Assembly (NCBI GenBank): GCA_041652555.1
Contig: JBAZHE010000002.1
Location: 13,409 to 77,408 of the forward strand
DNA length: 64,000 nucleotides
Origin: Patescibacteria group bacterium
GTDB lineage: Bacteria; Patescibacteriota; Patescibacteriia; Patescibacteriales; WJLG01
Reading direction: 5' to 3'
A program made the translations under genes and the position numbers. Shown here in pieces: positions 1 to 64,000 of this stretch (the stretch's first letter is position 1; every line of letters begins with the position of its first letter). The notes under the pieces were generated by a model that saw nothing but the letters and a program-made list of their open reading frames with translations, searched no databases and was not told the DNA's origin.

Positions 1-2100
1 TTCGCCTATCCGGCGATTGCTCTAGCACTTGTTTTATCCGGATTTTTTTCTTATTTTTTTTCTCTTCATCCTGAGTTAAGTTTTTTTGGTAATTATGGCC
101 GTCGGCAGGGTTTTATTCAGTTGATTTTTTATGTGGTATTTTTTCTTTTGCTTTTGATGTTTTTGCAGAATAAAAATAAGGCAAGCAAATTGGTTTGGAC
201 AACTGTTTTATCTTCTGTTATCCCGGTGTTTTACGGTTTAGCACAATTTTTTCGTCTGGATCCGTTGCATTGGGCTGAAAATATGGGACGGGTTTTTTCT
301 ACCATGGGACAGCCGAATTTTTTTGGGCATTATTTAATCTTAATTATTCCATTAACAGTTCTGGCCACTATTTTTTTAACGCGCCGTTTTTGGCCGAGAT
401 TTTTTTTATCGTCATTATTTATTTTTCAATCAATTTGTCTTTATAGTACCTTTAGCCGAGCGGCTTGGGTGGCCTTAGCTGGAGAAATTTTTTTTCTGAC
501 TGTTTTTTTTCTTTGGCTCAAAAAAGGAAAAAGATTTTTGTTTTTATCTTTATTGGCGGTTTTGTTTGTTTTTGCTGGTATAGTTTGGCTGGTCGGCAAT
601 CCGCCGGGCAAAATGTCTATTAACAATAGTTTTTTTTCCAGAATTGAAAGTATTTTTGACGCAAATTCCGCTTCTAACCGCGCCCGTCTTAATTATTGGT
701 CAGCGGCGATGGCGGCTTTTTCCGAGGCTCCTTTGAGGACAAAGATTTTTGGCTATGGTCCAGATGTTTTGTCGGACGTTTTTGCTTCGCGGTATCAGTC
801 AGAGTGGGCATTGGTGGAAAGAATTTATTCCTGGCCGGATCGTGCTCATAATTTTATTTTAGATTCTCTTCTGCATTTCGGTTTATTCGGCCTTTGGGTT
901 AGCATTTTAGCGGTGATTTATTTTTTAAAAGAAATAATTTATTTTTTTCGCCATTCCGCGCGAGATAGTTATTATTATTTTGTAGTCTTTTGTTTAACGG
1001 CTTTGTTTGGCTATTTTATTAATAACTTGTTTAGTTTTTCCTTGACTATTCTGAATGTTTTTTTTGTTGTTATCCTGTCTTCAGCCATAGCAATTATTGC
1101 CAAGCGAGAGGAGCGGATAATCTCTTTGCCACTATCTTTTTTTTCGCGTCTTGCTTTATTGTTGGTTGCGTTTGTTTTGGGAATAATTTTTATTTTTATT
1201 CGGTCTGTAAAAGTGATGGAGGCTGATCATCAGTATTTATTGGCAAAAAAAGCTGTTTCATCTGGTGAGTGCCAGCCACTTTCGTCCTTAAAACAAGCTT
1301 TTATTTTAAACACGCGAGAAAATGCATATCGTGAAGAATATCTTCACCAAGGACTTCTTTGTCTAAAAAATATTTCCGCTGAAGAAGAAAAAAACGCGCT
1401 TGAAAGCAGTTTATTTGAAGTTTTTAGGCAAATACCGGAAAAAGAAAGAAATAGCTTTGCGCTTTTAGATGAGGTTAATTTGTTGTCAGTTGTAGCTTTG
1501 AGCGATAAAAAATTTGCTTCAATGGCGGAAAAAAAGTTTCAAGATTTTTTAAAAGTTTATCCGCATCTCGGCCAAATTTATATCAATTGGGCTGATTATA
1601 AAATACAAGCTGGGGATTCTGAGGGCGCAATCAATATTATTCTAGAAGGTTTGGAAAAAGCTTTTCCTAAAAATTGGGATGATGAAAAAATTTTCTCTGA
1701 ACGGAGGCAAGATATAGCTCGTGAAATTATTTATTTCTATGAACTTTTAGGCAATTCATATCAAGCGACCGGTCAATTAGATAAAGCCTTAGATTATTAT
1801 AGTCGGATTATAAAGCTCAACCCTCTATATCTGCCGATTTATAAAAAAATTGCTGATGTTTATTATTTAAAAAAGGACTACAATATGGCTTTGTGGTATA
1901 ATAAAAGGGGCTATTCTCTAAATCCGAGTGATTATGTCTGGCCATTAGCTATTGGACTAGTTTATCAAGAAAAAGGTGACCAAGAAGCAGCTAGGGTTTA
2001 TTTGGAAGAATCTTTGAATTTAGCGCCGGAAGACAAAAGAGGTGAAATAGAAAATATTATTGCCAGTCTGAACAATACCGGCAAAAAAAACAATGAATAA
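1..2100 (+). CDS. O-antigen ligase (Wzy_C/WaaL-like) family polytopic membrane protein with C-terminal TPR repeats; 5' partial, the reading frame is open back to position 1
   Basis: No in-frame stop from nt 1 to the annotated start at 121. Many TM helices. Wzy_C-like segment (FSRAAWVALAG ... NRARLNYW ... GYGPD). C-terminal approx 250 aa has TPR-like tandem helices (YYSRIIKLNP, ALWYNKRGYSLNP, ARVYLEESLNLAP). Confidence 0.6.
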   Translation, partial: FAYPAIALALVLSGFFSYFFSLHPELSFFGNYGRRQGFIQLIFYVVFFLLLLMFLQNKNKASKLVWTTVLSSVIPVFYGLAQFFRLDPLHWAENMGRVFSTMGQPNFFGHYLILIIPLTVLATIFLTRRFWPRFFLSSLFIFQSICLYSTFSRAAWVALAGEIFFLTVFFLWLKKGKRFLFLSLLAVLFVFAGIVWLVGNPPGKMSINNSFFSRIESIFDANSASNRARLNYWSAAMAAFSEAPLRTKIFGYGPDVLSDVFASRYQSEWALVERIYSWPDRAHNFILDSLLHFGLFGLWVSILAVIYFLKEIIYFFRHSARDSYYYFVVFCLTALFGYFINNLFSFSLTILNVFFVVILSSAIAIIAKREERIISLPLSFFSRLALLLVAFVLGIIFIFIRSVKVMEADHQYLLAKKAVSSGECQPLSSLKQAFILNTRENAYREEYLHQGLLCLKNISAEEEKNALESSLFEVFRQIPEKERNSFALLDEVNLLSVVALSDKKFASMAEKKFQDFLKVYPHLGQIYINWADYKIQAGDSEGAINIILEGLEKAFPKNWDDEKIFSERRQDIAREIIYFYELLGNSYQATGQLDKALDYYSRIIKLNPLYLPIYKKIADVYYLKKDYNMALWYNKRGYSLNPSDYVWPLAIGLVYQEKGDQEAARVYLEESLNLAPEDKRGEIENIIASLNNTGKKNNE

Positions 2101-3223
2101 GCGTTTTTTAAAAGATTTAGTTTTAGATTTAGTTTATTTTTTTGGACTTGTTTTTTTATTATTCGCTCCGAAAAAAAATAACGTGCGACAAGTTGATGAA
2201 AGCAAGCCATGGCTTTTTATATCTTGTTTTAAAATAGGCGATTCTTTGTTTTTAACGTCGGTTTATAGGGAGATAAAAAATAAATTTCCCGGCGTGCGCC
2301 TTTGGGTTTTAGTGAATAATTCCGGCGCGCGCGACATTTTAAAAAATAATCCGCACATAGAAAAGGTGATTTTTGTTAAAAATTATCTGTCTGGGTTTAT
2401 TTTTTTATTTAAAAATATAACAAGAGATTTCGGCGCTATTTTTGATTATTCAGCCATTTTTTATTGGAGTTTGATTGCTAAAAGTTTGCGGCATAAATTT
2501 TATCTTATCAGGGAAAATCAGCAGAAAATTGGACATTTTTTCTTTAAAAATTTTGAAAAATTCGGTTGGAGTCGCCGTTATGAAAATCAATATATAGTTA
2601 ATTATTATTTATCGCTAGTTGATTTTTTGGGGATTAAAACCTCTAACAATAGAATGAATATTTTTTTTAGTGCGGATGAAGCCATGAGATTTAAGGATAA
2701 ATTTTCTTTTTTGCCTGAAAAATACGCGATTTTCCATCTTAGCGCTGGCGAACCGAAAAATATCTGGCCGTATTGGGCGGAATTCGCTCCAGTCTTTAAC
2801 AAAGAGTTTGATTTGCCAGTGGTGTTTACTGGGTCTGACGAAAACAACAAAAATAATTCATTTTTAACTAAAAGATTGGTTGGTGGAGATAATAATTTTT
2901 TCTTTTTGGCGGGGAAAACTTCTCTCCGCGAAGCCTTATGGCTCGTGAGTCGCGCCGAATTTTATATTGGCGGCGATACAGGCATAACGCATGCCGCGAT
3001 TTCTTTTGATAAAAAAGTTGTTATGATTTTTGGCCGAGCGAGTGATAAGCTGTATTGTCCCGATAAAAAAAACATTGTTTGCCTTAAGCCAAAAACCCTT
3101 TGTTATCCATGCTATGCTTATGATAATGTTTACTATAAATGCCCAAATCCATCTGTGCCAGATTGTACAAAATCTATTACCCAGGAAGATATTTTAGCGG
3201 TTTCGCGTAAAATTTATGGATAA
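2093..3223 (+). CDS. glycosyltransferase family 9 (ADP-heptose:LPS heptosyltransferase-like)
   Basis: GT9 C-terminal signature LAGKTSLREALWLVSRAEFYIGGDTGITHAA. Overlaps the upstream gene by 8 nt (ATGAATAA). Cys-rich C-terminal tail. Confidence 0.65.
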   Translation: MNKRFLKDLVLDLVYFFGLVFLLFAPKKNNVRQVDESKPWLFISCFKIGDSLFLTSVYREIKNKFPGVRLWVLVNNSGARDILKNNPHIEKVIFVKNYLSGFIFLFKNITRDFGAIFDYSAIFYWSLIAKSLRHKFYLIRENQQKIGHFFFKNFEKFGWSRRYENQYIVNYYLSLVDFLGIKTSNNRMNIFFSADEAMRFKDKFSFLPEKYAIFHLSAGEPKNIWPYWAEFAPVFNKEFDLPVVFTGSDENNKNNSFLTKRLVGGDNNFFFLAGKTSLREALWLVSRAEFYIGGDTGITHAAISFDKKVVMIFGRASDKLYCPDKKNIVCLKPKTLCYPCYAYDNVYYKCPNPSVPDCTKSITQEDILAVSRKIYG

Positions 3224-4130
3224 AAAAGATTTTTACAAGGAAGATTTTAGTTTAAGCGAAAAAATTTTTTGGCGCTTAAAAAAAATATCGGCGCTGTTTG
3301 GCCGTATAGATTTTGATGTTTTATTATTCTCTTTGCAATCAGCCAAAAGACGCGGTGGCTGGCCATTAATGAAATTTCTCCGCCGGAAGAAAATTACCAA
3401 TATTGATGGTGGAGAAAATATTTTAAATTATGGGGCGTATAAATTTAAAGTTCCCGCCGATAGTCTGATCGTCGCTGATCTAGTGGCAATTTTTTCTTAT
3501 CGCGATAAATATTTTAAAAAAAATTTTTTACCAAGCTGTTCTTTTGACGGGCCTTATGAAATGAATGGTTTTGAGATGAAAAAAGGAGATTTTGTGATTG
3601 ATGCCGGAGCTAATGTGGGGATTTTTTCCTTATTGGCCGGTGATATTGTCGGATCTTCCGGCTTGGTCTTTGCTTTTGAACCCGTGCCATTAGCCGCTGA
3701 TTTTTTGGAAAAAAACATTTTGCTTAATAAAAGAAAAAACATAAAAGTTTTGAAGTTTGGATTGGGAAGCAAAGCCGGCAAAGCTGATTTTAATCTGTTC
3801 TCCAGTCTAGAGGAGAGTTTAGTTTTTTTCACTGGTGGCCGGGAAAAAATTGAATTAGATATTATAAGTTTGGATGATTTTGTAAAAAATAATAAAATAG
3901 AGAAAATTGATTTTATAAAAGCTGATATTGAAGGAATGGAAAGAGATTTGCTTTTAGGGGCGAAAGAAGTGATTAAAAAATTTAATCCAAAATTATCAAT
4001 TTGCACCTATCATCGTCCTGACGACCCCGAAGTTTTGTCGGCGATAATAAAAGAATTTTGTTCTGATTATGAAATTATTTTTAGTGAGAAAAAACTATTC
4101 GCTCAAGTTCAATTTAAAAATAATCGTTGA
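3216..4130 (+). CDS. FkbM-family SAM-dependent methyltransferase
   Basis: DAGANVGIFS motif typical of the FkbM methyltransferase domain. Overlaps the GT9 gene by 8 nt. Confidence 0.6.
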   Translation: MDKKDFYKEDFSLSEKIFWRLKKISALFGRIDFDVLLFSLQSAKRRGGWPLMKFLRRKKITNIDGGENILNYGAYKFKVPADSLIVADLVAIFSYRDKYFKKNFLPSCSFDGPYEMNGFEMKKGDFVIDAGANVGIFSLLAGDIVGSSGLVFAFEPVPLAADFLEKNILLNKRKNIKVLKFGLGSKAGKADFNLFSSLEESLVFFTGGREKIELDIISLDDFVKNNKIEKIDFIKADIEGMERDLLLGAKEVIKKFNPKLSICTYHRPDDPEVLSAIIKEFCSDYEIIFSEKKLFAQVQFKNNR

Positions 4131-4133
4131 TTT

Positions 4134-4928
4134 ATGTTTTATTTTTTTATATTTTTCTCTTTGGCTATTGGCGCTATTATTGGCAGTTTTACTAATTGTT
4201 TTATTTGGCGCCTACACGAAGATGAAAGTTTGTTGGGGCGGTCATATTGCCCGCTTTGCCGTAAAAAAATTCACTGGTATGACAATATCCCGGTGATAAG
4301 CTTTTTTCTTTTACGCGGGCGTTGTCGCTCTTGTGGGGAAAAAATTTCTTGGCAATATCCATTAGTAGAAGTCGCTATGTCTTTGCTTTTTGCCACCGCG
4401 GCTTTTTTTGCAATTTCCGGAAAAATTTACAGCGGTTATCTTTTTTTTGATGCGACAACCGCCTTACGCTTGACGCGGGATTGGTTCTTTATTTTTATTT
4501 TATTAGTTGTTTTTGTTTACGATTTGCGCTGGTATTTAATTCCAGATAAGGTTGTTTTGCCGGCGATTGTTTTTATTTTTATTGTTAATTTGTTTCTAGG
4601 TTTTTCTTGGTGGTTGCTTCTACTTTGCGGTTTGGTTGGCGCTGGTTTTTTTGCCATACAGTTTATTGTTTCACGTGGTCGCTGGATGGGCGGCGGAGAT
4701 ATTCGCCTAGGCTTGTTTTTTGGTGTTTTTTTTGGTCGTTTTAATACGTTATTCCTAGCTATTTTATTGGCTTATTTTATCGGTTCGGTCATTAGCTTGC
4801 TTTTAATAGCTATTGGACGTAAAAAATGGGGTTCTCAGGTTCCTTTAGGGGTTTTTTTGGCTCCTGGGGCGATTTTAGCTCTGTTTTTTGGGGAAAAAAT
4901 TATTTCTTGGTATTTTGGCTTAATTTGA
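4134..4928 (+). CDS. pilD: type IV prepilin leader peptidase (A24 family)
   Basis: N-terminal zinc-binding CPLCRKKIHWYDNIPVISFFLLRGRCRSCGEKISWQYPLVE motif, then polytopic membrane peptidase region (DLRWYLIPD, GGGDIRLG). Confidence 0.75.
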   Translation: MFYFFIFFSLAIGAIIGSFTNCFIWRLHEDESLLGRSYCPLCRKKIHWYDNIPVISFFLLRGRCRSCGEKISWQYPLVEVAMSLLFATAAFFAISGKIYSGYLFFDATTALRLTRDWFFIFILLVVFVYDLRWYLIPDKVVLPAIVFIFIVNLFLGFSWWLLLLCGLVGAGFFAIQFIVSRGRWMGGGDIRLGLFFGVFFGRFNTLFLAILLAYFIGSVISLLLIAIGRKKWGSQVPLGVFLAPGAILALFFGEKIISWYFGLI

Positions 4929-4952
4929 GAAAAAAATTATCCACAAAATATA

Positions 4953-4981
4953 TTGGCAATAATAGTAAAGAGGTGTATAAT
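4953..4981 (+). promoter_or_regulatory. sigma70-like promoter upstream of ftsA (TTGGCA-17-TATAAT)
   Basis: TTGGCA at 4953-4958, 17-nt spacer, TATAAT at 4976-4981. Confidence 0.45.
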
Positions 4982-5048
4982 TTTAATATAAGAAAAATGC
5001 GCAGTTTAGTTTTTTAAGTAAATAAAAAATTTGAATAGATATTAATAT

Positions 5049-6305
5049 ATGAAAGGAGATACAATTGCCGGTTTAGATATCGGTACAACTGAAGCTAGGT
5101 TGGTTGTTGGGCAGAGATTGGAGGGGACTGGCGGGCGTTTGCAGATAATCGGCGCCACTTCTGTGTCATCCGAAGGCTTGAATAGGGGGGTGATCAAGAG
5201 TATTGATGACGCGACTTCTTGTATTTCCGCTTTGTTGGAAAAAGCCGAACGCTTAATCGGTGCGCCAATCGGCGAGGTTTGTGTAAGTATTTCTGATCCT
5301 TATGTTCGTTGTGAAAAAAGCAAAGGCGTGGTAGCTATCGGCAGGGCTAATGGAGAGATTACTCAGGAAGATGTGGAAAGAACAATTGAAGCGGCCCGCG
5401 CCTTGAATATTCCCCCGAACTATGAAATTTTGCATGTTGTTCCGATAAAATTTACTGTGGACAATCAAGAAGATATCCGTGATCCAGTCGGTATGAGTGG
5501 TGTTCGTTTGGAAGCGGAAGTTTTGGTTATTCAGGGCATGTCTAGTCAAGTAAAAAATTTAACCAAAGCGATCTATCGCACCGGTTTAAATATTAGTGAT
5601 TTGGTTTTGTCGCCTTTGGCTACGGGGGAAGCGGTTTTGAGCCAGAAACAAAAAGACTTGGGTGTGGCTGTAGTTTCTTTTGGCGCCGCTACAACCACTT
5701 TATCGGTTTATGAAGAGGGGAAACTCATTCACGCGGCGGTTATTCCTATTGGCTCTGAGCATATTACTTCTGACATTGCTATTGGTTTGCGTTGCCCGAT
5801 AAATTTAGCGGAAAGAATAAAAATAGATTATGGTTGTGCGTTATCCAAGAATTTTAACACTAAAGACCAGATTGATATAAGAGAATTAGCTAAAGAAGAG
5901 GAGTCAGATGAAAGTATCGGTTCAATTTCCAAAAAATACTTAGCGGAAATAATAGAAGCACGCGTAGAAGAAATTTTTGAAAAAGTTGATGAGGAATTGA
6001 AAAAAATCGATCGTTCTGGAATGCTTCCGGCTGGTATTGTTTTAACTGGTGGCGGTGCGAAATTGTCAGGTTTAGTGGAGGCGGCTAAAGAAAAATTATG
6101 TTTGCCGGCCGGAATCGGCGTTTGTAAAAACGCTGACATTGTTTTTGATAAAGTTAATGATTTGAAATATTTAACCGCCTTGGGATTGGCGATTTGGGCT
6201 AATTCCGCTATTAGTAAAACTAAGGGCAATTCATTGAGCATTTCCGGTAATATCTCCGGTTTGTTCAAAAAAATCAAGGGTATTTTTTCCGCTTTTTCTG
6301 CGTAA
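5049..6305 (+). CDS. ftsA: cell division protein FtsA
   Basis: Actin-fold motifs IAGLDIGTTEARLVVGQ and VLTGGGAKLSGL. Immediately upstream of ftsZ. Confidence 0.85.
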   Translation: MKGDTIAGLDIGTTEARLVVGQRLEGTGGRLQIIGATSVSSEGLNRGVIKSIDDATSCISALLEKAERLIGAPIGEVCVSISDPYVRCEKSKGVVAIGRANGEITQEDVERTIEAARALNIPPNYEILHVVPIKFTVDNQEDIRDPVGMSGVRLEAEVLVIQGMSSQVKNLTKAIYRTGLNISDLVLSPLATGEAVLSQKQKDLGVAVVSFGAATTTLSVYEEGKLIHAAVIPIGSEHITSDIAIGLRCPINLAERIKIDYGCALSKNFNTKDQIDIRELAKEEESDESIGSISKKYLAEIIEARVEEIFEKVDEELKKIDRSGMLPAGIVLTGGGAKLSGLVEAAKEKLCLPAGIGVCKNADIVFDKVNDLKYLTALGLAIWANSAISKTKGNSLSISGNISGLFKKIKGIFSAFSA

Positions 6306-6367
6306 ACAGCCCTTGATATTTTTTTCTTAATAAGATAGACTGAAAAAATAAAAGGAGAATAAATTTT

Positions 6368-7564
6368 ATGGCTGAAGTAAAACCAATAATTGAGACTTTC
6401 GCGAAAATTAAAGTCGTCGGCATCGGCGGTGGCGGCAATAGCGCCATCCAGAGAATGGTGGAAAGGGGGATTAGGGGTGTTGATTTTGTCGCTATTAATA
6501 CAGACGTCCAGGCTTTGCATTATAATAAAGCCGGAGAAAAATTGCACATCGGTCGCTCTGTTACCCGCGGCTTGGGTGCCGGCATGAATCCGGATTTAGG
6601 TAAGCAGGCGGCGGAAGAATCGCAAAATGAGATTCGTGACATCTTAAAGGGCTCGGATATGGTTTTTATTACTTGCGGTTTAGGCGGCGGTACAGGAACA
6701 GGTGCGGCGCCAGTGGTGGCGGAAATCGCTCGCGATTTGGGTGCTTTAACTGTAGCAATTATTACTAAGCCGTTTTCTTTTGAAGGTGGCCAAAGAAAGG
6801 CGATTGCTGAGAGGGGTTTTGCTGAGTTGGCTGATAAAGTGGACACTATCATTACCGTTAATAATGATAAGCTTTTACAGAATATAGATAAAAAAACATC
6901 TTTACTTGACGCTTTTGCTTCGGCTGATGAGGTTTTGCGCCAAGGCGTGCAAGGGATTGCGGAAATTATTACCATTCCGGGCATAATTAATGTTGATTTT
7001 GCCGATGTCAAAGCGGTAATGTCTCAGGCTGGTTCAGCTTTGATGGGTATTGGTACAGCGACTGGAGAAAATCGGGCGGTGGATGCGGCGAAAATGGCAA
7101 TAAATTCTTCTTTATTAGACATGTCTATTGACGGCGCGCGCGGCATTGTGTTTACTATTACCGGCGGGCCTGGATTGGGTATGGCTGAAGTGAATGAGGC
7201 GGCTAAAGTAATTACGGCTTCAGCTGACCAGGATGCTAAAATAATTTTTGGCGCCGTGATTGACGATAAATTAAAAGACGAGATAAAAGTAACTGTCGTG
7301 GCAACCGGTTTTGACAGTGATAATTCTAACCCCAAAGTTCACCAGGCGCATGGTTATACGCCAAACAGCTTCATAGAGCAGACTAGTAAAGAAAATAAAT
7401 CAACCATTAAGGCTTCGTCCTGGTTTGGGAAAAAAGATGAACCCGGTCCGTTAAAAAAAGCGAAAATGCCTTCTTTGAAAATGATGCAAGAAGAATCTGC
7501 CGATGAAACAGAAGACGAAGGAGAGCTTGGCATCCCGGCGTTTATTCGGAAAAAAATGCAATAA
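6368..7564 (+). CDS. ftsZ: cell division GTPase FtsZ
   Basis: Tubulin signature GGGTGTGAAP; VVGIGGGGNSAIQRM N-terminus. Preceded by AAAGGAG RBS. Confidence 0.95.
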   Translation: MAEVKPIIETFAKIKVVGIGGGGNSAIQRMVERGIRGVDFVAINTDVQALHYNKAGEKLHIGRSVTRGLGAGMNPDLGKQAAEESQNEIRDILKGSDMVFITCGLGGGTGTGAAPVVAEIARDLGALTVAIITKPFSFEGGQRKAIAERGFAELADKVDTIITVNNDKLLQNIDKKTSLLDAFASADEVLRQGVQGIAEIITIPGIINVDFADVKAVMSQAGSALMGIGTATGENRAVDAAKMAINSSLLDMSIDGARGIVFTITGGPGLGMAEVNEAAKVITASADQDAKIIFGAVIDDKLKDEIKVTVVATGFDSDNSNPKVHQAHGYTPNSFIEQTSKENKSTIKASSWFGKKDEPGPLKKAKMPSLKMMQEESADETEDEGELGIPAFIRKKMQ

Positions 7565-7571
7565 ATTTTAT

Positions 7572-7612
7572 AAAAAAAATCAGTCCCGAGCAATCGGGAC
7601 TGATTTTTTTTA
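7572..7612. terminator. bidirectional rho-independent terminator between ftsZ (+) and the aldolase gene (-)
   Basis: 9-bp stem CAGTCCCGA/TCGGGACTG with GCAA tetraloop, flanked by an A-run upstream and T-run downstream. Confidence 0.75.
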
Positions 7613-7621
7613 TAAAATTTA

Positions 7622-8611
7622 CTAAAAAGAGAATGAGAGAAATGATTTTAGGGAAATTTTTTCTTTGGGCAAAGTTGGTTTTTTAATAGTTAATTTCTTT
7701 TTTCCTTGGTATATTTTATAGGCTTCTTCGGCGGAATAATCATAAAGCGTGACTGCGGAGATGGCATTGGCCATGCGGACAGCTTCGTTTAATGGCCGTT
7801 GATAAATATTCCGTCCGACCGCTACGCCACGTGTGCCGGAAATATGGATTTGATGATGCAATTGTTCCAGGAATTTTTTCTCAGGCATTTTTTTCCCGCC
7901 GATGCAAATCACGCCTGATCGTCCGGCCGCTGTTGTTACTTCGCGGAATTTTTTGGCAGTTTCTATTGTTGGCTGGCTGTAAGGGTAGCTAATTTTTACG
8001 AAATCAGTGTCCAAGCAGACCGCCACACCAGCGCCACCGGCCAGTAAGTGAATATCTTCTTCATTTTTAACTGCTTTACCGCGAGCGTAAATCCAAATTA
8101 CCGCGAGCATTCCTTCTTGATGAGCTTTGTAGATGACGCGCGCCGCCTGCCCGAAGGACTCTGATTCAAAAGTACTGCCGATATAAACAGTATAACCAAC
8201 TCCGACAATATTTAAACCGGACGTTTTTTTAAAATTAACTATGTCTTCCATAGCTAGCCAGCGGTTAGAAAAAGGATCACGTTCTTCTTTTTTGATTAAA
8301 TTAGTTTTAGAATTAATTTTTACTATTAAAGGCGTGTTTCTACAAAGATCATTGGCATAACGTGAAAGCAACCCGGCTTGTGCGGCCAAAACGCCGATTT
8401 CCGCCCCGCAGGCAATATTAAAATAATGCTTTGGATCGGCGACCTCCGCCGGTATTCCCGGACCGACAAAATCATCGTTTAAATGCTCAACTTTTTGGTC
8501 GCAGGCAAACATCATTAGTCGGCCAGTGCCACGAGTGGCAACCTTCCAATTTTTTAAATATTCTTTCCTTTTTTCCGGCGGAACAGAAGCCGGGACAAAA
8601 ACTTTTTCCAT
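7622..8611 (-). CDS. class I fructose-bisphosphate aldolase (DhnA/FbaB-type, DeoC/LacD aldolase superfamily)
   Basis: TIM-barrel aldolase pattern (GRLMMFACDQKVEH ... VKISYP with candidate Schiff-base Lys ... GGKK). Adjacent to gpmI (glycolysis). Confidence 0.55.
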   Translation of the reverse strand: MEKVFVPASVPPEKRKEYLKNWKVATRGTGRLMMFACDQKVEHLNDDFVGPGIPAEVADPKHYFNIACGAEIGVLAAQAGLLSRYANDLCRNTPLIVKINSKTNLIKKEERDPFSNRWLAMEDIVNFKKTSGLNIVGVGYTVYIGSTFESESFGQAARVIYKAHQEGMLAVIWIYARGKAVKNEEDIHLLAGGAGVAVCLDTDFVKISYPYSQPTIETAKKFREVTTAAGRSGVICIGGKKMPEKKFLEQLHHQIHISGTRGVAVGRNIYQRPLNEAVRMANAISAVTLYDYSAEEAYKIYQGKKKLTIKKPTLPKEKISLKSFLSFSF

Positions 8612-8672
8612 AGCATTTTTTATGTTAGAATGAAGATGATTACTAATATATTATATCATATAATAAAATATT

Positions 8673-10250
8673 ATGCTAAAACCAGTAATTTTAGTTATTC
8701 TTGACGGTTGGGGGGAATGGGATGTGGAAAAAGGCAATCCTTTGAAAAAAGCGTTATTGCCGACAATCGATCGCTTAAATAAATATTATCCCAAAACTTT
8801 ATTGCAGGCTTCAGGCCTGGCAGTTGGTTTGCCTTGGGGGGTGCGAGGGAATTCCGAAGTCGGACATCAAACAATCGGCACCGGCCAGATTATTTTTCAG
8901 TATTTGCCAGCGATTTCCGCCGCTATCGGCGACGGTTCATTTTTTAACAGCCCCGCGCTTTTAGAAGCCTTTGATCGGACAATGCGCCATTCTTCTAATT
9001 TACATTTTTTTGGTTTGCTCTCTGATGGCTCCGTGCATTCTCATATTGATCATTTATTTGCTTTACTGGAAGCGGCTAAGAGAAATAAAATTAAAGAAGT
9101 TTTTATTCATGTTGTCACTGATGGTCGCGATACTCATCCGCAAAGCGCTAAGAAATATATAGTTTCTTTGCAAGCAAAAATGGCCGAGCTAGGCTTGGGA
9201 AAAATTGCCACACTTTGTGGAAGATACTATGCGATGGATAGGAATAATAATTGGGAAAGAACCGAAGAATCTTTTTCAGTTATGACTGCCGGAAGTGGTC
9301 TGAAAGAAAAAAATCCACTTTTAGCAGTTGATTTTCAGTATGAGAAAAATATTTTTGATGAATATTTAAAGCCGGTTAATTTAATTGACGAAAATGATCA
9401 GCCGATAGGATTGATTAAAGACAACGACACGATTATTTGTTTTAATTATCGCGAGGACCGTTCGCGTCAAATGGCTAGAGCCTTTATTCTTCCGGATTTT
9501 AAGGAATTTGTGGCGCCTCGGCCAAAAAATATAAAATATATTTGTTTTACTGAATATGAAGAAGGCTTGACAAAAGACGTTGTTTTTCGTCCGGATAAAA
9601 TAACCGTCCGTTTGGGAGAAATTTTATCTAAAAAGGGGCTAAAACAATTGCGCGTTGCGGAAACGGAAAAATACGCCCATGTTACCTACTTTTTTAATGG
9701 TGGCCTGGAAAAGCCCTACGCTGGCGAAGATCATTTACTTATTCCTTCAAAAAAAGTTTCCACTTATGCCACGGTGCCGGAAATGAGTGCTGAAGAAATA
9801 ACCGAAAAGATTTTGGAGGCGGTTGATCAAAATAAATATGATTTTATTTTAGTGAATTATGCTAATTCTGATATGGTCGGGCACACTGGTAATTTTGTTT
9901 CAGCTGTAAAAGCAGTGGAGACTGTTGACTCCTGTTTGTCGCGTTTGATTGATAAAGTTATTTCTTTGCGCGGCAGTCTGTTGATAACCGCTGATCATGG
10001 TAATGTGGAAGAGTTGGTTAATATCCATACCGGCGATACTGATACTCAGCATTCCAAAAATCCCGTTCCTTGTTGGTATGTAACGCTGGATAATAATATT
10101 GAATATAAAGAGGCGCTAGAGCCTTCAATCGATGGCATGCTAGTTGATTTGGCACCGACAATTTTAGATATTTTAAAAATTTCTAAACCGAAAGATATGG
10201 TTGGCCGAAGCCTTTTACCGCTTTTCGGTGAAGTTAAAAAAGAAGAATAA
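8673..10250 (+). CDS. gpmI: 2,3-bisphosphoglycerate-independent phosphoglycerate mutase
   Basis: VILVILDGWGE N-terminus, metal-binding ADHGN and SDMVGHTG motifs. Confidence 0.9.
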   Translation: MLKPVILVILDGWGEWDVEKGNPLKKALLPTIDRLNKYYPKTLLQASGLAVGLPWGVRGNSEVGHQTIGTGQIIFQYLPAISAAIGDGSFFNSPALLEAFDRTMRHSSNLHFFGLLSDGSVHSHIDHLFALLEAAKRNKIKEVFIHVVTDGRDTHPQSAKKYIVSLQAKMAELGLGKIATLCGRYYAMDRNNNWERTEESFSVMTAGSGLKEKNPLLAVDFQYEKNIFDEYLKPVNLIDENDQPIGLIKDNDTIICFNYREDRSRQMARAFILPDFKEFVAPRPKNIKYICFTEYEEGLTKDVVFRPDKITVRLGEILSKKGLKQLRVAETEKYAHVTYFFNGGLEKPYAGEDHLLIPSKKVSTYATVPEMSAEEITEKILEAVDQNKYDFILVNYANSDMVGHTGNFVSAVKAVETVDSCLSRLIDKVISLRGSLLITADHGNVEELVNIHTGDTDTQHSKNPVPCWYVTLDNNIEYKEALEPSIDGMLVDLAPTILDILKISKPKDMVGRSLLPLFGEVKKEE

Positions 10251-10298
10251 AAAAATAAAAAACGCTATTTTTAAAATAACGTTTTTTATTTGGATTTT

Positions 10299-10478
10299 TT
10301 ATTCTTCTACAAAGATTGCCTCTACTGGACATTGATCAGCTGCACTTTTGGCGCATTCGGCATTTTCTTGGCTAATAACTTCGGATTTTCCCTCGGCATT
10401 TAAGCGAAAAGTGTCAGAACAAATTTCTGTGCACCGGCCGCAGCCGACGCACTTTTCTAGATCAACTCTGATGGTCAT
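10299..10478 (-). CDS. small single-cluster [4Fe-4S]/[3Fe-4S] ferredoxin (59 aa), absent from the supplied ORF track (below its length cut-off)
   Basis: Minus-strand translation MTIRVDLEKCVGCGRCTEICSDTFRLNAEGKSEVISQENAECAKSAADQCPVEAIFVEE; CxxCxxC...CP cysteine pattern. Confidence 0.6.
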   Translation of the reverse strand: MTIRVDLEKCVGCGRCTEICSDTFRLNAEGKSEVISQENAECAKSAADQCPVEAIFVEE

Positions 10479-10569
10479 GATGTTTTTTAATTTAAAAATT
10501 AATCTCTAATAAAATTATAGCATAAAGTTTATTAACAATGGAAGACCTTTTAAGAGAAAATTAAAAAGC

Positions 10570-10598
10570 TTGACAGATTTTTTTAATGTGTTAATATA
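10570..10598 (+). promoter_or_regulatory. candidate promoter for rplJ-rplL (TTGACA-16-TAATAT); a long leader follows
   Basis: TTGACA at 10570-10575, TAATAT about 16 nt downstream. The 160-nt leader before rplJ is a candidate L10(L12)4 autoregulatory leader (inference). Confidence 0.35.
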
Positions 10599-10728
10599 AG
10601 GTTATTCAATAAAAGCCATAGACAGTAGGCAAAAAATTAAGTCCTGCCGAGGCAAAAAAAACATTTTGTTTTTTATTTGCGTCTGTGGTTAAAAGCCAGA
10701 GATTTTTTTATTAATAAATTTTAATTGT

Positions 10729-10749
10729 CAATTGAAGATTGATAATTGA
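10729..10749 (+). repeat. copy 1 of 21-nt intergenic repeat CAATTGAAGATTGATAATTGA
   Basis: Identical 21-mer also at 44710-44730. Near-identical copies at 38472-38496 (reverse) and 44613-44632. Confidence 0.7.
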
Positions 10750-10763
10750 AAATTAAATAGTTT

Positions 10764-11291
10764 ATGCCTAAAACAAGAGCGCAAAAAAAGATAATTTTGG
10801 ACGAATTATCCCAAAAAATAAAAGACGCCAAGTCTATTATTTTTACTAAATTTGAAAAATTACCGGTTAAAGAAAATGAAGAGTTGCGCCGTCGCATCAA
10901 GGCTGAAGGCGGGGAGTATGTCGTTACCAAAAAGACTTTGTTAGATTTGACTTTAAAGAGTAACTCCTTGGCAGTTGATATGGATAGTCTAGATGGGAAA
11001 GTTGCCGCTGTTTTTGGTTATCAGGATGAAATTGCTCCAGCAAAAGTTATTGATACTTTTCGCAAAGGGTTGGAAGAAGAAAAGATTTTTTTCTTGGGTG
11101 GAATTTTGGATGGAAAATTTATTCCAGCCGAAATGGTGGAAAGTTTAGCCAAGCTTCCTTCCAAGCAGGAGCTTTTAGCTAGATTAGTTGGCTCTTTAAA
11201 TTCTCCTGTGTCGGGTTTTGTCAATGTTTTGGCTGGAAATTTGCGCGGTTTAGTTTGTTGCCTCAAGGCTATTAGTGAGAAGAAAGCTTAA
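10764..11291 (+). CDS. rplJ: 50S ribosomal protein L10
   Basis: MPKTRAQKKIILDELSQKIKDAKSIIFTKF typical L10 N-terminus. Followed by rplL. Confidence 0.9.
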   Translation: MPKTRAQKKIILDELSQKIKDAKSIIFTKFEKLPVKENEELRRRIKAEGGEYVVTKKTLLDLTLKSNSLAVDMDSLDGKVAAVFGYQDEIAPAKVIDTFRKGLEEEKIFFLGGILDGKFIPAEMVESLAKLPSKQELLARLVGSLNSPVSGFVNVLAGNLRGLVCCLKAISEKKA

Positions 11292-11341
11292 TAATTAATA
11301 GTTTAAATATAAATTGTTTCATGACTCATATTTAATGTTTC

Positions 11342-11758
11342 ATGATTAATAAAAATTTTATGGAAGAAGACAAAAAAATTGAAGTTCCGGCCAAATTTGA
11401 AAAATTGGTTGGAGAAATTGAAAAAATGAGTGTTCTAGATTTATCCGAATTGGTTAAAATCTTAGAAGAAAAATTCGGCGTGTCTGCCGCCGCTCCGGTT
11501 ATGGCTATGGCCGCCGGTGCCGTCGCTCCGGCCGAAGAAGCCAAAGATTCTTTTGATGTGGAGTTGACTGAAGCTGGTGCTAACAAGATTAATGTCATTA
11601 AGGCTGTTAGAATTATCAACCCGACATTAGGCTTAAAGGAAGCCAAAGATTTAGTTGACGGTGCTCCAAAAGTTGTCAAGGAAGGCGCGAAGAAAGAAGA
11701 AGCTGAATCTATTAAAAAAGCTTTAGAAACAGCTGGCGCGAAAGTTACTTTGAAATAA
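11342..11758 (+). CDS. rplL: 50S ribosomal protein L7/L12 (start may be the internal Met at 11360)
   Basis: Ala-rich hinge [19 protein letters not shown] and C-terminal domain [34 protein letters not shown]. Confidence 0.9.
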
Positions 11759-11774
11759 TAGTAGTTTATAAAAA

Positions 11775-11808
11775 AGACATTGTCCGAAAGGGCAATGTCT
11801 TTTTTTAT
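11775..11808. terminator. bidirectional rho-independent terminator (rplL on +, the 753-aa ORF on -)
   Basis: Hairpin AGACATTGTCC-GAAA-GGGCAATGTCT flanked by A-run and T-run. Confidence 0.75.
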
Positions 11809-11816
11809 TTTATGCT

Positions 11817-14078
11817 TTATAAGATATCCATCTCATAAATCGTTGCGCCGGACAAGATATATATTTTTTTATTCGCTTCATTAGCCGAAAAATCTTTTAC
11901 ATTAGATAATTTGTCAAAAATATATTGATTTAATAATTTGCCGGTGGCGAAATCAAAAATCGCTAGCCGTTTTTTAGACGCTTCCAAAATATAGACTTTT
12001 CTTTCCCCGACGATTAAACGCGAAGCTTCTGTGATCGGCTCTTCTATCGGTAAATCAGGGAAATTTTCTTTTTGGCCTTTGAGATATTTTTCCACTTGTC
12101 CGTTTTGGCGCAAGATATAAATATCGCCATTGATGAAAATATTCGCAGCATTGGCTAAGTCAATCTTAGCGTTAAGCCAGGCTGTCTGTCCGGAAAAGCC
12201 GCCTTCGGCCAGATTGTAGCGATAAATCTGGCTGTTTTGTTTGTCTACTAAGTAAACTCGGCTATTATAAATTTGAAAACCGCCGATATTTTTTATTTCC
12301 GTCGGCAATGAAATGCTTAATTTTTCTGCTTGACTTTGAGCATTTAATTTAAGAATTCCGTCTGATCCGAGAGAATAAACATCCTCTTTCTCTATTGCTA
12401 AAAAGTCTAAACCGCCGATATTCGGCAAATCATAAGAGGCGGTAACGATATTTTCTTTTAAATCAACTTTATAAATCGTTGGTGAAGATTCGTCCGTGGC
12501 ATAAATAATATTGCTGGTTAAGACGAGTTGCTGTGGTGCTGCGGCCGTATTTAGTTTGGAAAAATCAGCTGTTATTTTTAAGTCAGCGGAAACGCGAGTG
12601 ATAAGTCTAATTTTTTCCGACAGCTCGGTTTGTTTTTTAGTAAAAGCAATGATTGTTTCACGGCTGGATTTTTCTTTTTCTGGTATTTGGTTCAGAATTT
12701 TTTGGTTTTCCAGCCACAAGGCCTGTGCGTCGACATTGTTGCCATAAAGCAAATCAGCCTCTATTTTATCATGATTTTTTCCGATAGTTGACACTTTTTC
12801 ATTAAAAGTTTTTAGGGCTGTCGCGTTTTTATTGCTCTGTTTGGTGATGGCGAGGCTGGCGGAAAGGACCACGGCAATTATAACTATTGCTAAAGCAGCG
12901 AATTTTATCTTGTTTCGGCTCCAGTATTTTTTCTCACCGGTCGATTCCTCCTCGTTTTCATAATTGGAAGTTTTCATGATTGCGGAAAAAAGCTTACCTA
13001 AACCGGAGAATATTTTTTTGAAAAAATCCAATATTTTTTCCGGGGAAGCGAAACTTGGGCGTCTTTTGAAAAAAACCTTATCTTTCAGCATAAAAGGAAT
13101 CTTTGTTTGGCGTCCAGTTAGCGTTCCAACCACCGGAAAAGCTTGATTTTTTTGTCCGGGTTTTTTGAATATTCCATCTAGCCGTTTTTTAAGATTAAAA
13201 AATCCGGACGGCGCTAAAACCGATTCGGTTTTTTCTTCAATAGATACTATCTCCGGTTTGTAATCAAATCTTTCTAGCTCTTTTTCCGTTTTCTTTTTTA
13301 AATCTTCCTCGTTCATTGTTGAAAAAGCGGTGTTTTTTACCAACACCCCCAGGAAAGAAACATAAGAATTCACTTGCTCCAAAGTGTTTTTTATCTGTTC
13401 CATGGCGGCCGCTGGTGGCAACTTAGTAGCGATTTTTATCAGTTGTTTAGGTGAGAGATACTCCGACATTGCTTCGTTAACCGTTAAAAAGTATCCGGCC
13501 GTCGGTATTTTCCCACCAGAAATCTCCGAAAATATTTTATTAATCGCGATGCCTTCCCCAGCTGGTTTTTCCTGGCTTAAATCAGTGGCGCGATATTCTA
13601 TTTTTTCCGTTTCCAGCAAAGCTTGTCCGCGTTTGGGCGGTAGAGGTTCTTTTTCTTTATAGATTAAATAATTTTTATTTTTTCCAACCGAAGATAAATA
13701 AAGTTCGTTTTGATAAAGGACACCGACAGTCATGTTTAGAGAGTAGGGGCTGGTTTTTATTTTTTCTCCTTCTAAAAATTCGGTAAAATCTTTATTGGTT
13801 TTGGCTAGAGCGCCTTCAAAAATGCTTTCCACGGTGATAGTCTCAATTTTTTCTTTCAAGATTATTTTTTCACTATCGTAATAATTGGAATTCAGGCAAC
13901 CGATCAAAAAATTAATTATTTTTAAGCCGTCATTTCTCGGCGATTCTATTTCCGCCAAAACAAAAAGCTTGCCGGCTAAGGCTTCTTTGTAGCCGTCGGG
14001 TTGGGCGATGAAAATGTCAGCGGCGGTATTCGGTTTCTGTCCGCTGTTTAAAATTAAAGAGGCGATTTTATAATGCAT
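11817..14078 (-). CDS. hypothetical single-pass membrane protein with a cytoplasmic N-terminal domain and an extracytoplasmic C-terminal beta-propeller-like repeat domain
   Basis: Central TM helix FAALAIVIIAVVLSASLAI. C-terminal repeated blades (IYKVDL, VYSLGSDGILKLN, VYLVDKQNSQIYRYNL, IYILRQNGQVEKY, VYILEASKKRLAIFDF, IYILSGATIYEMDIL). N-terminal domain unassigned. Confidence 0.5.
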   Translation of the reverse strand: MHYKIASLILNSGQKPNTAADIFIAQPDGYKEALAGKLFVLAEIESPRNDGLKIINFLIGCLNSNYYDSEKIILKEKIETITVESIFEGALAKTNKDFTEFLEGEKIKTSPYSLNMTVGVLYQNELYLSSVGKNKNYLIYKEKEPLPPKRGQALLETEKIEYRATDLSQEKPAGEGIAINKIFSEISGGKIPTAGYFLTVNEAMSEYLSPKQLIKIATKLPPAAAMEQIKNTLEQVNSYVSFLGVLVKNTAFSTMNEEDLKKKTEKELERFDYKPEIVSIEEKTESVLAPSGFFNLKKRLDGIFKKPGQKNQAFPVVGTLTGRQTKIPFMLKDKVFFKRRPSFASPEKILDFFKKIFSGLGKLFSAIMKTSNYENEEESTGEKKYWSRNKIKFAALAIVIIAVVLSASLAITKQSNKNATALKTFNEKVSTIGKNHDKIEADLLYGNNVDAQALWLENQKILNQIPEKEKSSRETIIAFTKKQTELSEKIRLITRVSADLKITADFSKLNTAAAPQQLVLTSNIIYATDESSPTIYKVDLKENIVTASYDLPNIGGLDFLAIEKEDVYSLGSDGILKLNAQSQAEKLSISLPTEIKNIGGFQIYNSRVYLVDKQNSQIYRYNLAEGGFSGQTAWLNAKIDLANAANIFINGDIYILRQNGQVEKYLKGQKENFPDLPIEEPITEASRLIVGERKVYILEASKKRLAIFDFATGKLLNQYIFDKLSNVKDFSANEANKKIYILSGATIYEMDIL

Positions 14079-14147
14079 GTTGAAAATTACAAATTAGCCG
14101 TTTTTGATTGACGGTAGGGATATTATTGATTATACTATAAATATATT

Positions 14148-14744
14148 ATGTTGGCAAAATTATTTGGTTCTAACGCCAGGGCTAAGATTATCAAGCAATT
14201 CTTCTTCCATCCGGAAGAGGGGTTTTATCTTAGGCAATTGGCGCGCGACTTGAGTTTGCAGGTTAATTCAGTGCGACGGGAATTGGATAACCTTTTAGAT
14301 CTCGGGCTTTTATCTGAGCAGGCTGTTGCGCCGGAAGAGGCTAAAATTGGGGCAGGGCAGGAAAAAAAATATTATTGTGTGAATAAGACTTTTCCACTGT
14401 TTGAAGACTTAAAGGCGTTGGTGGCTAAATCGCAAATTCTCTATAAAGACAATCTTGTCAAAAGTTTAAAAAAGTTGGGGAATATTAAACTCCTGGTTTT
14501 AACAGGCATTTTTGTTAATCAATTCTCTTCGCCAGTAGATATTTTTATTGTTGGCAAAGTTAATAAAGAGAAAATAATCAAGATAGTTAATGATTTAGAG
14601 AAAGAATTGGGGCGTGAAGTTAATTATACCATGATGGACGCCACTGAATTCAAATATCGCCGTGAAATTATGGATATTTTTGTTTATGACATTTTAGATG
14701 GCGAGAAAATCGTAGTAATTGACGAAATGAATATTTTGGGTTAA
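14148..14744 (+). CDS. winged-helix (ArsR/TrmB-like HTH) transcriptional regulator with an uncharacterised C-terminal domain
   Basis: N-terminal ARAKIIKQFFFHPEEGFYLRQLARDLSLQVNSVRRELDNLLDLGLL winged-helix pattern. Confidence 0.5.
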   Translation: MLAKLFGSNARAKIIKQFFFHPEEGFYLRQLARDLSLQVNSVRRELDNLLDLGLLSEQAVAPEEAKIGAGQEKKYYCVNKTFPLFEDLKALVAKSQILYKDNLVKSLKKLGNIKLLVLTGIFVNQFSSPVDIFIVGKVNKEKIIKIVNDLEKELGREVNYTMMDATEFKYRREIMDIFVYDILDGEKIVVIDEMNILG

Positions 14745-14770
14745 TAACAGCCTATTAAAAATTGGGTGCA

Positions 14771-14799
14771 TTGACCGGTTTAAAAATATTTGATAAAAT
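14771..14799 (+). promoter_or_regulatory. candidate atp operon promoter (TTGACC-17-TAAAAT)
   Basis: TTGACC at 14771-14776, 17-nt spacer, TAAAAT at 14794-14799. Confidence 0.45.
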
Positions 14800-14805
14800 A
14801 GTGTC

Positions 14806-14822
14806 TTGATACGAAATATCAA
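14806..14822. promoter_or_regulatory. perfect palindrome TTGATA-N5-TATCAA overlapping the predicted atp operon transcription start (candidate operator)
   Basis: TTGATACGAAATATCAA lies 7 nt downstream of the -10 element and directly downstream of the HTH regulator gene. Confidence 0.3.
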
Positions 14823-14839
14823 TCCGGGCCTTAAAAAAG

Positions 14840-15157
14840 GTGAAGGATTTATTTTTTTTCCAGAAAAATTTTATGGGAAATAAGGTCATAAAAAATAATA
14901 ATTTTAGAGCTTACGCTTTGGCTACTTCATTATATGGCGGAGTTTCTATTTTTGGCCCATTATTGGTATTAGCCGGTGGCGGTTATTTTTTAGATAAATA
15001 TTTTCAAACCGGCCGCCTTTTTTTGTTTATTGGAATAGGCCTAGCCTTTATTGTGACTAATGTTTTATTATATCGTCGAGCATTTTCTATTATGAAAGAA
15101 ATGGAAAAAGATTTACCGCCGAAACCGGAAGAAGAAGACGATTTTAAAGATTTTTAA
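14840..15157 (+). CDS. AtpZ/AtpI-like small membrane protein of the F-ATPase operon (GTG start in the track; the first ATG is at 14873)
   Basis: Two TM helices with a GGGY motif. Position immediately upstream of atpB. Confidence 0.5.
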   Translation: MKDLFFFQKNFMGNKVIKNNNFRAYALATSLYGGVSIFGPLLVLAGGGYFLDKYFQTGRLFLFIGIGLAFIVTNVLLYRRAFSIMKEMEKDLPPKPEEEDDFKDF

Positions 15158-15160
15158 ATT

Positions 15161-15958
15161 ATGGATATATCTTTGTCTCCGGAAATATTGTTTTATATAG
15201 GATTTTTTCCGGTTACCAATTCATTTTTATCGATGCTTGCTCTGAGTGCGGGGTTGGTGCTTTTTTCTTTGATCGGCGTTAAGCGTTTAAAAGATGTGCC
15301 ATCAAAAATTCAGAGTGTTGCCGAATTAGTGTTTGAAGGTTCTTGGAATTTTGCCTTATCAACTATTGGCGATGAGAAAAAGACTAGAAAGATTTTCCCT
15401 TACGTGTTTACAATATTTATTTTTGTTTTGTTGGCGAATTTATTGACTTTAATTCCAGGGCAGAGTGCCGTTTCTTATCAATCTGCTGGCGGTGCGGTGC
15501 CATTTTTTCGAGCTATAATGGCTGACTACGGCTTGGTTTTTATAATGACGATTACGTCGGTAATAATGATGCAAATAATAACAATCGCCGCTGTTGGACC
15601 CTTAGGCTATGCCGGGAAATTTATTAATATCAAGAATTTGGCCGGATTTTTTGTAAACCTATTTAAGGGTAAATTAAAATTTGGAATGCTAGCCCAAGGT
15701 TGTTTGGATGTTTTTCTTGGCTTTATGGATTTAATTGGCGAATTGGCTAAAGTGTTTTCCTTATCGTTTCGTTTGTTTGGTAATGTTTTTGCTGGTGAAG
15801 TTTTGGGAGCAGTAATGTTGTTTCTTTTGCCGTTTTTTGGGCCCGTGCCGTTTTTGTTCTTGGGATTATTGAGTTCCTGCGTTCAGGCTTTCGTGTTTGC
15901 GGTTTTAACCTTAGTTTTTGTAAATATGGCGAGCGAGGCTGGAATGCAATCAGAATAA
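15161..15958 (+). CDS. atpB: F0F1 ATP synthase subunit a
   Basis: Conserved LSFRLFGNVFAGEV segment with the essential Arg. Confidence 0.9.
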   Translation: MDISLSPEILFYIGFFPVTNSFLSMLALSAGLVLFSLIGVKRLKDVPSKIQSVAELVFEGSWNFALSTIGDEKKTRKIFPYVFTIFIFVLLANLLTLIPGQSAVSYQSAGGAVPFFRAIMADYGLVFIMTITSVIMMQIITIAAVGPLGYAGKFINIKNLAGFFVNLFKGKLKFGMLAQGCLDVFLGFMDLIGELAKVFSLSFRLFGNVFAGEVLGAVMLFLLPFFGPVPFLFLGLLSSCVQAFVFAVLTLVFVNMASEAGMQSE

Positions 15959-15988
15959 TAATTTAAATAAAATAATTATAAAAATTTT

Positions 15989-16216
15989 ATGGATTCAGAA
16001 GTTTTTAAATTGTTAGCTGCCGGACTTTGTATGGGTTTGGGAGCTATTGGACCTGGTGTCGGTGAAGGTTTCATCGGTGGCAAGGCTTTAGAAGCTATTG
16101 GACGCAACCCTGAAGTGGCTGGAAAAGTCACTCCATTGATGTTCGTTGCTATGGCGGTAACCGAATCAACCGGTATCTACTCTTTAGTTATCGCTTTGAT
16201 TATTCTTTTTAGCTAG
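15989..16216 (+). CDS. atpE: F0F1 ATP synthase subunit c
   Basis: Two-helix proteolipid (GAIGPGVGEG, ion-binding Glu in MAVTESTGIY). Confidence 0.9.
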   Translation: MDSEVFKLLAAGLCMGLGAIGPGVGEGFIGGKALEAIGRNPEVAGKVTPLMFVAMAVTESTGIYSLVIALIILFS

Positions 16217-16228
16217 AAAATAGAAAAA

Positions 16229-16275
16229 CCGTCTTTTGCATTTAAAAAGCAAGAGACGGAAATTTTATTTTTTAT
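16229..16275 (+). terminator. intra-operon hairpin plus T-run between atpE and atpF (partial terminator/attenuator)
   Basis: CCGTCTTTTGC ... GCAAGAGACGG stem followed by a T-rich tract. Confidence 0.5.
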
Positions 16276-16289
16276 TTTGAAGATATTAT

Positions 16290-16781
16290 ATGGGATTAAT
16301 AAAAGTTTTAGGTCTTGATTGGAAGGTTTTATTAGCACAATTTATAAATTTTGCTGTTTTACTTTTTGTGCTTTTCAAATTTGCCTATAAGCCGATGTTT
16401 AAGTTTTTGGATGATAGAAAAGATAAAATAGAAAAGGGGATAGAGAATGCCGCCCGCGCCGAAGATCGCCTTAAAGAAATTACCGAAAAGGAATTAGAAG
16501 TTTTGAAAAAAGCCAAGGTTGAAGCTGTGGAAATATTAAATAAAGCGCAACTTGAAGCAGAAGAAATTCGTAAGCGAGAATTAACAAAAACTCGCGAAGA
16601 AATAGGTAAAATAATCAATCAAGAAAAGGAAAATATGCGCCAAGAAAAAGCCGAAGTTCTGCGCGACATAAAAAGCGAAGTTTCAAAATTGGTTATATCG
16701 TCAGTGGAGAAAGTTTTAGAAGAAAAAATTGATAGCAAAAAAGATGAGGAGATAATTAAGAAAATGATAAAGGATAGATGA
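16290..16781 (+). CDS. atpF: F0F1 ATP synthase subunit b
   Basis: N-terminal TM helix then long charged coiled coil. Operon position. Confidence 0.85.
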   Translation: MGLIKVLGLDWKVLLAQFINFAVLLFVLFKFAYKPMFKFLDDRKDKIEKGIENAARAEDRLKEITEKELEVLKKAKVEAVEILNKAQLEAEEIRKRELTKTREEIGKIINQEKENMRQEKAEVLRDIKSEVSKLVISSVEKVLEEKIDSKKDEEIIKKMIKDR

Positions 16782-16803
16782 TAAATGATAAATTATTAGA
16801 ATT

Positions 16804-17202
16804 ATGAAGATAGCCCCTAAACAATATGCCACTGCTTTGTTGGAGTCTTTGGATGAAAATTCTGGTAAAAAAAAAGAGGTTGCGGCTCGGTTTGCCGAAT
16901 CTCTAATTGATGATGGCCAAATTTCTAAATTAAAAGAAATAATGGAGATTTTTGATGATTTGTGGAATAAGAAAAATGACTTAGTTAAGGCTGAAATAAT
17001 TTCTGCTAATTCTTTAAGTAAAGAAATGCAAAAATCTTTAAAAGATTTATTAACAAAAATTAGCGGAGGAAATAAAGTTGAAGTTACAGAAAAAATAGAT
17101 AAACACCTATTAGGCGGAACAATTTTGCGCTACGGCGACAGAATCCTTGATTTGAGTTTAAAAAATAAAATAGAAAAATTAAAAGAAGATTTAAATAGTT
17201 AG
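16804..17202 (+). CDS. atpH: F0F1 ATP synthase subunit delta (short form)
   Basis: C-terminal LLGGTILRYGDRILDLSLKNKIEKL OSCP-like motif. Operon position. Confidence 0.75.
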   Translation: MKIAPKQYATALLESLDENSGKKKEVAARFAESLIDDGQISKLKEIMEIFDDLWNKKNDLVKAEIISANSLSKEMQKSLKDLLTKISGGNKVEVTEKIDKHLLGGTILRYGDRILDLSLKNKIEKLKEDLNS

Positions 17203-17231
17203 AAGGGAAATAATTTATAATTTTAAAATAT

Positions 17232-18758
17232 ATGTCTAATACTAAGGATTTCGTGATTGAAGAGATAAAAAAGAAGATTGGGGAATTCCAGTCTAATCCA
17301 GAAGAAAAAAATTTCGGCCGTGTTCGTTCGGTTGGCGACGGTATTGCTCGCTTGTCCGGACTATCTGGCGCAATGATGTCAGAGATGTTGGAATTCAAAA
17401 CCTCTGACGGCTCTCGTTATGGTGTAGCTTTGAATTTAGAAGAAGACGGTGTTGGTGCTATTATTCTTGATGATTATCAAGCAATTAAAGAGGGTGATGA
17501 AGTTGTTTCCACTGGAAAAATTTTGGAAGTTCCTGTTTCTGATAAAATCGTTGGCCGTGTCTTGAATCCTTTAGGTCGCCCGATTGATGGTCGCGAAGCA
17601 GTTGTTGCTGACAAATACTATCCAGTAGAAAAAGTTGCTCCCGGTGTTATTACTCGTGAATCAGTTAAAAAGCCTTTACAAACCGGTATCAAGGCTATTG
17701 ATGCGATGATTCCAATTGGTCGTGGACAACGTGAATTGATTATTGGTGACCGCCAGATTGGTAAAACCGCTATTGCCATTGATGCTATTATTAATCAAAA
17801 AGGTCAGAATGTTAAATGTATTTATGTCGCCATTGGTCAAAAAGAATCCAAAATCGCCGGTATTGTTGCTAAATTAAAAGAAGCTGGAGCAATGGATTAT
17901 ACAACCCTAGTTGTAGCTGGTGCCTCTGATCCAGCCTCATTATTGTATATTGCTCCATTTGCCGGTTGTGCTATGGCTGAATATTTCCTAGATAAAGGCG
18001 AAGATGTTTTAATTGTTTATGATGATTTAACTAAACACGCCGCCGCTTACCGTGAAGTTTCTTTATTACTCCGAAGACCACCAGGTCGCGAAGCTTATCC
18101 TGGTGATGTATTCTACCTTCATTCTCGTTTATTGGAGCGCGCTTGTAAATTAAACAAAGATTTTGGTGGTGGCTCTATTACCGCTTTGCCAATTATTGAA
18201 ACCCAATCCGGCGACGTGTCTGCCTATATTCCAACCAATGTTATTTCTATTACTGACGGCCAGATTTATCTTGAACCAGATTTATTCTATCAAGGTAATC
18301 GCCCAGCCGTTAATGCCGGTATTTCAGTTTCTCGCGTAGGTTCTTCCGCGCAAATTAAAGCCATGAAAAAAGTTGCCGGAAAAATGCGCCTAGAAGTCGC
18401 CCAATATCGCGAACTAGCCGCTTTTGCTCAATTCGGCTCAGACCTTGATGAAGAAACAAGGAAAAAATTAGAACGCGGACAACGCATTGTAGAAATTCTA
18501 AAGCAAGGTCAGTATCAACCGATGCCAGTAGAGGAGCAGGTCGCAATATTTTTCGCCGTCACCAATGGCCTAATGGATAATGTCCCAGTAGAAAAAATAA
18601 CCGAATTTGAAAAGAAAGTTTTAGAAAATATCAGAAACACATCATTAGATGTTTTAAAAGAAATAAAAAAATCCGGCGAACTGTCGGACGAAACACAAGC
18701 TAAGTTGAAGAAAGTTGTAGAAGATTTTAAAGATACGTTAGAATATGTTTCAAAGTAA
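17232..18758 (+). CDS. atpA: F0F1 ATP synthase subunit alpha
   Basis: P-loop GDRQIGKT and strong full-length alpha-subunit similarity. Confidence 0.95.
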
Positions 18759-18786
18759 AGAGAAAAATTAGTATTACGACTAATGT

Positions 18787-21224
<2,438 letters not shown>

Positions 21225-21235
21225 TTTTTAAGAGT

Positions 21236-21661
21236 ATGGATAAATTTATTAAATTTGAAATAGTTACTCCGGAGCAGACGATTCTAAAAGAAGAAATTCT
21301 TGAGGCTACTATTCCGACGGCAGAAGGGGAGATAACTATTTTGCCAAAACATTCACCACTGATTTCTTTTTTGAAGCCAGGAGTTTTGTCGTTAAAGAAA
21401 AAAGATGGGTCGCAAGATGTAGTTTTTGTGGCTGGTGGATTTTTGGAAGTTTTAAAAAACAAAGCGGTTATCTTGGCTGATACGGCTGAGCGGGCGGAAA
21501 ATATTGATTTAGCTCAAGCTGAAGAGGCGAGAGCGAGAGCGGAAAAAAATATTAAGGATTTACGCCACGAGGATGCTGAACAGTTTGCTGCCATCAGTGC
21601 TCAATTGGAACATGAATTGGCCAAGACTCGCGCCGTAAAAAAATGGCGACATCTTAAATAA
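21236..21661 (+). CDS. atpC: F0F1 ATP synthase subunit epsilon
   Basis: Beta-sandwich N-terminal domain plus C-terminal helical hairpin. Operon position. Confidence 0.9.
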   Translation: MDKFIKFEIVTPEQTILKEEILEATIPTAEGEITILPKHSPLISFLKPGVLSLKKKDGSQDVVFVAGGFLEVLKNKAVILADTAERAENIDLAQAEEARARAEKNIKDLRHEDAEQFAAISAQLEHELAKTRAVKKWRHLK

Positions 21662-21672
21662 AAAACAACGGA

Positions 21673-21780
21673 GGTGCCATAGTCCCGATAGGGCTGTGGC
21701 ACCTAAAATGCAATCGTTATTTTTGAAATAATGTTTTGCAAATAGAGTGCCACAGTCCTGAGTACAGGAACTATGGCACC
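21673..21780. repeat. two related palindromic hairpins (GGTGCCAYAGTCC ... GGACTRTGGCACC) about 75 bp apart, downstream of atpC
   Basis: Hairpin 1 at 21673-21703 and hairpin 2 at 21747-21780 share nearly identical arms. Not followed by T-runs. Confidence 0.5.
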
Positions 21781-21810
21781 CCCAACGAGACAAAAATGTT
21801 TAATATTAAA

Positions 21811-21845
21811 CAAAAAATAGGCTCTTAAAAGCCTATTTTTTGTTT
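21811..21845 (+). terminator. rho-independent terminator of the atp operon
   Basis: ATAGGC-TCTTAAAA-GCCTAT stem-loop followed by TTTTTTGTTTTT. Confidence 0.7.
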
Positions 21846-21925
21846 TTAGACCCAGCCATTGACAAAAAATTTAAAATATGCTATCTTAATATGATTGCTA
21901 CAATATTATTATCCATTATTTTTTT

Positions 21926-22651
21926 ATGACAATACATCAATTCTTAAAAGCTCTAAATAGCAGAAAGCGCGTCGTAATACTTTTAACGGCGATTTTTTTG
22001 TCGGCCGCAATTTTAATTTCCGCCATCCAGCCATTTAAATACGGCTCGTCTTTGACGCTTTTGACTGTGCATTCTTTTAAGGAAAATACCGATCCGTATG
22101 TCGCTTCCAAATCAAATGAATATTTGAGCGGACTTTTGGCGCAAATTGTTTATTCCAGCTCGTTTTTTGACAGTGTTATGAATAGTGGTTACAACATTGA
22201 TAAAGACTATTTTTCCGGCAGTGATAAGAATAAAATGAAAAAATGGAGTCAAACGGTTTCCGCTAAAAGTATCGCCGACTCCGGCATGATTTCCATTAAT
22301 GTTTATCACTTCGATCGCAGTCAGGCCGAAGAGATTGCTCGCGCCATCGCTTATACTTTGCAGACTAGCCATACTAGCTATCACGGTTTTGGCAAGAGCG
22401 TGGAAATAAAAATAATTGATAAACCGATTACTTCAACTTTTCCGGTGAAGCCGGATATTTTGCTTAATTTAGCCGTCGGCTTAGCCTTTGGTTTAATATT
22501 TTCTCTGTGTTTTGTATATCTTTTCCCGGAGAATAAAAAAAGAATTAAGAATTATAGAGAGGAGGCTGAAGAAGTAAAAGAAGAAATAGTTGAGCAGAAA
22601 TATAATTATTTAGATTATAATAATCAAGGGAATATTAATAATTTGAGATAA
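21926..22651 (+). CDS. Wzz-like polysaccharide chain-length determinant / co-polymerase-like bitopic membrane protein
   Basis: N-terminal and C-terminal TM helices flank a soluble domain. Located in a glycan biosynthesis locus. Confidence 0.35.
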   Translation: MTIHQFLKALNSRKRVVILLTAIFLSAAILISAIQPFKYGSSLTLLTVHSFKENTDPYVASKSNEYLSGLLAQIVYSSSFFDSVMNSGYNIDKDYFSGSDKNKMKKWSQTVSAKSIADSGMISINVYHFDRSQAEEIARAIAYTLQTSHTSYHGFGKSVEIKIIDKPITSTFPVKPDILLNLAVGLAFGLIFSLCFVYLFPENKKRIKNYREEAEEVKEEIVEQKYNYLDYNNQGNINNLR

Positions 22652-22772
22652 AGAGTTTTGGTCGTCAGGCTCGCTGAGTTGATTTTTTCAAAACAGCTTG
22701 CCCGAAAACCAAAAATGTTTTCTTGTAAATTGACAATTTGATTAACGAAAACAATTTTACTGAGGAGGATGT

Positions 22773-24761
22773 ATGTTTAAGAAGGCACAGTTTTTGTCGT
22801 TTTTAGTGATCATTCTGATTGCTGGCAACGTGTCCGCTGGTACATGGCAGAGTATCTGTGAATTTTTTAAAGGAAAAAAACAGGTACAACCGGTTACAAC
22901 GCAGGATAAAAAAGTTGATCCTTGCGATGGGTGTTATTACGGCAATGTCGTGGTTTTGAAACCAGGAGAATCCATTATGGACTTTGTTGTTAAACATAGT
23001 AATTGCTCGGACATTCCGGGTATTGCTATTATGGCAAAATTCAATGGGATTTCCGATGCGGTTTCTCCGATGACAGAATACAGAAATGTTAGAATTCCTA
23101 CATTAAAACAGGCTGACTCAATAAGAAATATTTTGGAATTCAAACAGTCACCAAAAAAACCGAAAATAGTTTCTGATGAGCCCAAGCCGATTATAAAGAA
23201 ACCTCAACCAACAGTCCAAGAGACTAAAAAAGTTCAGCAAGTAGGCCCTTTTCATTGGAAACATCCCGGAGCTGATCCGACTATTTATAATTCTCCGGAG
23301 CAGGTGTGGGTAAAAATGAGTTTTTCTAAAAAAGAGGGAGTTCTTGATTCTCTTCAGGCAAAAGTTGAAAGAGGAGATTGTATTCTTAACTATAAAAGTT
23401 ATAAAGGCGAAGGCTGGATAGAAATGTCCGGTGGCCGTGAAATAGATATTTATGGAAAGGATGGCCGAGGGGTCTTGAATGATTTCACAAATCTGGAATA
23501 TATCGAAGGGACAATGTATGAGGTTGATTATTCACCAACTCAAATAGCCCAAATATTCAAAGCTAATAACTGCGATAACTGGTGCTGGAGATTAGTGGAT
23601 CGTCCAATTGAGCCTCCGTGCGATACGGTTCGTGCTCCTGACACAGTTCGTGTTCATGACACAACTAAGGTTGTTGAGAAAGTCCCTCAGTATGTTGTGC
23701 CATCTGTCCCGGTTGCTCCGCCGAAAGATGAGAGAGGAATTTATGGTGAATGTTTCCTATGGACAGGGTATTACGCCCCGTTGCCGGTGATACATCACGG
23801 TCATTTCTATCTTGGTGGAATCGGTAATGTCTTTGCGCCCATCGGGAAATTTTCCGGTCTTGGTTTGAGCCTTAAGGCCAACGGCTATGCCGGTTGGAGC
23901 CCGAGGTTTTACGACAAGAAAGGAAATCCATTTTTTGGTGATTATGCCGGCGCTTTAGTTGGTATCGGTCCGATACTTGATCTGCAAAGCAGGAGTAAAA
24001 ACTTGAATAGCGGTATCAATACCAGAACAACCTTTGCTGGTAGAGTTTATTGGCAACATGATTGGTATCAGAACCAACATGATAAGTATTGGAATCGTCA
24101 AGGACCAAGGTCTTTTGCTCCGCAGTCGTTCGGGCCGGAGGTTACTTCCTATATAGCTAATTCTAATTGGACCAAGTGGGTTCAAGGATGGATTGGCTAC
24201 AGACAAGACGTAGCTTTTGTTAACGGCAATCTCTGGTATGTTTATAGAGAGGCTCATCTTAATGGTGAGAAACGAGCCCTGCAGGATGAACCGCCATGTA
24301 ATAAGACGGTGATTGACTGGGGCGTGGGGGTATTTCCCTGGCCGGTTTTCAAGGGAAGTTCAACTCTTGGAATTCAACATAAGGGTGACCATATGTTGGA
24401 AGATAATCGTTGGGAATTTTCTCTTGGATTTAGTTTAAGAGTCAAGAAGTTTTTCTTCGGCGCTGGTGTTAAAGAAACGATTGAATCTGTGTATAAAAAC
24501 CAGAATGGAAGATCAATTTATCTTTCAATTGACTTTGATCCGACGCCAAGAAACCAGCAAAAAAAAGTTATAGTTCAAGAATCCGCTCCTATTACCGAGG
24601 AGTTGCATGTTGATGAAAATCGTTATGTTGCCCCAGAACCAGAAGCGGATTCAGATGATGATCCATTTAGAGATTTAATCGATGATCCGAATTCTGGTAA
24701 TCAAAATCAGGAAAATTCAGCGGATTCAAATTACGTTCCGAGTATTCCATTTCAACGGTAG
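22773..24761 (+). CDS. large secreted hypothetical protein (signal peptide, possible degenerate LysM-like segment, aromatic/Gly-rich central domain, acidic C-terminus)
   Basis: Signal peptide MFKKAQFLSFLVIILIAGNVSAGTW. Perfect SD GAGGAGG 6 nt upstream. GC content visibly higher than the neighbouring genes. Confidence 0.5.
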   Translation: MFKKAQFLSFLVIILIAGNVSAGTWQSICEFFKGKKQVQPVTTQDKKVDPCDGCYYGNVVVLKPGESIMDFVVKHSNCSDIPGIAIMAKFNGISDAVSPMTEYRNVRIPTLKQADSIRNILEFKQSPKKPKIVSDEPKPIIKKPQPTVQETKKVQQVGPFHWKHPGADPTIYNSPEQVWVKMSFSKKEGVLDSLQAKVERGDCILNYKSYKGEGWIEMSGGREIDIYGKDGRGVLNDFTNLEYIEGTMYEVDYSPTQIAQIFKANNCDNWCWRLVDRPIEPPCDTVRAPDTVRVHDTTKVVEKVPQYVVPSVPVAPPKDERGIYGECFLWTGYYAPLPVIHHGHFYLGGIGNVFAPIGKFSGLGLSLKANGYAGWSPRFYDKKGNPFFGDYAGALVGIGPILDLQSRSKNLNSGINTRTTFAGRVYWQHDWYQNQHDKYWNRQGPRSFAPQSFGPEVTSYIANSNWTKWVQGWIGYRQDVAFVNGNLWYVYREAHLNGEKRALQDEPPCNKTVIDWGVGVFPWPVFKGSSTLGIQHKGDHMLEDNRWEFSLGFSLRVKKFFFGAGVKETIESVYKNQNGRSIYLSIDFDPTPRNQQKKVIVQESAPITEELHVDENRYVAPEPEADSDDDPFRDLIDDPNSGNQNQENSADSNYVPSIPFQR

Positions 24762-24798
24762 TTGTATTTTTTCATTTTTTAACTAATGAGGAGGAACC

Positions 24799-25200
24799 AT
24801 GAAACGGTTCAAATCAATTCTTGCAGTTGCAGTGTTTTCGGTGATTTTCACATCACTGTCCGCCTTTTCTTTCACCCCTCCGAACGGCAATTGTGTCGGT
24901 GCCAGTACCAGTGGAACGGCTTGGATATGCACCGAAGCAATCGCGGCCGCCAATAACGATCCGGTCGTAGCGGTTATGATTGGTCCCGACAACTGGTATT
25001 CAGCTTCCCTAAGCGGTCGTTGCTACGTTGCCAATTGCGGGTCAAAGCTTATTGCCGGAGAAGTAATCACTCTGTGTTTTCAGACAAAAAGCGGAAAGTA
25101 TATCCCGTTCTGTCTGCAGGCCAGGTTTAAATTTACCGGTGCCGAAGTGATAAGCAATGGTATCGGCGGAGAGAACATTAGATTAAAAGTTTCTCCGTAA
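24799..25200 (+). CDS. small secreted cysteine-rich protein (133 aa, 8 Cys)
   Basis: Signal peptide MKRFKSILAVAVFSVIFTSLSAFS. Perfect SD AGGAGG. Followed by a hairpin and T-run. Confidence 0.5.
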   Translation: MKRFKSILAVAVFSVIFTSLSAFSFTPPNGNCVGASTSGTAWICTEAIAAANNDPVVAVMIGPDNWYSASLSGRCYVANCGSKLIAGEVITLCFQTKSGKYIPFCLQARFKFTGAEVISNGIGGENIRLKVSP

Positions 25201-25295
25201 GTTCGTTCTTTAATGGGGTGTCTGGCTAAAACCGGCACCCTAATTTTTTTACAAATAAACTTTTTATATATATAATTTTGTGTTAATATAAGCTT

Positions 25296-26702
25296 ATGAA
25301 GGCTTTAGTTAAAAATAATAATCAAATAGAAAATAGTATTAAAACCGGCTGGTGGTTCGGTTTTTTTTGGCTGGCAATTTTTATTATTGCTATTTCTGTT
25401 TTAGCTTTGAATTTTGATATTCTCCGTTTAGCCTTGCCTTTTGTTTTTTTCTTGATTTTTTTAGTAATTCCCGAAGAATATGGATTATATGTTTTAGCAT
25501 TCTTTTTACCAACAATAAATTGGAATTTTTATTATCACGGCTTGGAAATTCCTTTAATTGATCTCTTGGGACTGGCGATTTTTTCCGCTTTTGCTTTAAA
25601 AAAAGTTTATGCTAGGTTTTTTGACCGAAAAAATTTTAATCTTCGTTTGCCTCTTTTTATTCTTTTTTTACCGTTTTTAGCGGTTACTTTGATTTCAGTT
25701 TTTTCTACTGCCATTCCTAAAGATAGCTTGTGGTATATTCTGCGTTGGATTTTATTTTTTTATTTTGTTTATTTAGTTCTACCGGTTAATATTGTTAAAC
25801 GCTCCGATGTTCTAAAAAATTCTATAGCTTGTTTGGTTTTTGGCGGCATGATTGTTGCTATTGGAGGATTTTTGACAATTTTTTCTCAAGACTGGAATTA
25901 TGAATTTGTCGGAATAATGCCGTTTAGTCTTTTTGGTTTTTTCCCTTTGGGCTCTAATCATAATTTAATAGCAGAAACGCTAGTTGTTTCAGTGGCATTC
26001 ACTCAATCTCTTAAATACTGGTTAACATCTCTGCGCACCCGCCGTTTTTTAGATGTTTTAACCGTCTTTCAATTCTTGGTGGCTATCGGAACTTTTTCTC
26101 GTGCTGTCTGGATTGCTTTTGGAGTAATGATTATTATATGTTTAATTGTTTATCGCCGGCGCATTAGTCGTACGGCTTGGGTAGGATTGTTTTTGATTTC
26201 GCTATTGGCTTCACCGATTTTTTTGTATATGTATAAATTACAGAGTGAATATTCAATCGGTGGAAGTTCTACGGAAAACAGATTAATAATGACAGAGATT
26301 GCTTGGGATAATTTTTTAGATAAACCGTTGTTTGGCCAGGGGAGCGGAACATTTATTAATTTTATTGGTGATAGTATAAGATTTACCGCTAAATATGGCG
26401 CTCCACTTGATTCTCACGGTGTTTGGCAGAAAATGATATTAGAGAATGGCTTATTCGGAGTTTTTACTTTTGCGTTAATTATTGGCGGGATGTTTATATT
26501 CTTTGCCAGAGCTTGGGTGAAATATGGCGCTCGTTATCCTTGGTTTCCGCCATTAATATTAGGAGTAGTTGGGATAATGGTGATGGAATTTTTTAATACT
26601 TCTTATTATAAAGGAAAACTTTGGTTGCCGGTGGCTTTTTGTTTGGTCGCTATAAATATTATAAGAATGAAAGAAAAACAAAGAAAATATGCTAAAAAAT
26701 AA
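25296..26702 (+). CDS. O-antigen ligase / Wzy-like polymerase family membrane protein (second paralog in the window)
   Basis: About 12 TM helices. FSRAVWIAFG ... ENRLIMTEIAWDNFLDKPLFGQGSGTF resembles the Wzy_C domain of the first ORF. Confidence 0.6.
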   Translation: MKALVKNNNQIENSIKTGWWFGFFWLAIFIIAISVLALNFDILRLALPFVFFLIFLVIPEEYGLYVLAFFLPTINWNFYYHGLEIPLIDLLGLAIFSAFALKKVYARFFDRKNFNLRLPLFILFLPFLAVTLISVFSTAIPKDSLWYILRWILFFYFVYLVLPVNIVKRSDVLKNSIACLVFGGMIVAIGGFLTIFSQDWNYEFVGIMPFSLFGFFPLGSNHNLIAETLVVSVAFTQSLKYWLTSLRTRRFLDVLTVFQFLVAIGTFSRAVWIAFGVMIIICLIVYRRRISRTAWVGLFLISLLASPIFLYMYKLQSEYSIGGSSTENRLIMTEIAWDNFLDKPLFGQGSGTFINFIGDSIRFTAKYGAPLDSHGVWQKMILENGLFGVFTFALIIGGMFIFFARAWVKYGARYPWFPPLILGVVGIMVMEFFNTSYYKGKLWLPVAFCLVAINIIRMKEKQRKYAKK

Positions 26703-27777
26703 AATAATTCATATCATTCCGACTTTGTCTGGCGGTGGCGCCGAAAGACTGGTTATTGATTTGGCAGAATTTATTGATAAAGATAAATTTGAAGTTTCAA
26801 TTATTTGCCTGAAAAAGGGCGGAGTTTTAGAGACTGAATTAAAAGAAAAAAATATTCCTTGTTATTTTATCAGTAATGGAAAATGGCCGTTGTTTTTATC
26901 ATTTTTTAAACTAGTAGTGGTTATAAAAAAAATTTCTCCGAATATTGTGCATACGCATCTTTTTGGTGGTGATTTTTATGGTTGTTTAGCGACGCGTCTA
27001 GCCGGTGTAAAAAATATTATTTCTACTGAGCATAATCTTAATTTTTCTGAAGGATTTTTGAAACTTTTTTTGAAAAGATTAACCGCTGGTTTAATTAAAG
27101 AGATTGTTGTGGTTTCGGAGTCTGTTAAAAAATATTTAATAGAAAAAGGTGGAATAAAAAAAGAAAAAATTACCGTTATTTACAATGGTGTAAAAGTTGA
27201 TAAATTTTTAAAGTCAGAAAAAAATTATTCTTGTCAAGATAGAGAATTTGTTATCGGATCAGTCGGGCGATTAGAAAAGCAAAAGGGCTACGACATTTTA
27301 TTAGAAGCTGTTTCTAGAATTAAAGAGCTAATAAAATGTTTGATTGCCGGTGATGGCAGTGAAAAAGAAAGTCTAGAAAAAAAAATTAAAGAGCTCGGTC
27401 TGAATAATAGAGTGCAACTACTTGGTTGGCAAAAAAATGTTTCTGGTTTTTTGAATGATTTGGATGTTTTTGTTTTGCCGTCCCGCTGGGAAGGTTTTGG
27501 TATTGTTGTTTTAGAGGCTGGTTTGGCTGGTTTGCCGGTGATTGGCAGTCGAGTCGATGGTATTGAGGAAATAATTAAAGACGGCGAAAATGGGCTGTTG
27601 TTTGATTCTGAAAATGTTGATGATTTGGCGGCTAAAATTTTGGATTTAAAAAATAACGAGACAGAACGGGCGCGGCTGGGAAAAAATATTCAGAAAAAAA
27701 TCGTGAAAAATTTTGATATTAGAAAAATTGTCAAAGAGTATGAGAAATTATATTTTAGTATGATTAATAAAATATGA
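26689..27777 (+). CDS. glycosyltransferase family 4
   Basis: GT4 C-terminal motif EGFGIVVLEAGLAGLPVIGSRVDGIEEIIKDGENGLL. Confidence 0.75.
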   Translation: MLKNKIIHIIPTLSGGGAERLVIDLAEFIDKDKFEVSIICLKKGGVLETELKEKNIPCYFISNGKWPLFLSFFKLVVVIKKISPNIVHTHLFGGDFYGCLATRLAGVKNIISTEHNLNFSEGFLKLFLKRLTAGLIKEIVVVSESVKKYLIEKGGIKKEKITVIYNGVKVDKFLKSEKNYSCQDREFVIGSVGRLEKQKGYDILLEAVSRIKELIKCLIAGDGSEKESLEKKIKELGLNNRVQLLGWQKNVSGFLNDLDVFVLPSRWEGFGIVVLEAGLAGLPVIGSRVDGIEEIIKDGENGLLFDSENVDDLAAKILDLKNNETERARLGKNIQKKIVKNFDIRKIVKEYEKLYFSMINKI

Positions 27778-28991
27778 AAATCCTTCTCATAAATAATTAT
27801 CATTTTTTACGTGATGGTGCTGCTCGCGCTTATTTTAGCATGGCTGAAATTTTGGAAGACCATGGCCATGAAGTCGCTTTTTTTTCTACTAAAAATGATA
27901 AAAATATTCCAACCAAATGGGATAAATATTTTGTTAATGCACCAGATTTTTCTAATCCGTCTCTAGGATTTTTTGATAAGATAAAAATTATTGGCAATAT
28001 TTTTTATAATTGGCAGGCTAAAAATAATTTAAAAAAAATAATTAAAGAATTTAAGCCGGATATTGCGCATTTACATAATATTTACCATCATATTTCCCCA
28101 TCTATTATTAGTGTTTTGAAAAAAAATAAAATTAAGATGGCAATGACTTTGCATGATTATAAATTGGTCTGCCCGAATTATAATTTGTTTATTCGCGGAA
28201 AAATTTGGGAGGGGAGCGGACCTGATAAATATTGGCGTTGTGTTACTGATAAGTGTGTTAAAAATTCTTATTTAAAAAGTTTAGTTTGTACGGGCGAGGC
28301 TTATTGGCACAAAGCTTTAGGGGTTTACAAAAAAATTGATGGTTTTATTTCCCCTAGTTATTTTTTGATAAAAAAATTTAAAGAATTTGGATTTAAAGAA
28401 AAAATTAATTATTTACCAAATCCTTTTATTTGGGAAAAGAAAAATTTTTCCGCAGAAATGTCGGAGAAGTATATTTTGTATTATGGACGTTTGAGTGAGG
28501 AGAAAGGAGTTGGCGATTTGCTTGCGGCCCATGCTAAGCTTCCTGAAAAATTAAAATTAAAAATTGTTGGCGCTGGACCACTTGCCGATAGTTTAAAATT
28601 AGAGGTAGCCAGAAAAAAAATTCTTGGTGTAGATTTTTTAGGACACCTGGAAAATGAGTCATTGCAAAAAATTATCGCCAGAGCGGAGTTTGTTGTCGTG
28701 CCTTCGCGCTGGTATGAGAACGCTCCTTATTCTGTTATTGAATCTTTGGCGCTCGGGAAAATAGTTCTTGCTTCTCGCCTTGGAGGTTTGGTAGAGTTAA
28801 TTAAAGATGGTCAGAACGGTTTTTCTTTTGAGGCTGGAAACATTAATGATTTGGTTTCTAAGATGAGATATCTAATAGATCATCCAGAGTTAAAAGAAAA
28901 AATTAAGCCGGTGGCGATTGCTTCTGTAGAAATTAACTCGCCAGTGGAATATTATTTAAGATTAATGGAAATTTATAAAAAAATTATTTAA
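27774..28991 (+). CDS. glycosyltransferase family 4
   Basis: ENAPYSVIESLALGKIVLASRLGGLVELIKDGQNGFSFE GT4 motif. Overlaps the upstream GT4 by 4 nt. Confidence 0.7.
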   Translation: MKILLINNYHFLRDGAARAYFSMAEILEDHGHEVAFFSTKNDKNIPTKWDKYFVNAPDFSNPSLGFFDKIKIIGNIFYNWQAKNNLKKIIKEFKPDIAHLHNIYHHISPSIISVLKKNKIKMAMTLHDYKLVCPNYNLFIRGKIWEGSGPDKYWRCVTDKCVKNSYLKSLVCTGEAYWHKALGVYKKIDGFISPSYFLIKKFKEFGFKEKINYLPNPFIWEKKNFSAEMSEKYILYYGRLSEEKGVGDLLAAHAKLPEKLKLKIVGAGPLADSLKLEVARKKILGVDFLGHLENESLQKIIARAEFVVVPSRWYENAPYSVIESLALGKIVLASRLGGLVELIKDGQNGFSFEAGNINDLVSKMRYLIDHPELKEKIKPVAIASVEINSPVEYYLRLMEIYKKII

Positions 28992-28996
28992 AATTA

Positions 28997-29089
28997 GCCC
29001 CCTCTAGAAACCTGCCTGCCGGTAGGCAGAGAGAGTGTGGTCGGACCCAACGGGTCGCCCTTGGCGTACCCCGAGACGGAGTGTGTTGT
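28997..29089 (+). repeat. GC-rich palindromic element, copy A (CCCCTCT ... nested hairpins ... CCGAGACGGAGTGTGTTGTT)
   Basis: Roughly 60% GC in an approx 35% GC genome. Shares 5' CCCCTCT and 3' GACGGRGTGTGTT with copies at 30502-30545 (inverted) and 51552-51603. Confidence 0.5.
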
Positions 29090-29211
29090 TATATTTTGGC
29101 TTATAATGGCCATTTTTTTGTATAAACAAATAGTTGGTAAAACTATTGACAGTTGTTTGATTTTGTGCTAACATAACATGATAATTTAAAAAAATTAAAT
29201 ATCTAAAAAAT

Positions 29212-30489
29212 ATGAAGAAAATCATTGTTATTGCGATTACGCTTTGTGTATTGGGCGCTTCTTTTTATCTATTGAAGCCTGAACCGACACAGAGTAAAAA
29301 TAAGCCGTATTATTCCGGCGAAGCTGTTAATTTTAACGGCAAAATATTCATCGGCTCCACTAATAGTGGAAAGTTTGAGCTTTTTGCTTTGGAGAATGGA
29401 AGCATTATTAGAAAGACTAATGTTGCTTCTAATGATCAAGAGAGTAAGGAGTTCTATGATTTGCTTTTTGAAAAAGCCGGCGGAAAACTCTTTGTTTATT
29501 TAGTTAATGGTCGCTATTTATATAAATATGACATTACTAATCCGATTGTTCCGATTGTAGTTTTGAAAATCAAGGACAATTCTTGGGATTGGTTTACTCG
29601 CCTAGATAAAGTTAACGGAAAATTAATTACCATTGGTTCAAAAGGAACAAAGATTTGGAATAATGATTTCCAGGTTATTGATTCTTATGCCATGATTAAT
29701 AATAGTGTTTTAGGTTCAGTAATTTTTGACAGCCAAATGACTTTTGTTTTGAATACTAAATTAAATGTTTATAACACTGTTTCTAGAGAAAAAGTTTCTG
29801 AATATTCCATCGCGGTTAACGATAAGCAGGCCACTCGTGGTTTGATTAGTAATTCTGACGACAAACTTGTTTATTTTGTTGATGATAAATCTCTTAAAGC
29901 TGTTGATGTTGCTGGTAATGTTAAAAAAGAATTTAAGCATACTTCAACTGTCGGCTATGATGTCGCTTTCTCTGTTGTTAATCCGGATTATATTTATTTT
30001 TCTGACGGCATTGGTATTGTGAAAATTGATAAAAATACTTTTACGCCGGTTGATTGGACTTACACTACTAGAAATACTCCGGCCGGTTCCTGGGCTATGG
30101 GTTTAAAAACCGTTAACGACGGTACCTCTGAAAAAATTGTTATTTTTAACGGTTCTAATATTTTAGTAGTTGATAAAAATTTAGATAATGTTGCTTTTTA
30201 TGAATCAATAGAAGAGGACACTCGCCCGGTTGAAAATCTCTTTTTGAATGTTGATAAGAATCGTGGTGCAGCCGGCGCACAGGTTTCTGTTGTTGGCGGT
30301 GGATTTGGACTAGGCGAAGAATTGACTGTTGAATTTTCTAAAATAAAACAGACAACTATTACTGCTGATCAAAACGGACGTTTTCAAATTGTTTTGACTG
30401 TTCCTAGTGTTTTGCCTGGTATGACTGATATTAAAGCCACTGGCAAGACCACTAAGAAAACTTACAGCACATCATTTAAGATTGAGTAA
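29212..30489 (+). CDS. secreted hypothetical protein with beta-propeller-like region and C-terminal Ig-like (Big/IPT-like) domain
   Basis: Signal peptide MKKIIVIAITLCVLGASFYLL. C-terminal GAQVSVVGGGFGLGEELTVEF ... ITADQNGRFQIVLTVP. Flanked by inverted copies of the GC-rich element. Confidence 0.5.
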   Translation: MKKIIVIAITLCVLGASFYLLKPEPTQSKNKPYYSGEAVNFNGKIFIGSTNSGKFELFALENGSIIRKTNVASNDQESKEFYDLLFEKAGGKLFVYLVNGRYLYKYDITNPIVPIVVLKIKDNSWDWFTRLDKVNGKLITIGSKGTKIWNNDFQVIDSYAMINNSVLGSVIFDSQMTFVLNTKLNVYNTVSREKVSEYSIAVNDKQATRGLISNSDDKLVYFVDDKSLKAVDVAGNVKKEFKHTSTVGYDVAFSVVNPDYIYFSDGIGIVKIDKNTFTPVDWTYTTRNTPAGSWAMGLKTVNDGTSEKIVIFNGSNILVVDKNLDNVAFYESIEEDTRPVENLFLNVDKNRGAAGAQVSVVGGGFGLGEELTVEFSKIKQTTITADQNGRFQIVLTVPSVLPGMTDIKATGKTTKKTYSTSFKIE

Positions 30490-30501
30490 TCATTTTGAAA
30501 T

Positions 30502-30545
30502 AACACACCCCGTCTCGGGTACGAGACACCCCTATCAAGAGGGGG
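30502..30545 (-). repeat. GC-rich palindromic element, copy B (inverted relative to copy A)
   Basis: Minus strand reads TCCCCCTCTTGATAGGGG-TGTCTCGTACCCGAGAC-GGGGTGTGTT. Confidence 0.5.
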
Positions 30546-30555
30546 ATTATAATAT

Positions 30556-31734
30556 ATGAGAATAGCGATTATCGGACAAAAAGGAATACCGGCCAAGTCT
30601 GGTGGCGTGGAAAAACACGTTGAGGACTTAGCTGTGCGCTTAGTGGCTTTGGGCCATGAGGTTTTGGTGTATGCGCGTCCTAATTATACCGATAAGAGTT
30701 TGCAAGAATATAAAGGTGTAAAAATAATTTCTTTGCCAAGTATTTCCACTAAGAATTTGGATGCGATAACACATACTTTTCGCGCCTGTTTGGATTTGGT
30801 TAAAAGAGATGTTGATGTAATCCATTTTCATTCTATCGGCCCATCATCCTTAATTTGGTTGGTCAAGCTTTTGAAACCAAGAACTCCGATTATCGCCACT
30901 GTCCATTGCCCTGATTATCGCCATCAGAAATGGGGGATTTTCGCTAAACTATATTTGAAATTCGGTGAAGTAGTCGCTTGCACTATGGCTGACAAAACAA
31001 TCGCTGTTTCTAAGATTCTGCGCGATTATGCAGTGAAAAATTATAACAGTAAAGTTGAATATATTCCCAGTGGCGTTTCTATTATGAATGGTGAAGCTAA
31101 TGAAAAGATGTTGAAAAATTTTAATTTAAAAAAAGATGGTTATGTTTTAGCTGTGAGCCGTTTAGTAAAACATAAAGGCTTACAATATTTAGTAAAAGCT
31201 TTTGAAAATATAAAAACTGATAAAAAATTAGTGATTGTAGGCGCAAGCGCACACACCGATAAGTTTGTTAGTGAATTAAAAGCTTTGACTCAAAATGATA
31301 AGAGAATGATTTTTACCGGCGAACAGACTGGAGAAACTTTGAATGAACTTTTTGCTAATTGCTATATGTTTGTTCAACCTTCTGAATCCGAAGGCTTGTC
31401 TATCGCTTTATTGGAAGCGATGGCGCACGGCAAGACTGCTTTGGTTTCTGATATTGCAGAAAATCAAGAAGCTATCGGCCATACCGGTTTTACTTTTAAG
31501 AATAAAAACTCTGCTGATTTATTGGGTAAATTAAATTGCTTATTGAGAAATTCGGAGATTGTTAAAGAAACAGGCATACGTGCTCGTGAGCGTGTTTTGA
31601 AAGATTATAATTGGAATGAAATTATTGATAAAGTAATTAACGTTTACGGTGAAGTTGTTTTACAGAAAAAAAAATCTTTCCGCAAATTAGCGAAACTAAA
31701 TTTTGCCGGAAGATTTTTGAATTTGTTTTTCTAA
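30556..31734 (+). CDS. glycosyltransferase family 4
   Basis: N-terminal MRIAIIGQKGIPAKSGGVEKHVEDL and C-terminal ESEGLSIALLEAMAHGKTALVSDIAENQE motifs. Confidence 0.75.
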   Translation: MRIAIIGQKGIPAKSGGVEKHVEDLAVRLVALGHEVLVYARPNYTDKSLQEYKGVKIISLPSISTKNLDAITHTFRACLDLVKRDVDVIHFHSIGPSSLIWLVKLLKPRTPIIATVHCPDYRHQKWGIFAKLYLKFGEVVACTMADKTIAVSKILRDYAVKNYNSKVEYIPSGVSIMNGEANEKMLKNFNLKKDGYVLAVSRLVKHKGLQYLVKAFENIKTDKKLVIVGASAHTDKFVSELKALTQNDKRMIFTGEQTGETLNELFANCYMFVQPSESEGLSIALLEAMAHGKTALVSDIAENQEAIGHTGFTFKNKNSADLLGKLNCLLRNSEIVKETGIRARERVLKDYNWNEIIDKVINVYGEVVLQKKKSFRKLAKLNFAGRFLNLFF

Positions 31735-31881
31735 AAAGAACAACACAAGTTTTTGTTTGAAAATTTATTTCATAAAATTAATTTTCAAATAAACCCTGGT
31801 GGGTTTGAAGGGCGCAAGTCCTTAAATAGCTGGCACATTACAATTAGTATCCACACTTCCAACTTAGAAAAGGAGGCGCAT

Positions 31882-33936
31882 ATGCGCTCCAAGTCATTAG
31901 TAGTTTTTCTGTTTTTTCTGGTTATGCTCGTAATTTTTAGTTGCGACAAAAGCCCTGTATCGCCATCATCGGAAGATGAACGTATTTTTTCCGGTGATCC
32001 ATTAATCGTTGAAGTTGAAAAAGAACCGGTTGATGGTAAAGTCGGAATCAGCTTTTATCTCACTTCTGAAAGTTTTGACTCGGTGAACACCAAGACAGAG
32101 CTTGTTGGATTTGATGACGGCAGGTTACAGGGGTCATATATCTCAAAAGACAATCGTTTGTTCTTTTGGGTTGAAGTGTCCCCCGGAATTTACGTCTTCA
32201 GCTTTAACGGAGATAAAGATGATCCCAAGGAATCAATCATTAGTTCGGATTCATTTTGGGTTCCGGAAATCGGCAAATTTGCTATCAAAGTTACCAAGGA
32301 TTACAAAGTTGTAAAGGCTTCATTAAGTGAAGTTTTGCATCTTGGCAAGGATACTGAGGTTGCAGATTCGGTTGATTCAGTGATCGTGGTTAAGGAAAAT
32401 AGCGACGGCAAGGTGATTATCAAAATCGTTAAGGAAAACGATACGATATTTGATACGGTTACCGTCTCAAAATCAAAGGGCACGATTGTTCTTCTGGGTG
32501 ATTCGGTTATTTATAAAAAACCGTCAAATCCATCCAGCCTAGGTTATGACACGATTAGGTTGTTGCCACCGCAAAGCATTGTTGATTATAACAATGTAGT
32601 CAGGAGTGTTTCATTTGAGGCGGTAACTGTAAATGGGGAAAAGAAGTTTAAAGAGAAGGTTACCATTGACTCTGTTTTGGTAAGAAAGATAAAAGATAAG
32701 GTTTTTAAACCTTTTGCAATCGGTCTGCCAAATTGGAAAGCTTGGAGTAACCTCGGGGTAATAGATTCTAGTACTGGTCGCTATCCATTTACCACTGAAC
32801 CGATGTCGCCAGGACTAATTACCTTTTGTGTTGGTGGCAACTATCAAGATAACTGGGCGGATTCTTCGAAACTAAAAAAGTCCGCTTGGGGTTTTAAAAC
32901 CAAGGATGGTTGGATAATGGCCGGTTGGTTATTTCCCGATGGAAGATTTGTAGCCTGGTCGCTTGTTGACACGACTACGGCAACAGTTAAAGACAGTGTA
33001 AAAATTGATACTGTTGTTATTCATGACACAATCGTTGATTATGACACAACGGTTGTCCGAGATACGATTGTGAAACAAGGTAAAATAATCATTCTTCGGG
33101 ACAGTGTAATTATCATCAGAACAAGAGTGGATACACTTTTAAAGGTGGACACTTTACATGATGTTGATACAATCACTGTTAACGACACGACGGTTATAAA
33201 AGATACTATTATTATCAGGGATACCGTTGTTGTCCGAGATACGATTGTGAAGCAGGGTGATACGATTATATTCCGGGACAGTGTGATTATTATCAGAACA
33301 AGAGTGGACACACTTTTAAATGTGGACACTTTGCATAATAGGGATACGATGTTCGTGTATGATCTTGGGGTGGAAGATGTAGATACAGCCTTTATTGTTA
33401 TTAGTACTTTTAAGGTTGCTGCGGTAGGGGAGATTGTTGTAAAAGATTCCTTTTATATAAAATGGAATTTTCACAACTTTTTAAATGTTGTGAACAAAGA
33501 TTCCTCCTATTTAAGAGATACTATATCTATTTTCCGCGATACAACAGAAATAGATCGTGACACGAATGACCTGGTTCTGGTATTTAAATCGGCAACGGCA
33601 GTAGGAGATAGCTTTGATGTTAAATTTAAAGTTGTCTCAATAGTCGTGCCTGATGATCGTAGTTTTATCAGTGCCATGGGCTTCAAGGGCACGGGAGTTA
33701 TTCAAAGCGACACGATAAATTCCACTTCCAAATCCGACGGGTATTTCAATTTTTCCGTACGGATAAAGAAGGGGACGAAATATCGTATAAATTTCCGTTC
33801 CGGAACTGCCTGGGCTGAACAAGTTGTTTTACGACAGTCCAAATTCGTTTTTGTAGAGGGAACCAGTGTTGATCTGGCAGTTTCCCTTAATAATGACGCT
33901 ACCGGTTTTGATTACGCCTCGCCAGCGGCGCAGTAA
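31882..33936 (+). CDS. hypothetical lipoprotein-like surface protein with internal Asp/Thr/Ile-rich tandem repeats (start moved to the ATG with a perfect SD; the track start at 31753 is an alternative)
   Basis: AAGGAGG SD 6 nt upstream of ATG 31882. Signal peptide with lipobox-like VIFSC. Repeats VRDTIVKQG..I..RDSVIIIRTRVDTLL.VDTLH. Confidence 0.5.
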   Translation: MRSKSLVVFLFFLVMLVIFSCDKSPVSPSSEDERIFSGDPLIVEVEKEPVDGKVGISFYLTSESFDSVNTKTELVGFDDGRLQGSYISKDNRLFFWVEVSPGIYVFSFNGDKDDPKESIISSDSFWVPEIGKFAIKVTKDYKVVKASLSEVLHLGKDTEVADSVDSVIVVKENSDGKVIIKIVKENDTIFDTVTVSKSKGTIVLLGDSVIYKKPSNPSSLGYDTIRLLPPQSIVDYNNVVRSVSFEAVTVNGEKKFKEKVTIDSVLVRKIKDKVFKPFAIGLPNWKAWSNLGVIDSSTGRYPFTTEPMSPGLITFCVGGNYQDNWADSSKLKKSAWGFKTKDGWIMAGWLFPDGRFVAWSLVDTTTATVKDSVKIDTVVIHDTIVDYDTTVVRDTIVKQGKIIILRDSVIIIRTRVDTLLKVDTLHDVDTITVNDTTVIKDTIIIRDTVVVRDTIVKQGDTIIFRDSVIIIRTRVDTLLNVDTLHNRDTMFVYDLGVEDVDTAFIVISTFKVAAVGEIVVKDSFYIKWNFHNFLNVVNKDSSYLRDTISIFRDTTEIDRDTNDLVLVFKSATAVGDSFDVKFKVVSIVVPDDRSFISAMGFKGTGVIQSDTINSTSKSDGYFNFSVRIKKGTKYRINFRSGTAWAEQVVLRQSKFVFVEGTSVDLAVSLNNDATGFDYASPAAQ
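33051..33347 (+). repeat. intragenic direct repeat (two roughly 120-bp copies, about 90% identical, period about 177 bp) inside the 31882-33936 CDS
   Basis: Copy 1 at 33051-33170 and copy 2 at 33228-33347 (GTTGTCCGAGATACGATTGTGAARCARGG ... GTGGACACTTTRCAT). Confidence 0.55.
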
Positions 33937-33963
33937 GATTCGTAGTGTTATAGTACATTTTTT

Positions 33964-34008
33964 TAGGCCCTCGTTCATAAGTTTTGAACGGGGCCTTTTT
34001 CTTTTTTG
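33964..34008 (+). terminator. rho-independent terminator
   Basis: AGGCCCTCGTTCA-TAAGTTTT-GAACGGGGCCT followed by TTTTTCTTTTTT. Confidence 0.7.
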
Positions 34009-34043
34009 TTTACTTTTTTTCTTTATTTTGCTAGATTAAGTGT

Positions 34044-34397
34044 ATGATTTTATCTATTAATACTACTAATAATTCTTTTATAGAAATTAGCCTGAAAAAG
34101 GCTGGTGAGGTTTTGGTTGTTGAAAAGATTGCTGTTGATCGGACGCAGGCGGAAAAACTTTTGCCGGCGATTGAGAAAATTTTAAAAAAGCAAAAAATAA
34201 AGTTAAAGGATTTGGAGAAGATTGAGGTGGAAAATAGGGGAGGAAGCTTTACTTCTTTGCGTATTGGAGTGGCGACAGCCAATGCTTTGGGTTTTTCCTT
34301 AGGAATTCCGGTTGTTGGTGCCGACGGTGAAAGTAAAGAAATTGACGGAATTAGTATTGTTGAGCCGGAGTATAGTGGGGAGCCGGACATCAAGTGA
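34044..34397 (+). CDS. tsaB: tRNA t6A37 threonylcarbamoyltransferase complex dimerisation subunit TsaB/YeaZ, short form (117 aa, N-terminal half only)
   Basis: GSFTSLRIGVATANALGFSLGIPVVG matches the YeaZ N-terminal lobe. Roughly half the length of E. coli TsaB. Confidence 0.55.
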   Translation: MILSINTTNNSFIEISLKKAGEVLVVEKIAVDRTQAEKLLPAIEKILKKQKIKLKDLEKIEVENRGGSFTSLRIGVATANALGFSLGIPVVGADGESKEIDGISIVEPEYSGEPDIK

Positions 34398-34519
34398 AAT
34401 AGGGTTGTGGACTAACTGTTTATAACCCTTGTCCGCATTAACAATCGGTTGAGGCCGGTTGTTTTTATTTTGGCTAATATTATTTGGTTGAGGTTTGTAT
34501 TGTTTTTGGTGAAGAATGT

Positions 34520-34548
34520 TTGACAGTGGTGGATTGGTGGTGTATAAT
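34520..34548 (+). promoter_or_regulatory. consensus sigma70 promoter of the dcw cluster (TTGACA-17-TATAAT) carrying GTGGTG direct repeats
   Basis: TTGACA at 34520-34525, 17-nt spacer, TATAAT at 34543-34548. GTGGTG at 34526, 34537, 34558 and 34568 (about 10-11 bp phasing) resembles MraZ-box direct repeats. Confidence 0.6.
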
Positions 34549-34585
34549 ATAAGTATAGTGGTGAAAAGTGGTGAATATAAAATAT

Positions 34586-35017
34586 ATGTTTATCGGCGAA
34601 TATCAGCACAACCTAGATAACAAAGGGCGCTTGGCTGTTCCAGCTAAGTTTCGTCAGTTGTTAGCCAAAGGAGCGGTGGTTACCAAAGGACTGGATAACT
34701 GCCTTTTTCTGTATCCTAAGACAAAATGGGAAGAAATGGCCCAGAAATTCGCCAACTTACCTATTAGTCAGGCTAAAGCGCGTGCTTTTGCTCGTCATAT
34801 GTTAGCCGGAGCGATGCCAGTTGAATTTGATAGCCAAGGTCGTATAAATTTACCAGAATATTTGCGTAAATTTGCTGGTTTAAAAAAACAAGCAATAATT
34901 GCCGGTTTGTTTGACCGTTTGGAAATTTGGGATGAAACAGCTTGGAATAAATATAAAGCCGGAACAGAAAAGGATTCTGGTGAAATTGCTGAAGCTTTGG
35001 GAGAAATGGGGGTATAA
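34586..35017 (+). CDS. mraZ: transcriptional regulator MraZ
   Basis: MFIGEYQHNLDNKGRLAVPAKFRQ and duplicated DxxxR-type halves. First gene of the dcw cluster. Confidence 0.85.
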   Translation: MFIGEYQHNLDNKGRLAVPAKFRQLLAKGAVVTKGLDNCLFLYPKTKWEEMAQKFANLPISQAKARAFARHMLAGAMPVEFDSQGRINLPEYLRKFAGLKKQAIIAGLFDRLEIWDETAWNKYKAGTEKDSGEIAEALGEMGV

Positions 35018-35035
35018 ATTTGAAATATTGAAATT

Positions 35036-35971
35036 ATGGAATATAAGCACGTAAGCGTAATGCTCGAGGAAGTCTTGAATTTTTTACAACCAAAAAGTGG
35101 CGGGTATTATATTGATTGCACTTTGGGTGGCGCTGGTTATACGCAAGCTATTTCTAAAATTGCCGGAGAAAATGGCCACGTTTTAGCAACTGATCTTGAT
35201 CCGGAAGCGATTGCTAATGCTCGTAAAAAAGATTTAAAGAATGTTGTTTTTGCCCAAGGAAGTTTTGGTGATTTAGCAGAAATTGTGAAAAATAATTTTC
35301 CGGTTGATACTTTTTTTGATGGCGTAGTAATGGACTTGGGTTTGTCTTCGGCGCAGTTAGATGATGAAAAAAGAGGATTTTCATTTTTAAACTCAGGCCC
35401 TTTGGATATGTCTTTCGATGGTCGAGGAGCAGAAAATTCTACAGCGTGTATAGTTAATGATTATAAAGAAGATAAATTAACTGATATTATTCGGCGTTAT
35501 GGTGAAGAAAAATTTGCTTTCAGAATTGCTAAAAAAATAATTGAAGAAAGAAAAAAAGAACCGATAACCGATAGCGCGCGTTTAGCCAAAATCATTGCCG
35601 CGGCGATGCCCTCTTTAACAAGGAGAGAGGGGATCCACCCGGCAACGAGAACTTTTCAGGCTTTGCGAATTGAAACCAATCGTGAATTAGAGGCTCTAGA
35701 AAAAGTTTTGCCAGCCGCTTTAGCTTTGTTAAAGAAAAATGGTCGCCTGGTTGTTGTTTCTTTCCATAGCTTAGAAGATAGAATAGTAAAGAATTTTTTT
35801 AAAAAAGAGAGCGTGGATTGTCTTTGTCCACCAATACTGCCGGTTTGTTGCTGTCATCATCAGGCATCTTTAAAAATTTTGACTAAAAAACCGGTGGAAG
35901 CGAGTGAAAAAGAAATCGTTGCCAATCCACGTTCTCGTAGCGCAAAATTACGCGTTGCCGAAAAAATTTAG
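35036..35971 (+). CDS. rsmH: 16S rRNA (cytosine1402-N4)-methyltransferase RsmH (MraW)
   Basis: SAM-binding YIDCTLGGAGY and the conserved Cys-rich C-terminal region. Follows mraZ. Confidence 0.9.
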   Translation: MEYKHVSVMLEEVLNFLQPKSGGYYIDCTLGGAGYTQAISKIAGENGHVLATDLDPEAIANARKKDLKNVVFAQGSFGDLAEIVKNNFPVDTFFDGVVMDLGLSSAQLDDEKRGFSFLNSGPLDMSFDGRGAENSTACIVNDYKEDKLTDIIRRYGEEKFAFRIAKKIIEERKKEPITDSARLAKIIAAAMPSLTRREGIHPATRTFQALRIETNRELEALEKVLPAALALLKKNGRLVVVSFHSLEDRIVKNFFKKESVDCLCPPILPVCCCHHQASLKILTKKPVEASEKEIVANPRSRSAKLRVAEKI

Positions 35972-36005
35972 GATTTAAAATAAAAACAAAAATAAAATAA
36001 ACAAT

Positions 36006-36347
36006 ATGACCGAAACTGTTAAAGGCGTGTATTGTGCGCCGCCCAAAGAAAAACATAATTTCAAAATAAATATTAAAGCGGCCAATTGTTTACTATGTTT
36101 AATTGTGGCCGTGGTTGGTGTGTATTATTTAACCACAATCAATGACTTGGTTGTTAAAAGTTTTGTTTTGCAAGGCCTTAAGGAGCGCGGCTCTTTTTTG
36201 GCTGAGGAAAATAAAAATTTCAATAATCAAATTGCCAGCTTAAAGTCGTATAATGAACTGGCTAAAAGAGTGAAAAAGTTAAATATGGTGGCGGCGTCTG
36301 ATGTTCAATATTTGAAAATTAGCAATGATACTTTGGCGTCAAGATAA
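36006..36347 (+). CDS. ftsL: FtsL-like cell division protein (bitopic, coiled coil)
   Basis: Single TM helix plus coiled-coil region. Located between rsmH and ftsI. Confidence 0.5.
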   Translation: MTETVKGVYCAPPKEKHNFKINIKAANCLLCLIVAVVGVYYLTTINDLVVKSFVLQGLKERGSFLAEENKNFNNQIASLKSYNELAKRVKKLNMVAASDVQYLKISNDTLASR

Positions 36348-36371
36348 GAATCCGCTTAATGATAAAAAAGT

Positions 36372-38471
36372 ATGATTTTGGAAAAATGGAGAAAAAAAGA
36401 GCGCGGTTTTCAAAAGAGAGGCAATAATCGCATTAATTTTTTAATCGCGATTGTTTTTTTATTTAGCCTGTTAATCGCCTGCCAACTTTTTTGTCTGCAA
36501 GTCATATCTTACGGTGATTATTCCGCCATGGCTTCTGGTCAGCATGAAGTTGAAAGCAAGCTTTTGCCTGAAAGAGGAGAAATATTTATCCAGGAAAACA
36601 AAAATAGTGAAGAAATTTTTTACCCCTTTGCCATTAACAAGGAGTATGCGCTAATTTATGTCATACCCAACCAGATAAATGATCAGGCGGTTTCGGAAAA
36701 GATTGCTTCGGCTTTATTTGAAGTCTTGGATCGTCCGACGGCGGAAATGGAGGTGGAGAATCTTTTTAAACAGAAAGATCTGGCTGAGTTGAATTATCAA
36801 TTATCCCTTTTGATTGGTTTACCAGCAGAGGAAAGGGCGGTTCGAGAGAAAGAGGTTAGAAAAAATCTTGATATTTTGCATAGCGATAAAACCTGGCGAG
36901 CAACGCAGGCAGATGATAAAAAAACAGAACTGGAGAAAAAGAAGCAAGAAAAAATTTCCGGCTATTATCCGATATTAAACAAAGGCAACGATCCTTATGA
37001 GCCGATACAAAAAAAAGTTGGCGAGGAAGAATTGAAAAAACTTTATGCCATTTTGCTTTCCGGTTCCGGAAAAGATTATAAAACTTCAGATTTTATCTTA
37101 AGAAGCGGAAAAATTTGTTTTGAGCAAGATTCTGTGACCGAAGATTCTTGTGAAGAAGTGATTATACCCGGGATTTCCCAGGAGATGGAATCTTATCGTT
37201 ATTATCCGGAAAATAATATCGGCTCCCATCTTTTAGGCTTTGTCCGTACGGAAAACGGTGAGAATAGCGGTAGCTATGGTTTGGAAGGATTTTTTAATAA
37301 AGAATTATCTGGCGTTTCCGGTTCGCTTAAATCAGAATTTGGCGCGAGAAGAAATATTATAATTTTAAACGGCCGGGAATATGTCGCGCCACAAAATGGC
37401 AAGGATTTAGTTTTAACCATTGATCGCAGTGTGGAATATTTCGCTTGCCAAAAATTGAAAGAAGCGCTAGAACAGGAAGAAGCGGAAAAGGGCGATGTGG
37501 TTATTGTTGATCCTACGACCGGAGCGATCATTGCAATGTGCTCTTTCCCTGATTTTGATCCTAATAATTTCTCTTCGGTGAAAGAAATGTCTTTTTTTAA
37601 TAATCCGGCTATTTTTGAGCAGTATGAACCGGGCTCGGTTTTTAAAGCTGTTACCATGGCCGCGGCCTTGGATGCTGGTAATGTTGTGCCAACTACTATT
37701 TATAACGATACTGGTAGCGTTAAGAAAAAGGGCTGGAATCAACCAATAAAAAATTCTGATTTTGAGACTAAGGGTGCGCATGGTTGGACAGATATGAGTA
37801 AAATTTTAGAATTGTCTTTAAATGTCGGCGCAATTTTTTTACGCGAACAATTAGGTGAAAAACCATTTGTTGAATATGTGAAAAAATTCGGTTTTGGCGA
37901 AAAGACTGGGGTAGAATTGGAGGGCGAGAGTAGTGGTGATATTAGTAATGTGGTACGCAAAAAGCCGGCTGAGATTGATTTGGACACCGCTTCTTTTGGT
38001 CAAGCTATTACAGTGACACCCTTACAGATGGTGATGTCCTACGCCGCTCTGGCTAACGGCGGAGTCTTAATGAAACCTTTTTTGGTTAAGGAAATAATTA
38101 ATGAAGATGGTAGTCGCGACATAACTAAGTCCAATGAGGTGCGTCGTGTTGTCTCGGAAAAAGTCGCTAATTTAACTATTGGAATGTTGATTAATGTTGT
38201 AGAATATGGCCATGCTAAAAAAGCGCAGATTCCAGGGTATTTTATCGGTGGTAAAACAGGCACAGCGCAAATTCCTGATAAAAGTGGCTATTCCAATGAC
38301 ACTATCCATACTTTTATTGCGATTGCGCCGGCAAATGATCCGAAGTTTGTTATTTTAACCAAGATAAATAAGCCGAAAAAATCAGTTTTCGCCGAGACTT
38401 CTGTTGTACCCCTGGCTAAGGAGATAATGGATTTTATGCTAAGATATTATCAAGTACCAAAAGAACGATAA
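36372..38471 (+). CDS. ftsI: penicillin-binding protein (FtsI/PBP2-type class B transpeptidase)
   Basis: N-terminal TM helix; SxxK (GSVFKAV), SxN (SLN) and KTG (GKTGTAQ) motifs. Confidence 0.85.
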   Translation: MILEKWRKKERGFQKRGNNRINFLIAIVFLFSLLIACQLFCLQVISYGDYSAMASGQHEVESKLLPERGEIFIQENKNSEEIFYPFAINKEYALIYVIPNQINDQAVSEKIASALFEVLDRPTAEMEVENLFKQKDLAELNYQLSLLIGLPAEERAVREKEVRKNLDILHSDKTWRATQADDKKTELEKKKQEKISGYYPILNKGNDPYEPIQKKVGEEELKKLYAILLSGSGKDYKTSDFILRSGKICFEQDSVTEDSCEEVIIPGISQEMESYRYYPENNIGSHLLGFVRTENGENSGSYGLEGFFNKELSGVSGSLKSEFGARRNIIILNGREYVAPQNGKDLVLTIDRSVEYFACQKLKEALEQEEAEKGDVVIVDPTTGAIIAMCSFPDFDPNNFSSVKEMSFFNNPAIFEQYEPGSVFKAVTMAAALDAGNVVPTTIYNDTGSVKKKGWNQPIKNSDFETKGAHGWTDMSKILELSLNVGAIFLREQLGEKPFVEYVKKFGFGEKTGVELEGESSGDISNVVRKKPAEIDLDTASFGQAITVTPLQMVMSYAALANGGVLMKPFLVKEIINEDGSRDITKSNEVRRVVSEKVANLTIGMLINVVEYGHAKKAQIPGYFIGGKTGTAQIPDKSGYSNDTIHTFIAIAPANDPKFVILTKINKPKKSVFAETSVVPLAKEIMDFMLRYYQVPKER

Positions 38472-38496
38472 ATTATCAATCTTCAATTATCAATTT
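38472..38496 (-). repeat. copy 3 of the intergenic repeat (reverse orientation) between ftsI and murF
   Basis: Minus strand reads AAATTGATAATTGAAGATTGATAATT. Confidence 0.65.
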
Positions 38497-38507
38497 AAAA
38501 CAAGGCT

Positions 38508-39800
38508 ATGATTAAGAAAATAATTATTTGGAAATTAAAGTTTTTTTCCAGAGCGATTCTAAAAAAGTATCAGCCGAGAGTTATCGGCATAACCGGGTCG
38601 GTTGGGAAGACTAGTGCGCGTGAGGCTATTTTTTGCGTGGTTAAGCAAAAATTTAATTCTCGGCAAAGTGTTAAGAATTATAATAATGAATTTGGTTTGC
38701 CACTGTCTATTATTGGCACTATTAAATCTCCGGGAAAAAATCTTTTTGGCTGGGTAATTGTTTTTTTGTCGGCTCTAGGGTTGATATTATTTAGAGATAA
38801 AAATTATCCAGAAGTTTTAGTTTTAGAAATGGGTGTTGATAAACCTGGTGATATGGATTATCTGAATAGTATTATTGCTTGCGACATTGCAGTGCTTACA
38901 GGTGTTGGCGAATCGCATTTGGAGAATTTTTCTTCTAAAGAAAAACTAGCAATTGAGAAAGGTAAAATTTTTAATAATTTAAAGAAGGGCGGTTGGGCAA
39001 TTTTTAATTTTGATAATGAAAAATCCGTAGCACTTGCAAATGAAGTAAAAAATAAAAAAATTAGTTATAGTTTTGGGAGCGGAACAGAGATGCACGCTGA
39101 TGATTTGATTTTTAAATTTTCTGGTGACAAGAAGGTGGAGAATCTATCCGGATTATCTTTTAGAATTAATTATAGTGGCTCTAGCGTAGTAGTGAATATG
39201 GCAAAAATTGCCGGTAAGCCAGCGGTTTATGCCTCTTTGGCTGCTACCGCTGTTGGTGTAGTCTTGGGACTGGACTTGGAAGATATTGCTTTGTCTTTGG
39301 GTGGTTTAGAGTCCGTAGCTGGACGGATGAAGCTGATTCCTGGAATAAAAAATACGATTATTATTGATGATACTTATAATGCTTCACCTGATTCTTGTTT
39401 GGCGGCTATTGATTTTATTGCGCGAATAGAGACGGACGAGCCGTTTCGTCGTGTAGCTATTTTGGGTGATATGTTGGAACTCGGTTCTTATAGTGAGGCG
39501 GGGCATAGATTAGTTGGTCGAGCTTTGGCTGGAGCTGAATTTGATTTGCTTGTAACTTCTGGAGAAATATCTCGTGACATTAATCGTGGCGCGATAGAGG
39601 CTGGAATGAGTGAGGATAAGGTTTTTAATTTTGCTAATAATTTGGCAGCCGGAAAATTTGCTCAAGACAGAATAAAAAAAGGCGACCTTATTCTAATTAA
39701 AGGCTCACAGGGGGCGCGCATGGAAAAAGTAGTCAAAGAGTTAATGGCCGATCCGCTTTTGGCAGAAAAATTATTATGTAGACAGAGAGATTTTAAATGA
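38508..39800 (+). CDS. murF: UDP-N-acetylmuramoyl-tripeptide--D-alanyl-D-alanine ligase
   Basis: Mur ligase P-loop GITGSVGKTS; C-terminal DDTYNASPDS typical of MurF. Follows ftsI. Confidence 0.8.
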   Translation: MIKKIIIWKLKFFSRAILKKYQPRVIGITGSVGKTSAREAIFCVVKQKFNSRQSVKNYNNEFGLPLSIIGTIKSPGKNLFGWVIVFLSALGLILFRDKNYPEVLVLEMGVDKPGDMDYLNSIIACDIAVLTGVGESHLENFSSKEKLAIEKGKIFNNLKKGGWAIFNFDNEKSVALANEVKNKKISYSFGSGTEMHADDLIFKFSGDKKVENLSGLSFRINYSGSSVVVNMAKIAGKPAVYASLAATAVGVVLGLDLEDIALSLGGLESVAGRMKLIPGIKNTIIIDDTYNASPDSCLAAIDFIARIETDEPFRRVAILGDMLELGSYSEAGHRLVGRALAGAEFDLLVTSGEISRDINRGAIEAGMSEDKVFNFANNLAAGKFAQDRIKKGDLILIKGSQGARMEKVVKELMADPLLAEKLLCRQRDFK

Positions 39801-39832
39801 TAAATGGTAGATGATAAATAAAAAAGCAATTC

Positions 39833-39861
39833 TTGACTATTTATTTTTTTTTGCTTATATT
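39833..39861 (+). promoter_or_regulatory. candidate promoter (TTGACT-17-TATATT) for the nucleotidyltransferase-GT2 pair
   Basis: TTGACT at 39833-39838 and TATATT at 39856-39861. Confidence 0.4.
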
Positions 39862-39869
39862 ATTGTAAT

Positions 39870-40601
39870 ATGAATATGAAAGGGATTATTTTGGCTGGGG
39901 GGCAGGGGACAAGGCTTCGTCCGCTTACCTATGTGACCAATAAACAGCTTTTACCGGTTTATAATAAGCCGATGATTTATTATCCTTTAAACACTCTTTT
40001 AAAGGCTGGGATCAAGAATATTTTGATAATCTCCGGTCCAGATAAAATTGGCGATTTTTCTGATTTATTAGGTTCAGGAAGAAAACTTGGTGCCAAAATT
40101 TCTTATGAAATTCAAGACGAGCCACGTGGCTTGGCTGAGGCTTTTATTCTTGGTGAAGATTTTATTGGTAAGAGTAATGTCGCGATGATTTTGGGAGATA
40201 ATATTTTTGAAGATGATTTTTCCGAAGAATTAAAGAATTTTAAATCAGGAGGGAAGATTTTTTTGAAAAAAGTTTCTGACCCGGAGCGTTTCGGTGTGGC
40301 AGAATTAAATTCTCGCGGTGGAATAAAAAAAATAGTAGAAAAGCCAAAAAAACATATTTCCGATCAGGCGATTACCGGTCTTTATGTTTATGATAGTCGC
40401 TCCGTCGAAATAGCAAAAAATATAAAACCAAGCTCTCGTGGTGAATTAGAAATTGTTGATATTCATAATTGGTATTTAAAAAATAACGAACTTGATTATA
40501 CAAAAGTGAAAGGTAAATGGCTTGACGTTGGAACTTTTGATAGTTTGCTTCAAGCACAAAATTTTGCCAAAGAAAAAATGCAAGGGAAAATGGTGATATG
40601 A
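39870..40601 (+). CDS. sugar-phosphate nucleotidyltransferase (glucose-1-phosphate thymidylyl/uridylyltransferase-like)
   Basis: MKGIILAGGQGTRLRPLTYVTNKQLLPVYNKPMIYYPL signature of RmlA/GalU-type NTP transferases. Confidence 0.7.
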   Translation: MNMKGIILAGGQGTRLRPLTYVTNKQLLPVYNKPMIYYPLNTLLKAGIKNILIISGPDKIGDFSDLLGSGRKLGAKISYEIQDEPRGLAEAFILGEDFIGKSNVAMILGDNIFEDDFSEELKNFKSGGKIFLKKVSDPERFGVAELNSRGGIKKIVEKPKKHISDQAITGLYVYDSRSVEIAKNIKPSSRGELEIVDIHNWYLKNNELDYTKVKGKWLDVGTFDSLLQAQNFAKEKMQGKMVI

Positions 40602-41551
40602 TAAAAGTTATAGTTGGATTTATTATTTATAACAATCATACGGCTAAGTATTTGCCGGATTTTTTGGGGTCTTTAAAAAATCAAACGACTCAAAATTTTA
40701 AGATTGTTGCTTTTAATAATGGGGATGAAGATGGTTCTAATTTGGAGTATATTAAAAATAATTTTCCAGAAATAGAAATTTTGGGGACTGGAGAGAATAT
40801 TGGTTTTGCTCGTGCCTATAATCAGATGATAAAAAAAGCGGTTAATGATGGTGCTGATTATTTTTTTATCACCAATCCAGATATAGTTTATAATTCTAAT
40901 GTTTTGGAAAAATTAGTTGAGCGGTTAAATAGTAATATGGAACTAGGGGCAGTTTGTCCAAAACTTTTGCGTTGGGATTTTGATAAAAAAATTAAAACAG
41001 GCTTTATTGATTCTCTAGGGCTTAATTTAAAAACTGGTTTAAAATTTTATGACGTCGGTCAGGGTGAAAAAGACTCTGCTCTATTTTCCCAAGAAAAAAT
41101 TATTGGTCCAGGAGGTGCGTCTGGATTGTGGCGAATTAAGACTTTGGAAAAAATAAAAGAAGGTGAGAATTATTTTGATGAGCGGATGTTTATGTATAAA
41201 GAAGATTGTGATTTGACCTATCGTTTACATCTCAGTGGTGATAAAGCCAAATTTGTTTCGGAGGCTATTGGCTGGCATGATCGGACGGTAGCGATTTTCG
41301 GAAAAGGGGATTTGGCTGTTATTCTCGCTCGCGCTAAAAAATCTCCATTAGTTCGCTGTTGGTCGGTTATTAATCAAGAAATATTATTTAAAAAATACTG
41401 GTCATTGCAATCCTGGCAATCAAAATTAGCCATAACTATTTATCGTTTAAAAGTTTTTGTCTGGATAATATTTGCGGAGAGGTTTTTGCTAAAAGAGTAT
41501 TTGACTATCAAGAAAATAAAGAGTAATCTTAACTGCTTTAAAAAAGATTAA
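40598..41551 (+). CDS. glycosyltransferase family 2
   Basis: GT2 fold N-terminus (VIVGFIIYNNH ... KIVAFNNGDEDGS ... FFITNPDIVY). Overlaps the upstream gene by 4 nt. Confidence 0.65.
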   Translation: MIKVIVGFIIYNNHTAKYLPDFLGSLKNQTTQNFKIVAFNNGDEDGSNLEYIKNNFPEIEILGTGENIGFARAYNQMIKKAVNDGADYFFITNPDIVYNSNVLEKLVERLNSNMELGAVCPKLLRWDFDKKIKTGFIDSLGLNLKTGLKFYDVGQGEKDSALFSQEKIIGPGGASGLWRIKTLEKIKEGENYFDERMFMYKEDCDLTYRLHLSGDKAKFVSEAIGWHDRTVAIFGKGDLAVILARAKKSPLVRCWSVINQEILFKKYWSLQSWQSKLAITIYRLKVFVWIIFAERFLLKEYLTIKKIKSNLNCFKKD

Positions 41552-41584
41552 TTTAAGGGGGTTTTAACTCCCTTTTCTTTTTTC

Positions 41585-41612
41585 TTGACTTTTCTGCGGA
41601 TTTTGTTATAAT
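41585..41612 (+). promoter_or_regulatory. promoter upstream of rplU (TTGACT-16-TGtTATAAT, extended -10)
   Basis: TTGACT at 41585-41590 and TGTTATAAT at 41604-41612. Confidence 0.5.
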
Positions 41613-41662
41613 GTATAACAGCTTGAAAGAGCTGTTTTTATTTATAAGTTTTTCTTAAAAAT

Positions 41663-41971
41663 ATGGCTAAAATTGCTGTTATTTTGGCTGGCGGTAAACA
41701 ATACGTTGTTTCAGCTGGACAAGAATTAAAAATTGAAAAGATTGAAAAAGAAGTCGGCGACAAAATAAAGCTCGAAGCTCTTTTGGTTGCTGATGACGCA
41801 AAAGTTTCTCTTGGTAAACCATCTTTGGGCGAAAAAGTTGAAGCTGAAGTTGTTGAACAAGGACGATCTAAAAAAGTCTCTGTAATGAAGTTTAAAAGCA
41901 AGGTTAGATATCGCCGCAACGTCGGCCATCACCAGGCTTTTACAAAGGTGAAAATAAACTCTATCGCATAA
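41663..41971 (+). CDS. rplU: 50S ribosomal protein L21
   Basis: MAKIAVILAGGKQYVVSAGQELKIEKI typical L21 N-terminus. Confidence 0.9.
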   Translation: MAKIAVILAGGKQYVVSAGQELKIEKIEKEVGDKIKLEALLVADDAKVSLGKPSLGEKVEAEVVEQGRSKKVSVMKFKSKVRYRRNVGHHQAFTKVKINSIA

Positions 41972-41983
41972 TAGATTTAAAAT

Positions 41984-42015
41984 AAAATCAGCCCAGATTA
42001 ATCAGGGCTGATTTT
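41984..42015. terminator. bidirectional terminator between rplU (+) and recR (-)
   Basis: AAAATCAGCCC ... GGGCTGATTTT 11-bp stem with flanking A-run and T-run. Confidence 0.7.
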
Positions 42016-42018
42016 ATT

Positions 42019-42627
42019 TTAAACTTCACTTCTATTTTTTAGAGCATTGTTTATGGTCATTTCGTCGGCGTATTCAATGTCAGAGCCCATGGCTAGGCCA
42101 CGAGCTAGTCGGGTGATTTTTACTTTTTCTTCTTTTAATATTTTAGCTAAATAAAGAGAAGTTGTTTCACCTTCTATCGTAGGTGAGAGTGCTAAAATTA
42201 TCTCTTTAATTTCGCCATTGCGTATACGTTTAATTAAAGCGGCGATGTTCGTTTTGTCGACATCAATACCCTCTTGTGGCCTTAAATTGCGTCCTAAAAG
42301 GAAATAAAGGCCATTATAGCGTTTGCCAGACTCAATGGCAAGCATTTCCGGTTGAGTAGCAACGACGCAAATTGTGCCTCGGTCTCTATTTCGATCAGCG
42401 CAGATTTTACAGACTAAAGATTCGGATATAGAAAGGCAAGATTGGCAAATTTTTAAATCTTTTTTTAAATTAGCAACATCGCCTGACAGTTTAGCTAAAA
42501 ATTCTTTAGGCTGTTTTAATAAATAAAAAACATAACGTTGAGCGGTTTTTGGCCCGACGGTTGGTAGTTCCGATAAGTCATTAATTAAATTTTGAATATT
42601 TTTAGGAAACTGCATGCTTAGCTTCAA
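42019..42627 (-). CDS. recR: recombination protein RecR
   Basis: HhH motif LPTVGPKTAQR, C4 zinc finger (CQSC ... CKIC), Toprim domain. Confidence 0.9.
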   Translation of the reverse strand: MKLSMQFPKNIQNLINDLSELPTVGPKTAQRYVFYLLKQPKEFLAKLSGDVANLKKDLKICQSCLSISESLVCKICADRNRDRGTICVVATQPEMLAIESGKRYNGLYFLLGRNLRPQEGIDVDKTNIAALIKRIRNGEIKEIILALSPTIEGETTSLYLAKILKEEKVKITRLARGLAMGSDIEYADEMTINNALKNRSEV

Positions 42628-42715
42628 GACTTTAATTTAAGATGATTAATAATTTGCCTGCCCTGACTCGTAGTGAGTCTTGTCGAACTAGCTTGTTGAA
42701 GGGATGATTGAAGAT

Positions 42716-42991
42716 TTAACCTAATCCTGGGATTCCGCCCATGCCTTTCATTTTTTCGGCCATGGCGCGCTGGGCTTTTTTAATAGTTTCATTAAAAATA
42801 TCCGGTAACCTTTTTTCCAGTTCTTCTTTGGACATTTCTTTTTCCAAAGTAATCGTTTTAACATTCATGTTGCCGTCCATAGTAATCTTAATCCCATTTC
42901 TTTCCTCGTTAATCATTACGCCAGATAAGGCGCTTTGAATGTTTTTGGCCTGACTACGCAGATCTTTGAGTTGTTTTAATTTTTCAAACAT
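42716..42991 (-). CDS. ybaB: nucleoid-associated protein YbaB/EbfC
   Basis: About 91 aa with C-terminal KMKGMGGIPGLG. Classically adjacent to recR. Confidence 0.85.
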   Translation of the reverse strand: MFEKLKQLKDLRSQAKNIQSALSGVMINEERNGIKITMDGNMNVKTITLEKEMSKEELEKRLPDIFNETIKKAQRAMAEKMKGMGGIPGLG

Positions 42992-43010
42992 ATTTTATTT
43001 AGTTAGTTAT

Positions 43011-44405
43011 TTAAAATTCAGGTGGCGCCTCTCCCTGGTCATGTTTAGAAATATTTTTAAAACTGGTCATTTCAGAATCAAAATAGAGATCAACTTTACC
43101 GGTTGGGCCGTTGCGGTGCTTGGCGATATAGATTTGCGTTAAATGTTTTTCTTCTTCGGTTAGCTCATCAAAAGAATAATGTCGATCAGCGGCTTTGCGA
43201 TAAATAAACATTACCACATCGGCGTCTTGTTCGATAGAGCCGGAGTCGCGCAAGTGTGACAAGCGAGGAATAGCTGGTTTTTCCGCTTCGGCCGCACGAG
43301 ACAGCTGAGAAAGAGCTAGTACGGGAACATTAAGTTCGCGAGCAATGCCTTTTAGACCGCGGGAGATTTCCGCTACTTCTTGAACGCGGTTGTCGCCGTA
43401 TTTTCCTCGGCCTTCCATTAATTGTAAATAATCAATTACGATTAAACCCAGCCCCTTTTCCAGTTTTAAACGGCGCGCTTTGGCGCGGATGTCCATTACT
43501 GTGGAGGCGGAGGAGTCGTCTATGTAAATAGAGGCTTCTGATAATTGTCCCATGGCTTCGCCGATGCGGGAAAAATCATTTTCACTGTCGTGGTCGGAAA
43601 GATTTCCGGTGCGCATTTTCCATAAAGAAACGCCAGCCTGTGCACAAAGCATTCTGTCCACAAGCTGTTCCTTACTCATTTCCAGAGAAAAGATGCCGAC
43701 AGTCTCTTTAGTTTTAACAGCGGCTTGGCGGGCAATATCCAAAGCCAAAGAGGTTTTTCCTACTGAAGGGCGGGCAGCGAGAATTATTAAGTCTGATTTT
43801 TGCAGGCCGGCCAAAAGATTATCAAGATCAGGATAGCCGGTTGGCAAGCCACGCAATTTTCCGCCTTGTTTATGCAGTTCATCTATTCTTTCAAAGGCTT
43901 GAGCAAGCAAACTGTCAATCGGCAAAAAGGCGCCACGCGAATAATTTTGTGAGATTTCAAAAATCTTTTTTTCCGTTTCATCCAAGATGATATCAATGTC
44001 ATCTTCTTCGTTAAAACTTAATTCAGAAATTTCCGCCGCGGCTGAGGCTAAGCGCCTTAAAGTCGCTTTGTGGCTGATTATTTTGGCGTAGTTATCAGCA
44101 TTAGAGGCGGTGGAAACAAAGTTTGATAATTGTGCTAGATATGTTCGTCCGCCAACGGCTGTTAATTGATTTTTTGATTCTAATTTATTAGACAGAGTCA
44201 AAATATCTATCGGCTCTTGTTTGGCAAAAAGATCGCGGGCTGTCTGAAAAATTATTCGATGCGTGTCTTTGTAGAAATCTTTTTCTGAAACGATATCTAT
44301 TATTTTGACAATAGCATTTTTGTCTAACAAAAGACAAGAAAGCAGTGATTGTTCAGCTTCAATGTTTTGTGGCGGTAATTTACCAATATTTTCTTGTCCA
44401 GGCAT
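43011..44405 (-). CDS. dnaB: replicative DNA helicase DnaB (start placed at the internal Met; the track ORF extends to 44525)
   Basis: N-terminal PPQNIEAEQSLLSCLL, Walker A ARPSVGKTS, RecA-fold helicase motifs. Confidence 0.9.
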   Translation of the reverse strand: MPGQENIGKLPPQNIEAEQSLLSCLLLDKNAIVKIIDIVSEKDFYKDTHRIIFQTARDLFAKQEPIDILTLSNKLESKNQLTAVGGRTYLAQLSNFVSTASNADNYAKIISHKATLRRLASAAAEISELSFNEEDDIDIILDETEKKIFEISQNYSRGAFLPIDSLLAQAFERIDELHKQGGKLRGLPTGYPDLDNLLAGLQKSDLIILAARPSVGKTSLALDIARQAAVKTKETVGIFSLEMSKEQLVDRMLCAQAGVSLWKMRTGNLSDHDSENDFSRIGEAMGQLSEASIYIDDSSASTVMDIRAKARRLKLEKGLGLIVIDYLQLMEGRGKYGDNRVQEVAEISRGLKGIARELNVPVLALSQLSRAAEAEKPAIPRLSHLRDSGSIEQDADVVMFIYRKAADRHYSFDELTEEEKHLTQIYIAKHRNGPTGKVDLYFDSEMTSFKNISKHDQGEAPPEF

Positions 44406-44597
44406 AAAGATTAGAAAGTTTAATAGACTTATTATAAGCGAGACCGCCAGCTTTGGCAAGGCGCGTTTCTTGTGCGTTAACTGTTGAAAAAGGCCATAAA
44501 AACTAGAAAAATACCCCCTTGTCAAAGTTAAAATTATTTGTTATTGTTTAAATTAAAGAAAAATCTCCTTTTGGAGTTTATTTTTTTGTTAAAATAA

Positions 44598-44626
44598 TTG
44601 ACAATTGTTAATCAAAGATTGATAAT
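44598..44626 (+). promoter_or_regulatory. promoter for the tRNA pair (TTGACA-17-GATAAT)
   Basis: TTGACA at 44598-44603, GATAAT at 44621-44626, about 10 nt before the tRNA-Lys 5' end. Overlaps copy 4 of the intergenic repeat (44613-44632). Confidence 0.45.
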
Positions 44627-44636
44627 TAAATTAAGA

Positions 44637-44709
44637 GCGCCCATAGCTCAGCTGGTAGAGCAACTCCCTTTTAAGGAGATGGTCACAGGTTCGAATCCTG
44701 TTGGGCGCA
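44637..44709 (+). tRNA. tRNA-Lys (anticodon TTT)
   Basis: Cloverleaf: acceptor GCGCCCA/TGGGCGC, D-arm GCTCAGCTGGTAGAGC, anticodon loop CTTTTAA, T-arm with GGTTCGAATCC. Confidence 0.85.
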
Positions 44710-44730
44710 CAATTGAAGATTGATAATTGA
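44710..44730 (+). repeat. copy 2 of the 21-nt intergenic repeat, between the two tRNAs
   Basis: CAATTGAAGATTGATAATTGA, identical to 10729-10749. Confidence 0.7.
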
Positions 44731-44740
44731 TAGTTTTTTT

Positions 44741-44813
44741 GCCACCCTAGCTCAGCTGGTAGAGCAACAGTTTTGTAAACTGTGGGTCGTCGGTTCGAAC
44801 CCGACGGGTGGCT
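44741..44813 (+). tRNA. tRNA-Thr (anticodon TGT)
   Basis: Acceptor GCCACCC/GGGTGGC, anticodon stem ACAGT/ACTGT with loop TTTGTAA, T-arm GGTTCGAACCC. Confidence 0.85.
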
Positions 44814-44856
44814 CATTTCAAAATACGAATTACAAAGTTCGAAGTTCTAATTTATA

Positions 44857-44884
44857 CTAGACGGGTTGCCCCCGTTTTTTGTTT
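44857..44884 (+). terminator. terminator after the tRNA pair
   Basis: ACGGG-TTGCC-CCCGT hairpin followed by TTTTTGTTTG. Confidence 0.5.
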
Positions 44885-44900
44885 GTTTAGTAAATTTTAT

Positions 44901-44929
44901 TTGACAACCTTATTATTTTATTCTAATAT
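44901..44929 (+). promoter_or_regulatory. candidate promoter (TTGACA-17-TAATAT) for the 44963 gene
   Basis: TTGACA at 44901-44906 and TAATAT at 44924-44929. Confidence 0.4.
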
Positions 44930-44962
44930 TATCGTAAGAATATTTTTTAATATTAGCCGATA

Positions 44963-47044
44963 ATGTTTAGATTTTTTTATAAATTTTTTGCCTTTTTTAT
45001 ACTATTTTTTTTCGGTTTTTTGTTGCCTACAAAAAGCCAGGCTTTTGTTGGCCGGGCGCAGGATACATATCCCAAGCTGGCTAATTATTATTTGCGTTGG
45101 GAAATTCCCGATACCGATGTTAATGATTTGTCTAAATGGGATCTTTTGATTCTTGATATGGAGGTTCAACATAATAGTTTGAATAATTTGCGTCGTTTGC
45201 GCCAGCTTAATCCGAATATTTTAGTTGCTTCTTATATCACTTCTGAAGAAATAAAAACTGATCTTTGGGATAGTCGTTATTCGGAATTGAGATCAAAGAT
45301 TTTGCCACAGGTTAATAATTGGTGGCTCAAAGATCCAAGTGGCAACCGAACATCTTTTTGGCCGGGGACATATATGCTTAATGTGGCCGCTAATTCAAGT
45401 GGACAAGATTGGAATGAATTCTTGCCGTCTTTTGTTAATCAAGAAATTCTTTCTACTGGGCTTTGGGATGGAGTTTTTTATGATAATCTTTTTGGTGATA
45501 TTTCTTGGTTTAATAGTGGCAATCTTGATTTTAATAATGATGGAAAAAGAGATGATGTGACGACAATAAATAATGCTTGGCGTCAGGGGAATATTAAAAT
45601 ATTATCTACTAGCGTTAATATTTTTGGCAGTAATTATTTAGTTTTGGCCAATGCTAATTGTATACCATCCTCATATACGCAAAGCTTAAACGGTTTTATG
45701 ACTGAAAGTTTTTCTGCTTCAGCTTGGACAAATTCTATGAAAGCTTATGTTGACACAAACAATCTTCGTCAGCCAGAAGTAATGGTTATTAATGCTAATA
45801 TGAATAATGGTTGGGATAGCACTAATTATCGCCGTCTGCGCTTTTCTTTTGGCTCGGCTTTATTGGGGGGTGGTTATTTTTCTTTTGATTATGGTACGGA
45901 GAATCATGGGCAGACTTGGTGGTATGACGAATATGACACGGTTTTGGGCAAAGCAGTTTCGGCACCTGTAAATATTTTAGACAAAAATAATAAAGATTGG
46001 AAAAAAGGTGTTTGGCGTCGAGATTTTGAAAACGGTATTGTTGTGGTTAATTCTACTGATCAAAATCAAAATTATGTTTTTTCTAATGAGGCATTTAGCA
46101 AGATTAGCGGTTCGCAAGATAGAGTTATAAATAATGGTTCTCGGGTTAATATGGTTTCTGTGATGGGGCAGGACGCGATTGTTCTTTTGGGAAACTTATC
46201 AGAAAGAAAATTGCCATCCGCTGCTCCAGTAGTCGCTCCAGCCTCTACGCCGTCGTCAGCTAGTTTTGTTATTAAAAATAGTGCTTTTACCAATGGTGCT
46301 TTTTATCGGGTTTTTAATTCTTCTGGTTCGCAAAAACAAAGTGGATTTTTTTCATATAGTGATAAATATCCAGCTGGTTCACAGGTTATTGCTACTGACA
46401 TAGATAATGGTGGGCATGAGGAGATTTTGGTTAATTATAATGGTGTCATCAGCGTTTATCGCAACGGAATTTTGTTACGCTCTTTTAAGCCTTTTGATGA
46501 AAAATTTAAAGGCGATGTTTCTTTGGCTGTGGCTGATTTGAATGGTGATGCAACTAAGGAAATAATTGTTGGTGCTGGCACTGGCGGTGGTCCGCAGGTG
46601 CGAGTTTTTGATGGAAACGGCAAACCTTTGACTGGCGGATTTTTTGCTTATGACCGCGCTTTTCGTGGCGGTGTAAATATTGCCGTAATGGATTTGAATG
46701 GTGATGGTACTAAAGAAATAATTACTGGTGCCGGAAACGGTGGCGGTCCGCACGTGAGAATTTTTTCTAAAGACGGAAAGGAATTGGGCGGATTTTTTGC
46801 TTATGATAAAAATTTACGCAGTGGCGCAGTTGTTACAGTTGGTAATGTTGATGGAATAGGGGATAAGGAAATAATCACTGCCACCAGAAACAGTTCTGAA
46901 ATAAGAATTTTTGATAAAACCGGAAAATTACTTAATCGTTTTAATGCTTACGAATCAGCAGTATCCGGGGGAATGAAAATCTCCACGGCCGATATTGACA
47001 ATGACGGCACCGAAGAAATTTTAACCGGAAATGTTAATTTTTAA
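44963..47044 (+). CDS. secreted protein with an N-terminal putative glycoside-hydrolase-like domain and C-terminal FG-GAP/VCBS-type calcium-binding beta-propeller repeats
   Basis: Signal peptide FFILFFFGFLLPTKSQA. Repeats of the type FFAYD ... DLNGDGTKEIITGAGNGGGPHVRIF (four or more). Confidence 0.5.
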   Translation: MFRFFYKFFAFFILFFFGFLLPTKSQAFVGRAQDTYPKLANYYLRWEIPDTDVNDLSKWDLLILDMEVQHNSLNNLRRLRQLNPNILVASYITSEEIKTDLWDSRYSELRSKILPQVNNWWLKDPSGNRTSFWPGTYMLNVAANSSGQDWNEFLPSFVNQEILSTGLWDGVFYDNLFGDISWFNSGNLDFNNDGKRDDVTTINNAWRQGNIKILSTSVNIFGSNYLVLANANCIPSSYTQSLNGFMTESFSASAWTNSMKAYVDTNNLRQPEVMVINANMNNGWDSTNYRRLRFSFGSALLGGGYFSFDYGTENHGQTWWYDEYDTVLGKAVSAPVNILDKNNKDWKKGVWRRDFENGIVVVNSTDQNQNYVFSNEAFSKISGSQDRVINNGSRVNMVSVMGQDAIVLLGNLSERKLPSAAPVVAPASTPSSASFVIKNSAFTNGAFYRVFNSSGSQKQSGFFSYSDKYPAGSQVIATDIDNGGHEEILVNYNGVISVYRNGILLRSFKPFDEKFKGDVSLAVADLNGDATKEIIVGAGTGGGPQVRVFDGNGKPLTGGFFAYDRAFRGGVNIAVMDLNGDGTKEIITGAGNGGGPHVRIFSKDGKELGGFFAYDKNLRSGAVVTVGNVDGIGDKEIITATRNSSEIRIFDKTGKLLNRFNAYESAVSGGMKISTADIDNDGTEEILTGNVNF
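46535..46860 (+). repeat. DNA-level tandem repeat (about 153-bp units) encoding FG-GAP repeats
   Basis: GATTTGAATGGTGATG..ACTAAAGAAATAATT..GGTGC.GG.A..GG.GGTCCGCA.GTG recurs in register. Confidence 0.4.
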
Positions 47045-47067
47045 TTAATTTGTTATAATAAATCTAT

Positions 47068-47454
47068 ATGACTAAAGAAAAAATTAAAAAGAATCAAGGA
47101 GAGAAGTTTAGTGCTGAGCAGGGGAATATGGAGATTGTTCCTACTGTTAAGGAAATAGAAAAAGAGCCGTCGATTATTAGGAAGAGCGGTAATGTTTTTA
47201 TTGGTACGCTTAACTTGGTGGCTAATCCTGTTAAATCGCACATCAAGAAGCGTCATGAAAAATTTTATAAGGATAGCAAATTTCATTTAGCAGCTGATGT
47301 TTTGTTTGTTTTGGGAATTTTGGTTTTAGCTGCTGTTTTTGTTATTATTTGGAATTTTCAACCAAAAGCTCAAATATTTTTAACAAGCTCTTTGGCTGGT
47401 ACTCAGGCGCAAAGCGGACAGGCCGTAGCTCTGGAAGTTGAATATATAGAATAA
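47068..47454 (+). CDS. hypothetical small membrane protein
   Basis: Single TM helix LAADVLFVLGILVLAAVFVIIW. Possibly the N-terminal anchor of the following ORF (split gene?). Confidence 0.4.
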   Translation: MTKEKIKKNQGEKFSAEQGNMEIVPTVKEIEKEPSIIRKSGNVFIGTLNLVANPVKSHIKKRHEKFYKDSKFHLAADVLFVLGILVLAAVFVIIWNFQPKAQIFLTSSLAGTQAQSGQAVALEVEYIE

Positions 47455-47482
47455 TGATAAAATATCAATCAAGAATGTTAAA

Positions 47483-48946
47483 TTGTCGTTAAATTTCCCT
47501 AAAGATTTTGTTTTACTCTCGGCTTTACCAGAAGATATTTTTATTGATCAGACCAATACTTTTAATTTTGGCGACCTTGATCGTGGGATGGGTGGAACAA
47601 TAAAAATTATCGGCGTTCCTTATGGAGAAATTGGTCAGCGTCAGATTTTTAGTTATTCTTTGAATTATACTCAAAATGGTCGAGCAGAAAATACCCTAGG
47701 GTCTTTTGAATTTATTCTGGAATCATCTGCTCTGGCTACTGAAGTTTCTATTCCGAGTGAAGTTTTTGCTGGTATTGATTTTGGCGGAAAAATTATAATA
47801 AAAAATTCCGGCCAAGCTGACATTGATAAAAATATTGTAATAGCCTTTGTTGATTCTCCGTTCAATATTAAAAGTATTGCCTCGGAAGTGGCGACTTTAG
47901 TTAACAATGAAATTAGTTTGTCAGGATTAAAAGCTGGAAAGCAAGAAGAGATAATCTTTACGGCACAAACAGAAAAAGAAGGGGAGAGTGGATTTCTAAC
48001 TGAGGTATATTTAAATGATGGTGGTAAGAAATTCTTACAACAAGAGATTGATAAACGCTTAAAAGTTTCTTTGTCAAAATTTAAAACCGAGGTGAATGTT
48101 GATAAAAATATTATTAATGATGGAGACGCGGTTAATTATAAACTCTTGTTTACTAATAATGAAGAGGGTGAAATTAGGGATGTTTCTTTTTATATTTCTC
48201 CGGCCGACAGTTCCCTTTCTTTGAAAAGTTTAGACTTAAAAAATGGTGGAGAAAAGTATTTGTTTGATAATAATACGGTGCGTATTGGTGTTTTGCCAGT
48301 TGGAGAAAGTGGAGAGTTAGAATTTGAAGCGGTTTTGGAAAGAAAAAAAGTTAATCCCGAACAAGAGGCTGGTTTGGCTTTTAACTTGAAATATCGTGTT
48401 GGTGAAAAAGATATTAGTTATGTTTTTTATAGTCCAAAGATGAGAATTCTTTCTGATTTGCAAGTGTCTTCCAAAGGTATTTATTATAGCGCCCAGGGTG
48501 ATCAACTTGGTATCGGGCCGTTACCGCCAGCAGCTGATGTACCAACGCGTTATTGGATATTTTGGGAAGTAAATAATTTAGGTAATGAATTAAAAGACCT
48601 TGTTATTAGCGCTGACTTACCGGTAAATGTTGGCTGGACAAATCAGAAATCACTTTTAGCTGGAGATATTCGTTATGGCGCAATTAGTAAAAAAGTTATT
48701 TGGAATGTTGATAATGTTTCTCGTGCTGATGGAATCTATCGCGCCGGTTTTGAAGTTGAGCTAATCCCATCACAATCCGATATCGGAAAAATTCCTGACT
48801 TGTTAACTAATATTCAATATAGTGCCACCGACGTTTTTGCTAACACCGAAATTAAAGGTGAGCTATCAAATATTACCGCCGATCTAAAAGACGACCCAAC
48901 GGCCTCCGGCAAGGGGACGGTAGTAAATATGAAGATAATAAAATAA
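47483..48946 (+). CDS. hypothetical protein (beta-rich, likely extracytoplasmic domain)
   Basis: No recognisable catalytic motif. Confidence 0.45.
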   Translation: MSLNFPKDFVLLSALPEDIFIDQTNTFNFGDLDRGMGGTIKIIGVPYGEIGQRQIFSYSLNYTQNGRAENTLGSFEFILESSALATEVSIPSEVFAGIDFGGKIIIKNSGQADIDKNIVIAFVDSPFNIKSIASEVATLVNNEISLSGLKAGKQEEIIFTAQTEKEGESGFLTEVYLNDGGKKFLQQEIDKRLKVSLSKFKTEVNVDKNIINDGDAVNYKLLFTNNEEGEIRDVSFYISPADSSLSLKSLDLKNGGEKYLFDNNTVRIGVLPVGESGELEFEAVLERKKVNPEQEAGLAFNLKYRVGEKDISYVFYSPKMRILSDLQVSSKGIYYSAQGDQLGIGPLPPAADVPTRYWIFWEVNNLGNELKDLVISADLPVNVGWTNQKSLLAGDIRYGAISKKVIWNVDNVSRADGIYRAGFEVELIPSQSDIGKIPDLLTNIQYSATDVFANTEIKGELSNITADLKDDPTASGKGTVVNMKIIK

Positions 48947-48951
48947 TAAGT

Positions 48952-49506
48952 TTATTTGGAATATTTTTTTACTAAAGTATCAACTTGAGCCAGGAATTCT
49001 TCCATTGTAGTGTTGTTGGTTATTTTTTCGTCGGCAGCAGCGATAGTTTCTACTATTTGTTCTTCGGTGCCAGCCTCTGAGTCTTTGGCAAATTCTTCAA
49101 AACTTTTTTCTGCATCTCCGGCGTTTTCATTGCGAGCGGTTAAGCGGTCGTAACGAATTTTGGTATCAGCATCAACTGCTATTAGGGTGAAATTTTTTAA
49201 ACGTTTCCAAGCTTCTACTTCGTCTTTATGGCGAATACCTTCAACAACAATTATTTTTTCTTCGGAATTTAAGACGCGCCAAATCAAGACGTCGGTCATA
49301 GCATAACGTCCAAACATCTCGCGTATTTTAGTACCGAGAACGGTTAAATTTTTTCTAGATTTTTCTATGTCGGCAGTATCTAATAGTTCACGTAAAAGAG
49401 AGGAGTATTTATAGGTTCTCGCTCCGTGTTTTTCGCTTAAATATTTAGCTACTATTCCTTTTCCGGAAGCCATTTCTCCAGTGACGCCAAAAATGATTTT
49501 GTCCAT
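48952..49506 (-). CDS. P-loop nucleoside/nucleotide kinase (dNMP-kinase-like / dephospho-CoA-kinase-like)
   Basis: Walker A FGVTGEMASGKG and VEGIRHKDE lid-like segment. Last gene of the minus-strand dCMP deaminase-dcd-thyX operon. Confidence 0.5.
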   Translation of the reverse strand: MDKIIFGVTGEMASGKGIVAKYLSEKHGARTYKYSSLLRELLDTADIEKSRKNLTVLGTKIREMFGRYAMTDVLIWRVLNSEEKIIVVEGIRHKDEVEAWKRLKNFTLIAVDADTKIRYDRLTARNENAGDAEKSFEEFAKDSEAGTEEQIVETIAAADEKITNNTTMEEFLAQVDTLVKKYSK

Positions 49507-49534
49507 GTTTTTTGTATCTTGTTATTTTTTTAAA

Positions 49535-51130
49535 TTATTTATTAAGTTCTTTCTCGAATTTTTCTTCTAAGTTATTTTTCATATCTTCATGAAATTGTTC
49601 GTCGTAATTTTTTACTGCTTTTTTAATTATCCAACAGGAATTTTTTTCTGGGCAGAAACCGGTATTGAAACATTTTGGTTCAATATGCCAATTAAGCCAA
49701 TCCAAATCCATTGTTTTTAGCTTGTGGTTTATTTTTACAGCTTCGTCGCGGGTGACGCGGCGCAATTGTTCATCGGCGGTAGTGCAGAGACGCAAAGGGA
49801 AATAGCCGGCGATTAAATTGTAAAAGTTAACATCTTGCAAAACATAAATTCTAACGGCACGAGGGATGACAAAGATAGCATCATGCTCGGGAACTCCTAG
49901 GGAGATTAATTTTTTATAAGCATCCAAGGATTTTAAAACTGTTTGGGTGTATTTTTTTAAATTTGTTTGGTCGTTGGCGATTTTAGTTGGAATATTTAAT
50001 GTAGTATCAAGATTTTTTATTTGTTCCTCGCTTAAAGTATTATTAGAAATATTTTTGGATAAATCTTGCCAAACCGAACAAGCTTGTTCGGTTGCGTAAT
50101 ACATAGAATCAACCGTCATTGGCATGGTGCGATGGCGTTTTCTTTCTCCCCAAACGCGCCAAGACAAACGAGAAATCATTTTTATATCAAGAGCGTTTTG
50201 GTAATCGCGGGCAATTTCGGCGCGCTTATCAATGGCTGTTGCCCAATTTTTTATCATTGTTTCTTTGTCGGCGTAAATTGCTTCTAAATCTTTTCGTAAA
50301 GAATCCATTTTTTCTTTTAAGGATTTTGTGGCTAGAGAATTGATTGAGACTATTTCACTTTCAGTACTGTTTAATTTTTCTTGAGCTATTTCTCGAGCTA
50401 GATTGACAGTCTTTGGGTTTTTAAAAATATTTGGGTAAGGATAGGTTGTTCGTGGAGCTAGGGAGCGAGATTTGAAAAGTGAGTCAACACCCATTTTTTT
50501 AAATTCCGTCTCTATGGCTTCAATAAAGAATCCTATTTCTTCAGGCATCCAAGCTTTTTCTCGGTCATATTCTCTTTTTAAGGTATTAAAAGACTCAATA
50601 CTATAAGAAATAATGCCGGTACCGTAAACGCCGTATTGTAGGATTTTTGAAGCTTGGTCTTTTTCTATTCCAACCTCTAAAAGTTCGTGAAAAGTGTCTA
50701 GTATTTTTTCAGAAGCTTCTTTATATATTTCTAGAGCTTCTTTGTTTTTGGCAATAGTGGTTGGGTAAACAATATCTTCATAAGTTGAATCAGTGCGACG
50801 TCCAGAGGCCATAAGGGAAGAGGAAAAAACCATACCAGTTAGGGCTGAGTCAATCATTTTTGAGGCTTCATAAGAAAATGAAAAAACTGGTGTTGTCGCC
50901 ATTGAAGCGTGGCCTTTTAAAGAAGAGTTTTTGAGAATGGTTTTAACTTTTTTGGTCATGTCTTGGCCTTTTTCTTCAGCTTCTTTCTTGAGATTTTCAG
51001 CTGATTTTCCTTTAAACGTCAAAAGGGCACCTAGAGCGCAAATGCTTTCTGGATCAAGTCCGCCGTTTTCATCTGTTAGCACCGGGTTGATGCCAAGGAA
51101 ATTTATTTTGAAATCTTTGGTAGATAACAT
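49535..51130 (-). CDS. thyX: flavin-dependent thymidylate synthase ThyX, long form (531 aa) with a roughly 230-aa insertion
   Basis: Exact ThyX motif RHR-X7-S (RHRTMPMTVDS). N-terminal GHASMATTPVFSF aligns with the ThyX HETPFEH region. C-terminal VPEHDAIFVIPRAVRIYV ... LR aligns with the ThyX helical core. Confidence 0.6.
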   Translation of the reverse strand: MLSTKDFKINFLGINPVLTDENGGLDPESICALGALLTFKGKSAENLKKEAEEKGQDMTKKVKTILKNSSLKGHASMATTPVFSFSYEASKMIDSALTGMVFSSSLMASGRRTDSTYEDIVYPTTIAKNKEALEIYKEASEKILDTFHELLEVGIEKDQASKILQYGVYGTGIISYSIESFNTLKREYDREKAWMPEEIGFFIEAIETEFKKMGVDSLFKSRSLAPRTTYPYPNIFKNPKTVNLAREIAQEKLNSTESEIVSINSLATKSLKEKMDSLRKDLEAIYADKETMIKNWATAIDKRAEIARDYQNALDIKMISRLSWRVWGERKRHRTMPMTVDSMYYATEQACSVWQDLSKNISNNTLSEEQIKNLDTTLNIPTKIANDQTNLKKYTQTVLKSLDAYKKLISLGVPEHDAIFVIPRAVRIYVLQDVNFYNLIAGYFPLRLCTTADEQLRRVTRDEAVKINHKLKTMDLDWLNWHIEPKCFNTGFCPEKNSCWIIKKAVKNYDEQFHEDMKNNLEEKFEKELNK

Positions 51131-51133
51131 AAT

Positions 51134-51194
51134 AATGCTAAATGCTAAATGATGAATGCTAAATAAAATAATTTAGCATTTAGCATTTAGCATT
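51134..51194. repeat. near-perfect 61-nt palindrome of heptad repeats, (AATGCTA)n ... (TAGCATT)n, filling the dcd-thyX spacer
   Basis: AATGCTAAATGCTAAATGATGAATGCTAAAT-AAAATA-ATTTAGCATTTAGCATTTAGCATT. Ends 3 nt before the thyX start codon. Confidence 0.55.
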
Positions 51195-51201
51195 GTTAAT
51201 T

Positions 51202-51810
51202 TTATATTTGTACCTCTTGTCCTTCGGTGCTTACTCTTCCGCCCATCCATTGGCCACGATATTGATTGCCTTCACCTAGAACTTCTTGAAAGGTGATATG
51301 GGCGATACGAGCACCGAAAGAAATTTTAACATTAGCTGGACCAAGATTGCAAACACCAAAAGTTAATTCTCCAGAATATCCCGGTTGAACAATCCCGTTA
51401 AACATTCCAAGGCCGGAACGAAACATTGTTGTGCGCGGGAAGACAACTCCGGAAAGAGTAGTCGGCAAATTAACTTTTTCCATTGTTTTAACAAGGTAAT
51501 ATTTTCCAGGTTCAAAAATAAAAATATCTTCGTTAACAGAAGTTGGCAAATCCCCTCTAAAAAGAGGGGTGGCGCGGTACTCCGCGACGGGGTGTGTTGT
51601 GTTGGAATTTTGAGCTTTGCCAACTAGTTTAGTGTTTGGTGTTTGTCTTTCTTCTACACCTAAAAATCCATCTCCTTCTAATTCATAAATTTCTCCCAAC
51701 CTCAAATCAAAACCCGCACCTTCGGGATTATTCATTTCCCGTTCGCACAAACCCCCAACCAGATTTATTTCCCTTACTAATTCGTGTAGTTTTTTAATAC
51801 CTAGAATCAT
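51202..51810 (-). CDS. dcd: dCTP deaminase
   Basis: GFDLRLG ... PRTTMFRSGLGMFNGIVQPGYSGELTFGVCN matches Dcd motifs. Contains an in-frame copy of the GC-rich element. Confidence 0.8.
   Translation of the reverse strand: MILGIKKLHELVREINLVGGLCEREMNNPEGAGFDLRLGEIYELEGDGFLGVEERQTPNTKLVGKAQNSNTTHPVAEYRATPLFRGDLPTSVNEDIFIFEPGKYYLVKTMEKVNLPTTLSGVVFPRTTMFRSGLGMFNGIVQPGYSGELTFGVCNLGPANVKISFGARIAHITFQEVLGEGNQYRGQWMGGRVSTEGQEVQI
51552..51603 (+). repeat. GC-rich palindromic element, copy C, lying in frame within dcd (encodes NSNTTHPVAEYRATPLFRGDLP on the opposite strand)
   Basis: CCCCTCTAAAAAGAGGGG-TGGCGCGGTACTCCGCGAC-GGGGTGTGTTGTGTT. The stem GCGCGG/CCGCGC replaces copy B's GTCTCG/CGAGAC (compensatory change). 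Confidence 0.45.
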
Positions 51811-52355
51811 ATTTTTTGGTTGATTTCTTTTCTTTCAAAATCACAATAAATTTTGCCTTCGTATTTGCTTATTTTTATTCCTTTAGCACGGGCCAGCTCT
51901 GTAGCTTCGTCTTCTTCTTCCATCTTTTCGCCGCCGGTTTGAGTTCTTAGATATACATCTTTGTAGATAATTTCTTTTATGCCAGCATTATTCAAGGCCT
52001 TCATGCAGTCATAGCAGGGGAATAAGACAGTATATAGAGTGCTCCCTCTTAGAGACTTTGGGTTAAGACAATTGATAATGCCATTGATTTCGGCATGAGC
52101 GCCACGACAACGTTTCAATTTTTTTGTTACTGGATCGCCCTCAATTTTAGCACAGCCAACTTCGTTGCAATGCAAGTCTCCCTCTGTTGGGCCATTGTAT
52201 CCCATGGAAAGAATTCTTTTGTCTTTATCAACAAAAACACAACCAGTCACTACTACTACGCAAGAAGTTCTCTTAGAGGCTATTACTGCTAGGTTCATAA
52301 ACATTTCATCCCAATTTAATCTTTGTACGCGTGGAGTCTTTTTAGAGTCTGTCAT
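51807..52355 (-). CDS. dCMP deaminase (ComEB-like)
   Basis: Zinc motifs CRGAHAEINGI and PCYDCMKAL. Overlaps the dcd start by 4 nt. Confidence 0.8.
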   Translation of the reverse strand: MTDSKKTPRVQRLNWDEMFMNLAVIASKRTSCVVVVTGCVFVDKDKRILSMGYNGPTEGDLHCNEVGCAKIEGDPVTKKLKRCRGAHAEINGIINCLNPKSLRGSTLYTVLFPCYDCMKALNNAGIKEIIYKDVYLRTQTGGEKMEEEDEATELARAKGIKISKYEGKIYCDFERKEINQKI

Positions 52356-52490
52356 ATTGTTAAATAAAATAATAAGAGAGGGTTAATCGTCCCCCTGAAA
52401 TATAATTTTAGCAAAATAAATTTTAATAGGCAATGGTTTTATTTTGAGTAAAGAAGTGATAAAAAATAGCTGTCTAAAAAATTTGTACAG

Positions 52491-52530
52491 CAAAAACAAA
52501 AAAACGCCTTTTAAGGCGTTGTTTTGTTGT
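52491..52530. terminator. bidirectional terminator downstream of rplA (-)
   Basis: AACGCC-TTTTAA-GGCGTT hairpin flanked by an A-run and T-run. Confidence 0.65.
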
Positions 52531-52545
52531 ATGTAATTTTTTAGT

Positions 52546-53346
52546 TTAAGAGATTTCTACTTTTACACCTTGTCCCATAGAAGATGCGACGGAGATGTTT
52601 TTTATGTAAAGTCCTCTGGCTGAGGATGGTTTTGATTTTTTTATAACTTCTAAAAAGGCGTTAAAATTATCAACCAACTTAGCATCATCAAAAGATTTTT
52701 TACCTATTAAGGCGTGTAGGTTGCCTGTGTCATCATTTTTGAAGCTTAATTTACCTTTTTTAAATTCGGTAATAGCTTTGATCGGGTCAACGGCGACAGT
52801 ATCGTTTTTTGGTGAAGGCATTAAACCGCGAGTACCGAGAATTTTAGCAATCATACCCATCTTTTTCATCATAGAAGGCTCGGCAATAGCCAAATCAAAT
52901 TCGGTTTTTTCGGTCTTCTTTATTTTTTCTATCATTTCTTCGTTACCAATCAAATCGGCACCGGCTTTTTTAGCCGCTTCTTCGTTGATAGGTTCAACAA
53001 AAGCAATTACGCGGACGGTTTTGCCTACGCCATGTGGCAAGACAACAGTTCCGCGAACTTGCTGTTCACCTTTAGCTGGGTCAATTCCTAGACGGAAGTG
53101 AACCTCTACGGATGCATCAAATTTTTCTTTTCCAGCTTCCTTAACGATTTTAATCGCTTCGGCAATTGGATAAGTTTTAGTTTTATCAAAATTATAAACA
53201 ATTTTTTTAGTTTTTGGCTTAGCAGGTTTTTTATCACTTTTTTTTGAAGATTTTTTTTCAGCTGAATCTTCTTTGGTTTCAGCCGTTTCTTCAAAGGCTT
53301 CGACCTCTTTTTTTTCAACGGCCTCAATCTTTTTTTCTTTAGTCAT
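52546..53346 (-). CDS. rplA: 50S ribosomal protein L1 with a roughly 45-aa Lys/Glu-rich N-terminal extension
   Basis: Core YPIAEAIKIVKEAGKEKFDASVEVHFRLGIDPAKGEQQVRGTVVLPHGVGK. The extension has no internal Met. Confidence 0.9.
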   Translation of the reverse strand: MTKEKKIEAVEKKEVEAFEETAETKEDSAEKKSSKKSDKKPAKPKTKKIVYNFDKTKTYPIAEAIKIVKEAGKEKFDASVEVHFRLGIDPAKGEQQVRGTVVLPHGVGKTVRVIAFVEPINEEAAKKAGADLIGNEEMIEKIKKTEKTEFDLAIAEPSMMKKMGMIAKILGTRGLMPSPKNDTVAVDPIKAITEFKKGKLSFKNDDTGNLHALIGKKSFDDAKLVDNFNAFLEVIKKSKPSSARGLYIKNISVASSMGQGVKVEIS

Positions 53347-53399
53347 AAATTTGTTTCGTGGTTAACGTCCCAAGTCCTCGGAACTCCCACAAGTAATTA

Positions 53400-53831
53400 T
53401 TATTTAATTTCAACTCCCATTTGACGGGCGGTGCCAGCGATAATTCTTTTAGCGGCTTCTAAGTCAGTAGTATTTAAGTCCGGCATTTTTATTTTGGCGA
53501 TTTCTCCTAATTGTTCCTGAGTAAGGACGCCGACTTTTTCCAATAAAGCGTTATGTGCGCCAGATTGCAACTTTAAAACTTTTTTAATTAAAGATGAAGC
53601 TGGCGGTTTTTTCATTATGAAGTCATAAGAACGATCCTCATAAACAGTAATAATAACCGGCAAAGTATCGCCGCGCATTTCTTGGGAAGCGGCGTTGAAT
53701 TTAGTAACGAATTCCTGAATATTTAAACCATGTTGTCCCAGGGCCGGACCAACTGGTGGGGCTGGGGTTGCCATAGCAGCTGGAATCTGCAGTTTGATTA
53801 GCGCTTTTATTTTTTTCTTAGGTTTGGCCAT
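53400..53831 (-). CDS. rplK: 50S ribosomal protein L11
   Basis: [35 protein letters not shown]. Confidence 0.95.
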
Positions 53832-53879
53832 ATAAATAATTTTTTAGAGTAAGAAGCGTACTCTTTTAGTATAATACTT

Positions 53880-54425
53880 TTATATTTTTTTAATTTGTAA
53901 AAAATCTAATTCAATCGGGGTTTCGCGTCCGAACATATTAACCAGGACTTTAACACGACCTTTTTCTTCGTCAATGTTGGTGATTTTTCCCTCTAGACTT
54001 TTAAATGGTCCATCCACAATTTTAACGGGGGAGTCGACCGAGAAATCAATTTTGAATTTTGGTTCGTCAATACCCATTCTTTTCTGCAAGCCTTTAATTT
54101 CTTCTTCGGAAACCGGAGTTGGAGTTGTGCCGGTACCAATAAAGCCGGTGACATTCGGGGTATTGCGAACAACATACCAAGACTTGTCAGTAACAACCAT
54201 TTCTACTAAGACATAACCGGGATAAATTTTTTCTTCCACCACCTTGCGCTTGCCGTTCTTGATTTTAATCTTTTTTTCGGTTGGCACCATAACGTTGAAG
54301 ATTTGATCTTCCACGTCCATAGTATCAATTCTTTGTAAAAGATTCTGCGAAACATTTTCTTCATAGCCGGAAGAAGTGTGCAAAACATACCAGCGGCGGC
54401 CTTGATTTAAAGTTTGTTTGGCCAT
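53880..54425 (-). CDS. nusG: transcription termination/antitermination factor NusG
   Basis: NGN domain RRWYVLHTSSGYEENV and KOW domain VKIVDGPFKSLEGKITNID. Confidence 0.9.
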   Translation of the reverse strand: MAKQTLNQGRRWYVLHTSSGYEENVSQNLLQRIDTMDVEDQIFNVMVPTEKKIKIKNGKRKVVEEKIYPGYVLVEMVVTDKSWYVVRNTPNVTGFIGTGTTPTPVSEEEIKGLQKRMGIDEPKFKIDFSVDSPVKIVDGPFKSLEGKITNIDEEKGRVKVLVNMFGRETPIELDFLQIKKI

Positions 54426-54448
54426 ATTTTTTGTTTTTTATAAGGAGA

Positions 54449-54637
54449 TTATCTTTGGATTATTTTTTCCAAAGGAATGTTAAAAATAAAATCCAGGGCG
54501 CCTAAAAAAGTGGCGACGCCGAGAGAAATCGCGATAACCAACACGATATATTCTCGAGTTTGTTTCTTGGTTGGCCAAGTAACTTTTTTCATTTCCTCTA
54601 AAGAGGACTTAATATAGGCGGTTATTTTATTGATCAT
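54449..54637 (-). CDS. secE: preprotein translocase subunit SecE
   Basis: 62 aa with a single TM helix. Located immediately upstream of nusG. Confidence 0.8.
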   Translation of the reverse strand: MINKITAYIKSSLEEMKKVTWPTKKQTREYIVLVIAISLGVATFLGALDFIFNIPLEKIIQR

Positions 54638-54831
54638 ATGTTTTCCAATAACAAAAACAGCCCTGTTGGGCGGTCTATTAAATTACACTATTATATTACA
54701 GGAAAAATCTAATTGTGTCAATAAAATTAGTAATAGGAAAAAGTAGCTAATATTAAATAATAAAATAATATTTTTAAATAATAACAAAAACATGCTATAA
54801 TTTTTTATATAAATAATAAAATAATAATTTT

Positions 54832-55059
54832 ATGGAAAAAATCTTTAGTGTTTTGGATAAAAAAATTAATCACTTCATCTGGGTTTTGGTCGGCAACGGA
54901 ATAGTGATATTAATGTTAGGCATTTTAATAGTCTGGACAGATTTTATGTTAAGGCTTATAATTGGTCTCGTCGCTATAATGGTTGCCTATATGTTTTTCT
55001 ATGGAGCCTATAAAGTGCGCCAATTTCGTAAACTTTTGGATAAATTTATAAAATTTTAG
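54832..55059 (+). CDS. hypothetical small membrane protein
   Basis: Two predicted TM helices. Confidence 0.35.
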   Translation: MEKIFSVLDKKINHFIWVLVGNGIVILMLGILIVWTDFMLRLIIGLVAIMVAYMFFYGAYKVRQFRKLLDKFIKF

Positions 55060-55063
55060 AATT

Positions 55064-55540
55064 ATGACTTACAAAAAAATCACTTTTTTCTTATTTGCCA
55101 CTGTCTTGTTGATTTCTTTAACAGGTTGTCGAGGAACAAAAATTGAATCGATGGATGAATTAAACGCGGAAAATCTTTATCCTTATAGCAATGATGATTT
55201 AGGTTTTAGCCTCTATTTGCCATCTGATTTTATTTATTTCCAAACACAAAGAAAAAATAATCAAGACTTTTCTGATTTAGAAATTTATATTCCGACCGCG
55301 GATATGAGCCAGCAAAAAGAAGTTTCCGGTTATGCCAAGCCGATTATTGTTCGCGTGTTTGACAAAAAATATTGGAATGATAATATGAACGACGAAGAAA
55401 GAGCCGAATATATAAAAGCCGGCGAAAAAGGCAATCGCGTTTATGGATTAATGTTTTGGAACAATATCCCAAGCGATTGGTCTGTTAAGTGGACAGAGGA
55501 TATGAAAAATCAGATAATCAAAGATTTTCAAATAAAATAA
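55064..55540 (+). CDS. hypothetical lipoprotein
   Basis: Signal peptide with lipobox LLISLTGC. Confidence 0.45.
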   Translation: MTYKKITFFLFATVLLISLTGCRGTKIESMDELNAENLYPYSNDDLGFSLYLPSDFIYFQTQRKNNQDFSDLEIYIPTADMSQQKEVSGYAKPIIVRVFDKKYWNDNMNDEERAEYIKAGEKGNRVYGLMFWNNIPSDWSVKWTEDMKNQIIKDFQIK

Positions 55541-55549
55541 AATATTTTG

Positions 55550-55590
55550 AGCCCGCCATAGAAAATTTATTTAAGGCGGGTTTTTTTATT
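55550..55590 (+). terminator. rho-independent terminator
   Basis: GCCCGCC ... GGCGGGT stem followed by TTTTTTTATTT. Confidence 0.5.
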
Positions 55591-55618
55591 TGATTTTTCT
55601 GTTGAAATAGGGTAAAAT
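55590..55618 (+). promoter_or_regulatory. candidate promoter (TTGATT-17-TAAAAT)
   Basis: TTGATT at 55590-55595 and TAAAAT at 55613-55618. Confidence 0.35.
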
Positions 55619-55655
55619 TAAAGCATGAATTTGATAAATATTTATAATTTTTCTT

Positions 55656-57335
55656 ATGGTTAGCCCGTATTTAAGCAAAAAAAAGAATGAATCATTAACA
55701 GTTTCTTTGCCGATAAAGAAGATTTTTCAGGCTGTTTATAGACAAAAAGAAAAAGGTGGTGATACTTCTGGAGAGGATGAGACTAAAATTGTTGTCTCTG
55801 AGCTTATTTCTAAGCTTACTTTTTTTTATGAAAAAATTCGCAATTACGTTGATTATAACGAAGAGCATCTGCATCGCAAGAACGCCATTAAAAGAATTTT
55901 AAAACGCCATCTGGTTATTGAAAGCGCGGTTGTTCGGGAATCAGCCGAAGATTTATCTAGAAATCTTTTGTGTGAACTGATTCGTGCCGGTTATCTGCCC
56001 AATAATAAAATTCCGGAAAAGAAAATAGATGATGTAAAATTGGTTTTAGAAAAGTATATAAAGCTTCGCCAATTAGCAATGCCACACGGTCTAGCCGAGC
56101 AGATGGAAAAAATAATCGATAAAGAGAAGCGTGAGTTTTCCGATTGGCTCCTGGGAATTGCCGCCAGCGAAATAGAAAGCACTTTGGAAATAAATAAGAT
56201 TGGTGAATTGGTTGTTGGCAATATCTATGAATATCTTTCCGGCAATGTTCGTTTGCCAATCAATTTTGCCGGTTATGAAAAAGATTTGCCGATTCAGATT
56301 TTTCTTTCCGTCCACCGTACGCATTTGAAATATGACGAAAGCATGTTGTCTTATTTGTTATTTAAATATTACAATGCTCAATGGTGGCTACCGCAAAACG
56401 AAGACATTGAAAAAATTGCTAAGAATATTTCTCTTTTACGCGCGGCTATCAGCCAGCAGCTTAATCATCCTCTGGTTAGACAACTGGATAAAATAACCAA
56501 CCGTTATTCGGTTTTTTATTCTATTTTAACTGATATGATCTCTGAAGATCCGGTGGCGCTTTATGAGAATATTAAAAATAAGCCGGAAGTTTTTTCTTCT
56601 CTAGCCAAAGAGCAATTTACGCAACGTTTTGAAAAAGCTAAGTCTCGCTTGTGGCGCGCCGGTATCAATAGTATCATTTATATTTTTATCACTAAGTCTA
56701 TCTTTGTTTTAGCCCTTGAAGTTCCGGCAACCAGATATTTCGGTCAGCCCTTGGATTATTTGGCCTTAACCGCGAATATGTTGTTTCCGCCTTTTTTACT
56801 TTTTTTAGTGATTATGTTCACGAAAGTGTCTAGTGAAGAGAATAATAAAAAAGTCGTGGCCGGCGTGGAAGAAATAACTTTTGAAGAAAAACATCGCCAC
56901 GATCCGATTGTCCTGCGCAAGCCGACTCGTCGCAACCCGATTGTGAGCTTTATTTTTAACATTTTATATTCTTTAACTTTTTTGATTTCTTTTGGCGCCG
57001 TGGTTTGGGTTTTGAATAAATTTAATTTTACCTGGGTGAGTACTGTAATTTTTTTATTTTTTTTAGTGTTTGTTTCTTTCTTTTCAATCCTTATTCGTCG
57101 CAACGTTCGTCGGTTGGTGGTTGTGGAAGAGCGGGAAAATCTTTTGAATTTTATATTGGATTTTTTCTTTATTCCTATTACCGTAGTTGGTAAATGGATT
57201 TCGCATAAATTTTCCAAGATAAATGTCTTTATGTTTGTAATGGACTTTATTATTGAAGCCCCATTTAAAGTATTAGTTAGCATTGCCGAACAATGGACAA
57301 GATATGTACGCGAACGTAAAGAAGACATTGAGTAG
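55656..57335 (+). CDS. hypothetical membrane protein (soluble N-terminal approx 330 aa, C-terminal polytopic region)
   Basis: No recognised motif. Several C-terminal TM helices. Confidence 0.45.
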   Translation: MVSPYLSKKKNESLTVSLPIKKIFQAVYRQKEKGGDTSGEDETKIVVSELISKLTFFYEKIRNYVDYNEEHLHRKNAIKRILKRHLVIESAVVRESAEDLSRNLLCELIRAGYLPNNKIPEKKIDDVKLVLEKYIKLRQLAMPHGLAEQMEKIIDKEKREFSDWLLGIAASEIESTLEINKIGELVVGNIYEYLSGNVRLPINFAGYEKDLPIQIFLSVHRTHLKYDESMLSYLLFKYYNAQWWLPQNEDIEKIAKNISLLRAAISQQLNHPLVRQLDKITNRYSVFYSILTDMISEDPVALYENIKNKPEVFSSLAKEQFTQRFEKAKSRLWRAGINSIIYIFITKSIFVLALEVPATRYFGQPLDYLALTANMLFPPFLLFLVIMFTKVSSEENNKKVVAGVEEITFEEKHRHDPIVLRKPTRRNPIVSFIFNILYSLTFLISFGAVVWVLNKFNFTWVSTVIFLFFLVFVSFFSILIRRNVRRLVVVEERENLLNFILDFFFIPITVVGKWISHKFSKINVFMFVMDFIIEAPFKVLVSIAEQWTRYVRERKEDIE

Positions 57336-57354
57336 GATTTTAATTTTGAATTTT

Positions 57355-58071
57355 ATGTTATATATAGTAGGAACGCCAATTGGAAATTTAGAGGATATTA
57401 GTTTTCGGGCTATTAGGATTTTAACCGAGGCTGATTTTGTGTTGTGTGAAGATACGCGCAACACCGGAGTTTTATTGAAGCATTACAATATTACCACTAA
57501 GAAAATTTCTTATCATCAGCATTCAGATAATGTTAAGGTGGACCAGATTATAAAATTATTAGAAGAAGGAAAAACATTAGCTCTAGTAACTGATGCCGGC
57601 ACGCCGGGTATTTCTGACCCAGGAGGAGTTTTAGTGGCGAAAGTTTTAGAACATTTTGGCGAGGATATGAAAATTGAATCCGTGCCTGGTCCATCAGCGG
57701 TAACGGCGGCATTATCTATTTCCGGTGTGCCGACGGATAAATTTATTTTTATGGGTTTTCCGCCCCACAAAAAAGGCCGTCAGACTTTTATTAAAAGAAT
57801 TTTGGAAAGCGAATATCCGGTTGTGGTTTATGAATCCAAACATCGGATAACAAAATTTTTAGAAGAATTAAAAGCCTTAAAAGAAAATACTGATTTTGAA
57901 GACGATGAAAAAACCGTTAAAAAGAAAAAGAGTTTAGAAAGCGTAGTTGTAGCGCGCGAATTATCCAAGATGCACGAAACTGTTTATCGCGGTGATATTA
58001 ACGATATTATAAATAAAATCTCCGCCACCACCGACGATCAAAGAGGGGAGTTTGTGGTTATTATTGGGTAA
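57355..58071 (+). CDS. rsmI: 16S rRNA (cytidine1402-2'-O)-methyltransferase RsmI (first ATG; the track starts at TTG 57283)
   Basis: MLYIVGTPIGNLEDISFRAIRILTEADFVLCEDTRNTGVLLKHY tetrapyrrole-methylase-fold signature. Confidence 0.85.
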   Translation: MLYIVGTPIGNLEDISFRAIRILTEADFVLCEDTRNTGVLLKHYNITTKKISYHQHSDNVKVDQIIKLLEEGKTLALVTDAGTPGISDPGGVLVAKVLEHFGEDMKIESVPGPSAVTAALSISGVPTDKFIFMGFPPHKKGRQTFIKRILESEYPVVVYESKHRITKFLEELKALKENTDFEDDEKTVKKKKSLESVVVARELSKMHETVYRGDINDIINKISATTDDQRGEFVVIIG

Positions 58072-58093
58072 TAAAATAAAAAACATAAAAATT

Positions 58094-58456
58094 ATGAAGG
58101 AGGAAATAACTTTATCCGGTCCTCATAAAAATTTTGAGGACATCAAAAAAATTAATAAGAATGGAGTGGAATATTGGGAAGCACGCGAATTGATGCCACT
58201 TTTAGGGTACCCAAATTGGGAAAAGGCAGAAGATGTTATCGCTAGGGCTGTTCGCTCTTGCATGAATAGCGGACAAGATGTTGATGACCATTTTCACCAT
58301 ACGGTGAAAATGGTAAAAATTGGCTTAGATTCAATGAGAAAGATTGTGGATAACTCTTTAGATAGGTATGCCTGTTATTTGATCGCTCAAAACGGCGATT
58401 CTAATAAACCGGAAATAGCCTTAGCTCAGACTTATTTCGCAATTAAAAATTTATAA
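58094..58456 (+). CDS. dinD: DinD-like (DNA-damage-inducible protein D family) protein
   Basis: YWEARELMPLLGYPNWEKAEDVIARAV ... DHFHHTVKMVKIG ... RYACYLIAQNGDSNKPEIALAQTYFAI resembles E. coli DinD throughout. Confidence 0.6.
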   Translation: MKEEITLSGPHKNFEDIKKINKNGVEYWEARELMPLLGYPNWEKAEDVIARAVRSCMNSGQDVDDHFHHTVKMVKIGLDSMRKIVDNSLDRYACYLIAQNGDSNKPEIALAQTYFAIKNL

Positions 58457-58469
58457 TTTATAATTTTGT

Positions 58470-60011
58470 ATGAAATTCTATATCACAACAACTCTCCCAT
58501 ACGTCAATGCCGATCCGCATATTGGGCATGCGGCGGAATTTATTAAGGCGGATTGTTTGGCTCGTTGGCATCGTTTAATTGGCGATGAGGTGTTTTTTAA
58601 TACTGGGACTGATGAGCATGGGCAGAAGATTTATGAGAAGGCGAAGGCGGCTGGTAAGGATACTTTGGAATATTGCGATGAGTATGCGGCAAAATTTGGG
58701 GCTTTGAAAGAGGCTTTGGGGCTTACTTATAATAGTTTCATAAGAACGACTGATAAGCATCATATTGAGGCGGCACAGGCTTTCTGGAAGCTCTGCGAGG
58801 CCTCGGGAGACATTTATAAGAAACAGTATCAGGTTAAGTATTGTGTGGGTTGTGAATTGGAAAAAACTGATTCGGAATTGGTTGATGGGAAATGTCCTTT
58901 GCATCCTAACGCTGAACTGGAATTAATTGATGAGGAAAATTATTTCTTTAAATTTTCAAAATATCAGAAGCCACTTTTAGATTTGTATAAAAATAATCCG
59001 GAATTTGTAAAACCGTCTGAACGCTTTAATGAAATCAAATCTTTTGTAGAGAGGGGATTGCAAGATTTTTCTATTTCTCGTTTGGCTTCTAAGATGCCTT
59101 GGGGGATTCCGGTGCCGGGAGATGAAACGCAAGTGATGTATGTTTGGTTTGATGCACTAGTGAATTATGTTTCTTGTCTTGGTTGGCCATGTCATTGTGA
59201 GAGGGTGAATAAATTTGGTGCTGAAGAAAGTTCAGATTTATGCTTATGTAATAAAGATGAATGTAATTATAAAAGATACTGGCCGGGGTTGCAGGTTTGT
59301 GGGAAGGATAATTTGCGTCAGCAGACGGCTATGTGGCAATCAATGTTAATGTCAGCTGGCCTACCAACTTCTAAACAAGTTTTGGTGTTTGGATTTATTA
59401 CAGCCAATGGACAAAAGATGTCTAAGTCTTTAGGTAATACTATTAATCCGATTGACCTTGTTGCTAAATATGGTGTTGATGCCACTCGTTATTTCTTATT
59501 AAGAGAAATAAAACCTTTTTCTGATAGTGATTTTTCTTTTGAAAAATTTGAAACTTTGTATAATGCTGAGTTGGCTAATGGTATTGGCAATTTGGCGGCG
59601 CGCGTTTCTAATTTGTTGGAGAAGAATGGAATTGAGACTAATTTAAAAAAAATTAATTTTGTTGGACCACTTGAGTTAGAAAAAGAAACAGAAGAATCGT
59701 TTAGTTTTTATGTAAATTTTCACTTAAAGATGAGTGAGTATGCTTTTGATGAGGCTATTGGAATTTTAATAAAAAAAGCAGCTGATTGTGATGTGTTTTT
59801 GGCTGAAAAAAAACCTTGGAAAATGGATAGCAAAGAAGAAATTAAAAAAGTTCTTGAGCCGGTGGCGCAAGATATTTTGGATATCGCTTATTTATTGGCG
59901 CCGTTTATGCCGACAACTTCAGAAAAATTAATTAAGCAATTTTCGGAAAAACAAATCAAAAAAGGCGAATCACTTTTTCCGAGATTGGATGTTAGCGTAA
60001 AAGGTGTATAA
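58470..60011 (+). CDS. metG: methionyl-tRNA synthetase
   Basis: HIGH (DPHIGHAAEF) and KMSKS motifs. Zinc knuckles CVGCE ... CPLH. Confidence 0.9.
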   Translation: MKFYITTTLPYVNADPHIGHAAEFIKADCLARWHRLIGDEVFFNTGTDEHGQKIYEKAKAAGKDTLEYCDEYAAKFGALKEALGLTYNSFIRTTDKHHIEAAQAFWKLCEASGDIYKKQYQVKYCVGCELEKTDSELVDGKCPLHPNAELELIDEENYFFKFSKYQKPLLDLYKNNPEFVKPSERFNEIKSFVERGLQDFSISRLASKMPWGIPVPGDETQVMYVWFDALVNYVSCLGWPCHCERVNKFGAEESSDLCLCNKDECNYKRYWPGLQVCGKDNLRQQTAMWQSMLMSAGLPTSKQVLVFGFITANGQKMSKSLGNTINPIDLVAKYGVDATRYFLLREIKPFSDSDFSFEKFETLYNAELANGIGNLAARVSNLLEKNGIETNLKKINFVGPLELEKETEESFSFYVNFHLKMSEYAFDEAIGILIKKAADCDVFLAEKKPWKMDSKEEIKKVLEPVAQDILDIAYLLAPFMPTTSEKLIKQFSEKQIKKGESLFPRLDVSVKGV

Positions 60012-60043
60012 TAGTAGAGTGATTATTTTATTTTTATTTTTAT

Positions 60044-60562
60044 ATGATTAATTGGCTTGATGCGGTTTTGTTAATTCTTCTTATTAGCTCTACCTGGCGC
60101 GGTTATTCTACTGGGCTGATTAAAGCTGTCGGCTCTTTTGCCGGTGTTATCGTCGGCGCCAGCATCGCTTCTTATTTTTATTTGCGATTTTATGGCTTAG
60201 TAGATCGGTTCTTCGGCGGTTTAGACAATATTGGTTATGTTGTTTCGTTTTTTATTATTTTTATTATTGCTAGTAAAATAATTTATTTAATTTTTGCCGC
60301 ACTTGATAAAACTTATAATTTTATCGCTATTATTCCATTTTTAAAATCTATCAACCATTTGGCCGGAGCTTTTTTAGGTTTAATTATTGGCTCTTTAATA
60401 ACCAGTCTTTTGCTTTATGTAGTCGCGAAATATTTGCCCATAGGTAATGCTTTTGATAGTGCCTTGGCCGCTTCAAAAATTTCTCCATGGCTATTGATTA
60501 TTGCTAACGCGTTTTTGCCAGTTTTGTCTGGCAGTTTGAAAAGTTTAAAAGCTATGATTTAA
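60044..60562 (+). CDS. cvpA: CvpA family membrane protein
   Basis: Four-TM topology with N-terminal WLDAVLLILLISSTWRGYSTGLIKAV typical of CvpA. Confidence 0.7.
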   Translation: MINWLDAVLLILLISSTWRGYSTGLIKAVGSFAGVIVGASIASYFYLRFYGLVDRFFGGLDNIGYVVSFFIIFIIASKIIYLIFAALDKTYNFIAIIPFLKSINHLAGAFLGLIIGSLITSLLLYVVAKYLPIGNAFDSALAASKISPWLLIIANAFLPVLSGSLKSLKAMI

Positions 60563-61152
60563 TGAAAACCATAAAAATAAACATAGATAATTTTAAAAAG
60601 CAAGAAATCGACCTCGTCGTCGATTTTTTGAAAAAGGGAAAAGTGATTGTTTATCCGACTGATACAATTTATGGTTTAGGTTGTTTAGCGACGGATAAAA
60701 AAGCGATTGATAAAATTTATCGCATAAAAAAACGGGAAAAGAAAAAACCTTTAATTATTTTTGTTTCAGATTTTAAAATGTTGGCAAAATATTCTATTTT
60801 TGATAGTGTGCAGAAAAAATTTCTAAAACAAATTTGGCCAGGGCCAATCTCGGTAATTTTAAATAAAAAAGGAAAATTATTAGACGAACTTTCTGGCGGA
60901 TTGTCTAGCGTCGCCGTGCGGTTGCCAAAGAGTCGATTTCTTACTAAAATAATTAAAGGAGTTGGTTGTCCTCTTGTTTCCACAAGCTTAAATTTAAGCG
61001 GCGAAAAACCTTTATATAAAGTGGATGATTTGGATGAATTTTTTAAGGGTTTAAAACCAGATTTAATTGTTGACTTCGGGGTTAAATATAGTCAACCATC
61101 AAAGCTGATTGATTTGCGAGATATAAATGATATAAAAATTTTAAGAAAATAA
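60562..61152 (+). CDS. tsaC: L-threonylcarbamoyladenylate synthase TsaC/YrdC
   Basis: VIVYPTDTIYGLGCLATDKKAIDKIYRIKKR ... PLIIFVSD YrdC/Sua5 signature. Confidence 0.85.
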   Translation: MKTIKINIDNFKKQEIDLVVDFLKKGKVIVYPTDTIYGLGCLATDKKAIDKIYRIKKREKKKPLIIFVSDFKMLAKYSIFDSVQKKFLKQIWPGPISVILNKKGKLLDELSGGLSSVAVRLPKSRFLTKIIKGVGCPLVSTSLNLSGEKPLYKVDDLDEFFKGLKPDLIVDFGVKYSQPSKLIDLRDINDIKILRK

Positions 61153-61165
61153 TTTTAATACCTAA

Positions 61166-62440
61166 ATGCTCTTTTCTAAAAAAACAGAAAATAAAAAAAG
61201 AAATTTAACTGGAAAAATATTTTTAGTAATCTTCGTTTTATTGCTAATTGGTGCGTCTTTTTTGGCTGGCGCTTATTATTCTCAAAAAAATAAAGTGATT
61301 AGTGATTTCGCTAAAAACGGTAATGTTTTTGTCGGTTTGTTGAGCGGAAAATATAATACTGATTCAGACGGTCGCTTATCGCAAAATATTGATTTTAATC
61401 TTTATTGGGATTTGTGGGATAAATTAAAGACGGATTTTGTTGATAATGGTCAGTTAACAGAAAAAGAAATGTTTTATGGCTCATTGCGCGGTTTAGCTGA
61501 TTCTCTGAAAGATCCTTATACGCTTTTTCTTGATCCGAAAGAAACCAAAAAATTTAGCGATGATCTGTCTGGAACTTTTGAAGGGATTGGCGCAGAGATT
61601 GGCTTGCGTGATGACATTTTAACTATTGTTGCGCCTTTATCCGGAATGCCGGCGGAAAAAGCTGGTCTTAAGGCCGGTGATCAAATTTTTGCCATTAACG
61701 GAACTTCTACGATTTCTTTGAGTGTGGACGGGGCGGTAAATTTAATTCGCGGGCCGAAAGATACAAAGGTAACCCTAACTATTTATCGCCAAGGCTTCAA
61801 AGAAACCAGGGATTTTGAAATTATGCGCGACGTAATTTACGTCAAAAGCGTGGAAACTGAATTTCGTGCCGATGGTTTGTATGTAATTAAAGTTTCTAAT
61901 TTTAATGAAGATACAGCTGGACTTTTTAGCGAAGCCGCGCGCGATATTTTAACAAAAAATCCCAAGGGTGTAATTCTTGATTTGCGCAATAATCCCGGCG
62001 GATTTCTAGAGACCGCGGTCGCAATGTCTAGCGAGTGGGTTGATAATAATAAGGTGGTAATAGAAAAATTTGGCGATGGCCACGAAGAAAGTTATGTTTC
62101 CGAAGGTCGCGCGCGCTTGAAAGATTATAAGACTGTAGTTTTGGTTAATGGCGGTTCAGCTTCGGCCTCAGAAATTGTCGCTGGCGCTTTAAAAGATTAT
62201 GGTTTAGCGGTGATTGTAGGCGAAAAAACTTATGGCAAGGGTTCGGTGCAGTCTTTGGAAAATATGGAAGACGGCTCAACTTTAAAAATAACTATTGCCA
62301 AATGGTTAACACCTAATGGCACCTCTATTAATAAAGAAGGGATAACGCCGGATGTAGAGATAAAATTTACTGGAGAAGATTATGCAAATAATAAAGATCC
62401 GCAAATGGATAAAGCGATAGAAATATTATTAACTAATTAA
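61166..62440 (+). CDS. ctpA: carboxyl-terminal processing protease (S41 family) with PDZ domain
   Basis: PDZ (GLKAGDQIFAINGTS) and S41 catalytic region (ILDLRNNPGGFLE ... GSASASEIVAGALKDY). Confidence 0.8.
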   Translation: MLFSKKTENKKRNLTGKIFLVIFVLLLIGASFLAGAYYSQKNKVISDFAKNGNVFVGLLSGKYNTDSDGRLSQNIDFNLYWDLWDKLKTDFVDNGQLTEKEMFYGSLRGLADSLKDPYTLFLDPKETKKFSDDLSGTFEGIGAEIGLRDDILTIVAPLSGMPAEKAGLKAGDQIFAINGTSTISLSVDGAVNLIRGPKDTKVTLTIYRQGFKETRDFEIMRDVIYVKSVETEFRADGLYVIKVSNFNEDTAGLFSEAARDILTKNPKGVILDLRNNPGGFLETAVAMSSEWVDNNKVVIEKFGDGHEESYVSEGRARLKDYKTVVLVNGGSASASEIVAGALKDYGLAVIVGEKTYGKGSVQSLENMEDGSTLKITIAKWLTPNGTSINKEGITPDVEIKFTGEDYANNKDPQMDKAIEILLTN

Positions 62441-62447
62441 TTATTCT

Positions 62448-64000
62448 ATGGTTGACAAAATTAAGAAAGATAAAACAAAATATGTCTTTGTCGTCGGCGG
62501 CGTAATGTCCGGCGTTGGTAAAGGAATAACTTGTTCTTCTATTGGAATGATTTTGCAGTCCAAGGGCTATAATGTCAGTGCCATAAAAATTGATCCTTAT
62601 ATTAATGTTGATGCTGGTACAATGAATCCGGTGGAACATGGGGAGGTTTTTGTCACGGAGGATGGCGACGAAACTGATCAGGATGTTGGAAACTACGAAA
62701 GATTTTTGAATAAAAATATTTATCGAGAGAATTATATGACTACCGGCCGAGTGTATCAGTCAGTAATTCAAAAAGAAAGAAATTTAGAATACGGTGGTCG
62801 TTGTGTAGAAGTCGTGCCTCATATTCCTTTGGAGGTTATCGATAGAATTCATAAAGCAGTAAAGAAAAGTGGCGCGAATATTATGGTTGTGGAAATTGGT
62901 GGTACGGTTGGTGAGTATCAGAATCTTTTATTTTTGGAAGCGGCTAGAATGATGAAATTATATAATCCCAAGAATGTCCAGTTTGTCATGGTTTCTTATT
63001 TGCCTATACCAAATAAGATAGGTGAAATGAAAACCAAACCAACGCAATATGCTATTCGTTCGCTCAATGCCGCCGGTATTCAGCCAAACTTTATTGTGGC
63101 GCGTGCTGATGTACCAATAGACGCTCCGCGTCGTGAAAAGATAGCTATGAATTGCGGGATAGAACCAGAGGATGTTATTTCCGCTCCTGATATAGATTCT
63201 ATTTATGATGTACCGCTTAATTTTGAAAAAGATCATTTAGGCGATCGTATTCTAAAAAAATTCGGTTTAAAGAAAAAGAAAGATGATTTGAAAGATTGGA
63301 CGGCTATGACAGAAAGACGCCGTTCTGCTAAAAAAGAAGTGGAGATCGGCATCGTTGGAAAGTATTTCCAAAGCGGTCAGTTTTGTTTTACTGATTCGTA
63401 TGTTTCAGTTATCGAAGCGATTAAACATGCCGCGACTGCCAATAATTGTAAGGTTAATTTACATTGGTTGTCCTCGGAGGATATAGAAAAAGACGGGTCT
63501 TCTTCTTTAAAAAAGTATGATGGAATAATAGTTCCTCAAGGTTGGGGTTCTCGTGGTGCTGAGGGGAAAATAAAAACAATCGAGTATTGTCGAAAAAATA
63601 AAAAACCTTATTTTGGTTTGTGCTATGGAATGCAAATGGCAGCTATAGAATTTGCCCGCAATGTTTTGGGTTTTACTGATGCTAATTCGGCTGAGGTGGA
63701 TCCAAAAACTAAACACCCAGTAATCCATATTATGCCGGGTCAGGCAGAAATGATTGCTAAAAAACAATATGGCGGAACTATTCGTTTGGGAGGCTGGCCT
63801 TGCAGTTTAAAGAAGGGGACTCATCTGTATAATGCCTACAAAGCGCAAAATCCGGCCGTAGAAACGGTTTCCGAGCGTCATCGCCATCGTTACGAGTTTA
63901 ATAATGAATACCGAGAAGCGATGGAGAAAAAAGGCTTAACAATAGCTGGCACTTCCCCGGACGGAAAAATTGTAGAAGCTATAGAAATAACCAATCACCC
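62448..64000 (+). CDS. pyrG: CTP synthase, 3' partial (runs off the window end)
   Basis: YVFVVGGVMSGVGKGITCSSIG N-terminus, glutamine amidotransferase domain with GLCYGMQ. No stop before nt 64000. Confidence 0.9.
   Translation, partial: MVDKIKKDKTKYVFVVGGVMSGVGKGITCSSIGMILQSKGYNVSAIKIDPYINVDAGTMNPVEHGEVFVTEDGDETDQDVGNYERFLNKNIYRENYMTTGRVYQSVIQKERNLEYGGRCVEVVPHIPLEVIDRIHKAVKKSGANIMVVEIGGTVGEYQNLLFLEAARMMKLYNPKNVQFVMVSYLPIPNKIGEMKTKPTQYAIRSLNAAGIQPNFIVARADVPIDAPRREKIAMNCGIEPEDVISAPDIDSIYDVPLNFEKDHLGDRILKKFGLKKKKDDLKDWTAMTERRRSAKKEVEIGIVGKYFQSGQFCFTDSYVSVIEAIKHAATANNCKVNLHWLSSEDIEKDGSSSLKKYDGIIVPQGWGSRGAEGKIKTIEYCRKNKKPYFGLCYGMQMAAIEFARNVLGFTDANSAEVDPKTKHPVIHIMPGQAEMIAKKQYGGTIRLGGWPCSLKKGTHLYNAYKAQNPAVETVSERHRHRYEFNNEYREAMEKKGLTIAGTSPDGKIVEAIEITNH

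Follow-up and report, generated by a model that had tools for sequence, protein, structure and literature searches.

A GC-rich two-hairpin repeat lying in frame within the dCTP deaminase gene of a Patescibacteria genome

The locus analysed here raises the question of how a GC-rich palindromic segment came to lie inside the reading frame of a dCTP deaminase gene (dcd) without interrupting it. Three copies of this segment, hereafter A, B and C, are found in the window, i.e., the whole 64-kb stretch of DNA that was analysed, and copy C is the one located within dcd. A first-pass annotation of the same DNA had compared it to the Rickettsia palindromic elements (RPEs) and read it as an in-frame insertion.

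The host gene and the structure of copy C

The features of the dcd locus, in window coordinates, are as follows:
51202..51810, minus strand: intact open reading frame of 202 aa, dCTP deaminase/dUTPase superfamily (Pfam DCD; Foldseek)
51548..51603, plus strand: copy C, two-hairpin GC-rich element antisense to dcd (covariance-model match at 51547-51601, 56.2 bits, E 5e-19)
51552..51569, plus strand: conserved hairpin 1 of copy C, CCCCTCT/AGAGGGG stem with a 4-nt loop (fold; 94.8% of cells paired over 108 family copies)
51571..51588, plus strand: variable, covarying hairpin 2 of copy C, G.CGCGG-TACT-CCGCG.C (fold; covariation)
51589..51603, plus strand: 3' tail of copy C, conserved GGGGTGTGTT, here with an extra GTGTT (conservation ends directly after GTGTGTT)
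51544..51603, minus strand: 20 extra codons (60 nt) relative to the 182-aa orthologs (codon alignment)
51541..51625, no strand assigned: 10-nt perfect inverted repeat around copy C (AGTTGGCAAA at 51541-51550 and TTTGCCAACT at 51616-51625)

The dcd open reading frame (ORF) has a gene for dCMP deaminase on one side and a long gene of ThyX-like type on the other, and it matched the Pfam family PF22769 (DCD) with an E-value of 5.5e-21 (75.7 bits). Searching with the AlphaFold2 model of the window Dcd by Foldseek returned dCTP deaminase:dUTPase structures as best matches, with a probability of 1.00 for 2qlp, 4xjc and 1xs1 among others. From sequence and model, the product is a putative enzyme of the Dcd/dUTPase superfamily with a predicted jelly-roll fold. 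All the columns that are invariant in an alignment of 40 orthologs are retained by the window Dcd, and an identical protein (P0001) is present on three contigs from three archives (NCBI, JGI and ENA). Hence, dcd is intact and no assembly artefact.

As stated by the first-pass annotation, copy C lies inside dcd on the opposite strand and is read in frame, the minus-strand frame of 51202..51810 running through it as NSNTTHPVAEYRATPLFRGDLP without a stop. The sequence given for 51552-51603, CCCCTCTAAAAAGAGGGGTGGCGCGGTACTCCGCGACGGGGTGTGTTGTGTT, was also as described, whereas the 5' end had to be shifted. Family conservation starts at an AAtT ahead of CCCCTCT (T 97%, A 78%, A 56%), and copy C is therefore better placed at 51548-51603. 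Its layout on the plus strand is AAAT-CCCCTCT-AAAA-AGAGGGG-TG-G[CGCGG-TACT-CCGCG]AC-GGGGTGTGTTGTGTT, with a GC content of 57%, as compared to 39% in the rest of dcd and 37% in the 64-kb window. As single-stranded DNA, copy C folds into two adjacent hairpins on either strand (–15.1 and –13.9 kcal/mol; z –5.6 and –5.7), none of 200 shuffles being as good. A scan for GC-rich hairpins returned only four in the window, which is about the number found in shuffles, so that the window is not hairpin-rich; that of copy C was the only one inside a long ORF. Inverted repeats like the 10-nt one surrounding copy C arose in 72 of 20,000 flank shuffles. Flanking inverted repeats were not found to be a general trait of the family, the excess being traced to neighbouring or nested elements.

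Insertion relative to orthologs and remodelling of the Dcd loop

A homolog search with the window Dcd yielded 1728 relatives with a modal length of 182 aa, the best non-self ortholog being 76–79% identical. In an alignment of 40 of these relatives, the sole internal length variation was the segment between KLVAK.. and ..FIFEPGKYY. At the site of copy C, 75 of the 115 closest homologs (best 115 of 1728) carry a short, 18-residue linker rich in Lys, Glu and Asn. An 18-residue segment is likewise found in about 70 of 80 species-representative loci, where its DNA is AT-rich (15–46% GC). The peptide NTTHPVAEYRATPLFRGD was encoded at this site by no ortholog examined, the window peptide being unique among the best 115 of 1728. 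An excess of length had been noted earlier by reference to the Dcd of Escherichia coli; the insertion itself stands, but E. coli is not the appropriate yardstick, the useful reference being the 182-aa Patescibacteria orthologs, relative to which the window protein is 20 aa longer. The extra codons end exactly at the 3' end of the element and are at most 4 nt off its 5' end. The expectation of a lineage-specific insertion whose boundaries coincide with those of the element is thus borne out by the ortholog and codon alignments. Copy C appears to be an insertion relative to most orthologs, an event to which the phylogenetic distribution points, and the open frame suggests that the loop is translated. 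The suggestion that the segment would form a surface loop also agrees with the AlphaFold2 model, in which residues 70–92 are coil with a pLDDT below 50, between strands 60–65 and 96–99. The extra residues of the window Dcd are thus a loop predicted to be disordered.

An enlarged loop was observed in 40 of the 115 closest homologs (best 115 of 1728), representing at least eight sequence types. In other genomes the dcd loop also holds members of the hairpin-element family, in addition to at least seven other insert types. At locus L001, whose protein is 76% identical to that of the window, a canonical copy (67 bits) follows the same AAT TCC codons in the orientation opposite to that of the window. 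Locus L208 bears a long forward copy (42 bits). A short type, made of a hairpin plus GGGGTGGTT, is found as a reverse copy in L207, as forward copies in L002 and L005, and as a reverse copy adjoining a forward canonical copy (59 bits) in L206. Hairpin 2 is different in every long dcd-loop copy. These differences in orientation and in hairpin 2 require several insertion events. Besides, an intergenic copy of L005 (17637-17688) matches the L208 copy, including its hairpin 2, at about 90% identity, so that this variant is found within dcd in one genome and between genes in another. To explain the opposite orientation of L001, an inversion in situ between the 10-nt repeats on the flanks was considered: the flip is in frame, but a TGA arises (..VVLEF*ALPT..), and a simple inversion history relating L001 to the window is not supported.

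A neighbour-joining tree of the homologs was built without the loop; it carries no support values, which makes the number of events uncertain. On this tree the insert-bearing sequences are concentrated in one clade of about 37 homologs, where the insert types are intermingled and two sisters may hold different inserts (P0008 versus P0010, and P0005 versus P0006). The enlarged loop might have been domesticated, i.e., the extra peptide might be useful to this Dcd clade, as an interaction surface or in regulation, and be kept by selection. Indeed, members of the clade almost always have an enlarged loop, and a subgroup of 17–18 of them has a conserved +10 motif in common, NPxCxxGEExxGV, which suggests that a functional loop is possible in that clade. 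However, at least five unrelated loop sequences (long forward, long reverse, short forward, short reverse and HCEE..EIAS) are interleaved on the clade tree, the window peptide is unique and predicted to be disordered, and the peptides are a DNA repeat translated in different frames and orientations. Domestication is therefore an unlikely explanation.

Breadth of the family and its gene contexts

The 17-mer pattern CCGMGACGGRGTGTGTT occurs at exactly three sites of the window (29071, 30502 and 51582), as compared to 0.13 expected. Outside dcd, these sites belong to two features:
30499..30549, minus strand: copy B, canonical and intergenic, between the ORF at 29212-30489 and a GT4 glycosyltransferase gene (57 bits, E 2e-19)
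28998..29090, plus strand: copy A, intergenic, composite or degenerate relative (7.8 bits with model R1)

Both had been proposed as relatives of copy C. This holds for copy B, whereas copy A turned out to be a degenerate or composite relative. Copies B and C have in common hairpin 1 (CCCCTCT/AGAGGGG), the TG linker and the tail ACGGGGTGTGTT, and their hairpins 2 differ in a compensatory manner, CGCGG/CCGCG in copy C corresponding to TCTCG/CGAGA in copy B. In copy A both ends persist, CCCCCTCT on the 5' side and CCGAGACGGAGTGTGTTGTT on the 3' side, and hairpin 1 contains a further hairpin, CCTGCCTGCCGGTAGGCAG, nested within it. The same nested variant, CCTGCCTGCCGGCAGGCAG, is found in a metagenome locus (L147), and in L135 a short-type hairpin harbours a long element within its loop. 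Canonical copies number two in the 64 kb and about five in 1.06 Mb of related loci, a low number that does not in itself speak for recent activity in this genome.

Metagenomes were scanned for exact matches to the pattern AGGGGTG-N10-26-ACGGGGTGTGTT, which gave at least 120 metagenome loci and five viral contigs; among the matches listed, contig GC ranged from 0.29 to 0.70. Alignment A3 comprises 108 sequences, of which 105 come from other contigs and which include B, C and L001; the covariance model R1 was built mainly from these other-contig copies. As the search pattern itself dictates AGGGGTG and the tail, the constancy of these blocks in A3 is in part built in. The upstream CCCCT arm, on the other hand, is unforced by the pattern and was present in 104 of the 126 unique matches listed; over the 108 copies of A3, the paired fraction of hairpin 1 is that given above for copy C. 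The middle of the element is variable, with 103 distinct segments among the 126 copies listed and loops that are mostly GAA or GCA, and stems of at least 5 bp were found in 52% of the matches listed versus 9% of shuffles. In A3, the hairpin 2 pair 43-65 is AU in 29 copies, GC in 27, CG in 25 and UA in 21. The covariation reached 0.26 versus 0.087 in shuffles (0 of 500 as high), with 0.05–0.11 in slid-partner controls. The element measures about 50–56 nt. Its matches often lie at contig ends or occur several per contig (among the matches listed), as expected of a genomic repeat. Copies within one contig usually have the same hairpin 2 (L180, L148, L168 and L109), a pattern that fits amplification within the genome.

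Placement relative to genes was assessed among the matches listed in low-GC contigs. Intergenic copies were co-oriented with the flanking genes in 17 cases and anti-oriented in 16, and lay between divergent genes in nine and convergent genes in eight. Copies inside ORFs amounted to 23 of the 107 low-GC copies listed (about 20%), 13 in sense and 10 in antisense orientation. No terminator-like or strand-specific placement was found in this sample. The element thus appears to act at the DNA level, with an orientation independent of neighbouring genes, rather than as a strand-specific RNA signal. This bears on the proposal that the hairpins are not selfish DNA but a selected cis-acting RNA structure of the dcd mRNA, for instance one that pauses translation, blocks an RNase or binds a regulator. 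The fold is strong in the mRNA sense (–13.9 kcal/mol, z –5.7), extension to a 95-nt stem structure by the 10-nt inverted repeat on its flanks brings the value to –18.5 kcal/mol (z –4.4), and the covariation of hairpin 2 resembles that of structured RNA. However, the same family occupies the same loop in opposite orientation in related genomes, its orientation relative to genes is random in low-GC contigs, and the structure is absent from this position in most orthologs. Besides, copies A, B and C matched no Rfam 15 family at the gathering threshold, and E-values up to 10 gave chance-level matches only. A regulatory RNA is consequently quite an unlikely reading.

Other housekeeping genes harbour the element as well. 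In-frame copies were found in the genes of MetRS (L092), RarA (L127), GatA (L151), MiaA (two copies, L157) and a DNA methylase (L187), together with a short-type copy in GatB (L206). In four cargo proteins of the T9SS, the Por_Secre_tail domain contains the element, each time at the same position. With contigs of 29–70% GC and T9SS proteins among its hosts, the family is, as judged from these sequences, not CPR-specific. The intragenic copies examined were all frame-preserving and stop-free, over three frames and both orientations, and they give rise to recurring repeat-derived peptides: SPLERGG..RRGVL, IPLLRGV..GRGVF and (L/I)THPV..PLxRG(D/N).

GC clusters and byp elements belong to an organelle, the yeast mitochondrion, and ribosomes pass over the byps without translating them. 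Like them, the element is a short GC-rich hairpin mobile insert in AT-rich genomes, with some copies within protein genes. By analogy, copy C could remain untranslated through ribosome bypass or removal from the mRNA, its open frame being incidental. Apart from this formal likeness, nothing direct speaks for such a process, whereas every intragenic copy examined is open in frame, which implies translation and which bypassing would not need, and neither a take-off/landing codon pair nor a flanking stop is evident at 51540-51625. Bypass is therefore very improbable. Finally, that the likeness of copy C to copies A and B is coincidental, or that the repeat originated from the coding sequence of dcd, is scarcely credible: although the window has just three copies, one of them weak, copies B and C reach E-values of about 1e-19 with a model drawn for 105 of its 108 sequences from other contigs, the segment is missing from the 182-aa orthologs, and copies lie outside dcd in at least 120 contigs. 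The intergenic copies of the window and of these contigs exclude this case, and the RPE-like reading as an in-frame insertion is supported.

Relation to known repeats and proposed mode of spread

Signatures of mobility were searched for around the copies. Terminal inverted repeats are absent, the 5' end AATTCCCCTCTT and the reverse-complemented 3' end TAACACACCCCGT having only a CCCC run in common. Over 110 copies target-site duplications are absent too, direct repeats of 2–8 nt having been considered, with a 2-nt signal in 17% versus 9% of controls and signals of 3 nt or more in at most 5.5%. Clustering and Pfam searches among 125 loci and 150 flanking ORFs gave neither a shared neighbour gene nor a recurrent transposase. 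No Y1 transposase was found among the 150 neighbour ORFs of these short contigs, nor any HUH/Y1 motif in the 64-kb window by motif scan, a weak test. A weak recurrence of neighbours was observed for 23S_rRNA_IVP (PF05635, three members) and DUF559 (two members), and in L161 and L148 the DUF559 endonuclease genes are flanked by element copies. As candidates for a mobilising function, these DUF559 and PF05635 neighbours are a lead rather than evidence.

Known MITEs (Correia/NEMIS, RUP, ERIC and Nezha) have terminal inverted repeats of 15–30 bp and target-site duplications. The element resembles them in being non-autonomous, dispersed, sometimes intragenic and able to form in-frame fusions, but it has neither of these two features. 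Two hairpins without terminal inverted repeats or target-site duplications are also the form of IS200/IS605-derived, PATE-like elements, whose hairpins are subterminal and on one strand, and which insert 3' of a fixed tetra- or pentanucleotide and have a Y1 transposase as partner. In the comparison, however, the 5' AAtT may be either target or part of the element itself, the two hairpins are unlike each other, and the neighbour ORFs include no Y1 partner. GTAG REPs and REPINs are mobilised by RAYT transposases of the IS200/IS605 Y1 type. Like the element, they are small repeats that form covarying hairpins, have neither terminal inverted repeats nor target duplications, are presumed to be handled as single strands, and show a genome-specific variant common to the copies within a genome. 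In contrast to them, the element lacks a conserved GTAG head, and no RAYT or REPtron adjoins any of the copies in the 64-kb window and the short contigs. Moreover, REPs are normally species-specific, whereas two blocks of the element are identical across widely differing GC backgrounds.

Closer relatives in behaviour are the RPEs, which are reported, in the sources that relay the original descriptions, to insert in frame into unrelated metabolic genes (Ogata et al., 2000, 2002, via PMC10969869 and PMC3733652). Both kinds of repeat are dispersed and palindromic and have no linked transposase. In a small genome of high AT content, both lie between genes as well as in frame within housekeeping genes that are unrelated to one another, and the peptide segments they add can be accommodated by the host fold. 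A CGTC tag terminates RPE-4 and RPE-6 (PMC3733652); hairpin 2, read on its reverse strand, likewise shows CGTC followed by a stem-loop. Compared with RPEs by their description, the element differs in its size (50–56 nt versus about 100–150 bp for the classic RPE-1 type), in its host (a Patescibacteria MAG instead of Rickettsia) and in its build, with one sequence-conserved hairpin, one hairpin of free sequence and a G/T tail. Nor is it confined to one genus, as illustrated by the contigs of 29–70% GC and the T9SS-bearing organisms.

Members of the CGTC-tagged REP superfamily, among them RPE-4, RPE-6 and the Neisseria dRS3, carry CGTC (or TGTC/CCTC) at one end of the stem-loop and a short unpaired CCA tail at the other, and they lack a transposase of their own (Di Nocera, De Gregorio and Rocco, 2013, PMC3733652), and in-frame intragenic repeats of this REP-like kind are catalogued outside Rickettsia (PMC3733652). 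On the reverse strand, the tags of copies C, B and A are CCCCGTCGCGG, CCCCGTCTCGG and CTCCGTCTCGG, all with CGTC, and hairpin 2 of copy C reads as CGTC, stem-loop and CCA (CCCCGTCGCGGAGTACCGCGCCACC). In A3 the base completing the tag, unforced by the pattern, is conserved at 90% or more, while CGT itself is fixed by the pattern in the metagenome copies. The TGG between the hairpins, which is CCA on the tagged strand, is found in 78 of the 108 copies, the rest having TGT (ACA). The element therefore resembles the superfamily as a short stem-loop with CGTC at one end and CCA at the other, mostly extragenic with a minority in frame, and clustered and nested with other repeats. The four defined CGTC families, mainly from Alphaproteobacteria, have family-specific stems of 8–9 bp starting with two A-T pairs and loops of 4–5 nt (PMC3733652). 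By contrast, the tagged stem of the element has 3–10 bp, starts with G-C followed by G.A or T-A and is free and covarying in sequence, outside these stem rules. In addition, it is always fused to the conserved hairpin 1 and the G/T tail, which have no counterpart in PMC3733652. Hence, the element is a new family of the REP/RPE kind, outside the named families and not a MITE, set apart from RPEs by size and host.

In the literature consulted, of which the coverage is incomplete, no description of the element or of in-frame repeats in CPR/Patescibacteria was found. The novelty for a CPR-like genome that had been anticipated is thus kept for the lineage and for the family. It does not extend to the kind of insertion, already known outside Rickettsia (PMC3733652), nor to a CPR-specific character of the family. 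The behaviour is of a known kind; new are the family, its occurrence over widely differing genomes, and the fact that one enzyme loop has been remodelled several times, with the element in either orientation.

Taken as a whole, the most satisfactory explanation, and in our view a probable one, is that copy C is a dispersed, non-autonomous REP-like repeat inserted in a length-tolerant loop of Dcd. The layout of this repeat is AAtT-CCCCTCT-loop-AGAGGGG-TG-[variable hairpin]-ACGGGGTGTGTT. It would have entered the one surface loop of this Dcd/dUTPase-family enzyme that tolerates changes in length, or have taken the place of an insert already there. Its survival could be accounted for by a length of 60 nt, a multiple of three, by a GC-rich sequence poor in stops and by the tolerance of the loop, while other insertions in the small dcd gene would have been purged. 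The spread would occur at the DNA level, probably, by analogy with what is proposed for REPs, in the form of single strands folded into hairpins, on which an enzyme from another locus would act in trans. The preferred targets may be hairpin loops or copies of the repeat already in place, and such a preference, together with the tolerance of the Dcd loop, would lead to repeated remodelling of that loop.

A bolder proposal, which we regard as speculative and rather doubtful, is that of an undescribed cross-phylum hairpin DNA parasite, in which the blocks AGAGGGGTG and ACGGGGTGTGTT would be recognised by a conserved enzyme (with DUF559 nucleases and Avd-like '23S rRNA IVS' proteins as candidates) and which would home into hairpin loops or existing copies. 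If so, the Dcd loop and the loop of the T9SS tail domain would be recurrent landing pads, with a steady supply of surface peptides in streamlined genomes.

Patescibacteria have tiny genomes with little junk space, in which selfish repeats lying in frame in essential enzymes may be a source of sequence novelty. The near-identical core of the family in contigs of 29–70% GC points to a mobilising or recognition activity common to many organisms. The repeated exchange of inserts in one Dcd loop can serve as a natural experiment from which the tolerance of insertions and the choice of targets may be studied, and the covariance model could be used for a census of the family over all genomes. For annotation, GC-rich peptide motifs such as SPLERGG..RGVL and THPV..PLxRGD should be regarded as translations of the repeat and not as domains.

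Inserts in the dcd loop and the short-type repeat

Copy C, the copy of the GC-rich element lying in frame within the dCTP-deaminase-like gene dcd, is enclosed by a short inverted repeat.

51541-51550 (AGTTGGCAAA) and 51616-51625 (TTTGCCAACT): perfect 10-nt inverted repeat flanking copy C

In the protein, the left arm falls within the conserved KLVGK, of which it encodes a part, whereas the extra DLPT comes from the right arm; with the element added, this explains the 60 inserted nucleotides of dcd. Such a 10-nt inverted repeat was seen in 0.36% of flank shuffles. Inversion of the segment between the arms would keep the frame, but a stop codon arises.

Other inserts occupy the same length-variable loop in Dcd homologs P0011, P0013, P0096, P0088, P0029, P0104, P0086 and P0118, reading, at the protein level, HCEESPGRRSNP..EIAS..ARNDN, ..ETSAGKP..AFAGAMADK and SSYAKASEDK. 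Judged from their sequences, these look like translated copies of other GC-rich repeat families. A shorter relative, hereafter the short type, is also found there.

L019 5260-5335; L030 11563-11620; L206 2721-2762 and 8946-8986; dcd loop of L002 and L005: short-type repeat

The short type, a distinct repeat type in Patescibacteria, has a CCCCTCC..GGAGGGG hairpin with TTAGGGGTGGT after it but no hairpin 2. In-frame copies occur in Dcd, MetRS and GatB, where they are translated as NHPQTPPSKGGG or SPLLSKEGxGGG.

Possible insertion targets outside dcd

L135 239-300: canonical long element in the loop of a short-type hairpin, arranged as CTCCCCTCCTAG-element-AAGGAGGGG
L085 4247-4298; L125 324-356; L169 1779-1830; L185 4088-4139: element in T9SS cargo protein genes

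The first of these metagenome loci is a clear case of nesting, which suggests that hairpin loops are insertion targets for the element. In the C-terminal sorting domain of four different T9SS cargo proteins, the element is at an identical position, in the context ..NPFNPxTxIxF-[IPLxRGV....GRGVF]-VKLxIYD.. (translated element in brackets), this domain being an apparent second hotspot. These copies are evidence that the element family extends beyond Patescibacteria.

Genes beside or between element copies

28998-29090 (+): copy A
29212-30489: 425-aa ORF
30499-30549 (-): copy B
L161 1-800; L148 1240-1958; L193 1210-1806; L008 20022-20420: small DUF559 or PF05635 genes immediately next to element copies or between them

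The 425-aa ORF is flanked by the mutually inverted copies A and B within a run of GT4 glycosyltransferase genes, and had no match in Pfam. By eye, its hydrophobic N-terminal segment appears signal-sequence-like. The DUF559 gene in L161 shows the same forward-gene-reverse arrangement of copies. Among 150 ORFs neighbouring element copies, the most recurrent Pfam families were PF05635 (23S rRNA IVS / Avd-like; three members) and DUF559 (Vsr-like endonuclease; two members). The arrangement around the 425-aa ORF could mark a cargo cassette or merely reflect repeat-rich spacers.

The region downstream of dcd and other repeats of the window

51131-51200: long AT-rich inverted repeat forming the 71-nt spacer that separates dcd from the ThyX-like gene downstream
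49535-51130 (-): ThyX-like ORF of 531 aa, roughly double the normal size
33052-33350; 23622-23683: repeats in coding sequence

The spacer arms are AATGCTAAATGCTAAATGATGAATGCTAAAT...ATTTAGCATTTAGCATTTAGCATT, and similar AAATGATAAATG-type repeats (repeat family D13) also occur at 16762 and 39795. In the ThyX-like ORF, the Thy1 domain match covers residues 306-461 only, as two stretches. Its position is occupied in L206 by a ThyA-type thymidylate synthase (PF00303), with a DHFR gene (PF00186) further downstream on the same contig. The repeats in coding sequence, found in two ORFs of which one is the large ORF 31753-33936, comprise 122-nt direct repeats (84% identical) and DTV/DTI-rich 44-nt units and are of a repetitive, surface-protein-like kind.
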